Assembly: GCA_951406725.2 (NCBI GenBank)
Contig: OX597818.1
Coordinates: forward strand, 67,890,001 to 67,954,000
DNA: 64,000 nt
Direction of reading: 5' to 3'
Source: Octopus vulgaris
Taxonomy: Eukaryota
Shown: piece by piece, positions 1-64,000 of the stretch
Position numbering within the stretch: position 1 is the stretch's first letter
Layout: each line of letters opens with the position of its first letter
The notes under the pieces: generated by a model
Told to the model about the DNA's origin: nothing
The model's database searches: none
The model's input: the letters and a program-made list of their open reading frames with translations, nothing else
Translations under genes and position numbers: made by a program

Positions 1-28
<28 letters not shown>

Positions 29-33
<5 letters not shown>

Positions 34-1135
34 TTTCTTTATTGGACATACAGGGCTGAACACAAAGGTGGCAAATACAAATGTAGAGCTTTTCTTTTTA
101 AAAATGAAAAAAAGCGGAAAATAAGAAACAAATGTAAAATTCCGATCAAAAGGGATCGGGAAAAAAAAAGACGATCAAAAGAGATCATGTGTCACAGAAT
201 AATTTTAAAAATGTAAAAAGTAAGATTTGGCTTATCCGTGGAAAGAAGATCCTATGGAAAAGACCACGGTAACCTCGGGCAGGGAGGGAATAAACACATG
301 AGAGCAAAGTGCTCTCTCTCTCTCTCTCACAGGATCATGCTCAAAGTGGTTTCGTCACTCTCACGCACCATCTTTGCTGCAGTCACCCACCTTTCTTTGA
401 AACTTTCACATGACAAAACCTGCCTCTCCATTCTCACCTTCCTTTTCAAGTGGTACTTGAAAAAGTTGACGAGCAATTGGTCAGAGGGGTAAGTGTTTAT
501 CTTTAATCCTTTCGCTCTACACACATTCCACTACACACATTCTTTCACAATGGCTACCAGTATGTTGAGAGAAGGTGGCGGAGCAATCGTCACCATAGAC
601 TCAGCCGACAGGCGGACTTTTCTCACACGTGACAGTAGCCGTTCAGCATAGGCCCACAGGTCCGTAATGGTTGGACATTGCACGAGTGCGTGCAGAACGG
701 TTTCATCGCTCTGACCGCATCTCGGGCAAGCAGGTCCCGTGTGTCTCGAACCGTGCCAGTAGAGCTTATCTCGAACCGTGCCTGTAGAGCTTATTTCGAA
801 CCGTGCCTGCAGAGCTTATCTCGAACGGGTAATGCTTCTCAATACTACTGCCAGGCCAGTGAACTTTGGGGATTTTCCATAGGTCCCGGCCCGAAAGTTG
901 TCCTGAATCAGGCAGGTCAAGTGTTCCTTGTCGACGCCCAGATTCTGCCCGAGAACGTCGTCGCACCTCCCCTCCCCTAATCCTCTATAGAACGCCTTTG
1001 TTGCAATGAAGTCGCACAAGTTTGGTCCCGGACGGCAGAGTTGCTTGAGAGCAACGCGACACTCGCAGTGCCATTCGCCTAGCCTCGGTCTCTGTTTGAT
1101 CCACGACTGCAGTTCGGCCAAGGAGACGAGCTACG
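29..1135 (-). mobile_element. 5'-truncated Tx1/L1-clade LINE, 3' part of ORF2 (zf-RVT/CCHC) plus 3'UTR ending in (TC)n
   Basis: The minus strand encodes, with stops and frameshifts, SLAWQ*Y*EALPVRDKL...CPRCGQSDETVLHALVQCP and the C-terminus KGLKINTYPSDQLLVNFFKYHLKRKVRMERQVLSCESFKERW. AATAAA precedes the (TC)n at the window start. Confidence 0.8.
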
Positions 1136-1284
<149 letters not shown>

Positions 1285-1692
1285 GTACGGATAGATCGAT
1301 GGTTAGATGGATGAATAGATAGAGAGTGTATATATGTGTATGTTTATCTTCTTGTCTTCTCATTGCATGACAGACGTAAATGAGTGCCACTGACATACAA
1401 GCAGTGTTGTTAATTTCAAATATTGTACAAAAAATATCCCTGGCCATTGGGAAATATCACTTTGTAGGAAAGATTTGAGGACTGCTGACTGGAAGGGTAT
1501 CTCGCAGTGGAAAAACTGTCTCAATAAATTATGTCCAATGTGTGCAAGCATGGAAAAGGGATCATTGAAACAATGACGGTAATGACGTAGTCTCCCTCTC
1601 TATCTATCTATCTCTCCCTCCCTCCTCTCCCTTCTCTCTCCAATTTGGGTGCATTGTGCTGTGAGAAGTTTGTAGTGAATGTTCCCTTCGTC

Positions 1693-2075
1693 TGGTGTGG
1701 CTGTGTGGTAAGAAGCTCGCTTCCTAACCAAATGGCTTTAGGTTCAGTCTCACTGTGTGGCACATTGGGCAAATGTCTTCTACTAAAGCCTCAGGACAAT
1801 TTGACTCCTGCAAGCCGATTTGATAGCTGAAAACTGAAAGAATCCCATTGTATGTGTGAGTGTGTATTTGTTTTTGTTTTTATGTTTGTCCTCCCACCAT
1901 CACCACCTGACAGCCAGTGTCGGTATGTTTACATCCCCATAACTTCTTAGTTCGGCAAAAGCAACAACCAAAACAAAAGAAAAAAGAATAAGTCCTGAGG
2001 TCGGTTCATTCAGCTAAAATACTTCAAGATGTGCTCCAGCGTGGCCAATTTCTAATTACAAGTGAGAGAAAGATA
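1693..2075 (+). mobile_element. tRNA-derived SINE family B (CORE-like: ...ttgggcaagtgtctt...)
   Basis: Head tggctgtgtggtaagaag...ggttcagtc (A/B-box-like). Homologous to 4265-4650, 7350-7645, 9430-9705, 13447-13610 and 47875-48245. Confidence 0.75.
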
Positions 2076-2724
2076 ATATAAAGTTCAACAAATCATTAGT
2101 TGCCATTCCACATAGAAAGAGCTGATAAGCTTCTAGAAGCATCTGGAAGAAATCAATCCGACTTGTCTCCTCCAAAACGGAAATATCTCTCGTGTCACAA
2201 GGGGAACAGGAAGTATTTTGGTATGTTTCCGGAAAGATCTTTTGTTGAAATTTTAATCTCTACTTCCTCTTCTGACCATGACAATCACCACAGTCCTCAA
2301 GAATTCATACCAATAAGATATGCAAACAAATACTTTTCTCTTTGAATGTCTGACCCCGTCTTGTTCTACATTAACTCGTTAGAATAAAGATGATCCAGTT
2401 TGTCAATTTCAGCTGTTTGCTATTTTGATTTATGTATTGAACGCTTGTCAGACATATGTGTTTCATATAATGAACTCATTTGCATAATACAACTTCTTCG
2501 TTTTTAGTGATGTGTTCATTAACTTGATACTGATTGAAATATTGACTGTTTGTCACAAGTTTCTGTTTTCTATAATGAACTCATTTACATAACACAACTT
2601 CTTCGTTTTTACCGAACGGCTCAATTCTGATTGAAAATATTCCGATTTCTCATTTTTGATGTAACCATTGAAAAGACTCTTTATACATTTATAATATTTC
2701 TGTCATCGAAGTAGAATGTAGGTC

Positions 2725-2955
2725 ATTGTTGGTATTCTTTAGACCAGGTCAACCCTGATTGAGCGGATTAAAGAGTTACAAGCATTCAAAATATGACCAC
2801 CTTGTCTTTTCAGACACAGTGTATGTTGGACTACATTGTCTCATGTGTTATTCATTCAATTTACAGCTTGTTGGCTATGATTTAAGAGAAGGCTGGTTTC
2901 TATTTCTAGGATGTAAAGCAGCCCTTTGTGTGTTCTTTCACCAGCTCATATGATG
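2725..2955 (+). repeat. Dispersed repeat family E (unclassified; ...tgatttgagggagatttggctgctatttctagca...)
   Basis: Related segments recur at about 5655-5860(-), 18310-18530, 52485-52545, 58790-58960(-) and 59145-59345. Confidence 0.55.
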
Positions 2956-3415
2956 GTTATGTGAAGCTGCTCATTATTAAATACATCAAATCACATCCGA
3001 GCTTGACCGTTGCCTGGGCCACAGATTGGTTCCCGTACCAGTGGCACCTGAAAAGCACCATTCGAGCATGATCAATTCCTGCGTTACCGGCACATGTGCT
3101 GGTGGCACGTGAAAAACAACATTCGTGTGTGGTCTTTGCCAGTGCCGCCGGATTGGCTCTCGTGGAGGAAGCACGTAAAAAACACCTTTTGAGCGTGGTC
3201 GTTGCCAGAACCACCTGACTAGCCCTCGTGCCCGTAAAAACTGCCACAACAATATCAGAGTGGTTGGCGTTAGGAAGTGCATCCAGCTGTAGAAACTTTG
3301 CCAGATCAGATTGGAGCCTGGTGCAGCCTCTGGCTCACCATCATTCATCAAACCGTCCAACCCATGCCAGCATGGAAAGCAGACGTCAAACGATGATGAT
3401 GATGATGATGATGAT
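2955..3415 (+). mobile_element. SINE/RTE-tail family C with internal ~65-bp repeats and (ATG)n tail
   Basis: ggttggcgttaggaag..catccagctgtagaaac..gtccaacccatgccagcatggaa..(gat)n. Other copies at 9927-10440(-), 13670-13930 and 18080-18290. Confidence 0.7.
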
Positions 3416-3460
3416 ACATAAATATATATACGATGATGATGATGATGATGATGATGATCA

Positions 3461-3675
3461 AAGATGGTTAGCTGACAGAATTATTAGCAAGCCGGGAAAA
3501 ATACTTAGCGGCATTTTGTCTGTGTCTACATTCTGAGTTCAAATTTCACAAGGGTCATATTTGCCTTCCATCCTTTTGGAGTTAATAAAATGGGTGCCTG
3601 TTGAGCACTGGTGTTTTTGCAACCAACCCATCCTTCCCAGAACATTCTGGCTTTCTTGCAGTATCTGAAACTATT
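3461..3675 (+). mobile_element. SINE family A (degenerate copy)
   Basis: Matches the family consensus gagctggcagaa..gttagca..ttctgagttcaaatt..ttgcctttcatcc. Confidence 0.65.
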
Positions 3676-4264
3676 ATTAAAGACATCAACGAATGTGTAA
3701 ATCAGAGATGACTGTACACGTGTAGTGTTTTAAGGTCACTACTGGTCAGTGAAGATCATATTGGACTGGATAAAACTTATTTGCCAGAAGATCTGCAATT
3801 TGTCCAGGCATGCAAGTCACATCATCAAATTAATTCATGATGTCTGTGTGTCTGTTTGTCCCCCGACCATCGCTCGACAACCGATGCCAGTGTGTTTACA
3901 TCACTGTAACTTAGCGGCTCAAGAAGAGTGTCGAACAGAATAAGTAGTAGGCTTACAAAGAATGAGTCCTGGGGTAAATTTGTTCGGCTAAAGGTGGTGC
4001 TCCAGCATGGCTGCAGTCAGTTAGATGAGTGAATGAAATAAGAGAGTAAAAGAGCTGACACAGCTTGGCACCAGTCTTATTGCTGGTCTTGTTCTCGGAA
4101 TAATAAAAAAAAAAGCAGGAACACACCCTGCCAGACACTCTAGTAATTCTAGCAATCTTCCATCCTGATTTGGCATCCTTTTAACAGCCCTAAAGAGTTG
4201 ACCAGAGCAAGATTAGAACTCAGATTATTAGAGAGTTAGAACAAATATCTTGTAGTTATCTAAA

Positions 4265-4650
4265 CATGTGTGGCTGTGTGGTAAGGAGTTTGCTTCCTAA
4301 TCACATATGGTTAGAGTTTCAGTGCCACTGCGTGACACCTTGAGCAAGTGTCTTCCATTAAAGTACTAGGAGAACCAAAGACTTATAATAAGATTTCGTA
4401 GACAGAGAAAGGAAACACCTCCGTCATATATGCGTGTGTTTGTTTGCGTCTGTTTGTCCCCTACATTGAGAAGGGGACGTTCAGTGTTGGTGTGTTTATG
4501 TCCCTATAATTTAGCACTTTGGTATAAAGGAGACCATTACAATAAATAACAGGCTTCAGAAGAGAAAACTGGAATCAGTTAATTCAAAACAAAGTTCGTC
4601 AAGGCGGTGCCCCAGCATTGCCACGGTCTTAATGATTGAAACAAACTAAA
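4265..4650 (+). mobile_element. SINE family B
   Basis: Homologous to 1693-2075. A 3'-half copy lies at 3840-4055. Confidence 0.7.
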
Positions 4651-4775
4651 ACACTGGTTGGCAAGCGATGGCGGGGGAACAAACGCACACAAACACACAA
4701 AAGCACATACACATGCACACACATACACACACACACAAACACACATACGTCCTTCACATTGCATGTTGATTTCAA

Positions 4776-4787
4776 CAACTACTACCA

Positions 4788-4841
<54 letters not shown>

Positions 4842-4963
4842 GCAACTACAACTACACTTACTACTACTCCTATTACTATTGCTACTACTACTACAACTAC
4901 TACTAATATTGTTATCACTACTGATACTACAACTACAAGTGCTGCTGCTAATAATAATAATAA
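4776..4963. repeat. (ACT)n/(ATA)n microsatellite
   Basis: Directly visible. Confidence 0.95.
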
Positions 4964-4965
4964 TC

Positions 4966-5172
4966 CTTTCTAAGATGGGCACAAGGCTTGAAATTTGAGG
5001 GACGGGCGTAGTCGATCACATCGACCCCAGTACGCAACTGGTACTTAATTCATCGACCGCGAAAGGATAAAAGCAAAGTCGACCTCAGTAGTATTTGAAC
5101 TTGAAACATAGCAGCAGACAAATTATTGCTAAGCATTTTGTCCGGTGTGCTAACGCTTCCGCCAGCTTACCT
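4966..5172 (-). mobile_element. SINE family A
   Basis: Reverse complement of the family A consensus. Confidence 0.75.
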
Positions 5173-5978
5173 CTCTGCTGTGTGGTGGCAATCATCCAGT
5201 GCTTGATGTTGGAATGCTTTCATTCTTAACAAAGGGAATCATTCAGACTGTCTCTCCTCTAAAATATTATTGATAAAGTGGTTGTTGTTGCTGTTGTTGT
5301 TGTTGTTGTTGTTGTTGCTATTGTTGTTGTTGCTGCTATTGTTGTTGTTGCCATGGCCTTCTTTGTTCCGTTCTCCTTTCCTTTCTTCTTGCATCAATTC
5401 TTTAAAGAACATAACAAAACATATTTCCACAAGGAATTAATTACTCCGCCTCCACAACTAGCTGCATCAATAACAACAACAGGAGCAGCAGCAGCAGCAG
5501 CAGCAACAACAACAACAACAACAACAACAACGACAACAGCAGAAGAAGAAGTATTAATGTAGCAAGAATCTGTATTTTATTGCTTTAGGAGACCAGATTT
5601 GTCAACTGTGAAATGATTCTTCCACTCAAAGCAGTAAAATGCACTTTTACGAACCAACAAAGAATCCATTATGTGGTCATTCTATCTGCTAGAAACAACA
5701 ACGATGTCACCCTCAAATCATACCCAGCTATTATAAATAAAGGAAGGGCTTATTCAATAATGTTGTTCTCTCTATTGCGAATAAAAGTGAGATGGGTTAC
5801 GTTTGGGTTCTTTTGATCACAGATTGGCTTAACTGGATTGACCTAGGGCTAAAACATAACAGCAGTAGATTTGTGCATGGTACTATTCTATTCCAAACTT
5901 AGATTGTTCGGAATTCTTACAACGTCTGCTAAACTCAAAAACTATGAATTTACCTACCCACACATACTTTAAACAAGA

Positions 5979-6341
5979 ATGTATCAATACCGACAGATGA
6001 CAACGTGTCTCTAAAAGAAATGGAGAAACTTTCAGAATACAAAGACCTGGAAATAGAGCTAATCAGAATGTGGAATCTAAAAACAGAAACAATTCCTATC
6101 ATAGTAGGTGCATTAGGCATGATAAAAAATATTCAAACAAATACATAACAAAAACACCAGGACTTACAAACACATATAACATACAGAAAATTGCAGTACT
6201 AGGCACTGCACACATCCTACGCAGAACACTTTCCATACAATAACCATCAGAGCATCACAACAAATCGCAGCACATACGTAAGGCACACAGATCTGCGTTC
6301 GGTAGTGAAGAGAAAGCACACTATAACACTTAAACTACTGA
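5979..6341 (+). mobile_element. R4/Dong-clade non-LTR retrotransposon 3' fragment (RLE C-terminus), family 1, running into (TAA)n
   Basis: VSIPTDDNVSLKEMEKLSEYKDLEIELIRMWNLKTETIPIIVGALG...QKIAVLGTAHILRRTLSIQ*. The 3'UTR ends ctactg(aat)n. Confidence 0.85.
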
Positions 6342-6350
6342 ATAATAATA

Positions 6351-6462
<112 letters not shown>

Positions 6463-6524
6463 TAATAATAATAATAATTATTATTATAATAATAATGATA
6501 ATATTTATATATATGTATATATAA

Positions 6525-6696
6525 TATAGCCACTAAACACGTGGCGTTATTCTACCAAATATATACGTTATATTTATTATTTTGCACATTACTTAATCAT
6601 CGTTATATGTTTTATCTTATATTTAATCTTTCTAAAATACGTGATTTTTGTAAATGGTATAATTTAATTTTTCATTATTGAATTGATAAAAGGCTT

Positions 6697-6705
<9 letters not shown>
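6525..6705 (+). mobile_element. Truncated copy of the hammerhead-bearing element at 20638-21025
   Basis: Near reverse complement of 20640-20826. Retains only the mutated 3' half of the hammerhead (tatagccactaaacacgtggcgtta). Flanked by (TA)n. Confidence 0.75.
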
Positions 6706-6750
<45 letters not shown>

Positions 6751-7000
6751 CATACATACATTCTGATGTGTTTGGGGAAAGCCATTCTTTTAATGCCTTA
6801 TAATTTAAAACACTCACTGGTAAAATTTCCACTTATTTCCATTATTTTTTCTAAAATTTTCGTTGCATCTTGCAACCTTTTCAATAGTTGTTGTCAGTTA
6901 TTCACACTGCATTCTTGTTTTTTGTATGTGCGCATACGTGTGGGTCAGTTTGTGTGTGCATACTCTTGTATGTATGCATGTGTGTATGCATGTATGTGTG

Positions 7001-7031
<31 letters not shown>

Positions 7032-7160
7032 GTACGTATGTATTCTGCATATTCACGTGTTTGTGTGTATGTGTGTGCATGTCTGAGTGTGTGTGTGTGT
7101 GTGTGCGTATGGGATTTTGCAAGTAAGAACTGAGGTTGTATGTATGGATGTGTATCTCCA

Positions 7161-7231
<71 letters not shown>

Positions 7232-7349
7232 GGAGAGAGCTAGTATAAATGAGATGCAATTTGGGTTTCTAGCAGGGAGAAGCACGACTGATACTATATT
7301 CCTGGTAAGACTTCAGCAAGAGAAATTCCTAGCCAAAGATAGAGCTCTG

Positions 7350-7645
7350 TACTCGGTGGGTACTTGATCTATCAATTATTTTTCTGTTGAAGCACTAAGC
7401 TACAGGGAAATAAATAAACCAACAATAGTTGTAAAGCAGTGGTAGAGGTAGGACAACGACAAACACACACACACTTAATATCATACATGATAGGCTTCTT
7501 CCAGTTTCCATCTACGAAATGCACTCACAAGTCTTTGGTTAGTTGAGGGCTGTAGTGGAATACTATGACAAAAGACACTAGATACCTTACAGTAGGACTG
7601 AATCCAGGACCATGAGGCTGTGATTCAAACCTTTCATACCACTTA
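7350..7645 (-). mobile_element. SINE family B
   Basis: Reverse-complement homology to 1693-2075. Confidence 0.6.
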
Positions 7646-9229
7646 AATGCATCTATATAAAAAAACAAATGTACGCACCAGGAGTCGATCCTGGGATTGG
7701 CTGATGGGAAGTCAATCCACAGACACACATACACACACATACACACACACACACACCTGACTTCGATTGCGTTCTGTATGAGTTAAAGTTTTGCGGGTCC
7801 ACCAGACAAACCCAACTGATCAAATGTCAGAAGAGTAATGGATTTGAGACAAACTGAAGCTGGTTTCTTATGTCAGCCGTTTATCACTCCACTCAGGTGT
7901 TTATGCAAACGAAGCGACCCCAGCTATTTTCTTTATTCTTTGTCCCACATGCTGAGAACCCTCAGGAGCCATAAGCACAACTTCCTTTTTAATGATTAAC
8001 CCCCACTAAGAGTGAAATAGGTATTGTTATTAAGTGTCTATTTGCCATCAGATCCCAGGAATTCTAATTATGTTTCATGGTTCGCAACCTCAACAGCAAA
8101 CTGTCATATAACGCAATCTATGTTTCAACTGACCAACGGAGGGGAAGGGCGCATAGTTTGGCCCATGCCCTCTCTAGACCTACCTTCCAACCAAGCCGTA
8201 TTTGAAGGGCAATTGGGCTTATCTAGTAGGTTTTTAGGGCGGTAGTAAGCAATTGGTTCCTCAGCATCAAGAATAATAAACATGCAATTTCAAACAATTG
8301 AATATCTTCGATTTATTGTTTAGCATAATTCAAAGACCGAATGTAAAGATCCAGAATAACCACCAGAGGGCGTGATAGGCTCCAAATAATCCACTTCCTA
8401 AGTATCACAAATAATAATTATTATTCCTAATTTAGGTACAAGACCAGAAATCTGTAGAAGAGGCAACTGGTTTTGATCAAACAGACTGCAATTCTTCCCT
8501 GGTATTTTATTCTATCGATCTTCGGAAACTCAAAAGCAAAACTGACATTGGCAGCATTCAAAAGCAGAACATGAAGTGGCGTGACTAAATAGCACCTGGC
8601 ATTTTGCCTACTGCTCTACCGAATCTGCCCAGTCCACTGCCTTTATAAATATAGTACCTATCAATCATTTCTAAAACCAACTGACTGACTGGAATGCTCA
8701 GCTTAATAGCCATTTACTTGATGGTTGAAATAGGTTGACATTTTATGTCCAGTGTGTGCATCAAACAGAATTATGTGTCAATGTATTTTAGTAATAAAGT
8801 ACAACAGCAAATACAAACAAAAACAAACTTCACATACATCGAAGTTGTATTTCTTTTACCATCAACACCACCACCACCGACATCGCTACCAACTCTGTTA
8901 GTATTCCTTAGTCCCCGTCACCATGGACACCATTACCACTTTCCATCATACGAACTTCATCTTTGCCAGCAGCATCATCATCATCATCATCTCTATCGCC
9001 CATACAACTACAAAAACCCCACCGCCATCACTATACCATCAACATCATACCCACCAGCATCATCTTCATCCTACCATCACCTCTTTCACTGCCACTACCA
9101 CTGCCCCTATTGTAGTCACACTGGCCTCAGTATGATTTGAACTCTGAACCAAAGCACCAGAGCAAATACTGTAAAACATATCTAGTCCACCCTAATAGCT
9201 TTGCCCATCTACTGCCCTGATCATATTGG

Positions 9230-9577
9230 TTTCAAATTTTAGCACAAGGCCAGTAAGTTCATGGGAGGGGGGGATAGTCGATTACATTGATCCTAGTGCT
9301 CAACTAATACCCATTTTATTGACCCCTAAAGGATGAAAGGCAAAGGTGACCTCGGCAGAATTTGAACTCACAAAGTAAAGAAAGCTGTTAATCATTTTTG
9401 CCTGTTGGGCTGAAGATTCTGCCCTGGCAGTATTCTTTGACTGTGGCCATGCTGGAGGACGAACAAATTGCCCCCAAGACTTATTCTTTATAAGAGTGGT
9501 ACTTATTCTATCGGTCACTTTTATCGAACCACTAAGTTACGGGAACGTAAACACACAACATCAGACACACAAATATA

Positions 9578-9622
<45 letters not shown>

Positions 9623-9925
9623 GCCTCAAGTGCCGCACAGTGAGACTGAACCTGGAACCATGTAGTTGGTAAGCAAGCTACTTACCACGTAATCATTCTT
9701 GCGCCTATCAATAATAATTATTATTTAAATTTTGCCGCGAGGCCAAAATTAGTAAGAGATGGGTGGTAAATCAATTATAGCAAGTTTAGTACTTGACTGG
9801 TGCCTCTTTTAGAATGCTGAAAGGATTGAAATCATTGTTGGATTTGAACTCAGAACATAAAGAGCCAAATGAATTGTCGCTTACCATTTTGTGCTTGTCG
9901 TGCTAACAATTCTGCCAGCTCACGG
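9230..9925 (-). mobile_element. Cluster of SINEs: family A (9230-9430), B (9430-9705), A (9730-9925)
   Basis: Reverse-complement matches to the family consensus motifs. Confidence 0.65.
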
Positions 9926-9926
9926 C

Positions 9927-10440
9927 ATCATCATCATCATCATCATCATCATTTAATATATGTTGCCCATACTGGCATGGGTTGGACCGTTTGACCAGGG
10001 CTGGCAACTCTGGAAGGCTGCAGCAGACTCCAGTTTGGTTTGGTATGGTTTCTATGGCTGGATGCCCTTTGTAATGCCAGCCACTCTCAGAGTGGAATGG
10101 GTGCTTTTACATGTCACCAGCACATGTGCCATTTGTGTGACACCAGTGTCTGCCACGACTGCAATGTTACTCGGCTTGATGGGTTTTCTTCTCAAGCATG
10201 ACATCATGCCAAAGGTCTTGGCCATTGCCTCCAAGAAGCCCAACATTCGAAAGGAACTCAGCCACATTGCCTACGTGTGGCCCAATGCTTGAAACGTACG
10301 TTTTACGTGCTAGTTACGTGACACCAACATCAACCACGACTACGAGTTCACTTGGCTTGATGGGTTTTCTCAAGCACAGTATATCGCCAAAGGTCTCAGT
10401 CACTGGTCATTGACTCTGCGAGGTCCAAAGTTCGAAGCTG
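9927..10440 (-). mobile_element. Family C element with an internal ~120-bp duplication
   Basis: (CAT)n tail at 9927. Duplicated segments at about 10135-10250 and 10316-10436. Confidence 0.65.
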
Positions 10441-11064
10441 CACATGAGCAGCAATTTCAAGGAAAAGCATAAGTCAATCACATTGATACCCGTACTCGAT
10501 TGACTCTTCATTTCATCCCTCCCCAATCAAACGAATGAAAGGAAAAGTCAACCTGTATAGGATTTGAACTAGGAATATAAAAAAGATTGAAGAAATAAAT
10601 CTAAGAATGTTGTCTTGTCCCTCTAACCGTCCTAAAACAGACGACACATTAGATACACCAATGTCTGAACAAAAAGTCACACTATGTTACTTTAACTCTC
10701 TCAGTAATAATTACAAGGATAATCTCAGATTAGAGATGTTTCCCGATTCATTCTCTCGTGTTTGGTGTTCAAACACCATTCAACATCCTTAATGGAATCT
10801 GTTATTAATGGAGGATAAAGGTTACTGGAACGACGTAGTGAAGCACTTTGCCCCTCTGGCCGTTTCACCATTGCATTTGTGAATCCTTTTCACACACACA
10901 GCAAAGAATGGCTGACCATTCTGGTTATTTGGTTTCGTGGAATGATTTTTGTCTTTTTTTCTTTTAATGTATTTACTGTTAAATGATAAATATGTTCCGT
11001 GTCTTGTCAGTTGTCCTCATGATCACATCTGTGGCAAATTGGTGTTTATAATGATTCATTATCA

Positions 11065-11400
<336 letters not shown>

Positions 11401-13446
11401 AGATATTGAGGGGAAACAAAATCTCAGCATCAGTAACTCTCCTCCTTCCCTTTTTTCTTTTTCTTCCTCCTACCCTTCATCGCTCTTCTCTTACTCAACC
11501 TCTCCTCCTCTTCCTCCTCCTCCTCCTCCTTCATTACCTTTATTGATTTTGTTCTTTCTAAATAAAACACCACCACCGCCGCCGACGCCGTCCCTGCCAT
11601 CACCGCCACCACCATCGCCAACAACATTGTCAATGTCATCAATGACCTAGTTTTATCACTGATGATACAAAAAGAACAACATCAAAAACATCAAGAGCCA
11701 CATTACAACAAAGGCATTATAAACAACAACAACAAGAACGACAACAACGACAACAACGCTCACACTTCGTCGTTTTGCTGTTTTAAAGTGTCCATGTTAT
11801 GTTTTAAGTGATTCTCAACAGGAAATCTTCACATCAAAACATTGAGAAAAAAAAACACACTCGATGCATATACAGCCACGTAATGCACACGCACACACAC
11901 ACACACGTATATACACTACACGTGTAGAGGTATACACACATATAAACATACATATACACAAAACAAACAACTGAAAAGAACAACAAACTGAAAAGAGAAA
12001 AGGAAGGAAACAGTTTGGAATTTCATTGAAAAAAATAAAAATATTAAAGGAAGATTGCGACACACGACTAAAATAGCAATTAAAATATTACAAAAACAAC
12101 ATAAAATAAACATAGAAACATAGAAAAAAAATAAGAAAGAAGAAAAAAGCAGAAAAATGTTAAAAACAAACTGGTTTCGCATTTCACTTAGAATGAAAAT
12201 AGTGAAAAGAAAGAAGGAAAGGAAGTGTGATAATGTAACAATGAAAAAACAGAGAAATTATCAGCTCAAAGAGGGAATTTTGCAAAATAGCTAATTAAGT
12301 TGAGAAATAATTAATAGAAATACATCAGAAGAGAGTTAATTTCACACTGAAAATTGAGAATTTCTCTCCAACCAAAATATTTTTATTGTTTCGGAAACTT
12401 TCGTTTGCTATGCATTTATTGGATCCGTGTCTCAACATTTTTATGCATAATTAGCCACTTGCTCGTCACTCTCATAATTAACCACTTGCTAGGTAGCGGT
12501 CACTCTTTTAACGCTTTTTGTTGTGTTTTGTTTCTTTTCTTTTCTTTTCTTTTATTAGTAACTGTTAAGAGAAAGTGAGAGAGAGAAAGAGAGAGAGAGA
12601 GACCTGAAGTGAAGAAGGAAAAACTAAATCTGAAATGAATGAGTAAAGAATAAAGCATGACAATGATGATGTTTATGATCATGATGAAGATAGTCGTGGT
12701 GGTGGTGGTGGTGGCGGTGTTGGCGATGATGATGATGATAATGCTGTCCATAAGAATGACAATGAATTTGATGATGATGATGATGACGATGATGATGACA
12801 GCATTCATCACCACCACCAATAAGATAAAGAACCCACGCTGTTGCTGCTGCTGTTGCTGCCGACAGTTTTAACCATGGCATTGATGATGATGACGACGAT
12901 GACGATGATTATGTTGATGATGATGATGATCATCATGATGATCATGATGATGATGAGGATGATGGTGATGATGGAGATTTCTTCTTATTGGCCACAAGGG
13001 CTTAAAACACTGTGGCCATGAAAATGACAAAGATGAAACAGAACACAACAAAGAGCGATGGAACGGGGGTGGTAGGAACCGGGGCTTACATGAAGTAAAA
13101 AAAAGGGGCCGAGATAAACGATAACAATAAAGGGACATTTAAAAAGAGATAATAAGAAATTTTAATAACAATATAAAAAAACTAACAAAAGAAGCACTGC
13201 TGTCACACCCACCACCACAAAATAAACGAGGGAAAGATCAGCCACACAAGGGCTTGTGATGCACCCTTAAAAATTACCTGGATCACTTCAACAATCAAAA
13301 GGGTTGTACCTAACCCCAGTTCTTGCTACAGCCTACAGTTCTTCCTCCCTCCTACAGCCTACATAAAAGTAATCTTGTTTAGCCGCGTCCACAGTGCCAC
13401 TCCCACTCACACCCTCATCACTTAACGACGACATTATCATAATCCA

Positions 13447-13609
13447 AGGGCACAAGAATTGCTGTGTGGTAAGAAGTGAATTTTCTAGCCACATGCTTCT
13501 GTTTTCGATTCCAGAGCATGTCACCTTGGCCAAGTGACTTCTGCTGCAACATCAGGCCAACCAAAACCTTGTTGTTGATTTGCTAGACAGAAATGGCAAG
13601 AACACCATA

Positions 13610-13653
<44 letters not shown>

Positions 13654-13930
13654 GTATGTATATGTACATATATCGTCAAGGCAAGTATAAGCGCAGTCGT
13701 GGTAGATACTGGTGTCATTCAAATGGCACCCATGCCTGTCGCACATAAAAGCATGCGTTACACTCTCGGAGTCGTTGGCGTAAGGAAGGGCATCCAGCTG
13801 TAGAAACCAATGAAAATAAAACTGGAGTTTGGTGCAGCCTTCCAGCTTACCAGCCCAGGTGAAGCTGTCCAACCCATGCCGGTATGGAGAACGAATGTTA
13901 AATGAGGATGATGATGATGATGATGATATA
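13447..13930 (+). mobile_element. SINE B head followed by family C element
   Basis: gctgtgtggtaagaag...ccttggccaagtg; then ggcgtaaggaagggcatccagctgtagaaac...(gat)n. Confidence 0.65.
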
Positions 13931-13931
13931 C

Positions 13932-14009
<78 letters not shown>

Positions 14010-14018
14010 TTATATATA

Positions 14019-14808
14019 CTAGCTGACATACTCCGTAATTCCCAGGAAAGCGGGGATTATCCCTTTGTTCCGTTTCACTAATCCAATAACAACGATACAA
14101 AGTATGTAGCCCTTAAAACGGATTTTTTGCATTTACCGAGAATACTCAATTGCCTTACACAGGATATTGTTATTAGGAATTCTCAATAAGTTATGAATAC
14201 CCGAATTGTGAAGTCATTTATGTAATAACATGAAATTAGTTACCTGATAGTAAGAGTTGAAATAAAGTAGCACCAAATAGAGCTTTAAATCATTACCGGA
14301 GTATATAGAACATCGGAGGATATACTAATAAGGTATGTATACTAAAATTGTGAAGCATGTTACGTAATAGCAGGCTAATCAGATATGAGATAACAATTCA
14401 AAGTAAATAACTCTGAAAAGGCCTTTTGTGCGTTTCCAGAGAATATTACCCTCAGCGGCGCTAGTGTTGGTATATTCGTGAAAAAGTCACTCACCGAAAT
14501 AAGTGGTTCTATTTTTTAGGAAAATACTATTTACTTGCTTAAGGGTTCTACAGGATAAAATGTGAAAATAACTAACAGTGCAAATACTAAGAAACAAGCA
14601 TACTCAATTTCCTTTTTACCAAATAATTTAGGAAAATGAATAGGTTATTTCCCTTCGATATATATATAAGGATACGTTCAAGGGGCTCTATTATCGATGT
14701 TTTAAACAATCTGAGTATACCATGAGGTTCCCAGACATGAGTTCTATTCACACGTCAAGCTTCATCAAAATCGATAAAACTATGTACACATACACACCCA
14801 CAGACAGA

Positions 14809-14812
<4 letters not shown>
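14019..14812 (-). mobile_element. Probable non-autonomous Helitron
   Basis: The minus strand ends in a degenerate GC hairpin followed by CTAG|T at 14019-14022. The other end carries aagcttcatcaaaatcg..acagacaga..(TA)n, typical of invertebrate non-autonomous Helitrons. Confidence 0.55.
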
Positions 14813-14874
<62 letters not shown>

Positions 14875-14920
14875 TGTAATGGTGCACCACATTCATTGGT
14901 GACAAGCATTAGAAAATCCC

Positions 14921-14963
<43 letters not shown>

Positions 14964-15002
14964 TACATGCGTACTTACATAAATATATACATACATACAT
15001 AC

Positions 15003-15284
15003 ATTATTATTATGACTGCCCCCTCGTTATCGAGTATGGCCATTGCACGAAGAAGCCTAACTGTTACTGGTGCTGTGATCGAATGTGACTTTTTAGCCCA
15101 GCTAAAGATCTGCAATGTCTTGTACAGAATTGGCAACTAAAACCTTTACCGGTAATAGCCGGCTGTAGTTGTAACTGGGCTTCATGTACCTTTGCATGTC
15201 GTTTAAGTCCTCCTCCCGAATTACACTCTCTTCCACATGCCTGACAGATATGATTAGTATGGTGTGTAAAACCACCACCAGTGG
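15003..15284 (-). mobile_element. RTE-type LINE 3' fragment with two C2H2 fingers
   Basis: CQACGRECNSGGGLKRHAKVH...CQFCTRHCRSLAGLKSHIRSQHQ*, followed by a short 3'UTR and a (TAA) tail. Confidence 0.7.
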
Positions 15285-16055
15285 CCTTCAGCAACAATTT
15301 TAGCTGTGTGAATTGATGTATTAAAATCCTGGATGTTTGCGATTCCCTACGAAATAGCTCCGGAACCATAGGATGAATTTGATCAAATGAAATGTTTAAA
15401 TAGTATTCACTATTAATTCTGCCATGAAGGAAAGCCATTTGGCCTGAGAAGTTCCAAGATGCAGCTCCCCAGATCAGCACAGATCCTCCTACATGTTTAA
15501 CATTTGGAAGAAGGCAGTCTGAGTCAAGTGCTTCTTTTCGCACTCTTCACATGCATCCTCAGCCGGTGAGTGGAAAGAAGGTAAAAGATGTCACGTCCGA
15601 GAAAATAATTCTTCCACTGCTCTAGGGACCACTACTGTTGGTTTCTACCCCACTCTAGATGCTTTGCAACGTTTATTTTGAAATTAGTGATTTTCTAATT
15701 GTAGCCCTCCCGTGAAATCCGAATTTGTGCAGCTCCCGGAGAACCGTTTTTGTGGAAACTGGGTTCTCAAGATGGTCATTAAGCTCTATAGTAATTTTGC
15801 ATTTTTGTGATCCTTTCTAACAATTCGCGTAAGAGTCCGACGGTGCTTATCTGAAAGTTTTGGCTTCCTCCCAGTGTTTTGTTTCAATGAGGAGGTTTTT
15901 CCCACTTTCTCGAAGGCTGTCATTACTTTCGAGACAGTACTTCTTGATACACCAAACATTTAGGCTGTTTTCGTTACGCTAGCACCTGCAATACGAGCGC
16001 CAGCAATTTCATCACTTCGAAAGTCCGATAGAGCTGTCATTTTAATGAATTTTGA
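15285..16055 (-). pseudogene. Tc1-family transposase relic
   Basis: ATG at 16040: MTALSDF..IAGARIAGASVTKTA*MFGVSRSTVSKVM..GRKPKLS..; then PNVKHVGGSVLIWGA..GRINSEYY..; and a frameshifted IQDFNTSIHTAK (FQDDNAPIHTAK motif). Confidence 0.9.
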
Positions 16056-16303
16056 TGAATAAAAGTTTAACGAATAAAAAATGTAATCCATCTAATGGGC
16101 GATACATAACAGTTAATGTACTTAAGAATTCTAAATTCAAAGTTGCAGAGTTTTAAATACATCTCACGATATAAAGATATGTACTGAACATGAGAGATTG
16201 CCTGGCGATACAATGACTGTTATATAAATCATACAATTTATTGTATCTATAAAGCATGAGACTATTAATATCTCTTTTGTAAGCTGTGTGTGTTTGAGTG
16301 TGC

Positions 16304-16367
<64 letters not shown>

Positions 16368-16825
16368 GTACATATAATGGAGAAATTATACAAAATGTAT
16401 AAGTGGATGATGAGTAAAGCCCCGGTACGGTTCCAATTACCTGTTATTATCCGTAGAGGGCACGAACTTCATATATATATATGTGCGTGTGTGTGTGTAT
16501 AAATACATATATATACATGTATAAAAATATAGGCATACAAATATATATATATATATAAATATATATGTATATATGCACACACAAGCACATGCACACGCTA
16601 ACACACGTGCACACACACACGCACACACACACATGTACGCTATTAGAAGAATAGGTGTAGAGACAATGAAACAGTTTTCAAGAAATAAGAGATTTGCTAA
16701 TGCTTGTCACCAATGAATGTGGTGCACCATTACTGAAGAATCTGGTTACTTGCTTACTTTTCTGAATGTCAGAATTCTTAAAGATGCTCAAATCAATAGA
16801 CGTTATTTTTGGTAGTCAGTGTGTG

Positions 16826-16891
<66 letters not shown>

Positions 16892-16977
16892 ACTGCTTAT
16901 ATATCTATCTATCTGTTTGTCTGTCTGTCTGCCTCCCTCTCTCTCTCTCAATCTCTCTCTCTCTCCCTCTCTCTCTC

Positions 16978-17008
<31 letters not shown>

Positions 17009-17077
17009 GCAGACAGACAGACAAACAGATATATATATATATATATAAATATATACGCATGTACACACACATATATT

Positions 17078-17144
<67 letters not shown>

Positions 17145-17320
17145 TTGATATGCATGTGTGCATTTATTTTTCATGCGAACTAAAAGAAAGCACGCAAAGA
17201 AAGTGATAGACCCTCAAACAATCAGAGAGAGAGAGGGTGAGAGAGAGATTTTGAGAGACGGCAAAACTCAGAACATATTTCCTAAGAGTGACAAAATTTT
17301 TTTAAAGAAATGTTGGTGTT

Positions 17321-17353
<33 letters not shown>

Positions 17354-17539
17354 ATCTTCTTCTTCTTCTCTTCTTCTTCATCTTCTTCATCTTCTGCTTC
17401 CTCGTCTTCTTCTTCTTCTTCTTCTTCTTCTGCTTCCTCTTCACCTTCATCTTCACCTTCTTCTTCTTCTTCTTCTTCTTCTCCGCTTCTTCCCCGTTCT
17501 CCTCATCTTTCACTCTCACCCTCTTTTCCTTCCCCGTCT

Positions 17540-17815
17540 GGAATATGATGCAAGCCTGCTCCTCTACATATGCTGTTTTATGCGATGTCTGAATGACAGC
17601 TGCACAAGGAAAAGCTGATCTGTCGAAGCGAATCTTTCCTGTGGAAGACAAGAACCAAGGAAGCCACGAGATGAGGTTCTGAGAATTGATCTCAACTTAG
17701 AACATCTGACAAAGGAAAACATGATTAATAAAATGCCAGGACCCTGTCGAACAGCAAAACATGATAGCACAGGACGTGGGTGGAAGAGGCAAGGACATCC
17801 TGAAAATACACATCA
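17540..17815 (+). mobile_element. Highly decayed RTE-like LINE 3' fragment
   Basis: Remnants of an R..G.P...W..V...DL-like motif; weak. Confidence 0.35.
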
Positions 17816-17823
17816 TTTGGCAT

Positions 17824-17881
17824 CATCTCTCCATCATCTTCTTTCCTTACAGTAGTAAGGAAAGAAGATGATGGAGAGATG
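17824..17881. repeat. Perfect 27-bp-arm hairpin (4-nt loop)
   Basis: catctctccatcatcttctttccttac-agta-gtaaggaaagaagatgatggagagatg. Confidence 0.95.
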
Positions 17882-18881
17882 GGGCAGAGTGTATAAAGCG
17901 ATAAGGAAGGTGTCAGGGATTAAATATGTACAAGTCAAGCACTGTCATCTCGGTTACAGGATATGCCTGGAGTGATGAGGAGAAAAGATGGTGCTGAAAT
18001 CAAAAGGTACAGCATAGGTTCCATGGAGAGGAAGTAAAGAATATGAGAAGGTGTAAGAATACGGAATAAGCAGTAGTGGTGGTAGAAGAAGTACGCAATA
18101 CATTCTAAAATGTAGATGGCTTTAGGAAGGACATCCAGCCACAGAAAACATGCCCAAAGCTGACACTTGGGCTCAGTGTTGTCCTCCAATTTGCCATGGT
18201 CTGTTAAGCCATTAGATTCATACCAGCAGGTACAGTTGGTGTTACAAAATGATAATGACGTTAATAATGGTGATGATGATGATGATGATGACTATATCTA
18301 AAAGGCTCAGTATGGTCATATTTATGTTGTCTTTGATCGTAGGTATTTTAAATCAGGGTTGATTTGGGGTCAAATAACAGAAATGTGGCAAAAGTCAGAA
18401 CTCCTGTACATCTTTGATTATAGTTATGTTCTCTGCGGGCTGGACTAGGGCTAAACAGCAACGACATAATAATAGCTACAACACATCTGATCATGGGTCT
18501 GCTCCATTACGACAGACCTGGGGCTAAAAGGTAACTTGCAAACTCTGTGATAAGCAATACCAAACTTGTTAATTTTTGAAGATTTTATATTTTCTGATTA
18601 AAAAGTAGATTCCATGGAAATAGCTTTTTGAGGAAGCAAAATTGGTCTTCTTTTTTAATGAAATTTCACAGGATTCTCTGCTTTCTTCACCAAATGAGGT
18701 TTCATTATGTATTCAGTCAGCATACAATGTGTGTGTGTGTGTGTGTGTGTGTGGTGTATGTTTGTATATCCCAAATAGTTTTGTATAGTTTATATATGTA
18801 TGTATGTATGTATGTGTATATATACGTATATATATATGCATATATATATATATGTATTTATATATGTATATATATATATAT

Positions 18882-18924
<43 letters not shown>

Positions 18925-20270
18925 CATACATACATACATAGACAGGTAGACAGACAGACAAATTGATAGATAGATAGATCGATAGATAGAAAGACATATA
19001 TATATAGAGAGAGATAGATAGGTAGCTATGCGCGTGTGTGACTGCATAAAAGTACAGACGTGTTTTGCCTGAGTGTGTAGTGTGTATTTAAATACTTGCG
19101 TACACTTGAATATGTATGCATGTGTATGTAAGTCAGCACCAATACACGTGTGTGTGTGTGTGTGTGAATATGTACTTGCGCTTATGTATTTGTAGTACTG
19201 TGAATCTATTCGTGACTGTTTGTTTGTGTCTCTGTATACGTCAGAGAAGCTGTTCCCATTTGCATATCTTTCTACATATATGTGCACATATGTATATATC
19301 TCTATAGCCTCTAATAACACACTATGTATGTTTATATTTCTGTGAAGATATATGAATACGTCAGCTCTCATAACTGTTAAATGTCCCAACTGGGTCTGAA
19401 AATGTTAAGACTTATTAATTCCCAATCTCAGTCCAAGATGAAAAATCATGGTCTTTTATACACTTATCGGTTACTAGGCTATTTTTACTTTGATGAAAAT
19501 GTTTAAAGCATTCAGTTTGTCTTCAATTTATTTATTTTCCTTCCATTTGCCTCCAGAAATCGACTGTTTAAAATTGGCAAAAACACATAGAGTCACGTAT
19601 TTCATAAATTTCTTGAAATGCTTATATTTCGTTGCAATCAAATACTAAGATGAATTTCTTTTTATTTATATTATATATATAGAAACTCAGGGAGGAAACA
19701 GAAATATTTCTTTTGTAATACAAAGATTTCAGGAAATCGTTCAACATAAATAATGAGTTCTTCGCAGCACCAAATATTTTATAACATGGTGATCTGTTCA
19801 ATTATATATAGCAATTTTCCATCTCTGCAATAGATTACTGTTAGTGTTAAAGGAGTAGCTAAAAGTCAATGAAATTTCAATATTTTATAATTCAAAGTTA
19901 TAATTTCGAAACAATTGTAAAAACAAACCAGAACACTGAAGACTTGATTGAAATGAATTGCTAATTAACTCAAGAGTCACCACATGGAAATTCTTATTGT
20001 TCACTTTGAGTGAGGTATTTTTTCTTCATTTTAACTCATTGCATCAACTGGAGAATATCAAAGCAAACAGGCAGGATCAAGCACGGCAATGTTTTTAAGA
20101 AGTTTCTTTAGGAATTATGTGGTTGGGTTTCATGCCATTGCAGTGCGATTAGTGCTGGATGGGGCATTCTATTACACTATTCTATCCATGGCCTGATTAA
20201 CGCCTTGTAGGCGAAGATGTTCACAGAAGCTGAAGAACATAGTTCTATCTATCTATCTATCTATCTATCG

Positions 20271-20545
<275 letters not shown>

Positions 20546-20799
20546 TATATATATAGCAGGTGGTGCTATTAAGTTAGACATGGCCTGGGCCAATAATGGC
20601 CGAAACCTATCAAAGTATCAAAGTATCAAAGTATATATAAATTAGAAAAACCCACCTTTTATAAATTCAATAAGGAAAAATTAAGTTATACTATTTACAA
20701 AAATTACATATTATAAAAAAGATTAAATATAAGATAAAACATATAACGATGATTAAGTAATGTGCAAAATAATAAATAAAACGTATATATTTGGTAGAA

Positions 20800-20906
20800 T
20801 AACAACACGTGTTTCGTGGCTATATTTAAGATATGATAATAGTAAAAATCATAGTAGTAGTAGTAGTAAAATCACTTCAGTATAAATACAGCCACTCTTC
20901 AGGTTA
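20800..20906 (-). ncRNA. Type I hammerhead ribozyme motif
   Basis: Minus strand: taac-CTGAAGA-gtggctgtattta..(long loop)..taaatatagccac-GAAAC-ACGT-GTT-gtta. Stem I 4 bp, stem II 13 bp, palindromic stem III. Confidence 0.75.
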
Positions 20907-21026
20907 AAGATAACAACAATAATAAAATAATTAATCAGATAAATTAATAATTATACGTAAATAATTTTGTAAAATGCGAAATATTTTAACAAATATATTC
21001 TTGTTTAAAAAATAGATACAATTAAT

Positions 21027-21212
21027 TAGAAGAAGAAGAAGAAGAAGAAGAAGAAGAAGAAGAAGAAGAAGAAGAAGAAGAAGAAGAAGAAGAAAGGAAG
21101 AAGAAGAAGAAGAAGAAGAAGAAGAAGAAGAAGAAGAAGAAGAAGAAGAAGAAGAAGAAGAAGAAGAAAAAGAAGAATAAGAAGAAGAAGAAGAAAAAGA
21201 AGAAAAAGAAGA
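21027..21212. repeat. (GAA)n microsatellite
   Basis: Directly visible. Confidence 0.97.
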
Positions 21213-21899
21213 ATGCGGGAGTGCCATGATAGTAGTATGTTAAATGGTCAAGTTCCCTGAATGTGACCCGTTGTGGATGGTAGTAGTGATTGAATTCCTG
21301 AAACATCTCTTTTGAATGTTTTGTTTATAAAATTTTCGTAGGTGTTATTCGAAACAACAATAGTGGTAAAGTTAGGAAGGAGTGGCGTAGGGGAAGAAAA
21401 TGAAGAAGAAGAAAGAGAAGGGCGAATGAGAAGGAATGTAGGTAGTATGATAGTTGTAAGGTGTTAAATGGTCAAGTGATCTAAAATTGAATCGTTATGG
21501 ATTATAGCAGTGATTGGGACTGTTTTCTAATGGATACCTCGGAATCTCTTGAGTGTATCATTTTTAATATTTGCGTGTGTGTTTGTGTTATTCTGAGGCC
21601 GTGGTCGATATGTCGTTTGTTGTAGACGCGTTCAAAAAGGGTCTGGATTTTGTAATAATTTCACGAGCAGGCTGTTCCGTTGGTCGGATCAACTAGAAGC
21701 CTCGTCGTCGTAACCGACGGAGTGCCACGAATATGCGTGTAAATCTTTGCAAAATAAGTTTAAAATGGAAACTTTTTCAATAAAGAGATATTCAAATGTG
21801 AACACGGTGAACTCTGTGTCTCGTAGATCAGATGACTCACAATCAATATCGATGGTCGGATGTAGGTGTTCGTCTTCTTTTATACTAACAACATCAGCA

Positions 21900-22068
21900 A
21901 TGGGGGGTTGGGGTGGAGGAGAAGGTTAGGAGAAGAGGATAATAGAACAATGATGATGGTGGTGGTGGTGGTGGTGGTGGTTGCGGGAGTTATGATGATG
22001 ATGAGGAGGAGGAGGTGGAGGAGTGGAAGGAGTATGACAATGCTGAGGAAGAGAATGATGAGGATGAA

Positions 22069-22122
<54 letters not shown>

Positions 22123-22892
22123 AACGAAGGTGAGAATGATGATGGGGAAGAGAATGGGCGGGGGGGATAGATGATGATAATGAAGATGTTGATGATTAGG
22201 ATGTGGTGATAGTTGTGGTAGTGGTGATGATGATGAAGAGGCGGTGGGGGAAGAAGAGGAGGAGAAGGAGCAGGAGAACAAGGAGGGGAGAATGAGGGAG
22301 ATGATGAAGTTGACGATGATGATGATGAGTAAGATGAAGATGATTATGATGTAGATGATAATGATTATGATGTGGTAATAGTGGTGGTGGTGATGATGCG
22401 GAGGTGGTGGTGAAGGAGGAGGAGGAGAAGGAGAAAGAGGGCAAGGAGGGGAGAATGAGGGAGATGATAGTGATAATAATGGGGTGATGATGGTGGTGAT
22501 GATGATGGTGATTTCGATGTTGACGGTGATGGAAGTGGTGAGAGTAATAGTAATGATGATGGCGATGGCGATGGTGAAACGGTTGCAACAAACCTGGAAG
22601 GATTTGTAATGATGGTTGTGGTGGTGATGGTGTTAGTGGTGTTGTTGTTGTTGTTGGTGGTGGTGGTGTTGGTGTCGGTGTTGTTGTTGTTGGTGGTGGT
22701 GGTGCTGTTGGTAGTGGTGGTGGTAGTGCCAGTATACCAAATGACAACCGTAACAGGATGTTGGTTGTGCTGTACATAGTTTAAAATCTACAAACATATA
22801 AAAATACAAAAGATTAATAATATTTTCTAAACAGGGACACAGCTACAATTATTGCTGCTGCTGCCACTGCTGCCACTACTGGCATTGATGAA

Positions 22893-22932
<40 letters not shown>

Positions 22933-22990
22933 AGGATGATGATGATGAGGGGGAGGAGGAGGAGGAGGAGGGTGATGGTGGTGGTGGTGG

Positions 22991-23044
<54 letters not shown>

Positions 23045-23452
23045 GGAGGAGGAGGAGGAGGAGGAGGAGGATGGTGATGGTGATGATGATGAAGACGTCG
23101 GCGACCAAGACAACGGCAATGATAGCAATGACAATAAGGACAGCAGTGATAAAGACAATTCTACTTGGCAGCTCTCGATACAGGTGACTATGGGAACCCG
23201 TACAGACAAACAATAGCAGCAACGTGAATGCTTATTGACGGTGTGGGCGATGGTGACGATGATGATGATGATGATGAAGATGATGGTAAAGATGGAGTGG
23301 ATGAGGAGGAAGAGGTGGAAGTGGGAGATGCCATTGGTGTTTGTAGTGTCAAGATAGCACAATAATATTGATTTTCCTCATGGTGATCATTAAAGATGCC
23401 ATAATGATGGTGATCATTGTATCATTGACGATAATAACGATAATAGCTATGA

Positions 23453-23486
<34 letters not shown>

Positions 23487-24075
23487 GGTGGTGGTGGTGA
23501 GCTTGTCCTGTTGTATTATTATTATTATTATTATTTGGTTTTGTTTTCCATTGTCGTCCATATCTTTCATCGAAACCTATTTTGTTCTTCTTAAGGGATA
23601 ACTAATTATATGTATTATACTTAGAACAATTAAAACGCCATCTTCTCCCCCCATTCTCACAATATATTCTTCTTCTTCTTCTTCTTCTTCTTCTTCTTCT
23701 TCTTCTTCTTCTTCTTCTTCTTCTTCTACTTCTTCTTCTCCTTCTTCTTCTCCTTCTTCTTCTTCTTCTTCTTCTTCTTCTTCTTCTTCTTCTTCTCCTT
23801 CTTCTCGTTATGATTAATATCATCGTCGTCGTCTCCATCGTTATTATTATTATTTTTACTATTTTACTATTAAATAATAATCTAATTATTCACAATATTT
23901 TAATTATTACTATTTTGCATATATCATTAATGTTGTTGTTGTTGTTATCCTTATCATCATGATTACCATTATTATTATCTTTATTGTTTTTATCATCATC
24001 ATCATTATCATCATCATCACCATCACCATCACCATCACCATCATCATTTATCCTCATCATCATTATCGTTATCAT
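21900..24075. repeat. Extended compound trinucleotide region (GAT/GGT/GAG/CTT/CAT) with short unique islands
   Basis: Directly visible. Confidence 0.9.
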
Positions 24076-24860
24076 CATAGGACATACTCATTTGTTAATT
24101 TTAGCAGCAAAACTAAAATTCTTTAGTTCTCCCTTCATGGAATACCGTATCACGTCAATCAACTCCTTGTTTTTTATCATCACAATGTCTATATAATTCC
24201 CATTCATTGGTCCTTATTTTTTTAATCTTCTTTACCTTCATCACTTTATTGTTTTCCTCGTCCATTTCTGGTGTTGCCGACAATTGTGAAGGATCTGTGT
24301 GTGGTTTTATGGTTTCATTCAGAAACTTATATTGCAATTAAATGATTTCAGGCTTCCTTTCAATCTCCCAGCACCTCCAGTATTTGTCTTCTATCTTCGC
24401 CGGGGGGTTCACAGGAACCATATGAGTTCTAACTTCGGTCCTTTTATATAACAAAGGAGATGTCATGCTTGGTGTGTGAGAGGCGGTAGGGGTTAAGTTC
24501 CATATGGAACTGGGAGTTTGTGGGATTCGAGAAAACACAAGTGGAGAGGCTGAAGATGGGATGTCGACCGAAACAGTAATGACAAGAAAATTAAGCTGTC
24601 AGAAATAGAGAGGGAAGAAAAGAGATGGCAAAGCATATATACGTATGTGATTATATACCTGTGAATATATATATATATATACGTATAAATATAGGAATAC
24701 AAATATAGATTTGATAATACAAAGTGGAAAATAGAACTCAAAATGTAAGTATAATATGTATTTTTGTTTTTAATTTTAAGTGGCAGAAGTTACAAAGCCG
24801 CACATGGGCAGATATAATTTCAGAGTTTGTATTAAAAGACATAACTCTAATTTAAATCCA

Positions 24861-24931
24861 GTGTCCTTATATATTTACGAAGGGGAGACAAATACCCCTA
24901 TTGTCTCCCCTTCGTAAATATATAAGGACAC
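24861..24931. repeat. Perfect 31-bp-arm hairpin (9-nt loop)
   Basis: gtgtccttatatatttacgaaggggagacaa-ataccccta-ttgtctccccttcgtaaatatataaggacac. Confidence 0.95.
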
Positions 24932-25370
24932 AGGAAATGTGTCGAGGACGACAGGAAGCGTCGATGCTTCCTAGGGCTAAACAGCGGTGGTATAATTCCT
25001 TTACTGTCACATTAAGTTGACAGTATACAACTACTATAATTTATTTATTATCTATAATTCGTAGAAAATAAATGAATATGAAAATAAAGCGTATCGCATG
25101 GAGTTTTGTTTAAAATTCGATATAGACTTCAACATTCGCCACCAGTTTCTCAAGCCACCTGAAAACACGCATCAATTCATTTCATCTGGAAGTCTTACGG
25201 TCACGTTACGTTGACAGTATACAACCACTATATCGCTCCACCACCGTACATATCTCTATGAGGTATTTAGAAATTTAATATTTCTGAATGAATAAATTGT
25301 AAGTATTCTAAAATAGGGAGTTACTTTTCAATTACCCTGCATATACCTTAGAAAAATATAAGATAAATAC

Positions 25371-25415
<45 letters not shown>

Positions 25416-25559
25416 TATATATATATGTATTTATGTATGTATATATATATATGTATGTATATATATATATATATATACATATATATCACATACTCAACTA
25501 GACTATTAAATGTTGTTCTGTGGCACTGGTGACAATGCACATGGTATCCTTTTGGTTTT

Positions 25560-25775
25560 CAAAATGATGCCAGTCTCCTGGCGAGGAAATCAGGCCTAAG
25601 TTCTCCCCGGACCGGAAGCTAGTCCATCACAGGGTGACCGATTTTCAGCTGCGTGGACTGGAGCAGCCTGAAGTAAAGTGTTCTGCTCAAGAACACAGTG
25701 AACCGCTTGGGCCGAGAAGCGAAACCACAATCTAGTGATCGTAGGTGCAACAACGTAATCAGTAAGTTACACAGC
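25560..25775 (-). mobile_element. tRNA-derived SINE with a V-domain-like central motif
   Basis: Minus strand: tRNA-like head, tgtgttcttgagcagaacacttta, then ccctgtgatggactagcttccggtccgggg. Confidence 0.55.
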
Positions 25776-25859
25776 TTTAGACACACACACACACACACAC
25801 ACACCGTTTGCTGTTTCATTAAGATAAGATCAACAGGAAAACTACTCCGTCTAGTAATT

Positions 25860-26043
<184 letters not shown>

Positions 26044-26344
26044 TATAGATATATACATAGAGAGAGGGAGGGAGTGGAAAAGCGTCAACTAGTTAATTAA
26101 TTAAGCAATTAACTACTAGATAGTTTGCTAAATCGTTTGATCAATCAATCAATTGTTGTGTCATCCAGTTCCTGACCTCATCAGTGACATTGCTTCTGGT
26201 CCAAGAAGTGGGAGTCTTGACGTTCGTTATCGTATTTATTATTGTATTTCTGCTTCTGGAGATGTGCGTGAATGTGTGTCTGCAGCTATGGGGGTGAGCG
26301 TGTGTAGAGGGCATTAAGTTTTTACTCATTCTTATGGTCAACGT

Positions 26345-26712
26345 GGCACGCCGTCGGTTACGAAGACGTGGGTTCCAGTTGATCCGGTCAATGGAACAGC
26401 CTGCTCGTGAAATTAACGTGCAAGTGGCTGAGCACTCCACAGACAGGTGTACCCATAATCTAGTTCTCGGGAATACTCAGCGTGACACAAAGTGTGACAA
26501 GGCTGGCCCTTTGAAATGCAGGTACAACAGAAACAGGAAGAAAGAGTGAGAGAAAGTTGTGGTGAAAGAGTACAGCAGCATTCGCCACCACCCACTGCCG
26601 GGGCCTCGTTGAGAGTTAAGTGTTTTCACTCAAGAAACACTTAGAACACTTGAATAAACACTCGAAACCGCGATCCTACGACCGCGAGGCCGCTGCCCTA
26701 ACCGATGGGCCT
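26345..26712 (-). mobile_element. tRNA-derived SINE family D
   Basis: Reverse complement of 46939-47300. Confidence 0.85.
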
Positions 26713-26829
26713 ATGTATTTCCACTCATATGGTCTATGTCCGTATGAAAAGACTCTGTATGTGTGTGTCCAAACACACACTCACACTTACGTACACACTC
26801 GTAGACATGTGCATGTATGCATCTGCTCG

Positions 26830-27075
26830 GGAAGTGAGAAAGTCTTTTACGTTTCAAGCCTACGCTCTTCCATAGAATGGAACACAGAAAAATAAGCAGG
26901 GAGAGAAACTAAAAAGTTTAGTGGCTAGCAATCTATCACACACACACTCATATATTTTTCTTCTTGTTTTTTTCTGTGTCCCTCTCTGTAGAAGAGCGTA
27001 GGCTCTAAACGTAAAAGACTTTCTCTATTCCTGAGCGTTATACTAATACATCTGTTTGTTTTGTACACCACCTGC
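26830..27075. mobile_element. Inverted pair of a short element with degenerate hammerhead (gaagagcgtaggctcgaaacgta)
   Basis: 26830-26910(-) and 26960-27030(+) are approximate reverse complements sharing agagcgtaggct..aaacgtaaaagactttctc. Confidence 0.7.
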
Positions 27076-27337
27076 CTTATATATATATATATATATATAT
27101 ATATGCGTGTGTGTGTGTGTGTGTGTGTGTACATATATATAATGCTTAAATTGATTTCTGATTTATATTCAAATACACATTTAAATACATATCCACATAC
27201 GTGTATACATACATGCATACATATACATTTTTTAATTTTATTTTCTGCATTGAAGAGAACAGAATTATGGGGCTTATATTTACACACAGCCATTATGGAT
27301 TACCACGGAGGGTTTTACCACAAATGTCTAGATACCT

Positions 27338-27569
27338 ATTTTTTTACTACCCACAAGGGGCTAAACACAGAGAGGAGAAATAAGGACAGACAAACTGATT
27401 AAGGCGATTATATCGACCCCAGTGTGTTACTGGTACTTATTTAATCGACGCCGAAAGGATGAAAGGCAAAGTCGACCTCGGCTGAATTTGAACTCACAAC
27501 GTAGTGGCAGACTAAATAACGCCAAGCATTTCGCCCGGCGTGCTAAGGCTTCTGCCAGCTCGCCGCCTT
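27338..27569 (-). mobile_element. SINE family A, full length, with TSD
   Basis: Flanked by atgtctagatacct at 27324-27337 and 27573-27586. Confidence 0.9.
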
Positions 27570-27673
27570 CAGATGTCTAGATACCTTCAATGTTTTAGAC
27601 ATTTCCCTACCAAAAGCACTTATTAGAAATTCAGTATATTGTATTCTCATTGAATATATTTCATTAAAGATAA

Positions 27674-27750
<77 letters not shown>

Positions 27751-28039
27751 CTTGTGTGTGTGTGTTTGTGTGTATGTGTACATCGACGAAAATCTTTTCG
27801 TACCAACACACCTGAGACAGCCTTAGTTGCTCTGTTTAAAGTGACGTTAGCTAAAACCTCCCATTACAATTTCATCTTAATCTAAATTTCAAATGCCAGC
27901 CTATAAGGGCAATTTTACTTCACAAAATCTGTTGTTGTTTTCAAAATTCACTGATCGCATCTTTCTTCAGAAAAATGGTAACAAAATTATAAATGATGAT
28001 CTCTTTGTTAATCTTCTGCTGATTTTGTCTACAGACGGA

Positions 28040-28485
28040 ATTTCTTGACGGACGTTTCTCTTACTTGAAGCTGCTTTCCATCTGCTGCATAGGCAGGGGT
28101 TTATCTTGATCGTCGTTCATTGGCTTTTGAAACTCTCTTTTAATATTGTTATCGATTCGCTTAATTCCTTGTCAATGTTAATTTTGGTTGATCTTTTATG
28201 ACGATAGGTTTTTATCATTTTATTATTCTGTGGCTTGTTGAATGAGGATTTCAACGATGTACTTTTAATCCAGGTAGTGTATATGGTCGATTATTTCAAA
28301 GAAGAGATTTAACTGTCTTCATGGCCATGTTGGGTTTTAATTGTTTCCTTTAAACCCGTCTTTTTATTTGCTCTGATGCCATGTTAGTATCAGGTCTGCT
28401 GAGAATCTGTCTCTGACATCAACTCACTCTTAACTTCGCCGGGCCACCTTCCATCCACGTCAGTATTGCTGCTTACCTCTCTCCT
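28040..28485 (-). mobile_element. Decayed RTE-like LINE 3' fragment
   Basis: Remnant coding-like sequence ending ...W(K)AAS(S)..; heavily mutated. Confidence 0.4.
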
Positions 28486-28489
28486 GAGC

Positions 28490-28785
28490 TAGCTGCACAT
28501 CATACAGTGGTTAGCGCGCTGCACTCACGATCGCCGCGAGATCCTGATTTCAATTCCTAGATCAGGTGGTGCGTCGTGTACTTGAGCCAAAACGCTTCAT
28601 CTCACATTGATATCACTCTGGCACCTGATGCCTGATACACCACGCACCTGTTCAAGCAACATCGATTTGATGGAGAGAGTGAGCTAACGTGCGGCACGAA
28701 CATTTGATCCCCATAAACAAATCGGTTGTGCAGGTTATTTGGTACGGGTTGAACTCTCATATATCGTCTCTGTCGGGATCATTCC
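28490..28785 (+). mobile_element. tRNA-derived SINE (head related to family D)
   Basis: cagtggttagcgcgctgcactcacgatcg..gatttcaattcctagatcagg..gtgtacttgagccaaaac. Confidence 0.6.
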
Positions 28786-28915
28786 TTGTGATCCAACAAT
28801 CACTAATATTGTAAAGGCCTTCAAACGTCACATTTTCCCGATTTCGTTGAAAAAATATTTTAAAAAAAATTTGAGTTTCCCAAATTCCTTCGCTAAAATA
28901 TTGCTGTTGCCATTG

Positions 28916-28971
<56 letters not shown>

Positions 28972-29009
28972 GTTATTGTTATTATTATTATTATTATTAT
29001 TATAATTAA

Positions 29010-29079
<70 letters not shown>

Positions 29080-29456
29080 TTTATCAGTGTTGTTGTTGTT
29101 GCTAAAAGATGGTTCAATAGCTGCTGAAAGCAACAAGACATAATTTGTATACTTTCTGATATACAAAACGGAAAGATTATTGTGAAAAGTAGTTGTATAT
29201 CTCACACCCACGCCTACAGGTAAAAAAAACCAAACAAACAAAAACACGCAACAAGCAATGAATTTAACACACACACGGAATATGTTTATATAAGTGTATG
29301 CGTGTGTGCGTGTTTCTGCGTGTGGATGTATGTATGTATATAAGTATTTGTGTGTATATAAATATTTTTGTATGTAACATATACATATATAAGTATGTAT
29401 CTTTCTCTCTCTCTCTCTATATATATATACATATATAAGTATGTATCTCTCTCTCT

Positions 29457-29514
<58 letters not shown>

Positions 29515-29538
29515 TATGCATCTATTTGCAAATGTATG

Positions 29539-29595
<57 letters not shown>

Positions 29596-30098
29596 CTATA
29601 TATGTATGTATATATCGATATATATATATATGTACGTATGTATATATATATATATATGTGTGTGTATATATGTATGTATGTATATGAAAGGATAATAAAA
29701 GAAACTGTAAACTGTCAACGATAACAACAATACAAAGAACTAAGAAATCAACAACAAAAGAAAGAGGACAGCATTAAAGCATTAATCAGTGATGAGACAC
29801 TAATGAAGTACTGGATTATTTAGTTTTTTTTTTTCCTTGGTTTTTCAATACATTTTTTTTCTTTTATTATTCTCTCACACTGACCCTCACCACCACCATT
29901 TATCATCTCCTCTTCCCCCACCCTTTCCGCTTTACGTTCGAGATGATATCAATTGATTTTCTACACCCTCCCCTCTCCCCCCACCACCACCTCATCCCCG
30001 TATGGACAGCAGTGATTTACTGCGGAGCTAGAAGCATTAAAACTAACAGAAGTATCTGAAACAACAGCTTGTCAAACGTTTCTTTCCGATATACATAC

Positions 30099-30132
<34 letters not shown>

Positions 30133-30157
30133 ATGTGTGTGTATAAATATACATATG

Positions 30158-30353
<196 letters not shown>

Positions 30354-30356
30354 CAC

Positions 30357-30447
<91 letters not shown>

Positions 30448-30949
30448 AATATATACTTATATACGTGTGTGTGTGTGTGCGTGCATCAATGTCATTGGAG
30501 TTGTTATATATTTCGAGGGATAATTTGATTGGCTTCCGTGGCGTAAAATTATTGGAAAAAAATAGTTGCTCTGCTAATAAGACAAAAGACTTGGTCAAAT
30601 CAGTTTGTATACTAATTTTCTTACCAGGATGAGACAAAGAAAAAAACTAATATGGAAATATAATGATGTTAATGCTAACAATTATCTCTCCTCCACTCCT
30701 CACTCTCGACCACTTCCTGTCTGGCTCTCTCTCTCTCTCTCCTCGCTTTATCTTCTCTCTCTCTCTGTCTCTCTCTCTCTCTCTCAATCGCTCTCACTGT
30801 TGCTTCTCTTTTGTTCATGCTTAAATGTTCACGCAGCTTGATTAACTCTTTCCGAAAAGAATACCATTTGCCTGAGTAATAAAAGCACAAATATTAAAAT
30901 GAAGGATACGTATGTTTATGTGAGGTGGGTGGGAGTATGTAGCGATGTA

Positions 30950-31025
<76 letters not shown>

Positions 31026-31897
31026 TGTGTGTATGCATGTATGTGTGTATAAATGTGTGTATGTATGTATGTACGTATGTATGTATGTGTGTATAAATGT
31101 ATGAGTGTATGTGTGTATGTGTGTATGTATGTATGTGTGTATGTATGCATGTGTGTATGTATGTGTGTATGCATGAATGTGTGTATGTATGTATGTATGC
31201 GCATATGTATGTATGTATGAATCTGAGTGTATATATGTACGTATGTATGAGTGTATAAGTGTATGTATATATGTATATACGTACGTATGACGTATGTATG
31301 TATGTGTGTATGTATGTATATGAGTATTTATGCACTTATGTATGTATTTGTGTGTGCATGTACGTATGATTATGTGTATGAGTATATGTGTATATATGTA
31401 CGTAAGTATGTATAAGTGTATGAGTGTATGTATGTACGCCCGTATTTATGTATACTTCAATACGTATACTTGTATGCATGTGTGTATGTAATATTTATAC
31501 GAGTTCGTAAAGGTGTGCACGTATGCATATATGTACTTATGTACGTATGTATGTATGTTATGTGTGTATGAAAATGTGTGTCTCCTTACTTTGACAACTA
31601 GCAATAACTGTAAACGAACGTCACCGTCATACAACTGGTGTTGTTTGATTCCAATTTTCCGTGAAAATACCTCTGGATATGAGAGAATATTACCTTTTAT
31701 AAACAGATGAGTGTTGGCAGCTGTATGCGTCTTGTGTCTCTTGAACTTTTTATCTTCAAAACAGACAAGGGTAAATACAGGTGTACAACTCTGGAATCCA
31801 AAGATGAACAAAATGCAGGATGTTCCATTAAATTTATACAAACCTTTTAGACTAGCATTCAATCATCATCTTTTAACCATTTTTACTTATTAGGCAA

Positions 31898-32480
31898 AAG
31901 GCAGCGAGCTGGCAGAGACGTTAGCACACCGGGCGAAATGCTTAGCGGTATTTAGTCTGCCGCTACGTTCTGAGTTAAAATTCCGCCGATGCCGACTTTG
32001 CATTTCATCCTTTAGGGATCGATTGAATAATTACCAGTTACGCACTGGAGTCGATGTATTCGACTTAATCCGTTGGTCTGTCCTTGTTTGTCCCCTCTGT
32101 GTTTAGCCCCTTGTGGGTAGTAAAGAAATAGCTATTTCATCTGCCGTTACGTTCTGAGTTCAAATTCCGCCGATGCCGACTTTGCATTTCATCCTTTAGG
32201 GATCGATTAAATAATTACCAGTTACGCACTGGGGTCGATGTATTCGACTTAATCCATTTGTCTGTCCTTGTTTGTCCCTTCTGTGGTTAGCCCCTTGTGG
32301 GTAGTAAAGAAATAGGCAATTCGTCTGTCTTTACCTCTGGTTTCAAATTCTGCCGAGGTCGACTTTGCCTTTCATCCTTTCGAGGGTCGATAGATTAAGC
32401 ACCAACTGCGTACTGGGGTCAATGTAACCTACTGGAACCCTCCCCCCAAATTTCTATCCTTGTGTCTAAAGTAGAAAAGA
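31898..32480 (+). mobile_element. SINE family A tandem multimer (one head plus three bodies)
   Basis: Full copy at 31898-32131, headless repeat at 32132-32315, and a third body with an alternative tail to 32480. Confidence 0.9.
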
Positions 32481-32844
32481 ACACTTATTCAGCAACTCAC
32501 TTTACTTCAGAAACCACGCATCGGTCACCTGACAATAAGTGCACAGACCCTCTTCACTAAACCACTACCGTACCTAATTTTTCTAGACTCATACGATATA
32601 ATTACACTAATCTTACTACTTTAATTATTTTTGCTTCGTACCCACATCCTTATTGCTATCCACCAACTCAAAATTTCAATTATTCTCTCCAATTTCTTCC
32701 TTGTTCTAACCAGACCAACTATTTCCAAACAAAGCAAACTTGTACACATACATTTATGTTCTTTCGACATTACTCCCGCCTTAGTTTGAACTTGAGGCAT
32801 ATAGATAACCTCTTGACATACAGTTCAACAAGCAGTCAAAATAA

Positions 32845-33140
32845 TTAGAATTATTAATATTATTATTTGCCGGAAAACTCTCAGCATATTTTGCCGCATA
32901 TGATGGATAGTGTCAGTTGCCCACACCCAGCAGATTAAGGTGACACTTGTTTATTGAACGAGTTTCAAAAACCCCACGGAGAACTCTTGCGATAAGGATT
33001 TTTGTAGATGTTCTATCTTTACATCTGGACCAATCTTTTTCGGCCATGTTGGTAGTTGTGTGCCGATACTTCCAAGCGCACCAATTACTACTGGCTGCCA
33101 TCACGTCCACTCTCTTCTTTGGCTACAACCTGCGTATTTC
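32845..33140 (-). mobile_element. R4/Dong-clade RLE C-terminal fragment, family 3
   Basis: KRVDVM..PVVIGALGSIGTQLPTWPKKIGPDVKIEHLQKS..ARVLRGVFE. The 3' end runs into degenerate (TAA)n. Confidence 0.7.
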
Positions 33141-33219
33141 CAACTCCAAATCGTCATAGTTGCTCAGTTTTTCTACTTCTTTCTTTTAGATTATTATCAT
33201 TATTATTTTTATTATTAAA

Positions 33220-33415
33220 GCGACGAGCTGACAGCACACTGGACAATTTATTTAGTGCCATTTGATCCTTCTTCACGTTCTGGGTTCAAATTCCACCGAG
33301 GCCGACTTTGCTTTTTATCCTTTCAGGGTCGATGAAATACCGATGAAACATTGGGGTCAATATAATGGACTAGACCATCGCCCCAAATTTGAGACTTCTG
33401 CCTCCGCTAGAAAGA
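33220..33415 (+). mobile_element. SINE family A
   Basis: Matches the family consensus. Confidence 0.7.
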
Positions 33416-33424
33416 ATTCTTCTT

Positions 33425-33540
<116 letters not shown>

Positions 33541-34690
33541 TTCAAGATTGCAGTTACTCTTCCCGAAGGTAGAAAAACAAGAAAAAGAGCTCGATTCTTA
33601 TTGCTAGCAATTAGAGATTGACTGCGTTTCTTTCCAGGTAAAATGACGTCATCAGTCTTCGATCTTTCACAAAATGAAAAAAAACAAAAAGAAAAGAATT
33701 AGGGGAAAAATTATTCAGTCAAAAAGTTTAGTATAAATATGGTGGAATTCTGCTATTTTATTAATCCCCCCACCCAGGTTGAGATGTCAACGGTTCACAA
33801 ATATATCTGTCCTCATGGGTTTTGAGGACTGAAAATGCAGTGGAGTGAGGGTAGTTTTTAAGAATGTGCACCTTCAGGTCTTCCTCAAATTTACACCCGT
33901 TTGATGGGAAATAATCCTTAAGTTCTGTTGAACCACTGTTATTGTGCCTGACGTCGTACCTGTGGCCGTTAAATCTTTTTGGCAATCATTCTTTTGTGCA
34001 AACAACATAAATCATTTTGTGTCTGGTGCATTCCGCTGCATACACGAAATGAGATTCCTTACAGATCCCTCCTTCTGTGTAAATCATAACATGTCTATTA
34101 TAATTCTTGGTGGAATTGGTCTGACTCATGTTGTTTCACAACAAACAGGGTTTATCTCTCTTATGGGTGTTTCTGGGGGTGCGCAGCGTTCAGAAACTCC
34201 AATGGAATTTTTATTAGATGTACTGGTCAATATTTTTCTAATATTTTTATGACGTCTAAAGGCTACAAAAGGCGGAAGAGGAAATATTTGACTGAAATGA
34301 GAATATTTTTTTCTGAAATATGTTGGTAACTCTTATGCAGCACTTTTGAAATGCCAGCGAAACTTCGATGCCAGTTAATCACTAAAGGGATTCGGCCATA
34401 AGCTCTTTCCTGACTGCTAAAATGAGCCGTGAATGTCTGATTATCGTTACTAATTTCAGCTGTCATTCGCGATTTCCTTTAAACGCGATTCACTATAATC
34501 GTGCTTTACATAATGGTGCACAAAGGTATTTGCTTCTTTCCAATAATCTCCAGTGTCTGTGAAAATATGTCTTATCCTTAAAAACTGGGACTTGTGATAT
34601 GATCTGATAGTATGATGTGTATGATCAGAGCGGTGGACGAGATAAATATGGAATGACGTGGGTTTGCAAAATAATTCTGTATCCATCGGC
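33541..34690 (-). mobile_element. Penelope-like element, 3' part (RT C-terminus, linker, GIY-YIG end, 3' pLTR with hammerhead remnant)
   Basis: TELFCKPTSFHIYLVHRSDHTHHTIRSYHKSQFLRIRHIF; RIPLVINWH; PFVAFRRHKNIRKIL; KRFNGHRYD..DLKVHIL..EDRYIC. CTGATGA..GAAACGCAGTC at 33620-33655. Confidence 0.85.
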
Positions 34691-34742
34691 CTTCCGAAAA
34701 TTTGACTCTTGTGTCCAAAATTTCGACGCTAGATGATGATGT

Positions 34743-34777
<35 letters not shown>

Positions 34778-34817
34778 TTGTTGTTGTTGTTGTTGTTGAT
34801 ATTATTATTATTATTAA

Positions 34818-35281
<464 letters not shown>

Positions 35282-35282
35282 A

Positions 35283-35527
<245 letters not shown>

Positions 35528-35534
35528 ATTTCCC

Positions 35535-36760
35535 TTTTATCTTAAGATTTGTCTATGAGCATTATTATACATCATGTCTATCTTGTTATTTTTAAAGCTG
35601 TTTGAGAGCTTTGGTAGCGGTTCTCTATTGATCACGTCATTAAATTCAATCCTGCTGAGTTCTCTCATAATATCTTCTTTTGCTTCTATAATCTTCCCTT
35701 TATTATTCACCTCAAATCCTGTGTCATACGTAATCTGGTGTTCTTGACGCAGGTCTACTTTCTCCTCTTTTTCCGCATATCTGTTCTTTTTTATTCTTTC
35801 TTCAGCCTCATCGTTGCGATGTAGTGTTCGTTCACTGGGCTCTGTGCATTTGTTACCTATTTCATCTGCATTGTAGCTGTTTTCTTTTTTTTTTCTACCA
35901 TGGGATATTTCTACCCTAATTCGTCTAAATTCACTGCCAGTCAACCGGTTATTCTTTATGATGTCTCTATATACATTACCTCATTTATTTGCATCTGTAT
36001 ATATGCGTACTTCGTTGCCTATCTCCAGGAAATGTATATTTGTATAATAAGATTATTGTCTGGAAATAGTTGGGCTCTATAGAGAGCTTTCAACATAACA
36101 CTATAATCCTCTGTAGTCCATTTTACACATTTTGCTGTATGTGGTGTCACTGCAGGTCTCGGGTTACGGTCATCATGGTTAAAGGGCGGTGAGCTGGCAG
36201 AAACGTTAGCACGCCAGGCGAAATGCGTAGCCGTATTTCGTCTCCCGTTACGTTCTGAGTTCAAATTCCGCCGAGGTCGACTTTGCCTCTCATCCTTTCG
36301 GGGTCGATATATTAAGTATCAGTTACGCATTGGGGTCGATGTAATCAACTTAATCCGTTGTCTGTCCTTGTTTGTCCCCTCTGTGTTTAGCCCCTTGTGG
36401 GTAGTAAAGAAATAGGTTATCATGGTTCTGATTACCTGCTAATTCGGTTTGTTTCTTTTTGGGGGGGAGAGTTTATTCCAGCAGCAGACTTTTCTACCCC
36501 AGTCTAATTCACTACTGCGTTACGCAGTCCTTGTCCCGGGAGATGACGGATCCGGCATTGACGGTGACAATAGGAGACGGGTCTGTTTGTTCAAGGTTGA
36601 CTTTTTGACATGACACCGTTTCTTTGTTCTTCTAATGCCTATATTTATCATATCGTAGTCTGATAGTTCGAAAATGGCCTCAATACTTTTGGTAGCTATG
36701 TTTCCGAGCATAACACTTTAATGATGTTTTAAACTGAGTGACTGATTTGCTCCCCTTTAT
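35535..36760 (-). mobile_element. R4/Dong-clade LINE 5' region (N-terminal domain), interrupted by SINE A
   Basis: KCVKWTTEDYSVMLKALYRA..IYISWR / ..YTDANK*GNVYRDIIKNNRLTGSEFRRIR..REPLPKL, a pattern resembling R4/Dong N-termini. Confidence 0.65.
36181..36418 (+). mobile_element. SINE family A, young copy with 9-bp TSD
   Basis: atcatggtt at 36172-36180 and 36419-36427. Confidence 0.9.
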
Positions 36761-37172
36761 ATTTGCGGCAAGTTACTCTGTTTTGTTTGGTGCAGTGTTG
36801 CACGTAACTCGTGTTTTCCTTTTATTTTCTGTGTGCGTTCGAGTGTGACGAGTAGGCATTATTTATGTTGTTTCTTGGAAGCACATTGTTGATTTGATCT
36901 CTTTGTTAAGCGTTGTGTTTGTTTGTTGTTTACACGTTTAACCTCACTGCACCTCGTCTCTGTATCGTCCTCTATGTTCTGTGTTCGGCCCTGGTGGCAA
37001 ATAAAAAAAAGTATTATTTACGTTGCTTGTAAATATCGACATTAGCATATCGATGCATGAACTGCTGCATGTATAGGTAATTATTCAATTTACGTATTTA
37101 CTGTGTAATTAGAGTGTTTTTCCAGGGTCCCTGGTGCTCGTTTCGACGTCTGTTAGCATTATTATAACTATT

Positions 37173-37203
<31 letters not shown>

Positions 37204-37209
37204 TTATTA

Positions 37210-37274
<65 letters not shown>

Positions 37275-37942
37275 GTTATTATTATTGTTATTATAATTGT
37301 TATTGTTATTGTTGTTGTTGTTGTTATAATTATCATCCGATCAATAACAATTATAATGAAACCGATATGCGTCAATAATCGACCTAATCGTTCGAAGCGT
37401 GATAATGTTTCTGCAGCAAATATTAAAAACACCCGTTCTACAACAATTCGAAACTAAATCTTATCTACAAATTTTCGACGTTGTCCTGCAAGCAATAAAC
37501 ATGTATTTTTTCAGAACTTGCGGTCATTTATCCATTTTTTTATTTTTTTTTTTATTTTGGTTGTGTGGGGCGCATAGTACACATGTAAGTGTGTGTGTAT
37601 TTGTATTTGTGTGTATCAAAGTGTTTATGTCACCGAAACTGATTAATAACGGACATAAGTAAATAATTATAAGGGTCTGTTTGTTCGAGAACACTTTTCA
37701 CAATGTTGGCCCCACATTTCTGCTCTTGAAGGACTGAAACAAGCAAAAGAACGAATGGACAAATTTTATTGACTTTCTTTTTTTTGTTTTGCCTTTTTTC
37801 TTTTTTTTTTCTTGTTATTTCTTTATTTGAGTTTTGTAGAAACGGTTTGAAGAGTTTGCGTTGAACTTGAAACTTTGCACGCGAATTCATTTCCATTCTA
37901 GATATAATATTTCATGTATATGTATTATTGCATGTGGTGGGC

Positions 37943-37977
<35 letters not shown>

Positions 37978-38335
37978 AGAAGGAGAAGAAGAAGAAGAAG
38001 AAGAAGAAGAAGGAGGAGGAGGAGGAGGAGGAGGAGGAGGAGGAGACGGTGAAGGAAAATGAGAAGAAACAGAACAACAGTAAGAACAAGAAGAAGAAGA
38101 ACAGCGACAAAGCAATGGTGACAGAGTGCTGAAACCGATTATCAACAAGGTGGTTGCAAATTCCAACAACGAACTTTATCAAAGCTAAAAATATTAACTG
38201 ATTTTCTGCATGGACTTCCTCGGATGTAATTGGCGAATGGAGCATAAACATATTTCTCTCTCTTTCGCTTTCTCTCTCTTTCTATTTCTCTTTCTCTCCT
38301 CTCTTCCAACCTGTACTTATGCATGCATGTATGCA

Positions 38336-38369
<34 letters not shown>

Positions 38370-38609
38370 ATCATCATAATACATATGTATATTATTGAGT
38401 CAAATGTTTTACAATATTATTGTCCTGATTGCTTTATTCCTTACGTCACCCCAGAAGCAGCCAGGCATTCAAATTAGACGACATCGTTTGCATCATTTGA
38501 AGTCTCCTTTCTGTTAGATAATAATTCTTGTCCTTCAATGCAAAGAACTCCACTGAAGTTTCTATCTCCTCTTAGTTGATGAAGCATACATACTTATCTG
38601 CATACATAC

Positions 38610-39230
38610 AAACGAGTATGGAATGAGTAGGTGTATGGTGGAATGTCCAAGTGAAAAATCTTAATAAAATGTAAGCACAACAAACATGATATAATGATTT
38701 GGGATTGAGAAGAGAAATTGTGCGCAGTTGTGGAAATCAGCCGCCTAGCAGATGTTAACATATATCTGAAGATCAGTGAAAAAGAGAACACCTACGCTGG
38801 CCTAATGAGAAATCTGCAGTTACTCTATCCAGATTACATGTTCAGGTTTATACCTGTAGTTATTGGGGCCCTGGGATATGTAACATCCCTTGTCTATACA
38901 CCATTCTGGAGAAATTAGGCTTCTCAAACCCAGAAAATAGAAAGTTAATTCGAAGACTACAGATCCAATCCATCACTGGAACTATAAAAATCTGTAAAAC
39001 TTTCCAGAAGCGTATCATTTAAATATATATGAGCATTTCTAGATATGCAACTATATATATGAGAATACATACATAAAAGGAAACATTAAAATCTGAACAT
39101 ACATACATGCATGCATACAAAAGCATCCTGTTATCGATGTTGAAATTCCAATGAGGGAGCCTTGAATCTAGATTAGAAACTGACTCTTTCTTTATTGGCA
39201 AGAAATCTTGAAATAAATCTGAGCAATGAC
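38610..39230 (+). mobile_element. R4-clade RLE 3' fragment, family 2, flanked by (CATA)n
   Basis: WWNV..KCKHNKHDIMIWD..LCAVVEIS..ADVN..KISEKENTY..L..NLQLLYPDY.FRFIPVVIGALG..LQIQSITGTIKICKTF. Confidence 0.8.
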
Positions 39231-39514
39231 ATACATGTATGTATGTATGTATGTATGGATAGATTGATGGATGGATGTATAGTTTATTACTGAAAAGTTA
39301 ACTAAATCAAATAAAGGCGTTTTAATATTTTTTTTGCTGTAACACATACAAATGGCCACGGAATGTAGCAATGTTCCTTCAATAATCAATTGATGCAAAT
39401 AAGAGTAGCTTAACGAAAACGAAACCCATCGTTTCTCGACTTGGAATTCTCTGTTGTTTGAGTGCAAACAAAAACAATAAAGAAAGTATTATGAAATTGT
39501 TATTTGTATCCCGA

Positions 39515-39680
39515 ACGTGGCACTCCGTCGGTTATGACGAACGAGTGTACCAGTTGATCTGAGCGATGGAACAGCCTGCTCGTGAAATTAACGTCCAAGT
39601 GGCTGAGCACTCCACAGACATCCTTAACGTAGTTATCGGGGAGATTCAGCGTGACACTGTGTGACTAGACTGGCCATTTT
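39515..39680 (-). mobile_element. SINE family D 3' fragment
   Basis: ggcactccgtcggtta..aacagcctgctcgtgaaattaacg. Other fragments at 21655-21730 and 55965-55992. Confidence 0.8.
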
Positions 39681-40551
39681 TACTGGGTAAAAAGAAACCT
39701 CAATAATTCCATTTTATGTAAAAATGTACTTTATGAATGCGGAAGAAAAGTGAAGTATTTTGGTGTTAACAAATAAGGAGACTAATTACCAAAAATAAAA
39801 GGAAAATAAATCAGCATTAAAAGGCAACAATCCATTTTACAAAAGAATATTTTAATTGAAAGGTTAGCGAATTGCAATGTGTCGATAATATAAGTATATA
39901 TAGGATGACCTTGAAGCTATTGAGTGGAGAACTTAAGCAGAAAGTGTAAAGTTATATCAAAAGATACCCAAACGAAAACTAGATAACGTATCACCCTACA
40001 TAGGTTTGTTTAATGCTTCCATTACTTTTCAGGAATTTTTTCCCTTTATTAAGTACAAGGTAGAAAATAATACAAGAGTTCGGAGAAAATTGTTTATAAT
40101 CAGCACACGATTTATTTTTAATGAAGCAATATACAATCTAAAGATTTGAAAATCAGTGAGATGGAATGTAAGCGCAACATATACAAATTTAGTAATGGAT
40201 AATCGAGATGAGATTTTGTGAGTCATGTAGGCAAAAATAGGAAAATCCTTTTTACAATGACTTGACGAAAAATTCGAAAAGATTGTTACACGGTTGTTTT
40301 ATCTCAGTCATTTTGGATAGGCTTTCTGAATTAATGATACGCATGATAGCATTAACAATATCATTTAGCGTATCATATATGAAGTACAGCAAGGATATAG
40401 ATGTAGGTCTGAAAATCCTGAAAATAATCCAGACATTATTAAGAAGCAACAGAGCTGAAGTAATTCTTACTTTTCCTTTTATACTATTCAAAACATTAGA
40501 ATCAATATTGCAGTCAATATAGTTAAAAGGATATATATGTATATATATATA

Positions 40552-40618
<67 letters not shown>

Positions 40619-41194
40619 TTATATATATACATCAGAGAATCACATCTGACAACAAGAAAGAGTGACTAAACGAAGTAAATATATATTTTGAATGAGAGGC
40701 GATATCTGGCGACATCGTTCGGCTATGAAAAAGGGATAACAGAAGTAATACAAGTTATTGATTTAAGAGCTGCAAAAATAAAGCACAAATGGTTTAACTA
40801 ATATTTCAACGCTGAACACTAGGAATATTAGGGGTTTTAATATATTTGGTGAGAATGAATTACTTTCTAAAGCAGGATCCAAATATTTGTGAAATCTGTT
40901 CTCATTTCTAAGGGATAATTAAAAGGAAAAACAGTAAGGATAACTTTCTACAAAGGCTCAACTCTCTGTCAAAATTACATCAAACTCGACAGAAACAAAA
41001 TGCAAGAAATCCAAACCGATCATTAACACTGGTTTCAAATCTTGGCACAAGGCCAGCAACTTTGGAGTAAGGTCAAAGTTGATTATATCCAACCCAGTAT
41101 ATGACTGGTACTTATTTTATCAACCCAGAAATGATAAATGACGAACTTGCCCTTGGAAAGATGACTCCGCCAGATCGCCGTTTGAGTAGGTCAT

Positions 41195-41675
41195 TAATAT
41201 GGAGCTCCTTTGGCATGTGATCTATAAGGGAGATTACTTTAGGTTACTCTTGAAAGGATTTTGTACATACTTAGCATTGGAAAATGTATTTTTCAAACTT
41301 CTTACTATTCTAATAATGCGAAAACCATATAATAATTAAAATAAGAGCATAGATCACCCTCCAAAGTAAATTTGCTCACGTAGATCACACGGAAAGTAAT
41401 ATTAATATAATGTAAACTAAAAAGTAACCAAAAATAATCTCCGTTTAAAATTGTAGATTACACGGCAAAGCGGCGCGTTTCTTTTTCTTAAGAAATTATG
41501 TGAATTTATTGCTGGTTTCTTGTAAAAATGCATCTGCCTTCGTCACGTTGCTAGTCACATTGTAAAAGTCTTTAGCCAACATCTTTCGGATTTTTAGAAA
41601 TCGAAAAGTAAACTGGAACGTAACCCAAAGTAATCTTCCTTGTAGATCCCTCACCAAAGGGGCACCCATTAATAT
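41195..41675. mobile_element. MITE with ~50-bp imperfect TIRs
   Basis: atggagctcctttggcatgtgatctataagggagattactttaggttac versus gtaacccaaagtaatcttccttgtagatccctcaccaaaggggcacccat. Confidence 0.7.
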
Positions 41676-42659
41676 TAATGAATCTGAAAGTTTAGAATTC
41701 CATGAAAAAAATTAAAGTAAAAACATAATTCTTTTAAACAGTAGTCAGGAAAATGATTTTATATTATAACATGTTGGGAACTGCAAGAATAACATTCGCC
41801 AAAACAGATTTCTCCATTACAATAGATATAATGCTTCACCGACAACAAATTCTTTTCCAGAAGGGTAGGAAAATACCATTCAGTGAACATTCTGATTGTT
41901 GTGCTGGAAGGCAGCAACCGAAATTTGAAATATTCCCATTATATAAATGTCTGGAAAAAACTCAAAAGAAACAGCAAAGACATTTTTTTTGAGAAATATA
42001 AATTTGAATCATAATTAATTAAAACAATTTGTTTTTAGCTTAAATAACATTATTTGCTCACGTATATGCACAGACGTCGCTTCTAGTAAAGTAAATAACA
42101 CTTCTTTTCTTGTTAATTTATGTGTATGTCATTAACCTTTCTTACATCCATGGCATTTAACCGAGCATTTTAGAGGGTAACGCACGTAGCGTTTCTTCGA
42201 TTATTTCCTACTTTGTTACAAGTTTGTCGGGAAAATGGCATTTAATAATATATAATGGCTGCATAATGTATGACTTCATTTTAGGCATATCACCCTTTTA
42301 TTTATATATGTGTGTGATTGTGTGTGTGTGTGAGTGAGTTTATAGGTACACACATGGGTATCACAACAGCAGGCTAACAACAAAATGGATCTTGCAATGA
42401 TTATCGTCCATGCGAAGTGAAGTTTGTTTGCAAGAATTTACTTCGAATATGTAATAAAGTACCTTCAAATACTTTTATTAAGTACAAAAGAAAATGTGCA
42501 TTTTCAGATCAAGTTTCCGGTTCATACGTTCGGGTAAGATAAAATAAAGTACCAATCACATATTGCAATCCATGAAATCGATTAGCACAAGCCTCTAAAA
42601 ATGGTTGGTCTTGAGATAAAATCAGAGGCAATTTTTATGTAGTATTTCCCTCTGCGTAT

Positions 42660-42712
<53 letters not shown>

Positions 42713-42717
42713 CGCAT

Positions 42718-42900
42718 ATGATGTTGCTTCATCTTAACTGGTGGTAGCCGACCCATCAACACACACAGTACTCCCATCACACAGCAGAATCATTCTGCTG
42801 ATGAGCCCTCCCGAGACTCTTAAGACCGGCTGCTGACTGACAGGGTTTAATACACAAGTGACAGATATTATTCAAGCTACTTCTATATCTTTGCCTTTTG
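42718..42900 (-). mobile_element. RTE-type LINE 3' end with zinc finger
   Basis: KRQRYRSSLNNICHLCIKPCQSAAGLKSLGRAH. Confidence 0.55.
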
Positions 42901-43512
42901 GAATCTGATTTGGAAGGTATATTTTGTGAACTAGCATATTTTTTGAAGTCCAGATATTGCCATACACGTTTTGTGATATATGACATAATCATTGATAGGA
43001 TTCGTTTGAATCAAAGCATTATAATATTCAGGACACAAAGTGAGGATCGACATCTGCACATGTGTGTATATACCAAGTACAAATACGTCTATATGTACCC
43101 ATGCATATATCCCTACATATCTACACAGACAAATATACACACACTTATGAATGTACACGTACATGAAAATATATAACCGAACACACTGACATACATCTTC
43201 GTGATCCAATGTCAGTTCCAAATCAAGAGTAGGGAAGGTTCCAGGTACGGTGTTTACACAAAAGAACACAGATGGGTTGAAGATTCACATGCATGCATAT
43301 CCACATCTATGGACACATACATGTTTATATCTATGGGTGAACGTATATACAAACATGCACGCACAAACATATACATATGTACAGATATATATATATACAT
43401 ATATATGCATGTATTCATACATACGCGCATGTATCTACTTATAAACTTATATATAAATATAAATGAGAAAGTGATGTTATGCCTAGAATGAAGTCATATA
43501 TTATACAGCAGT

Positions 43513-43573
<61 letters not shown>

Positions 43574-43578
<5 letters not shown>

Positions 43579-44035
43579 ATAATTTGATAGACTTTGATCT
43601 ACCAAATTATCACCGTGTAGGGAGTGGGGCACTATGTTTTTGTTCATGCAATACTTAAAACGCCATTTATACATTTAATATACTCCTGAAACGGCCGTAG
43701 ATGATATCCTTTATGTGAATTTACCAGAATTTGTATATTTAACGTATTTAATAATTTTTACCAACTTTATTTATCCCTGAATGTTTAAATTTTGAAATCT
43801 CATCCGACAATTCATATAAACATACAATACTGGGACCGTTCCGTTGGGAAGCACTCACTTTCGATTTTTCTCTTTATATTTGTCACTTCTCCATTCGGTA
43901 CCTGAACCTAACGTGCGAGACACATCGTTTTTACATATAAAGTTTACCTTTAATTTTATTCACTTATTTATATAAATTTATGTTTATATTTATTTCGTTG
44001 TGTATTTTAAATAATGCTTTGGAATTTCTCCTATC
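43574..44035 (+). mobile_element. (TA)n-embedded non-coding element with degenerate hammerhead
   Basis: tatcacc..ggagt....actcct-GAAAC-GGCC-GTA-gatgata (43608-43706); the catalytic core is decayed. Confidence 0.55.
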
Positions 44036-44041
44036 CTTATA

Positions 44042-44078
<37 letters not shown>

Positions 44079-44288
44079 GTGTGTGTGTGTGTGTGTGTGT
44101 GTACATGCATACATTCATACATACATACAGTTACTCACTTATCTAACGCTTAACGGTGCAATTATTTACACATTGTCTGGGCAAATAATGAGTGAAAAAC
44201 GATCGACGATGTTATGTGGTATCTCTATGTGTGAGTGAATGATAGAATTTGTTCCTATTTCCATACTCAGATATGTTCATCATATACA

Positions 44289-44324
<36 letters not shown>

Positions 44325-45070
44325 CACAGATACACAAACACGCAAGCGCACACGTGCACATATATATTTTATCCAAATGTATTCATTCATAAATACACGT
44401 ATACACATATATGTTTGTATGTATAAATCAATAGATCTATCTATCTGTGTGTGTGTGTGTGTGTGTGTGTGCGTATCCACACATGCGGTTTAGTTATGTG
44501 CATGTCAATATATACGCATATATCAACACGCCAGCTCCATTCCCAGCGATATCTCATACAACCTCCTACGTCAGTCGTTCAGGTGAAACACTAACAGTAA
44601 GAATCTGCTTTCTGCTGCAACGATCGACAATGACTGAAACATGTAAATTTACATTCTCATCAGTCGATACCTATACACTTCATCGTCTCCCAAATGTGCA
44701 AAATATCACAAATTCTATTCCGGTGATGTCCGACAGCAGTTTAGTTATCACTAGATTCTTGTGCCCAAGTCCCAATGCATTCATACAGAATCTGTTAGAA
44801 ATACCATTGGCTAACATTTGTACGTCATCACCTGTAACTCAATCCGACATCTTGCTAAGCAGCCTTATTCATGTGTGATTGCGATAAATTTCTCAAAGAA
44901 ATATTCTAGCAAATATCTTGCAACTTGATGTGTTTCTCCAAAGCATTAAAATCTTTGTTCAACTGTGCTGTATTGATCGGTGGCATCTTTTGGTATAAAC
45001 AAGATTATAAAAGTCACTGACGACATAGAGAAATTATGTTAGATAACGATGGAACAAAATGTCGCACAAG

Positions 45071-45105
<35 letters not shown>

Positions 45106-45132
45106 TTCTGCTCTCTTTCTCTCTTACTCTCA

Positions 45133-45238
<106 letters not shown>

Positions 45239-45268
45239 TCTATGTATCTATGTATGTATATGTATATG

Positions 45269-45305
<37 letters not shown>

Positions 45306-46720
45306 TAATATAATACTTATATTTTTAGAGATAGCCGTAGATATATATGCATATGTACATGTGTATGTATAGAAATATATATACATATATACATATTCAT
45401 CCATCTATTCACCCATACATACATTCAGCCTAATATAAAGCTAATTCAGCCACAGCCTATACAGTTTCACTTTGGAACTTTAAACAGATGTGTACCCATT
45501 ACTTATTTCCTACTCAAAACATTTGCGTTTTCTTTACATGTCATCATCTATCACACGTCACAGTTAAATTCTCTTGACTTTTTCCCGACCCACAAATATT
45601 TATTATTTGTGCAATACTGTAATTAATAATACAGCCGACAAGAAAATTGCAGCTAAGATCTAGTTAATGTCGGGTTTCAATACTTGTTTGCATTAATTTC
45701 TCTTCTTGGGGATGAGAATGACCTCTGACCTTTACATTTTATTTTGTACTTTTCGCAATATTATGATATTAAATATTATGATCAAACAAGTATTTTCATA
45801 CTATCCGCAATCCCCAGGTTTATATTTTATCAGTATTAACTCATGGTTATGTTTCAAAAGTGATATGCGAAAGAGAAAGTTTCTAATTGTCCTTTAAATA
45901 CTTTCCAGTAGATTACGGTAATCTATGTCATACAAATAGTATTTTAATCAGTTTGTGGCGACGGCTAAGCCACACGTTGATTGGTTCAAACTCTTCGTAG
46001 GATACAATTTGCTGGAGTCTAGTGGGAATTATTTAAAAGGCAAAGCAACCATTACACTGCAGTTATCAATTATGAAATTCAACTGTCGTTTAATATTGTT
46101 TCTCTATAAGCTTCAAGACATCCGAAAGCATGAAAATACGACTTTTATCGTAATATGTAATATTGTAAAATTGTGAAAGCTAAAAAACGTTATGTAAAAG
46201 TCATATTTTGAATGTCATTGACTTATATACATATCAAATGTATTTGATAAAATATAAAAGAGGATATGGTACTGAAGTATGTTTTGAGATTATTTTTACT
46301 ATTGTTCTTTAGTCCGACAGAAGAAGTACTTCTATATTTGTAACGTTCAATGAGTTCTTTTTTAGATATAACCGATTTTGATGTTTATGACCGTGCAATC
46401 AAATATAAGGAATTAGGAAATAAAAATTAAAAATTTAGAAATCAAAATAGTTTGTTGTCATATTATGTGCATAGATAAGTACTTGCTCTTCAAACATGCC
46501 TGTAACTACTTCCAGAATATGAACGGGAGCTGTTTTAATTTCGAATATTTAATTTTTATTTCTTAATTACTTCATTCGAATTTCTGATATTTGATAATAT
46601 AGATGTAAAAGTCGAAATATATATACGAACTCGTAATATTTGTAACAATGTTTAAAATATGAAAGTACATTTCCTGTTCCATTAGAAAAGAGATGTAAAA
46701 AGGAATCTCTAAACATTTTA

Positions 46721-46763
<43 letters not shown>

Positions 46764-46860
46764 ATTATTATGGAATAAATCCAAACTTACAGGGAAAAAT
46801 CAGATGTATTGGCTTAAGTCTTTCATTGTTTGATTTGCCTAATAGTGGTTTTGTCTCTAA

Positions 46861-46938
<78 letters not shown>

Positions 46939-46940
<2 letters not shown>

Positions 46941-47300
46941 AGGCGCAATGGCCCAGTGGTGAGGGCAGCGGATCGCGGTTTCGATTCCCAGACCGGGCGT
47001 TGTGAGTGTTTATTGAGCGAAAACACCTAAAGCTCCACGAGGCTCCGCCAGGGGATGGTGGTGATCCCTGCTGTACTCTTTCACCACAACTTTCTCTCAC
47101 TCTTACTTCCTGTTTCTGTTGTACCTGTATTTCAAAGGGCCGGCCTTGTCACTCTCTGTGTCACGCTGAATATCCCCGAGAACTACGTTAAGGGTACACG
47201 TGTCTGTGGAGTGCTCAGCCACTTACACGTTAATTTCACGAGCAGGCTGTTCCGTTGATTCGGATCAACCGGAACCTTCGTCGTCGTAACCGACGGAGTG
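46939..47300 (+). mobile_element. tRNA-derived SINE family D, near full length
   Basis: GGAGGCGCAATGGCCCAGTGG..GGTTTCGATTCCCAGACCGGGCG head; body shared with 26345-26712. Confidence 0.88.
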
Positions 47301-47312
47301 TTTCTTAAAAAA

Positions 47313-47362
<50 letters not shown>

Positions 47363-47364
47363 TT

Positions 47365-47580
47365 ATAAATCCCCCCAAAACGAAGAACAAATACAATAAG
47401 AAAAAGAAACAACATCGCGAGGACGTGGTAAATGCAAAGTATTAGAAGAGGCTCAGGGAAGGAAACAATGGCAGATTTACTTTACGAGCAAAGCTCTTCG
47501 TCAAAAAGAGGAGACGGAGGAAAGTCCAAAAGAAAAAGAACAGGGAGGAAAAAATCGCCAACGATCTCCATGTAGTTATA

Positions 47581-47585
<5 letters not shown>
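47365..47585 (-). mobile_element. Decayed copy of the 53862-54062 hammerhead family
   Basis: Shares cgcgaggacgtg..gtatta..gctcagg..gagc..agctcttcgtc..aaaaaatcg. Confidence 0.7.
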
Positions 47586-47622
<37 letters not shown>

Positions 47623-47808
47623 GAATTACACGCACACATACGTGTCTCTGTGAACTGGTATGGAACAGTGAGAATGCGTGCTCAACACCACTTTGTTGAA
47701 TACATGTTCCTTATTTGTGGATTAACTAACAAAGCAATCAATAGTTTCATTTAAAGAGATCTTCATAAGAAAACATTAGGTGCCTTGTTAATCCACAAGA
47801 ATTCTATC

Positions 47809-47848
<40 letters not shown>

Positions 47849-47874
47849 CACACATATATATATATGTATATGTA

Positions 47875-48245
47875 TTCTCTCTCTTTACTCTATTACTTGT
47901 TTCAGTCATTTGACTGCGGCCATGCTGGAGCACCGCCATTAGTCAAGCAAATCGACTTCAGGACTTATTCTTTGGAAACCTAGTACTTATTCTATCGGTC
48001 TCTTTTACCAAACCGCTAAGTTGCGGGGACGTAAACAAACAACCATCGGTTGTCAAGAGATGTTGGGGGACAAACAAAGATATACAAAAATATACACACT
48101 CATACATATATAAATACATATATACGACGAGCTTCTTTAAGTTTCCGTCTACCAAATCCACTCACAAGTCTTTGGTCGGTCCGAGGCTATAGTAGAAGAC
48201 ACTAGCCCATGGTGCCACGCAGTGGGACTGAACTCGGTACCATAT
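47875..48245 (-). mobile_element. SINE family B (young)
   Basis: Clear reverse complement of the family B consensus. Confidence 0.85.
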
Positions 48246-48309
48246 ATCTATATATACATGCATATATATTTATATATGGGTATGTATATATGTATGCATG
48301 TATGTATGT

Positions 48310-48525
48310 AAAGGCGGCGAGCTGGCAGGAACGTTAGCACGCCGGGCGAAATGCATAGCGGTATTTCGTCTGTCATTACGTTCTGAGTTTAAATTCCGCT
48401 GAGATCGACTTTGCCTTTCATTCATTCGGGGTCGATAAATTAAGTACCAGTTGCTTATTGGTGTCGATCTAATCGACTGACACCCGCCCCAAGAATTTTC
48501 GGCCTTGTGCCTGGAGTAGAAAATT
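48310..48525 (+). mobile_element. SINE family A
   Basis: aaggcggcgagctggcaggaacgttagcacgccgggcgaaatg... Another copy lies at 58478-58690. Confidence 0.88.
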
Positions 48526-48678
48526 ATGTATGTATGTTTGCATGTATGTATGTATGTATGCATGTATATTTGTATGTATGTATGTATGTATGTATGTATG
48601 TATGTATGTATGTATGTATGTATGTATGTATGTGTGTGTATGTATATATGTATGTATGTATGTATGTATGAACGTATG

Positions 48679-48712
<34 letters not shown>

Positions 48713-49945
48713 TGTATGTGTATGTATGTATGTATGTATGTATGAACGTATGTATGTATGTATGTATGTATGTATGTATGTATGTATGTATGTATGTATG
48801 TATGTATGTGTGTGTGTATGTATGAATGAATGAATGCATGTATCTTTTACAGTTAGAATGGCATTTTCCAGATTTTTTTGATTAATGGATCACCACCAGA
48901 TTTGGTGTCTGCATTTTTTTGTCCTTCTGACGCTTCATTCTTAAACTTTCTTTTGGATATGATGTCAGTGTGGTTCTTCATGAATTCCTGCAGTACCTAT
49001 GCCACACAATTTCACTATTTAATTATTGCAATACCTACATATCAAAAAATATGTCACAATGCACTACGTCCTACACACATCATGCAACCTTTAGAATATC
49101 TATAGCACAATCAGTGAATATATATATAGCACTAGCTATAGAATATTAATAGTATATATCTATAGCACATTCAGTGAATATTATGCCTCACTATTTAACT
49201 GTGGATATGACGTTGTTACCAAAATATTTACTCATGACACTCCATGCATCATATCCACTTATCCTTTGTCTCAGAGCTAAATGATTTTATATACTACGAC
49301 GACTGAAAAACAGCAAACTTTTCACATATTCCCGTTTGTCTGGCACCTAATCATACATCAACTTCGAGCGATTTTGTCCATTTTGTTCATATCTATTTCG
49401 CCCAGCGTGACAAGCCAGCACGTTGTGGTCATTGAGGAATCTTCTGAATAAAAGGAAACTAAAAGAAAAATAACCTACGATACTCTACCATAGCAACAAG
49501 TGCAATTTTAGTATTAACAGACCTATGAATATATCATCATCTTCATCATTTCCAGTCTTGAAAGGATCAGATAGACATCGTGGAGGCGTAAATTCTATAG
49601 TCAGATGGCCTTCTTACTGCCAACCGTAAGCTATGTCGGGAAAGCAAAATTGATAAGAAAGGACAACGTTTACAGTACCACGATAGTCACACATATCGCT
49701 CAATGTTAAGACTAGGAAACGTAAACGCAAATACACACACATACACATTAGCAAATATAACAATCCATGTATCTCTCGCTATATATATAGAGAGAGAGAG
49801 AATATACATACACAAACACACACATTCGACACACGACAATTTTCTTTCTAGGAAATGCATTCACACAATTTGCTAGGCCTGGGGCTTTAGCAGGGGCTTC
49901 TTGTCTGAATTTCACCGCAGTGGAACTAATCACGATATATATATA

Positions 49946-50024
<79 letters not shown>

Positions 50025-50358
50025 GCGTACACAAATTCTTACAAACGTACATATATATTCTATACACATGTGCGCGCCCATGAGTGTGTATGCACTTCTG
50101 TTTTTGCACAAGTCTATCTGTTTTGTAATATATGTTGTCACATTGTGAAACAGATTTATTAATGTGGAAACCATTAACAAAACAGCACATAAGATTAGCC
50201 CGAAGCTGCAGACCAAGTTTTATGAAAACTTATCTAAATTTAGCTGCTAGACCTACTTAAAGCGTCTGAAAAAATAATGTATTATTTACTTTCAGCAAAG
50301 TTTGAATGTTGCTATAGCTAATAATAATAATAATAACAATAATAATAATAATAATAAC

Positions 50359-50409
<51 letters not shown>

Positions 50410-50476
50410 TCTTATCGGGATAAATCTTAATCATTTATAGAAATAGGTATTTTGTTTTCGCAATATATATATATAT

Positions 50477-50569
<93 letters not shown>

Positions 50570-50729
50570 TGTATACATATATATATATATACATATATAT
50601 ATACTCACATATATATACATATATATATATATACACATACGCCTATATATATATAAGTACATATGTAAGTATATATATGCATATATATAAATATGTGTGT
50701 TCGTTTGTGTGCATGCATACGTATATGTA

Positions 50730-50784
<55 letters not shown>

Positions 50785-51492
50785 ATATCTATGTATATAT
50801 ATATATGTGTGTGTTTATACATATATTTATGTGTACCATTTTTTGTATTATAATTGTAAAGACCGTCTTCGTCGTCTGTCGTAAATCTCTATTCGTATCG
50901 AGGAAGATTTATAGGATTTCAAATGAGATTATCATGGCTGGAATATTTTTGTCTGTTCAGTCCAGGCTGACCTGGGGATAAACAACAACACCTACGTCAA
51001 CAATCACAAAAGTACTAATGATCTCAAGGCCACAATATTTTTCTTGGCTTCTATTGACTACTGTTCGTTATAGAAACCAACAAGGAATACTTTTTATGGG
51101 CAACAGTCACGTTTTTATTTGCGGCCAAATTCCACTCAAATCGTGCGAAAGTAATAGACACACAGAGTAATGTAACATCCACATAGACATACAAGTTAGA
51201 ATGGTCAAAGGTGGGCGCCTCTGATCAAAGTTCTACTTGATCTGCACTGAGCTACAGCTAAAGAGAAACAATTAACCTTTTATAATCTATGCGAATTCAT
51301 TTGTAATATAATGAGATTCTTTCCTTTTCTCATGATATACAGTATTAGGTTTTTTAAATGCCTTGACTATGGAAAGGATTTGAAGACGTTATTGGTCTTT
51401 TGAGCACAATGAAAATATCTATAAATGAAGGTAACAAACAACATTTATATAACATTATTTCTACCTGTCTTACAAAAAATACTAATCATTTA

Positions 51493-51775
51493 TAGCAAAG
51501 GTTCTAAACGGGTTCCATATGCCACCCCACCACTGAGAGCCATTTTGAACTCCAGGGGGCGTTTGGGAGCAAAGGGGCACTAGGTGGCGTTAAGAGACTT
51601 GGGGGTGCTAGGGGTTGCTGGAAGACCCTTGTCTTTAGTATGTTTAATTTGAAATTAACGTGTAGTAGCCATATTTTCACATCTCTGCGAGAGTCAGTTT
51701 TAAAGAAACCATGCTGTTTCTTTCAAATTTTCAAAAACTTCAAAAACATTTTTTCCACTTTGAGAACACCTAGGT
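51493..51775. mobile_element. Possible hAT/Charlie-like MITE
   Basis: Ends caaaggttctaaac ... tttgagaacaccta resemble CAGTGGTTCTCAAA-type TIRs. Confidence 0.4.
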
Positions 51776-52800
51776 TCCTCGTTCCATGTGTAACTGGTGT
51801 CGCTAAAGTGAAACCCCCAAAGCAAAACAAAAACCTAAAATAGATGAATAGTGATAGACAATTAAAAGAAAAAGTAATGAAAGCGAAAAGCTGAATGTGT
51901 GTATTATGTGTGTGTGTGTGTGTGAAAATATATTAAAAAATGGTGGTCAGGATTTTGGATCAAACTGGCTCTTGGAAGTGGCTGATAGGTATGTGTTTGT
52001 GAATATGTGTGTATGTATGGGTATGTTTGTATGTATAATATTGCGTGTGTTGCTGTTTTGAATTCCTTTCTGCGATTGAACTGAAATTGACCCTTGGCTA
52101 TTAAAGACCTTACCACGCACGTACACACGTTTGTTTAAGGTTTTGTACCCATTTGAACTGCTGCTATACATCAGATAACTTGGTAGGGTTTATGATCTGA
52201 AATTTAAATTTTGACTTTGTTTTAATCATAAAATTACACACCAGCTAAAAAACACAACTTTTGGCTTTGGAAAACAGAACATTTTCTCTCTCTTAATATA
52301 TTTTTTATTAAATTAGTATTTTTCTATTTTGATCAGGATTTCCCAATTTCCTGTATCAAGCAATGGACAGAGAAGCATTTACAAAAAATTAAATTCATAG
52401 AGTCGAACAAAATCAAAGCGTTAATTTTAATCGTAATGATGTAGAGGAGTAAACATTTTCCGTTTCCTTAATACTAACAAGAGCATGGTATGAGGGAGAT
52501 TTGGCTGTTATTTCTAGCAAATTCAACAACCACGAAGAGTGTGCCTCATTAGCTCATTTTTTGATGTGCATAAGTAAACAAAAACTAACGGGAAAACAGA
52601 CACTAGTAAACACACAGACACACATATACCCACCCAACACACACACGTATCCATCTATCTATCTACCTACCTACCAATCTGTCTTTCTATATATATATAT
52701 ATATAAAATTAAATAACGGTAGAAATAGATATTAATCAATTAAAACTAGTGGCCTAGCATATTTAAAAAGAAAATCCGAAGATAAAAAATAATTTTACAT

Positions 52801-52997
52801 ACAAAATTTAGAGGAATGACCACTAATAGTGGACAGCCTGTATGCTAGAAATAGACGTCAAACTCGTCATTTACCACGAAGAATGTGTTCTCAAGAAAAC
52901 ATTCAGCAAAGAACACATTCTTCGTGGTAAATGTCGAGTTTGACGTCTATTTCTAGCATACGGGTTGTCCACTATTAGTGGTCATTCCTCTAAATTT

Positions 52998-53000
<3 letters not shown>
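52801..53000. repeat. Foldback: 91-bp inverted arms, 18-nt spacer, inside a (TA)n-flanked insert
   Basis: 52801-52891 versus 52910-53000, with few mismatches. Confidence 0.93.
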
Positions 53001-53037
<37 letters not shown>

Positions 53038-53040
<3 letters not shown>

Positions 53041-53821
53041 GTTCTTGGAATCTCCACTTATAGAAAATGGAAAAAACGGTCTTTGACTGCCATTTCTAAT
53101 TCCTTCGGTATGAGGCGAAACAGCCTGCTGCTAGCCACCTTATTTTCTTTACTATATACTGAACCTTACAAAGGTCCTGACAATTAATTTGTCGTATTTA
53201 CATACCGAAATTTACCGGTAAATAATCGTTGGTTACATGAAAAACCACAGAAAATTATTTACCATTTTTATTTTATTACCATGTGGATTCCTCATTCCAT
53301 TACGATTACCCAGAAGGCGCGCATGGCAGAATTTTGGAGGGAAAATTTACGTTCCCAGTCGTTACTTAGTTTTAACATCTGCGCACTTCCCCCCACTATC
53401 TGATGTCGTTGGGTCAGAAGTGAGGGCTGGTGGCATTTGGTGAAGCTATCGAATATAGCGCTGATGACGGAATTCAAACTACTTTTTCTATGTTTGTGAT
53501 CCAGAAACACGGTGTTCGCTATTAACGGTAAGTGACCGCTTTCGTATATTTGCCACTCCGATTTTGTGTATGTGAGCCGTAAGGGCCTTCGTTTTTGGAA
53601 TCTCCACTTATAGAAAATGGAATAAACGGTCTTTGACTGCCATTTCTAATTCCTTCGGTATGAGGCGAAACAGCCTGCTGCTAGCCACCTTATTTTCTTT
53701 ACTATATACTGAACCTTACAAAGGTCCTGACAATTAATTTGTCGTATTTACATACCGAAATTTACCGGTAAATAATCGTTGGTTACATGAAAAACCACAG
53801 AAAATTATTTACCATTTTTAT

Positions 53822-53822
<1 letters not shown>
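53038..53822 (+). mobile_element. (TA)n-flanked 550-bp-period partial tandem element (retrozyme/pLTR-like)
   Basis: 53038-53272 is repeated at 53588-53822 (235 bp, about 2 mismatches). Contains the hammerhead at 53455-53522. Confidence 0.85.
53455..53522 (+). ncRNA. Type I hammerhead ribozyme motif
   Basis: atagcg-CTGATGA-cggaattcaaac..gtttgtgatcca-GAAAC-ACGGT-GTT-cgctat; perfect 6-bp stem I. Confidence 0.8.
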
Positions 53823-53865
<43 letters not shown>

Positions 53866-53955
53866 ATCCAAAGAAGAAAACACAAAAAAACACAACAACG
53901 CGAGGACGTGAACAAATAAAGTATTATTGGACGCTCAGGAAAGAAGGAAAGGAGG

Positions 53956-53990
53956 GTTTAACGTTTCGAGCGGAGCTCTTCGTCGGAAAC
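53956..53990 (-). ncRNA. Minimal hammerhead-like motif (U4C core variant, zero-loop stem III)
   Basis: Minus strand: gttt-CCGACGA-a-gagc-tcc-gctc-GAAAC-GTT-aaac, within element 53862-54062. Confidence 0.6.
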
Positions 53991-54339
53991 ATAGGAGAAG
54001 GAAAGATCCCGAGAAGGGAAGACAGAGGAAAAAAATCGTCAGCGGTACTCACGAGGTCACATATTGAAAGACCGGAAGTAGAAAGGTGGAAGAATAATGT
54101 TTTTTTTAAAGACAGGAGAGTTTTCAAAGACAGTAGGTAGTATGTCAAAGACAAGGAAAGTGAGAGGGGGAATGTGTGTGGATGTGTGCGTGCGCGGAGG
54201 TCTGCGTGTGCGCGTGTGTGTATGTGTGCAATGATGAAACGTGTGTGCGTATATGTGTGTAGGGCGAACAAATGACTAGTAGTTGGCCAGTAGTAAGAAT
54301 AAGGAGTGGTGTTTTTTGTGTCCAGCCACAGGTCAAAAC

Positions 54340-55440
54340 AAAGAGGTATGTGTGTGTGCGTGTATGTATATGTATCGTGTGTGTGTTTTGTTTGTAGTGT
54401 GTGTGTGTGTATGTGTGTGTTCGTGTGTGTATCCGTAGATTCTGGGTGTGTGGCGAGTAACTGTCCTTAACTTAGTGTATGTGTGCCTGTGTGCTTGTAC
54501 GTGCGTGTGTGTGTATATATATGTATGTATAATTGTGTGCGTGTATGTATAATTGTGTGCCGTGTGTATGGGAGGTATGTGTGGGTTCATTTGTGTGTGT
54601 GTATGTATGTGCGTGTAGTTATGTGTGCGTGTATGTGTGCGTTTGTATGTGTGTGTGTGTGTAAGCGTATATGGATGTATATGCGTGTATCCGTGAGGTT
54701 GTGAGTTTTGGGTGTGTGCATTGGTGTGCGTGTGTGCGTGCGTATGTGTGCGCATGTTTTTGTGTGCGTATATGTGTGTGTTTGTGCTTATATGTGTGTA
54801 CGTATGTGTATGTGTGCGTGCGCGTGTAGGTATATATTGTGTGTATGCATATGTGTCGGTGTGTATGTGAATTTGTGTGTGTTTGTACGTATGTATGTGT
54901 ATGTGCGTGTATTATATGTATATGTAAATGTGTGTGTGTGTGTATTTGCGTGTATGTGTACGTGCGTGCGAGTGAATGTATGTATACATGTGCGTGTGTG
55001 TACAAATGTAGAGGTTTATATGTGTGTATATATATGTATGCAAGTACACACTTTATAATTGAAAGATTGATGGAAAAAATTGGTATGGGTGTATGTGAAT
55101 CCACAGGCACACACACACACTGACACACACAATGCAGCCAACCCCATATGCATGCATGTATGTATGTATGTATGTATGTATGTGTTTGTGTATGTGCGTA
55201 TGTGTGTGTATATGTGTGTGTGCGTGTATGTATGTATGTATGAATGTATGTATGTGTGTGTGTGTACGTATGTATGTGTGTGTGTGGGGGATTCTTGAGT
55301 TGTGTGGGCGTAATGGACATGCGTGTGCTTGTGTGCGTGTGTGCGCTTACGTGCATGTATGCGTGTGTGTGTCTCTGCTAGGTGTTTATAAGAGTGTGTG
55401 TATCTGTATGAGTATTGTTTGTTGGTGTGTGTGCGCGTGA
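54340..55440. repeat. ~1.1-kb cryptic alternating purine-pyrimidine (GT/AT/GC) tract
   Basis: Directly visible. Confidence 0.9.
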
Positions 55441-56055
55441 TATATATATATATATATTTATGTATGTATGTATGTATGTATGTATGTATGTATGTATGTA
55501 TGTATGTATGTATGTATGTATGAATGGGCGGGATTAGAATGAAAGCACGTGCTGAAACCCCTCATAACATTTGTATTTTTACGAATTTTTACGAAATTGT
55601 TTCGATTCTGTCTTTTGCATAATGGAAATAATATGATTATGCAAAAAAAAAGAAAAACCTCGCATCCCACATTTTTTTCTTTTAATTCATGACTTCAAGA
55701 TACGGACAGTCCGAATCCACCATTCCTTTGTCTTTATCACTTCCAAATAATTTTTAAATATATTTGTGGAAGATAGTCAATTGACGGTCTTCACATAATC
55801 CTGTACTTTATATGTGAAATGCTAATGACATGCTGCATGTCCACCAGCAATATTAGCAGGCAGACAGCCGTGCAGTGGTACGACTTATTGTCCAAATAGA
55901 CGAAATTCTCATTTTAAGAGGAAAAAATGAAGTTGGAAGAGTGGTGAAGAAGATTTTGATACTTGTGATCGTCGTAACCGACGGTGTGCCAGCTCTTTTA
56001 TGTGTGTGTGTGTGTGTGCATGTATACACCCTCGTATACATAAATACATACATAA

Positions 56056-56127
<72 letters not shown>

Positions 56128-56245
56128 GTATATATATATATTCTCTAATTATAAGCATAATTTGGTTTTTGGATATTAGCTATTCGATGGCGCTTGGTCG
56201 AATGCATATTTTAATTATTAGTACTCTCAAATTTATAATTGAAAT

Positions 56246-56319
56246 ACTATACTGAAGACGGAAATAAGTGAGTAAAAATTAAATTTTACAACTCTTTAAT
56301 CCAGAAACGCGTATATAGT
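56246..56319 (+). ncRNA. Type I hammerhead ribozyme motif
   Basis: actata-CTGAAGA-cgga...tcca-GAAAC-GC-GTA-tatagt; 6-bp stem I and palindromic ACGCGT stem III. Lies in an AT-rich element at about 56140-56600. Confidence 0.8.
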
Positions 56320-57720
56320 TAATCAAATCCGGGTGGGTTCTTTATTTTTTCTCCTTACCTGCGTGAGTTGGGAGTATTGCTGTCTGGGAGATATTTTATG
56401 GTAGTGGAATAGTATTTAATTGTTATTTCTAAATTTCGGTTTGTGGTGAAGCAATTTCGCTGCACCATAATTATAATTATGCTTATAAATATAGAATTTT
56501 TTAATAAGCTTACCGATAATGGTTCTTTTAACATACCGAACTACTTAGTAAAATTATTAATTACTAATTGATTAATTAATTTTACTCTGACTTTATGAAA
56601 CTCCTATTGAAGAATAGAAACTCCGATTCTAAATAGCTGTATCTAAATATCGCAAGACAATTTATTCCCCACATTATCTAGTGGTAACGACACCAGTCAA
56701 AATAAGCGCTTCCTATACTCTGAGTGGTTTAGTGACACAATAATGAACGGTATCGGGACATCATAGCAAGCAATGTCGTCTAGTAAGACAATAGTAACTA
56801 GTGAATCCATATTTAGTTGTGTCGCGACATTACTTATAATGTATATGACTAACGTTCATAACAGACACACAGACACACACAAGCGTATCTGAATGAAGGG
56901 AACCGATGTTAGCGACGCCAGGACTTGGCTGTTTGTCTCGTTGGATAATAAGTCTTATCGCTCCGGGAAAGATGAAAGGCAAATTTGACCTCACGGTGAT
57001 ATGAACTTCTTTGTCTCTTAATCTCTTACTGGTTTCATGCTGGAAATCCATCTTCAAGGGACCCTAATCGATCATTTCACTCCCGATATTTATTTCATTC
57101 AGTCTGGTAATTATTATATCGATTTCCATTGTCGAGTAGCGAAGTTATCTTTCTTGACAGAGAATCGTACACGGTTTTTTTTATTATTAACTGGCAGAGT
57201 TGTATGAAGCATTGGTCACACGCAAACACGCACACACACACACCCACACTCACACACACACTCACGCACACATGCACGTACACACACACGCACACACTCA
57301 GACACACACACACGTACGCACAAACACACAAATACACTCACACACACACACACTCTCACACACACACGCACACACTTACACACACTTACACACACACACA
57401 CAGATACACACACACATGCACACACGCACGCACAAGAACCGACATACACAAACGTACAGCATCATTTCCTTAACTGCTTCCTTTATAAATTGGCCGCCAT
57501 ATTTCATCTCTCGTTTCCTCGGAAGGAACCGGTTTCCTTTGAACATCATAAAGTTGAAACGCGACCAACTGATAAAGAATTGATAAATAAATGGTCACCG
57601 AATCTGTTTTTAATTTTGATTCTCTCTCATAATTTGATTGGAAATCTCCATTTTTCTCCCTCCATACACACACACACAGAGACACACATATATATGTATG
57701 TATAGTTGTATATATCTATA

Positions 57721-57798
<78 letters not shown>

Positions 57799-57860
57799 AT
57801 AGAAATATTAAAATTACTAAGTCTCTCTAAAGGAGATTACGGCAGCGTTACTGGAAATTA

Positions 57861-58261
57861 ATAGTTATCGCCATACTTATATGGCAGTCTTATAAATATA
57901 AGACTAAAGCTGTCGCTGATTAGCTCCAAGAGGCCACCGCCTCAAGCTAGCTATTTGACAGACAACCTGCGACCATTATAAACCTTCGAACAGGGGAGGT
58001 CAGCCGCTTCATCCTGCCAGCCAGACAGCTGCAGACATGTTTCAGGGTATTTGCTGCATTGATAAAGGGCAAATACCCTGAAACATGTCTGCAGCTGTCT
58101 GACTGGCAGGATGAAGCGGCTGACCTCCCTATTCGAAGGTTTATAATGGTCGCAGGTTGTGTTTCAAATAACTAGCTTGAGGCGGTGGCCTCTTGGAGCT
58201 AATCAGCGACAGCTTTAGTCTTATATTTATAAGACTGCCTTATAAGTATGGCGATAACTAT
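57861..58261. repeat. ~400-bp foldback (arms ~194 bp, 14-nt loop) embedded in (TA)n
   Basis: 57861-58054 is the near-perfect reverse complement of 58069-58261. Confidence 0.95.
58053..58095 (+). ncRNA. Minimal type I hammerhead with U3-A8 core variant
   Basis: gctgca-TTGATAA-aggg-caaata-ccct-GAAAC-AT-GTC-tgcagc. Confidence 0.78.
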
Positions 58262-58262
58262 A

Positions 58263-58398
<136 letters not shown>

Positions 58399-61300
58399 CG
58401 TACATACATACACACATATACATGCACTCACGCACACACATACACACATACGACGGGCTTATAAACAATTATTTCAAGTGGCGTGTTGGCAGAGTCGTTA
58501 GCATTCTGGACAAAATACTTAGTCGTATTTCGTCTGTCATTACGTTCTGAGTTCAAATTCCGCTACGATAGACTTTGCTTTTCATCCTTTCAGAGTTGAT
58601 AAATTAAGTACCTGTTGCGTACAGGAGTCGATATAATCTACTGGCACCCTCCCCAGAAATTTCGGGCCTTGTGACTAGAGTAGAAAAGAATATTTAAATC
58701 ATCTCTAAATAATCATTATTTGGAACTGACGTACGTGTTCGTTCAGTAGCACGAATATAATTTCCAGGGACTTAATATGGCTATTCTTATCCTGCAAGAA
58801 ATAGTCACTAGACCTCGCAGGAATTCCGTTCTACTGTCTTATTATAAGGAGGGCCCGTTTAGATAATGCTTTCCCTGTTAGACTATGTCACAAGGTATGA
58901 TGGTATGGCGATTACAGCAATGCATTTTGCCCAAAGTCTTTACAATCAGCAGACGGAGGATAGCAACTTCAATAGCATCCTATATATTAATCAACAAATG
59001 TTTGGCAAAAGCTCCTTAAAATCTTGATAAATATGAAAATTAATTAAAACACATTAATAGTTTATTTAGGAAAAATGCAGTCACAAAATCGCTAAAACAG
59101 TGACGGCACCTCCTTGGATTATAAAATATTTTTATATCCCGATTATGCTGTTTATCCTCAAGTCAACCTTGATTAAACATACTTAGGATCAGAAACATCT
59201 CAGCTGTCAACATCGTTTCTCTCGCACTTATTTTATATAGGGCTGTACTCTGCATCCATGATTTTCTATTTTCAAGACATTAAAGTATGATTTGAGTGTG
59301 ATTGTGTGCTATTTCTAGCAGAATGAATGACTATATAGATGAATAATCGTTTTTTGGTGGCGACGAGGATGTGATTTTTAGCTTTTATCCTAGTTTTCTC
59401 ATGACTTTAACTTGTTTTTAATGGCGACTTTCTACCCACTTTTAAATAAATAAATAAAAATACGTAAATGTTTCATTCTCATAAAAATGTTTGTTTTATT
59501 TTCTATAAATCTATAATTTCAGGAAAAATCTTTCAACTTCAGACAAAATATTTGAAGGCTAACATATTTGGTTTTTCTTTTTAGTTTATATATTTTATTT
59601 GATGATTCAGAGAAATATAAATGAATGTCGAAACTATTCGCTCCTCTTGATTCAATGATATTGTGCTCGGTTACTCACAAAAGTCATGAAGTAGAATTAC
59701 ATTTTCCATTTTCACAAGCCATGATGAATGTTAGGAAAGTATTGCAATAAGATAAGCTTCATGACATTGCTATGGATTTGGGAATTTGATATTTTTACAT
59801 AGCAACACACACACAAACACACACACACACAAACACACTTACAAACACACACACATATATTGAAGATATTTACAAGTAGAGTATTTTTTATTTATTTTGC
59901 ATAGCATTTCAGTCGTTGGAAAATCAGATAAACTTCTGTTGGTGTCTATTTCACAGACAGACAACAATACACAAGAGAAGTCTAAATGATAAATCACAGA
60001 GCCGGGGATAGAGCTGCTGTGAAGTATTTTAATAGGCAAACAAATATGTTCAAATATAATCACTAGAATTTGTGGAAGCTACTGTTTGTCTGTGTTGGCA
60101 AAAGTCAATTGTGTATCAAGTGAGAAAGAAATGTATGTTAGTATACAATGAGAAGAAAAAAAATCTAATATTTTAAGCACTGTATTTTTCGCCAAATATA
60201 TGCTCTGCTTTAAACACTAGATAATTCTAGATAATTTTACGTTTTATAGCACATTAACCTGCCTGATGTATAGCAACCAGTTTAGAAGCCTGTCTGTGGT
60301 CGATCAATATGCTAGATATAGAAAGAAAATCTCTCCCATCTTCCAGCCACTCTTTTAAAAAGGTGTTGAAGCATTCAGAGTAATATGGAGGTATATATAT
60401 ATTATATCCAAGTAGAGGCAGGTTTTGTTACACCTAAACGGGAATTGGGTGAGCTTTGATAATTTGAGTGATCTATTGGATATGAAAAGGGGCTTAAACA
60501 ACAAAACGAACAACATTACATTAGATCTTGAGGGTTCTGTATGATCGTTTAACCCCGTATTTATAATATTCTTCCCATATTTATAATTAAGTGCAAAACT
60601 ATTAAATATCGCTAAAGAATAATGGCCGATATGAATGTTTATCATTTGTAATGGTTTTCACGTGTATAAAGATAGGATGAGAAAGAGTAAAGGGGTAATT
60701 TAGACAGGGTCAACATAGGTGGAGCAAGATGAGGTTACATCCTAGTTTTGAGAAGAGACAAGGAATAAATGAAAGCTATACAAACACACACATTCACAGT
60801 GAGAGAGAAAGTATCACAAACAAAAGAGGATATATACAAACAGATAGACAGAGAAAGGGAGAGAGAGAGAAATAGTCAGACAGACAAAGAGAAAAACTGA
60901 CAGAGAGAAAGGGAATGAGTGTGAACATCTGTGATTTAAAACGAAGAGCTTGTTTCCCATTATTTGATATAATTTTGTTCCATGGTGACTTTTTTTTTTC
61001 GAAAATTATTTTATAGAAGCACCAAGGAAAATTATAAAGCTTGAATTTTAATTATGTATGCTGTATTTTCTGATATTACACATGATGGCAATGCTATGCT
61101 TCCAAAGCCTTTACACTTATGACGTGTAATAGTTTAAATTCTTTATAAATTTGCTAAATTTCCAAATTTAATATGATCGTCACTCACTGTCGCGTAGGTC
61201 TTGGCATCAGTGCATACAATGCATCTCAGTAATGTTCTTAGAAACGCATACTTAGACACTAGCAAACACCCTCTCGACCTTTCCACTCCTCCCCGCTCTT

Positions 61301-61499
61301 TTCCTATCAAACCTCAAAGTGACGTAAAACGGGTGGGTCGCAACCCAACATTTGATTGAAGAGTATCACCAAAAGTGTAATGAGAGCCAAACGGCAAATA
61401 GTCTTGTGTAATTTGAGGTAATCGAACGGTGTAGTGAGTGTTACATGTATATAAATAATATTAAATTTCTTGTCGAAAATAGAATGAAAGATTAAATAG

Positions 61500-64000
61500 A
61501 ATTAAATTTATACACACATTCTTAATTTTGAAACACTGATTATGGTGTGTTGTGCATAAGTTAATCATCGTAGGTTTCATATATCTACATACAACAATCT
61601 GAGTTCCACTTCTCAGCGTTACCATGTCCTCCAGTGACTTAGTAACATTTTTGTTCCGAGGAAGTCCGCTGGTAGTTTAAGCTTACGGAAAGAACTTTCT
61701 GCTAGCACTATCTATTTAGGCACTATGCGAAAACTCCAGAGTTATGTACAAAGAGTTGGACCAAATATTTTCCAACTCTTATCTCTTTTTTATATTGAGT
61801 TGATCCGCAGAACAAAGTTGTCTTTAAATATCTTTTAATCTGCCACGGTATGCAGTCGTTTTCATGTAGGTGAACTTATTTAAAAACATTTTGCTATTTC
61901 CATCAGCATTGCAAGTATCAGAGAATTACAGCCAGTTTTTTTTCAACAAAAGGTTTTAGGATATATGTAGGAATATATACATAAATATACACATATACGC
62001 ACACACACCCATACACATACTCATATATACAAACATGCATACATATATACCCACACATAGACAAACAGCCGCACACAGACACGAACAGCCAGACACAGAT
62101 ACACAAATGCAGACTAATATTTACATGTCAAAAATATGTAAAATTAATTTTTTTTTTTTCGGCTTCAAATCATTTTTGTAGGCAAACGATGACAGAAGCG
62201 ACAATGGCGTGTAATAGTTTTCTCGGAAATTGCTATTCTGCAAATGTGTGAGAATCCTTTATGAAGCTATATTTGTATTATTTGACTGCTTCTCAAAAAG
62301 AAATCCTTCTTGGCTTTCTCTCATTTGGTTGCAGTTTAATTTCCATTTGCAGGCTTGAAGCAATACGTTTTGAGTCTGTCAGCAGAGTGTGAAAACGATT
62401 GCGCAGTTTGTGCAAATTTTCGACGAGCATGTTAATATTTTCCATTTACATATCACCAGTAACGTTTGTTGCCCGTAAAACGGTGTTGCAGATGGTGATG
62501 GGAATAAGAATGATGAGTCAGATGGCTGACATGCATATATAGAGCTGAAACAGGACATCTATTATTTAACAGCTTTTGCTGCTTCACTTAGTCTCATTAT
62601 CCTTAGATTCGGTTTCAGAACATCTTGCAGAATGAGTTCAAACCATTGGAATTTGAAGCAAAAGAATTCTTATTTCTCATTGTGGCTGATCATTGGATAG
62701 TTTCTATAACATTCTTTGGCAGACAGCTTATGTGTGTCTCAGACGAATATGTCTTCTTTTTAACCTATAGAAATATATATTACAGACATATGGGATGTTT
62801 TATTTACGGTGAACCACTGAATAGCGCAAGCATTCATTGAACGATGACGAGAATATAAGAGAATATAAGAGAGACGATCTGTCTCTCGTGCCAGTTCACA
62901 GTGTACGATTTTACCGTCTCTGCTGCTGAAGGGGAGATAACCACTCCGAAATGCACGTATCCAGCAGTCTAGATAGTGAGCGCTATGAAACTGACTCAGT
63001 CTATGTACACCAAGAAATTTTCTCCGTGACAAAATACAATGAATGGCTTTCTTATGAGTTCGAGTAGGCCTGAAGCATATTTGAACAGGTCTTACGTTTA
63101 TATTGTTAATATCTTTTTTTAATATCTCCAAGGAAGGTAACCTCTTCAGTATAGCATTTTGCTGAATCTGTGGCACAACAATAATTCATTGCATTGCGTG
63201 TTTATTGTTATCACATTTTTGTGGAATTTTATTGCATTTCATTTCAGTTAAATTTGAAAATAATGAAACTTTAGTATAATAATTCATTACTAAGACTCAG
63301 TTAATGAAATAAAGGAACACAAAGTCATTGTGGATAGTTTTGATTTAGAAAACTTTATGCAAACGTTCGCATCGTAAATGCAGGAGTGGTCTCAAACGTG
63401 TTGGTATCAAAGGTGTAAAGTAATATCGTTTAGACTTTCTTGCACTTGGTTGCCATATCGGTGCTATTATTGTAGCCTTGCTACAATTGGCTTCAGGTTT
63501 GTGATAGCAGATCCCGTTCCATCAAAATAGTCATAAGAAGATAAAAATCTCCCTTGAATATTCAACGTAATATCTTATAACTTTTGAAAGCAATGCATAA
63601 AACTTGTTTCGTATCTGCCGAATCAGGTGTTTCGCCAATTATGTTTGTGCGATATCTTGTCCCTGATCTTTCAAAGAGATTCTGTGTTTCAAAATGAGAT
63701 CATAACAAAGCGGAATACATGAATTTTGTGATTCGGCTGACAAATAATGTGCTTGCAACCATTTCCTCTATTTTCCTGACTTTCTTCGACCTTCCTGACA
63801 TAGGTCTCAAGCACGGTTCCCAATGAGACAAAAGTTCAACTAGCTCAAGTGAATTACCTTTGTAAACATCGCAAATCGGGTGAGAGTTACCACGAAATAC
63901 GAAGCTCCTTTCAGGCAAAAATAAAACAGCAAATGGAAGGAGTGAAAATTTAATCCAGTTAGCCTCCACTGATACAATTTGTTGCATGCAATTGTTTCAA
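61500..64000 (-). pseudogene. hAT transposase relic (ZMYM1/Tip100-like), fragmented
   Basis: VLFLPERSFVFRGNS..GNSLELVELLSHW; ETPDS; GYNNSTDM; MSAI*..ICNTVL..ENINML; and the C-terminal SAESSFRKLKL (hAT dimerisation motif). Interrupted by a repeat at about 63180-63420 and a microsatellite at about 61950-62110. Confidence 0.7.

Follow-up and report, generated by a model that had tools for sequence, protein, structure and literature searches.

The insertion at positions 53038–53826 of the window (the whole 64,000-nt stretch of Octopus vulgaris DNA analysed here, part of contig C5 of the 2.8-Gb genome) is one young copy of a protein-free repeat with a 550-base unit. The family to which it belongs is almost certainly a new family of animal non-LTR retrozymes, and it was very probably mobilised by a Penelope-type enzyme. 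For the window copy itself we lean towards a fuller reading: a 1.43-unit non-LTR retrozyme insertion in a TA microsatellite, likely the work of a Neptune-type Penelope-like reverse transcriptase (RT) that copied a likely circular RNA of the monomer.

A 550-nt unit with a hammerhead motif

Two direct repeats of 235 nt each, at 53038–53272 and 53588–53822, are spaced 550 nt apart and are 99% identical, with 2 mismatches. Our recomputation agrees on this point with a sequence-only reading of the window, and also on the hammerhead motif with a perfect 6-bp stem I between the repeats and on the (TA)n tracts at both ends. The true end of the second repeat lies at about 53824–53826 (m237–239, in a unit numbering m1–m550 where m1 is position 53038), a few bases beyond where that reading had placed it, and over the full overlap the first lap has a private 2-nt change at 53273–53274. 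The insertion has the following parts, and contains only one hammerhead motif:

53002–53038, no strand: left (TA)n target tract, shared with the neighbouring inverted element (52706–53012) as its terminal tract
53038–53272, plus strand: extra lap, 5′-truncated (m1–235); first direct repeat, or pseudo-LTR
53273–53587, plus strand: single-copy part of the 550-nt unit (m236–550), containing the hammerhead
53455–53522, plus strand: type I hammerhead motif; stem I formed by 53455–53460 with 53517–53522, core at 53461–53467
53469–53502, plus strand: stem II of the hammerhead, long and interrupted, its foot flanked on either side by an unpaired base
53504–53516, plus strand: hammerhead GAAA (53504–53507) and palindromic 3-bp stem III (53507–53515); predicted cut after 53516
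53588–53826, plus strand: second direct repeat, which runs as far as the long start site B (m236–239); its final 2–3 bases are common to the TA tract
53702–53708, and also 53152–53158, plus strand: short start site A (m115–121), the commonest 3′ end of the family, read through here
53650–53813, plus strand: predicted helices m63–172 and m180–226, which enclose site A and stop just short of site B
53825–53861, no strand: right (TA)n target tract

Neither of the two stop-to-stop frames (117 and 122 codons) that overlap with the element has a Pfam match. From its predicted fold, the helical region at 53650–53813 is a candidate protein-binding region; by eye, blocks of it are kept in sister families.

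The motif at 53455–53522 is the best hammerhead motif within the element. An Rfam scan, with 52 matches at E ≤ 1, gave no hammerhead family and only microsatellite-driven microRNA matches. The 86-nt hammerhead piece folds no better than shuffled sequences (z = −0.59), and its active fold has an energy of −8.9 kcal/mol compared with −12.4 kcal/mol for the minimum-energy structure. We found 153 complete motifs, in 105 of 121 loci. Their core is canonical in 98, carries a U4C change in 51 and has other changes in 4, and the GAAA and an extra A before it occur in all 153; because of this invariant extra A and the frequent U4C, hammerhead activity is uncertain. A covariation analysis, based on 11 sequences that represent about four lineages, found changes on both sides in 11 of the 17 pairs and pairing in 97.9% of cells, above all 500 shuffles and all slid controls. 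With a structure drawn from the copy in the window and with so few lineages, we take these values as support for a hammerhead fold conserved across sister families, and not as a probability. Stem III varies among subfamilies yet stays palindromic, down to a loopless form that cannot fold within one motif. The ribozyme is of an atypical form and probably has to pair as a dimer. In the parts of the literature available to us (which also bound the other comparisons with cited sources below), dimer-type hammerheads carry an unpaired base following position 9 and are weakly active in vitro (PMC4209133); insertions in the core are tolerated in hammerheads, this one not being among those described in the accessible text (PMC3088659); and 8 of 9 frog retrozyme dimers were without cleavage in vitro (bioRxiv 10.64898/2026.07.22.740005).

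A related hammerhead motif, with the same unusual stem II foot and a fully covarying stem I, is present elsewhere in the window at 56246–56319. Unrelated hammerhead-like motifs with a long stem II and a palindromic stem III occur in the flanks of five loci (L152:686, L157:266, L243:9823, L245:1875 and L253:1864).

Dispersed copies with two internal 3′ ends

With the middle part of the element as query we obtained 821 candidates, among which the 40 that were scored were copies at 94–100% identity. An exact 20-mer has 301 matches in the genome, which points to a few hundred dispersed insertions; the 99 of these matches listed on contigs C1–C5 represent 61 places, which scales to about 185 loci for this single word. 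When up to 2 mismatches are allowed, a 22-mer has 640 matches, including sister families at 70–78% identity. Periods in the family range from 543 to 562 nt, and the closest copies are 1.2–2.6% divergent from the one in the window. For the analysis of copy structure, 149 fetched stretches were merged into 102 loci and 98 were kept: two were chance pattern matches (L053 and L069), and two (L089 and L090) were dropped as one duplicated block running past the reference, re-read as L180 and L181.

Copies of the family occur in two forms: 47 of the 98 loci have a single orientation, and 51 are two-armed, with the arms joined at their 5′ ends and each arm ending on (TA)n. An arm is longer than one unit in 48 of the 98 loci and longer than two units in 4, and arrays of 3.1 and about 4.6 units were found among later loci. 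The junction from unit to unit is identical everywhere, and the length and position of the repeat vary from locus to locus. The 5′ ends fall in every 50-nt bin of the unit, with no excess near the ribozyme cut (4 of 149, where 5.7 are expected), and two cut sites are spanned by 18 arms. Thus the genome-wide check proposed in the sequence-only reading, for permuted starts and for multimers, found both, with arms that reach 2–4.6 units.

The circular permutation expected in that reading holds for the 5′ ends and fails for the 3′ ends, which are fixed at two internal sites unrelated to the ribozyme cut. Among 149 3′ ends in the 98 loci, 69 are at m112–124 (site A), 51 at m230–253 (site B) and 29 elsewhere, although the choice of loci by similarity and short patterns biases these counts, and the A:B ratio, towards site A. 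The two sites, 118 nt apart, thus account for 120 of the 149 ends; a TA repeat follows 140, and only 1 is near the ribozyme cut. The two arms of a locus never end at the same site. None of the 51 two-armed loci is a same-site pair, compared with a mean of 15.3 and a minimum of 4 in 100,000 permutations, a test that conditions on the ends observed. In a second set of 34 loci, same-site pairs make up 0 of 20 two-armed loci, with several ends shortened by low identity and one locus (L228) ambiguous. In the openly accessible article texts that we searched, we found no description of the 550-nt family or of such strict use of one site per arm.

Other accounts of the ends were tried and rejected. 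Pure microhomology as the cause of site B does not fit the little use made of the longer TA runs at m416 and m508. Abutting of arms of the L1 type is weak (12 of 51, with about 7.3 expected). Target-site duplication was rejected on the lengths of the TA tracts, which are uncorrelated (rho = 0.15, p = 0.20; 80 of 98 loci); the matching 37-nt tracts around the window copy are probably a matter of chance.

Each insertion carries a single haplotype. Between laps within an arm there are 96 differences in 11,528 sites, 3 of them at family polymorphisms, and between the two arms of a locus 122 in 13,017, 8 of them at family polymorphisms; the between-locus comparison gives 3.7% and 2.4%. Different laps diverge by 0.52–0.68%, compared with 0.66% for the same lap in two arms (p = 0.42, 47 loci). 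Among rare variants in the 121 loci, 31 are in all passes of their locus, 145 are in one pass and 7 are in some; by our reading, 4 of these 7 lie at CpG sites and 3 are unexplained. The cut site is crossed without a gap in 164 of 167 passes. In the 4.6-unit array no lap has more than one private change, a star-like pattern. We saw no sign of RNA editing in the family, in that template-level variants have no A-to-G excess (6, compared with 3 T-to-C). A single haplotype per insertion is to be expected when one monomer circle is copied over and over; it could also come from a linear array that is very young.

A search of sequencing runs listed none of RNA type that contains the element. We also examined contigs from eight sequencing runs, the type of which is uncertain and was guessed. 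Two runs from two studies (X10 and X6, guessed to be RNA) each have one 585-nt contig spanning the whole unit with a self-overlap of about 30 nt, opened at a different point in each, and two others (X5 and X4) cover the unit in pieces, so the self-closing contig is present in 2 of 4 runs (without a silent control stretch). Such a self-joining contig fits a circle, and also tandem transcripts or DNA. In a comparison of contigs with the region of both repeats, there was no start or end signal at the ribozyme cut.

The longest arrays (about 4.6, 3.2 and 2.9 units) are in a duplicated inverted block, L180, L181 and L183, at 262–305 kb of contig C13. Their 5′ end is at m482, adjoining the predicted cut, and the 2.9-unit array is interrupted by an assembly gap. 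The block is a possible source array. Two sister retrozyme families at 70–78% identity, one represented by L215, L216 and L175 (unit about 618 nt) and the other by L222, L230 and L174, have the same long start site, and one of them has a very long AT-rich stem II.

A candidate Penelope-like driver and its template

An RT fragment near one locus was used as a query and gave 8,350 first-look candidates, of which 150 were scored and 50 loci examined. Among them is a family of Penelope-like elements (L235:659–5225 and relatives in L234–L251) with a 753-codon frame that encodes RT and GIY-YIG domains and has a CX4CX2C linker, which we assign to the Neptune type by motifs alone. Its frames are intact, its copies are 97–100% identical, and it is located in (TA)n. 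It has two end sites 45 nt apart, and among 18 loci read, the four two-armed ones in which both ends are visible (L234, L236, L239 and L240) have a different end site on each arm. The 12 nt before its two ends match best at m115 and m236 among the 550 positions of the retrozyme unit, with scores of 7.0 and 7.5, compared with 4.0 and 6.0 at the next unrelated positions; these matching motifs are short and AT-rich. Extended DNA homology between the unit and terminal repeats was found in none of the 50 Penelope-like loci examined (of the 8,350 candidates), and the older Penelope-like families here have other end motifs. No autonomous parent is attached to a copy in the 5′ flanks of the 47 one-orientation loci. 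Nearby Penelope-like fragments were considered as parents of copies and rejected as separate insertions. On balance, we think that the Neptune-type family is the driver of the 550-nt family.

Upstream of its RT frame, the Neptune-type family has a frame of 340–370 codons without a Pfam family, and its 3′ region has, by eye, a hammerhead-like motif of the U3-A8 type. In the window, a fragment at 41708–41950 resembles the GIY-YIG part of the Penelope-like protein (33% identity, E = 4e-8).

In an in vitro study, a Penelope-like protein with a predicted dimeric structure nicked both strands and extended them, with two internal starts that bound the tail; it used mainly uncut RNA, ribozyme activity was dispensable, and the start site did not differ between strands in the data accessible to us (PMC11167929). 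The strict one-site-per-arm pattern seen here is an addition to those findings.

Taking these results together, we propose that loci with two hammerheads would be transcribed, and that their ribozymes would pair via the palindromic stem III and then cut. The monomer would be ligated into a circle which, having one ribozyme, would then be stable. The enzyme would bind the structured region m63–240, nick (TA)n on both strands and prime at sites A and B, with copying running round the circle past its start; priming by both ends would give a two-armed insertion, and priming by one a partial tandem like the window copy. The sequence-only reading offered either reverse transcription around a ribozyme-made circle or Penelope-style tandem formation. 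Its proposal is supported, except that the two probably amount to a single process in which a Penelope-type enzyme copies this RNA; the cleavage, the RNA circle and the identity of the driver are what we infer. That the template is a circular RNA seems to us reasonably likely. A bolder version, possible rather than probable, is that a dimeric Penelope-like enzyme grips one circle, primes each DNA end at its own site and copies round in both arms, that the retrozyme mimics both start motifs rather than descending from a terminal repeat, and that the ribozyme, active only as a dimer, cuts multimers but leaves the circle intact. If true, a single mechanism would lie behind three features of Penelope-like elements: their pseudo-LTRs, their inverted arms and their one-sided tail.

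The same enzyme and start sites could instead act on an uncut linear transcript of a tandem array, with the hammerhead having no role in insertion. We consider this rather unlikely, even though uncut RNA served as main substrate in vitro (PMC11167929), some arrays have 3.1 or about 4.6 units, U4C is present in one third of passes, and a young source array would be expected to give the clean cut site, the single haplotype per locus and the one-site-per-arm pattern. Such a template would need a long source for each subfamily, when so few of the 98 loci exceed two units; it sits poorly with laps that show no extra divergence and almost no recurrent differences, and with the star-like 4.6-unit array; and the fold and the palindrome of stem III are kept through double changes. 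End-to-end template jumping is known for R2 enzymes, so the enzyme might alternatively jump from the 5′ end to the 3′ end of a cut linear monomer for its extra laps, which would account, with no ligation step, for arms of more than one unit and for a single haplotype at each locus; 5′ ends that do not pile up at the cut and the near-absence of scars there make this improbable.

Mobilisation by some other enzyme, whether another Penelope-like family (other Neptune/Nematis or Naiad) or a LINE, is very doubtful. The sampling of only 50 of 8,350 RT candidates, their lack of terminal-repeat homology, and the different end motifs of older families leave room for it, but the young Neptune-type family is intact and both of its end motifs match the retrozyme sites, and two internal starts with a one-sided tail are hallmarks of Penelope-like elements (PMC8557442, PMC11167929). 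We give almost no credence to a TRIM or LTR element, a local tandem duplication or an assembly artefact. The window copy taken alone does resemble two terminal repeats around an internal part, but the repeats differ in length and position at every locus, the unit junction is constant and 51 of 98 loci are two-armed. Fixed LTR- or TRIM-like termini, uniqueness to this locus and an assembly artefact, named at the outset as grounds for abandoning the ribozyme reading, are thus absent.

Relation to known elements and neighbouring features

The family consists of head-to-tail hammerhead units with no protein and no LTR features, which is how animal non-LTR retrozymes are defined at the sequence level. 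With those elements (PMC7229834; bioRxiv 10.64898/2026.07.22.740005) it shares non-coding tandem units with one type I hammerhead each and a GC content below 45%, a highly paired predicted circle (here z = −4.0 against 40 shuffles), and the co-occurrence of Penelope-like elements. The 550-nt unit is inside the 51–972 bp range reported in bioRxiv 10.64898/2026.07.22.740005 and longer than the retrozyme circles of 170–400 nt that have been tested. Animal non-LTR retrozymes form long arrays, whereas copies here mostly have 0.1–2.3 units, and the retrozyme descriptions that we compared, as far as these were accessible, do not mention its strict targeting of (TA)n, its two start sites or its two-armed insertions.

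Every hallmark of Penelope-like insertion that we looked for is present in the 550-nt family. In common with Neptune/Nematis elements (PMC8557442, PMC11167929) it has pseudo-LTR partial tandems, an inverted 5′-truncated arm, a tail at one end, two internal RT starts, extension on both strands and a bias to (TA)n; unlike them it has no protein, its tail is about 118 nt rather than 30–40, and the only similarity detected to the candidate driver's terminal repeat lies in the two short end motifs. The Chlamys MRC1-like elements (PMC8557442) are likewise non-autonomous Penelope-like derivatives with pseudo-LTRs and head-to-tail copies, but they resemble the 3′ ends of autonomous families and are mostly without hammerheads, in which the 550-nt family differs. 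Its hammerhead shares a short palindromic stem III, a long stem II, the unpaired base after position 9 and a G10.1-C11.1 pair with the dimer-type hammerheads of Penelope-like elements and a newt satellite (PMC4209133), and differs from these in the invariant extra A between stem II and GAAA, the 6-bp stem I and the U4C change in one third of passes.

How Penelope-like tandem and inverted insertions form, and whether a ribozyme-made circle is their template, is described as an open question in PMC8557442, and in the available text of PMC4209133 and PMC7229834 such a circle is only proposed as template. The family provides a 550-nt substrate and a simple (TA)n target, and the genome that carries it also encodes a candidate intact enzyme, so that the question becomes directly testable. 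The predictions are precise: each strand should be started at its own one of the two sites, and a circular template should yield multi-lap products.

The window has other insertions. A two-armed insertion between TA tracts at 57797–58261 has one arm with a tail of about 65 nt and contains, at 58059, a hammerhead-like motif whose core has U3/A8 instead of C3/G8, a pairing-preserving hammerhead variant (PMC4209133). Another two-armed insertion between TA tracts, at 52706–53012, has arms at 52789–52891 and 52910–53012 that are 92% complementary, with the left arm about 80 nt longer than the right, like a one-sided tail; the retrozyme insertion is located in its right-hand TA tract. At 31949–32380 there is a 184-nt tandem repeat of 2.4 copies, which looks like a dispersed short element.
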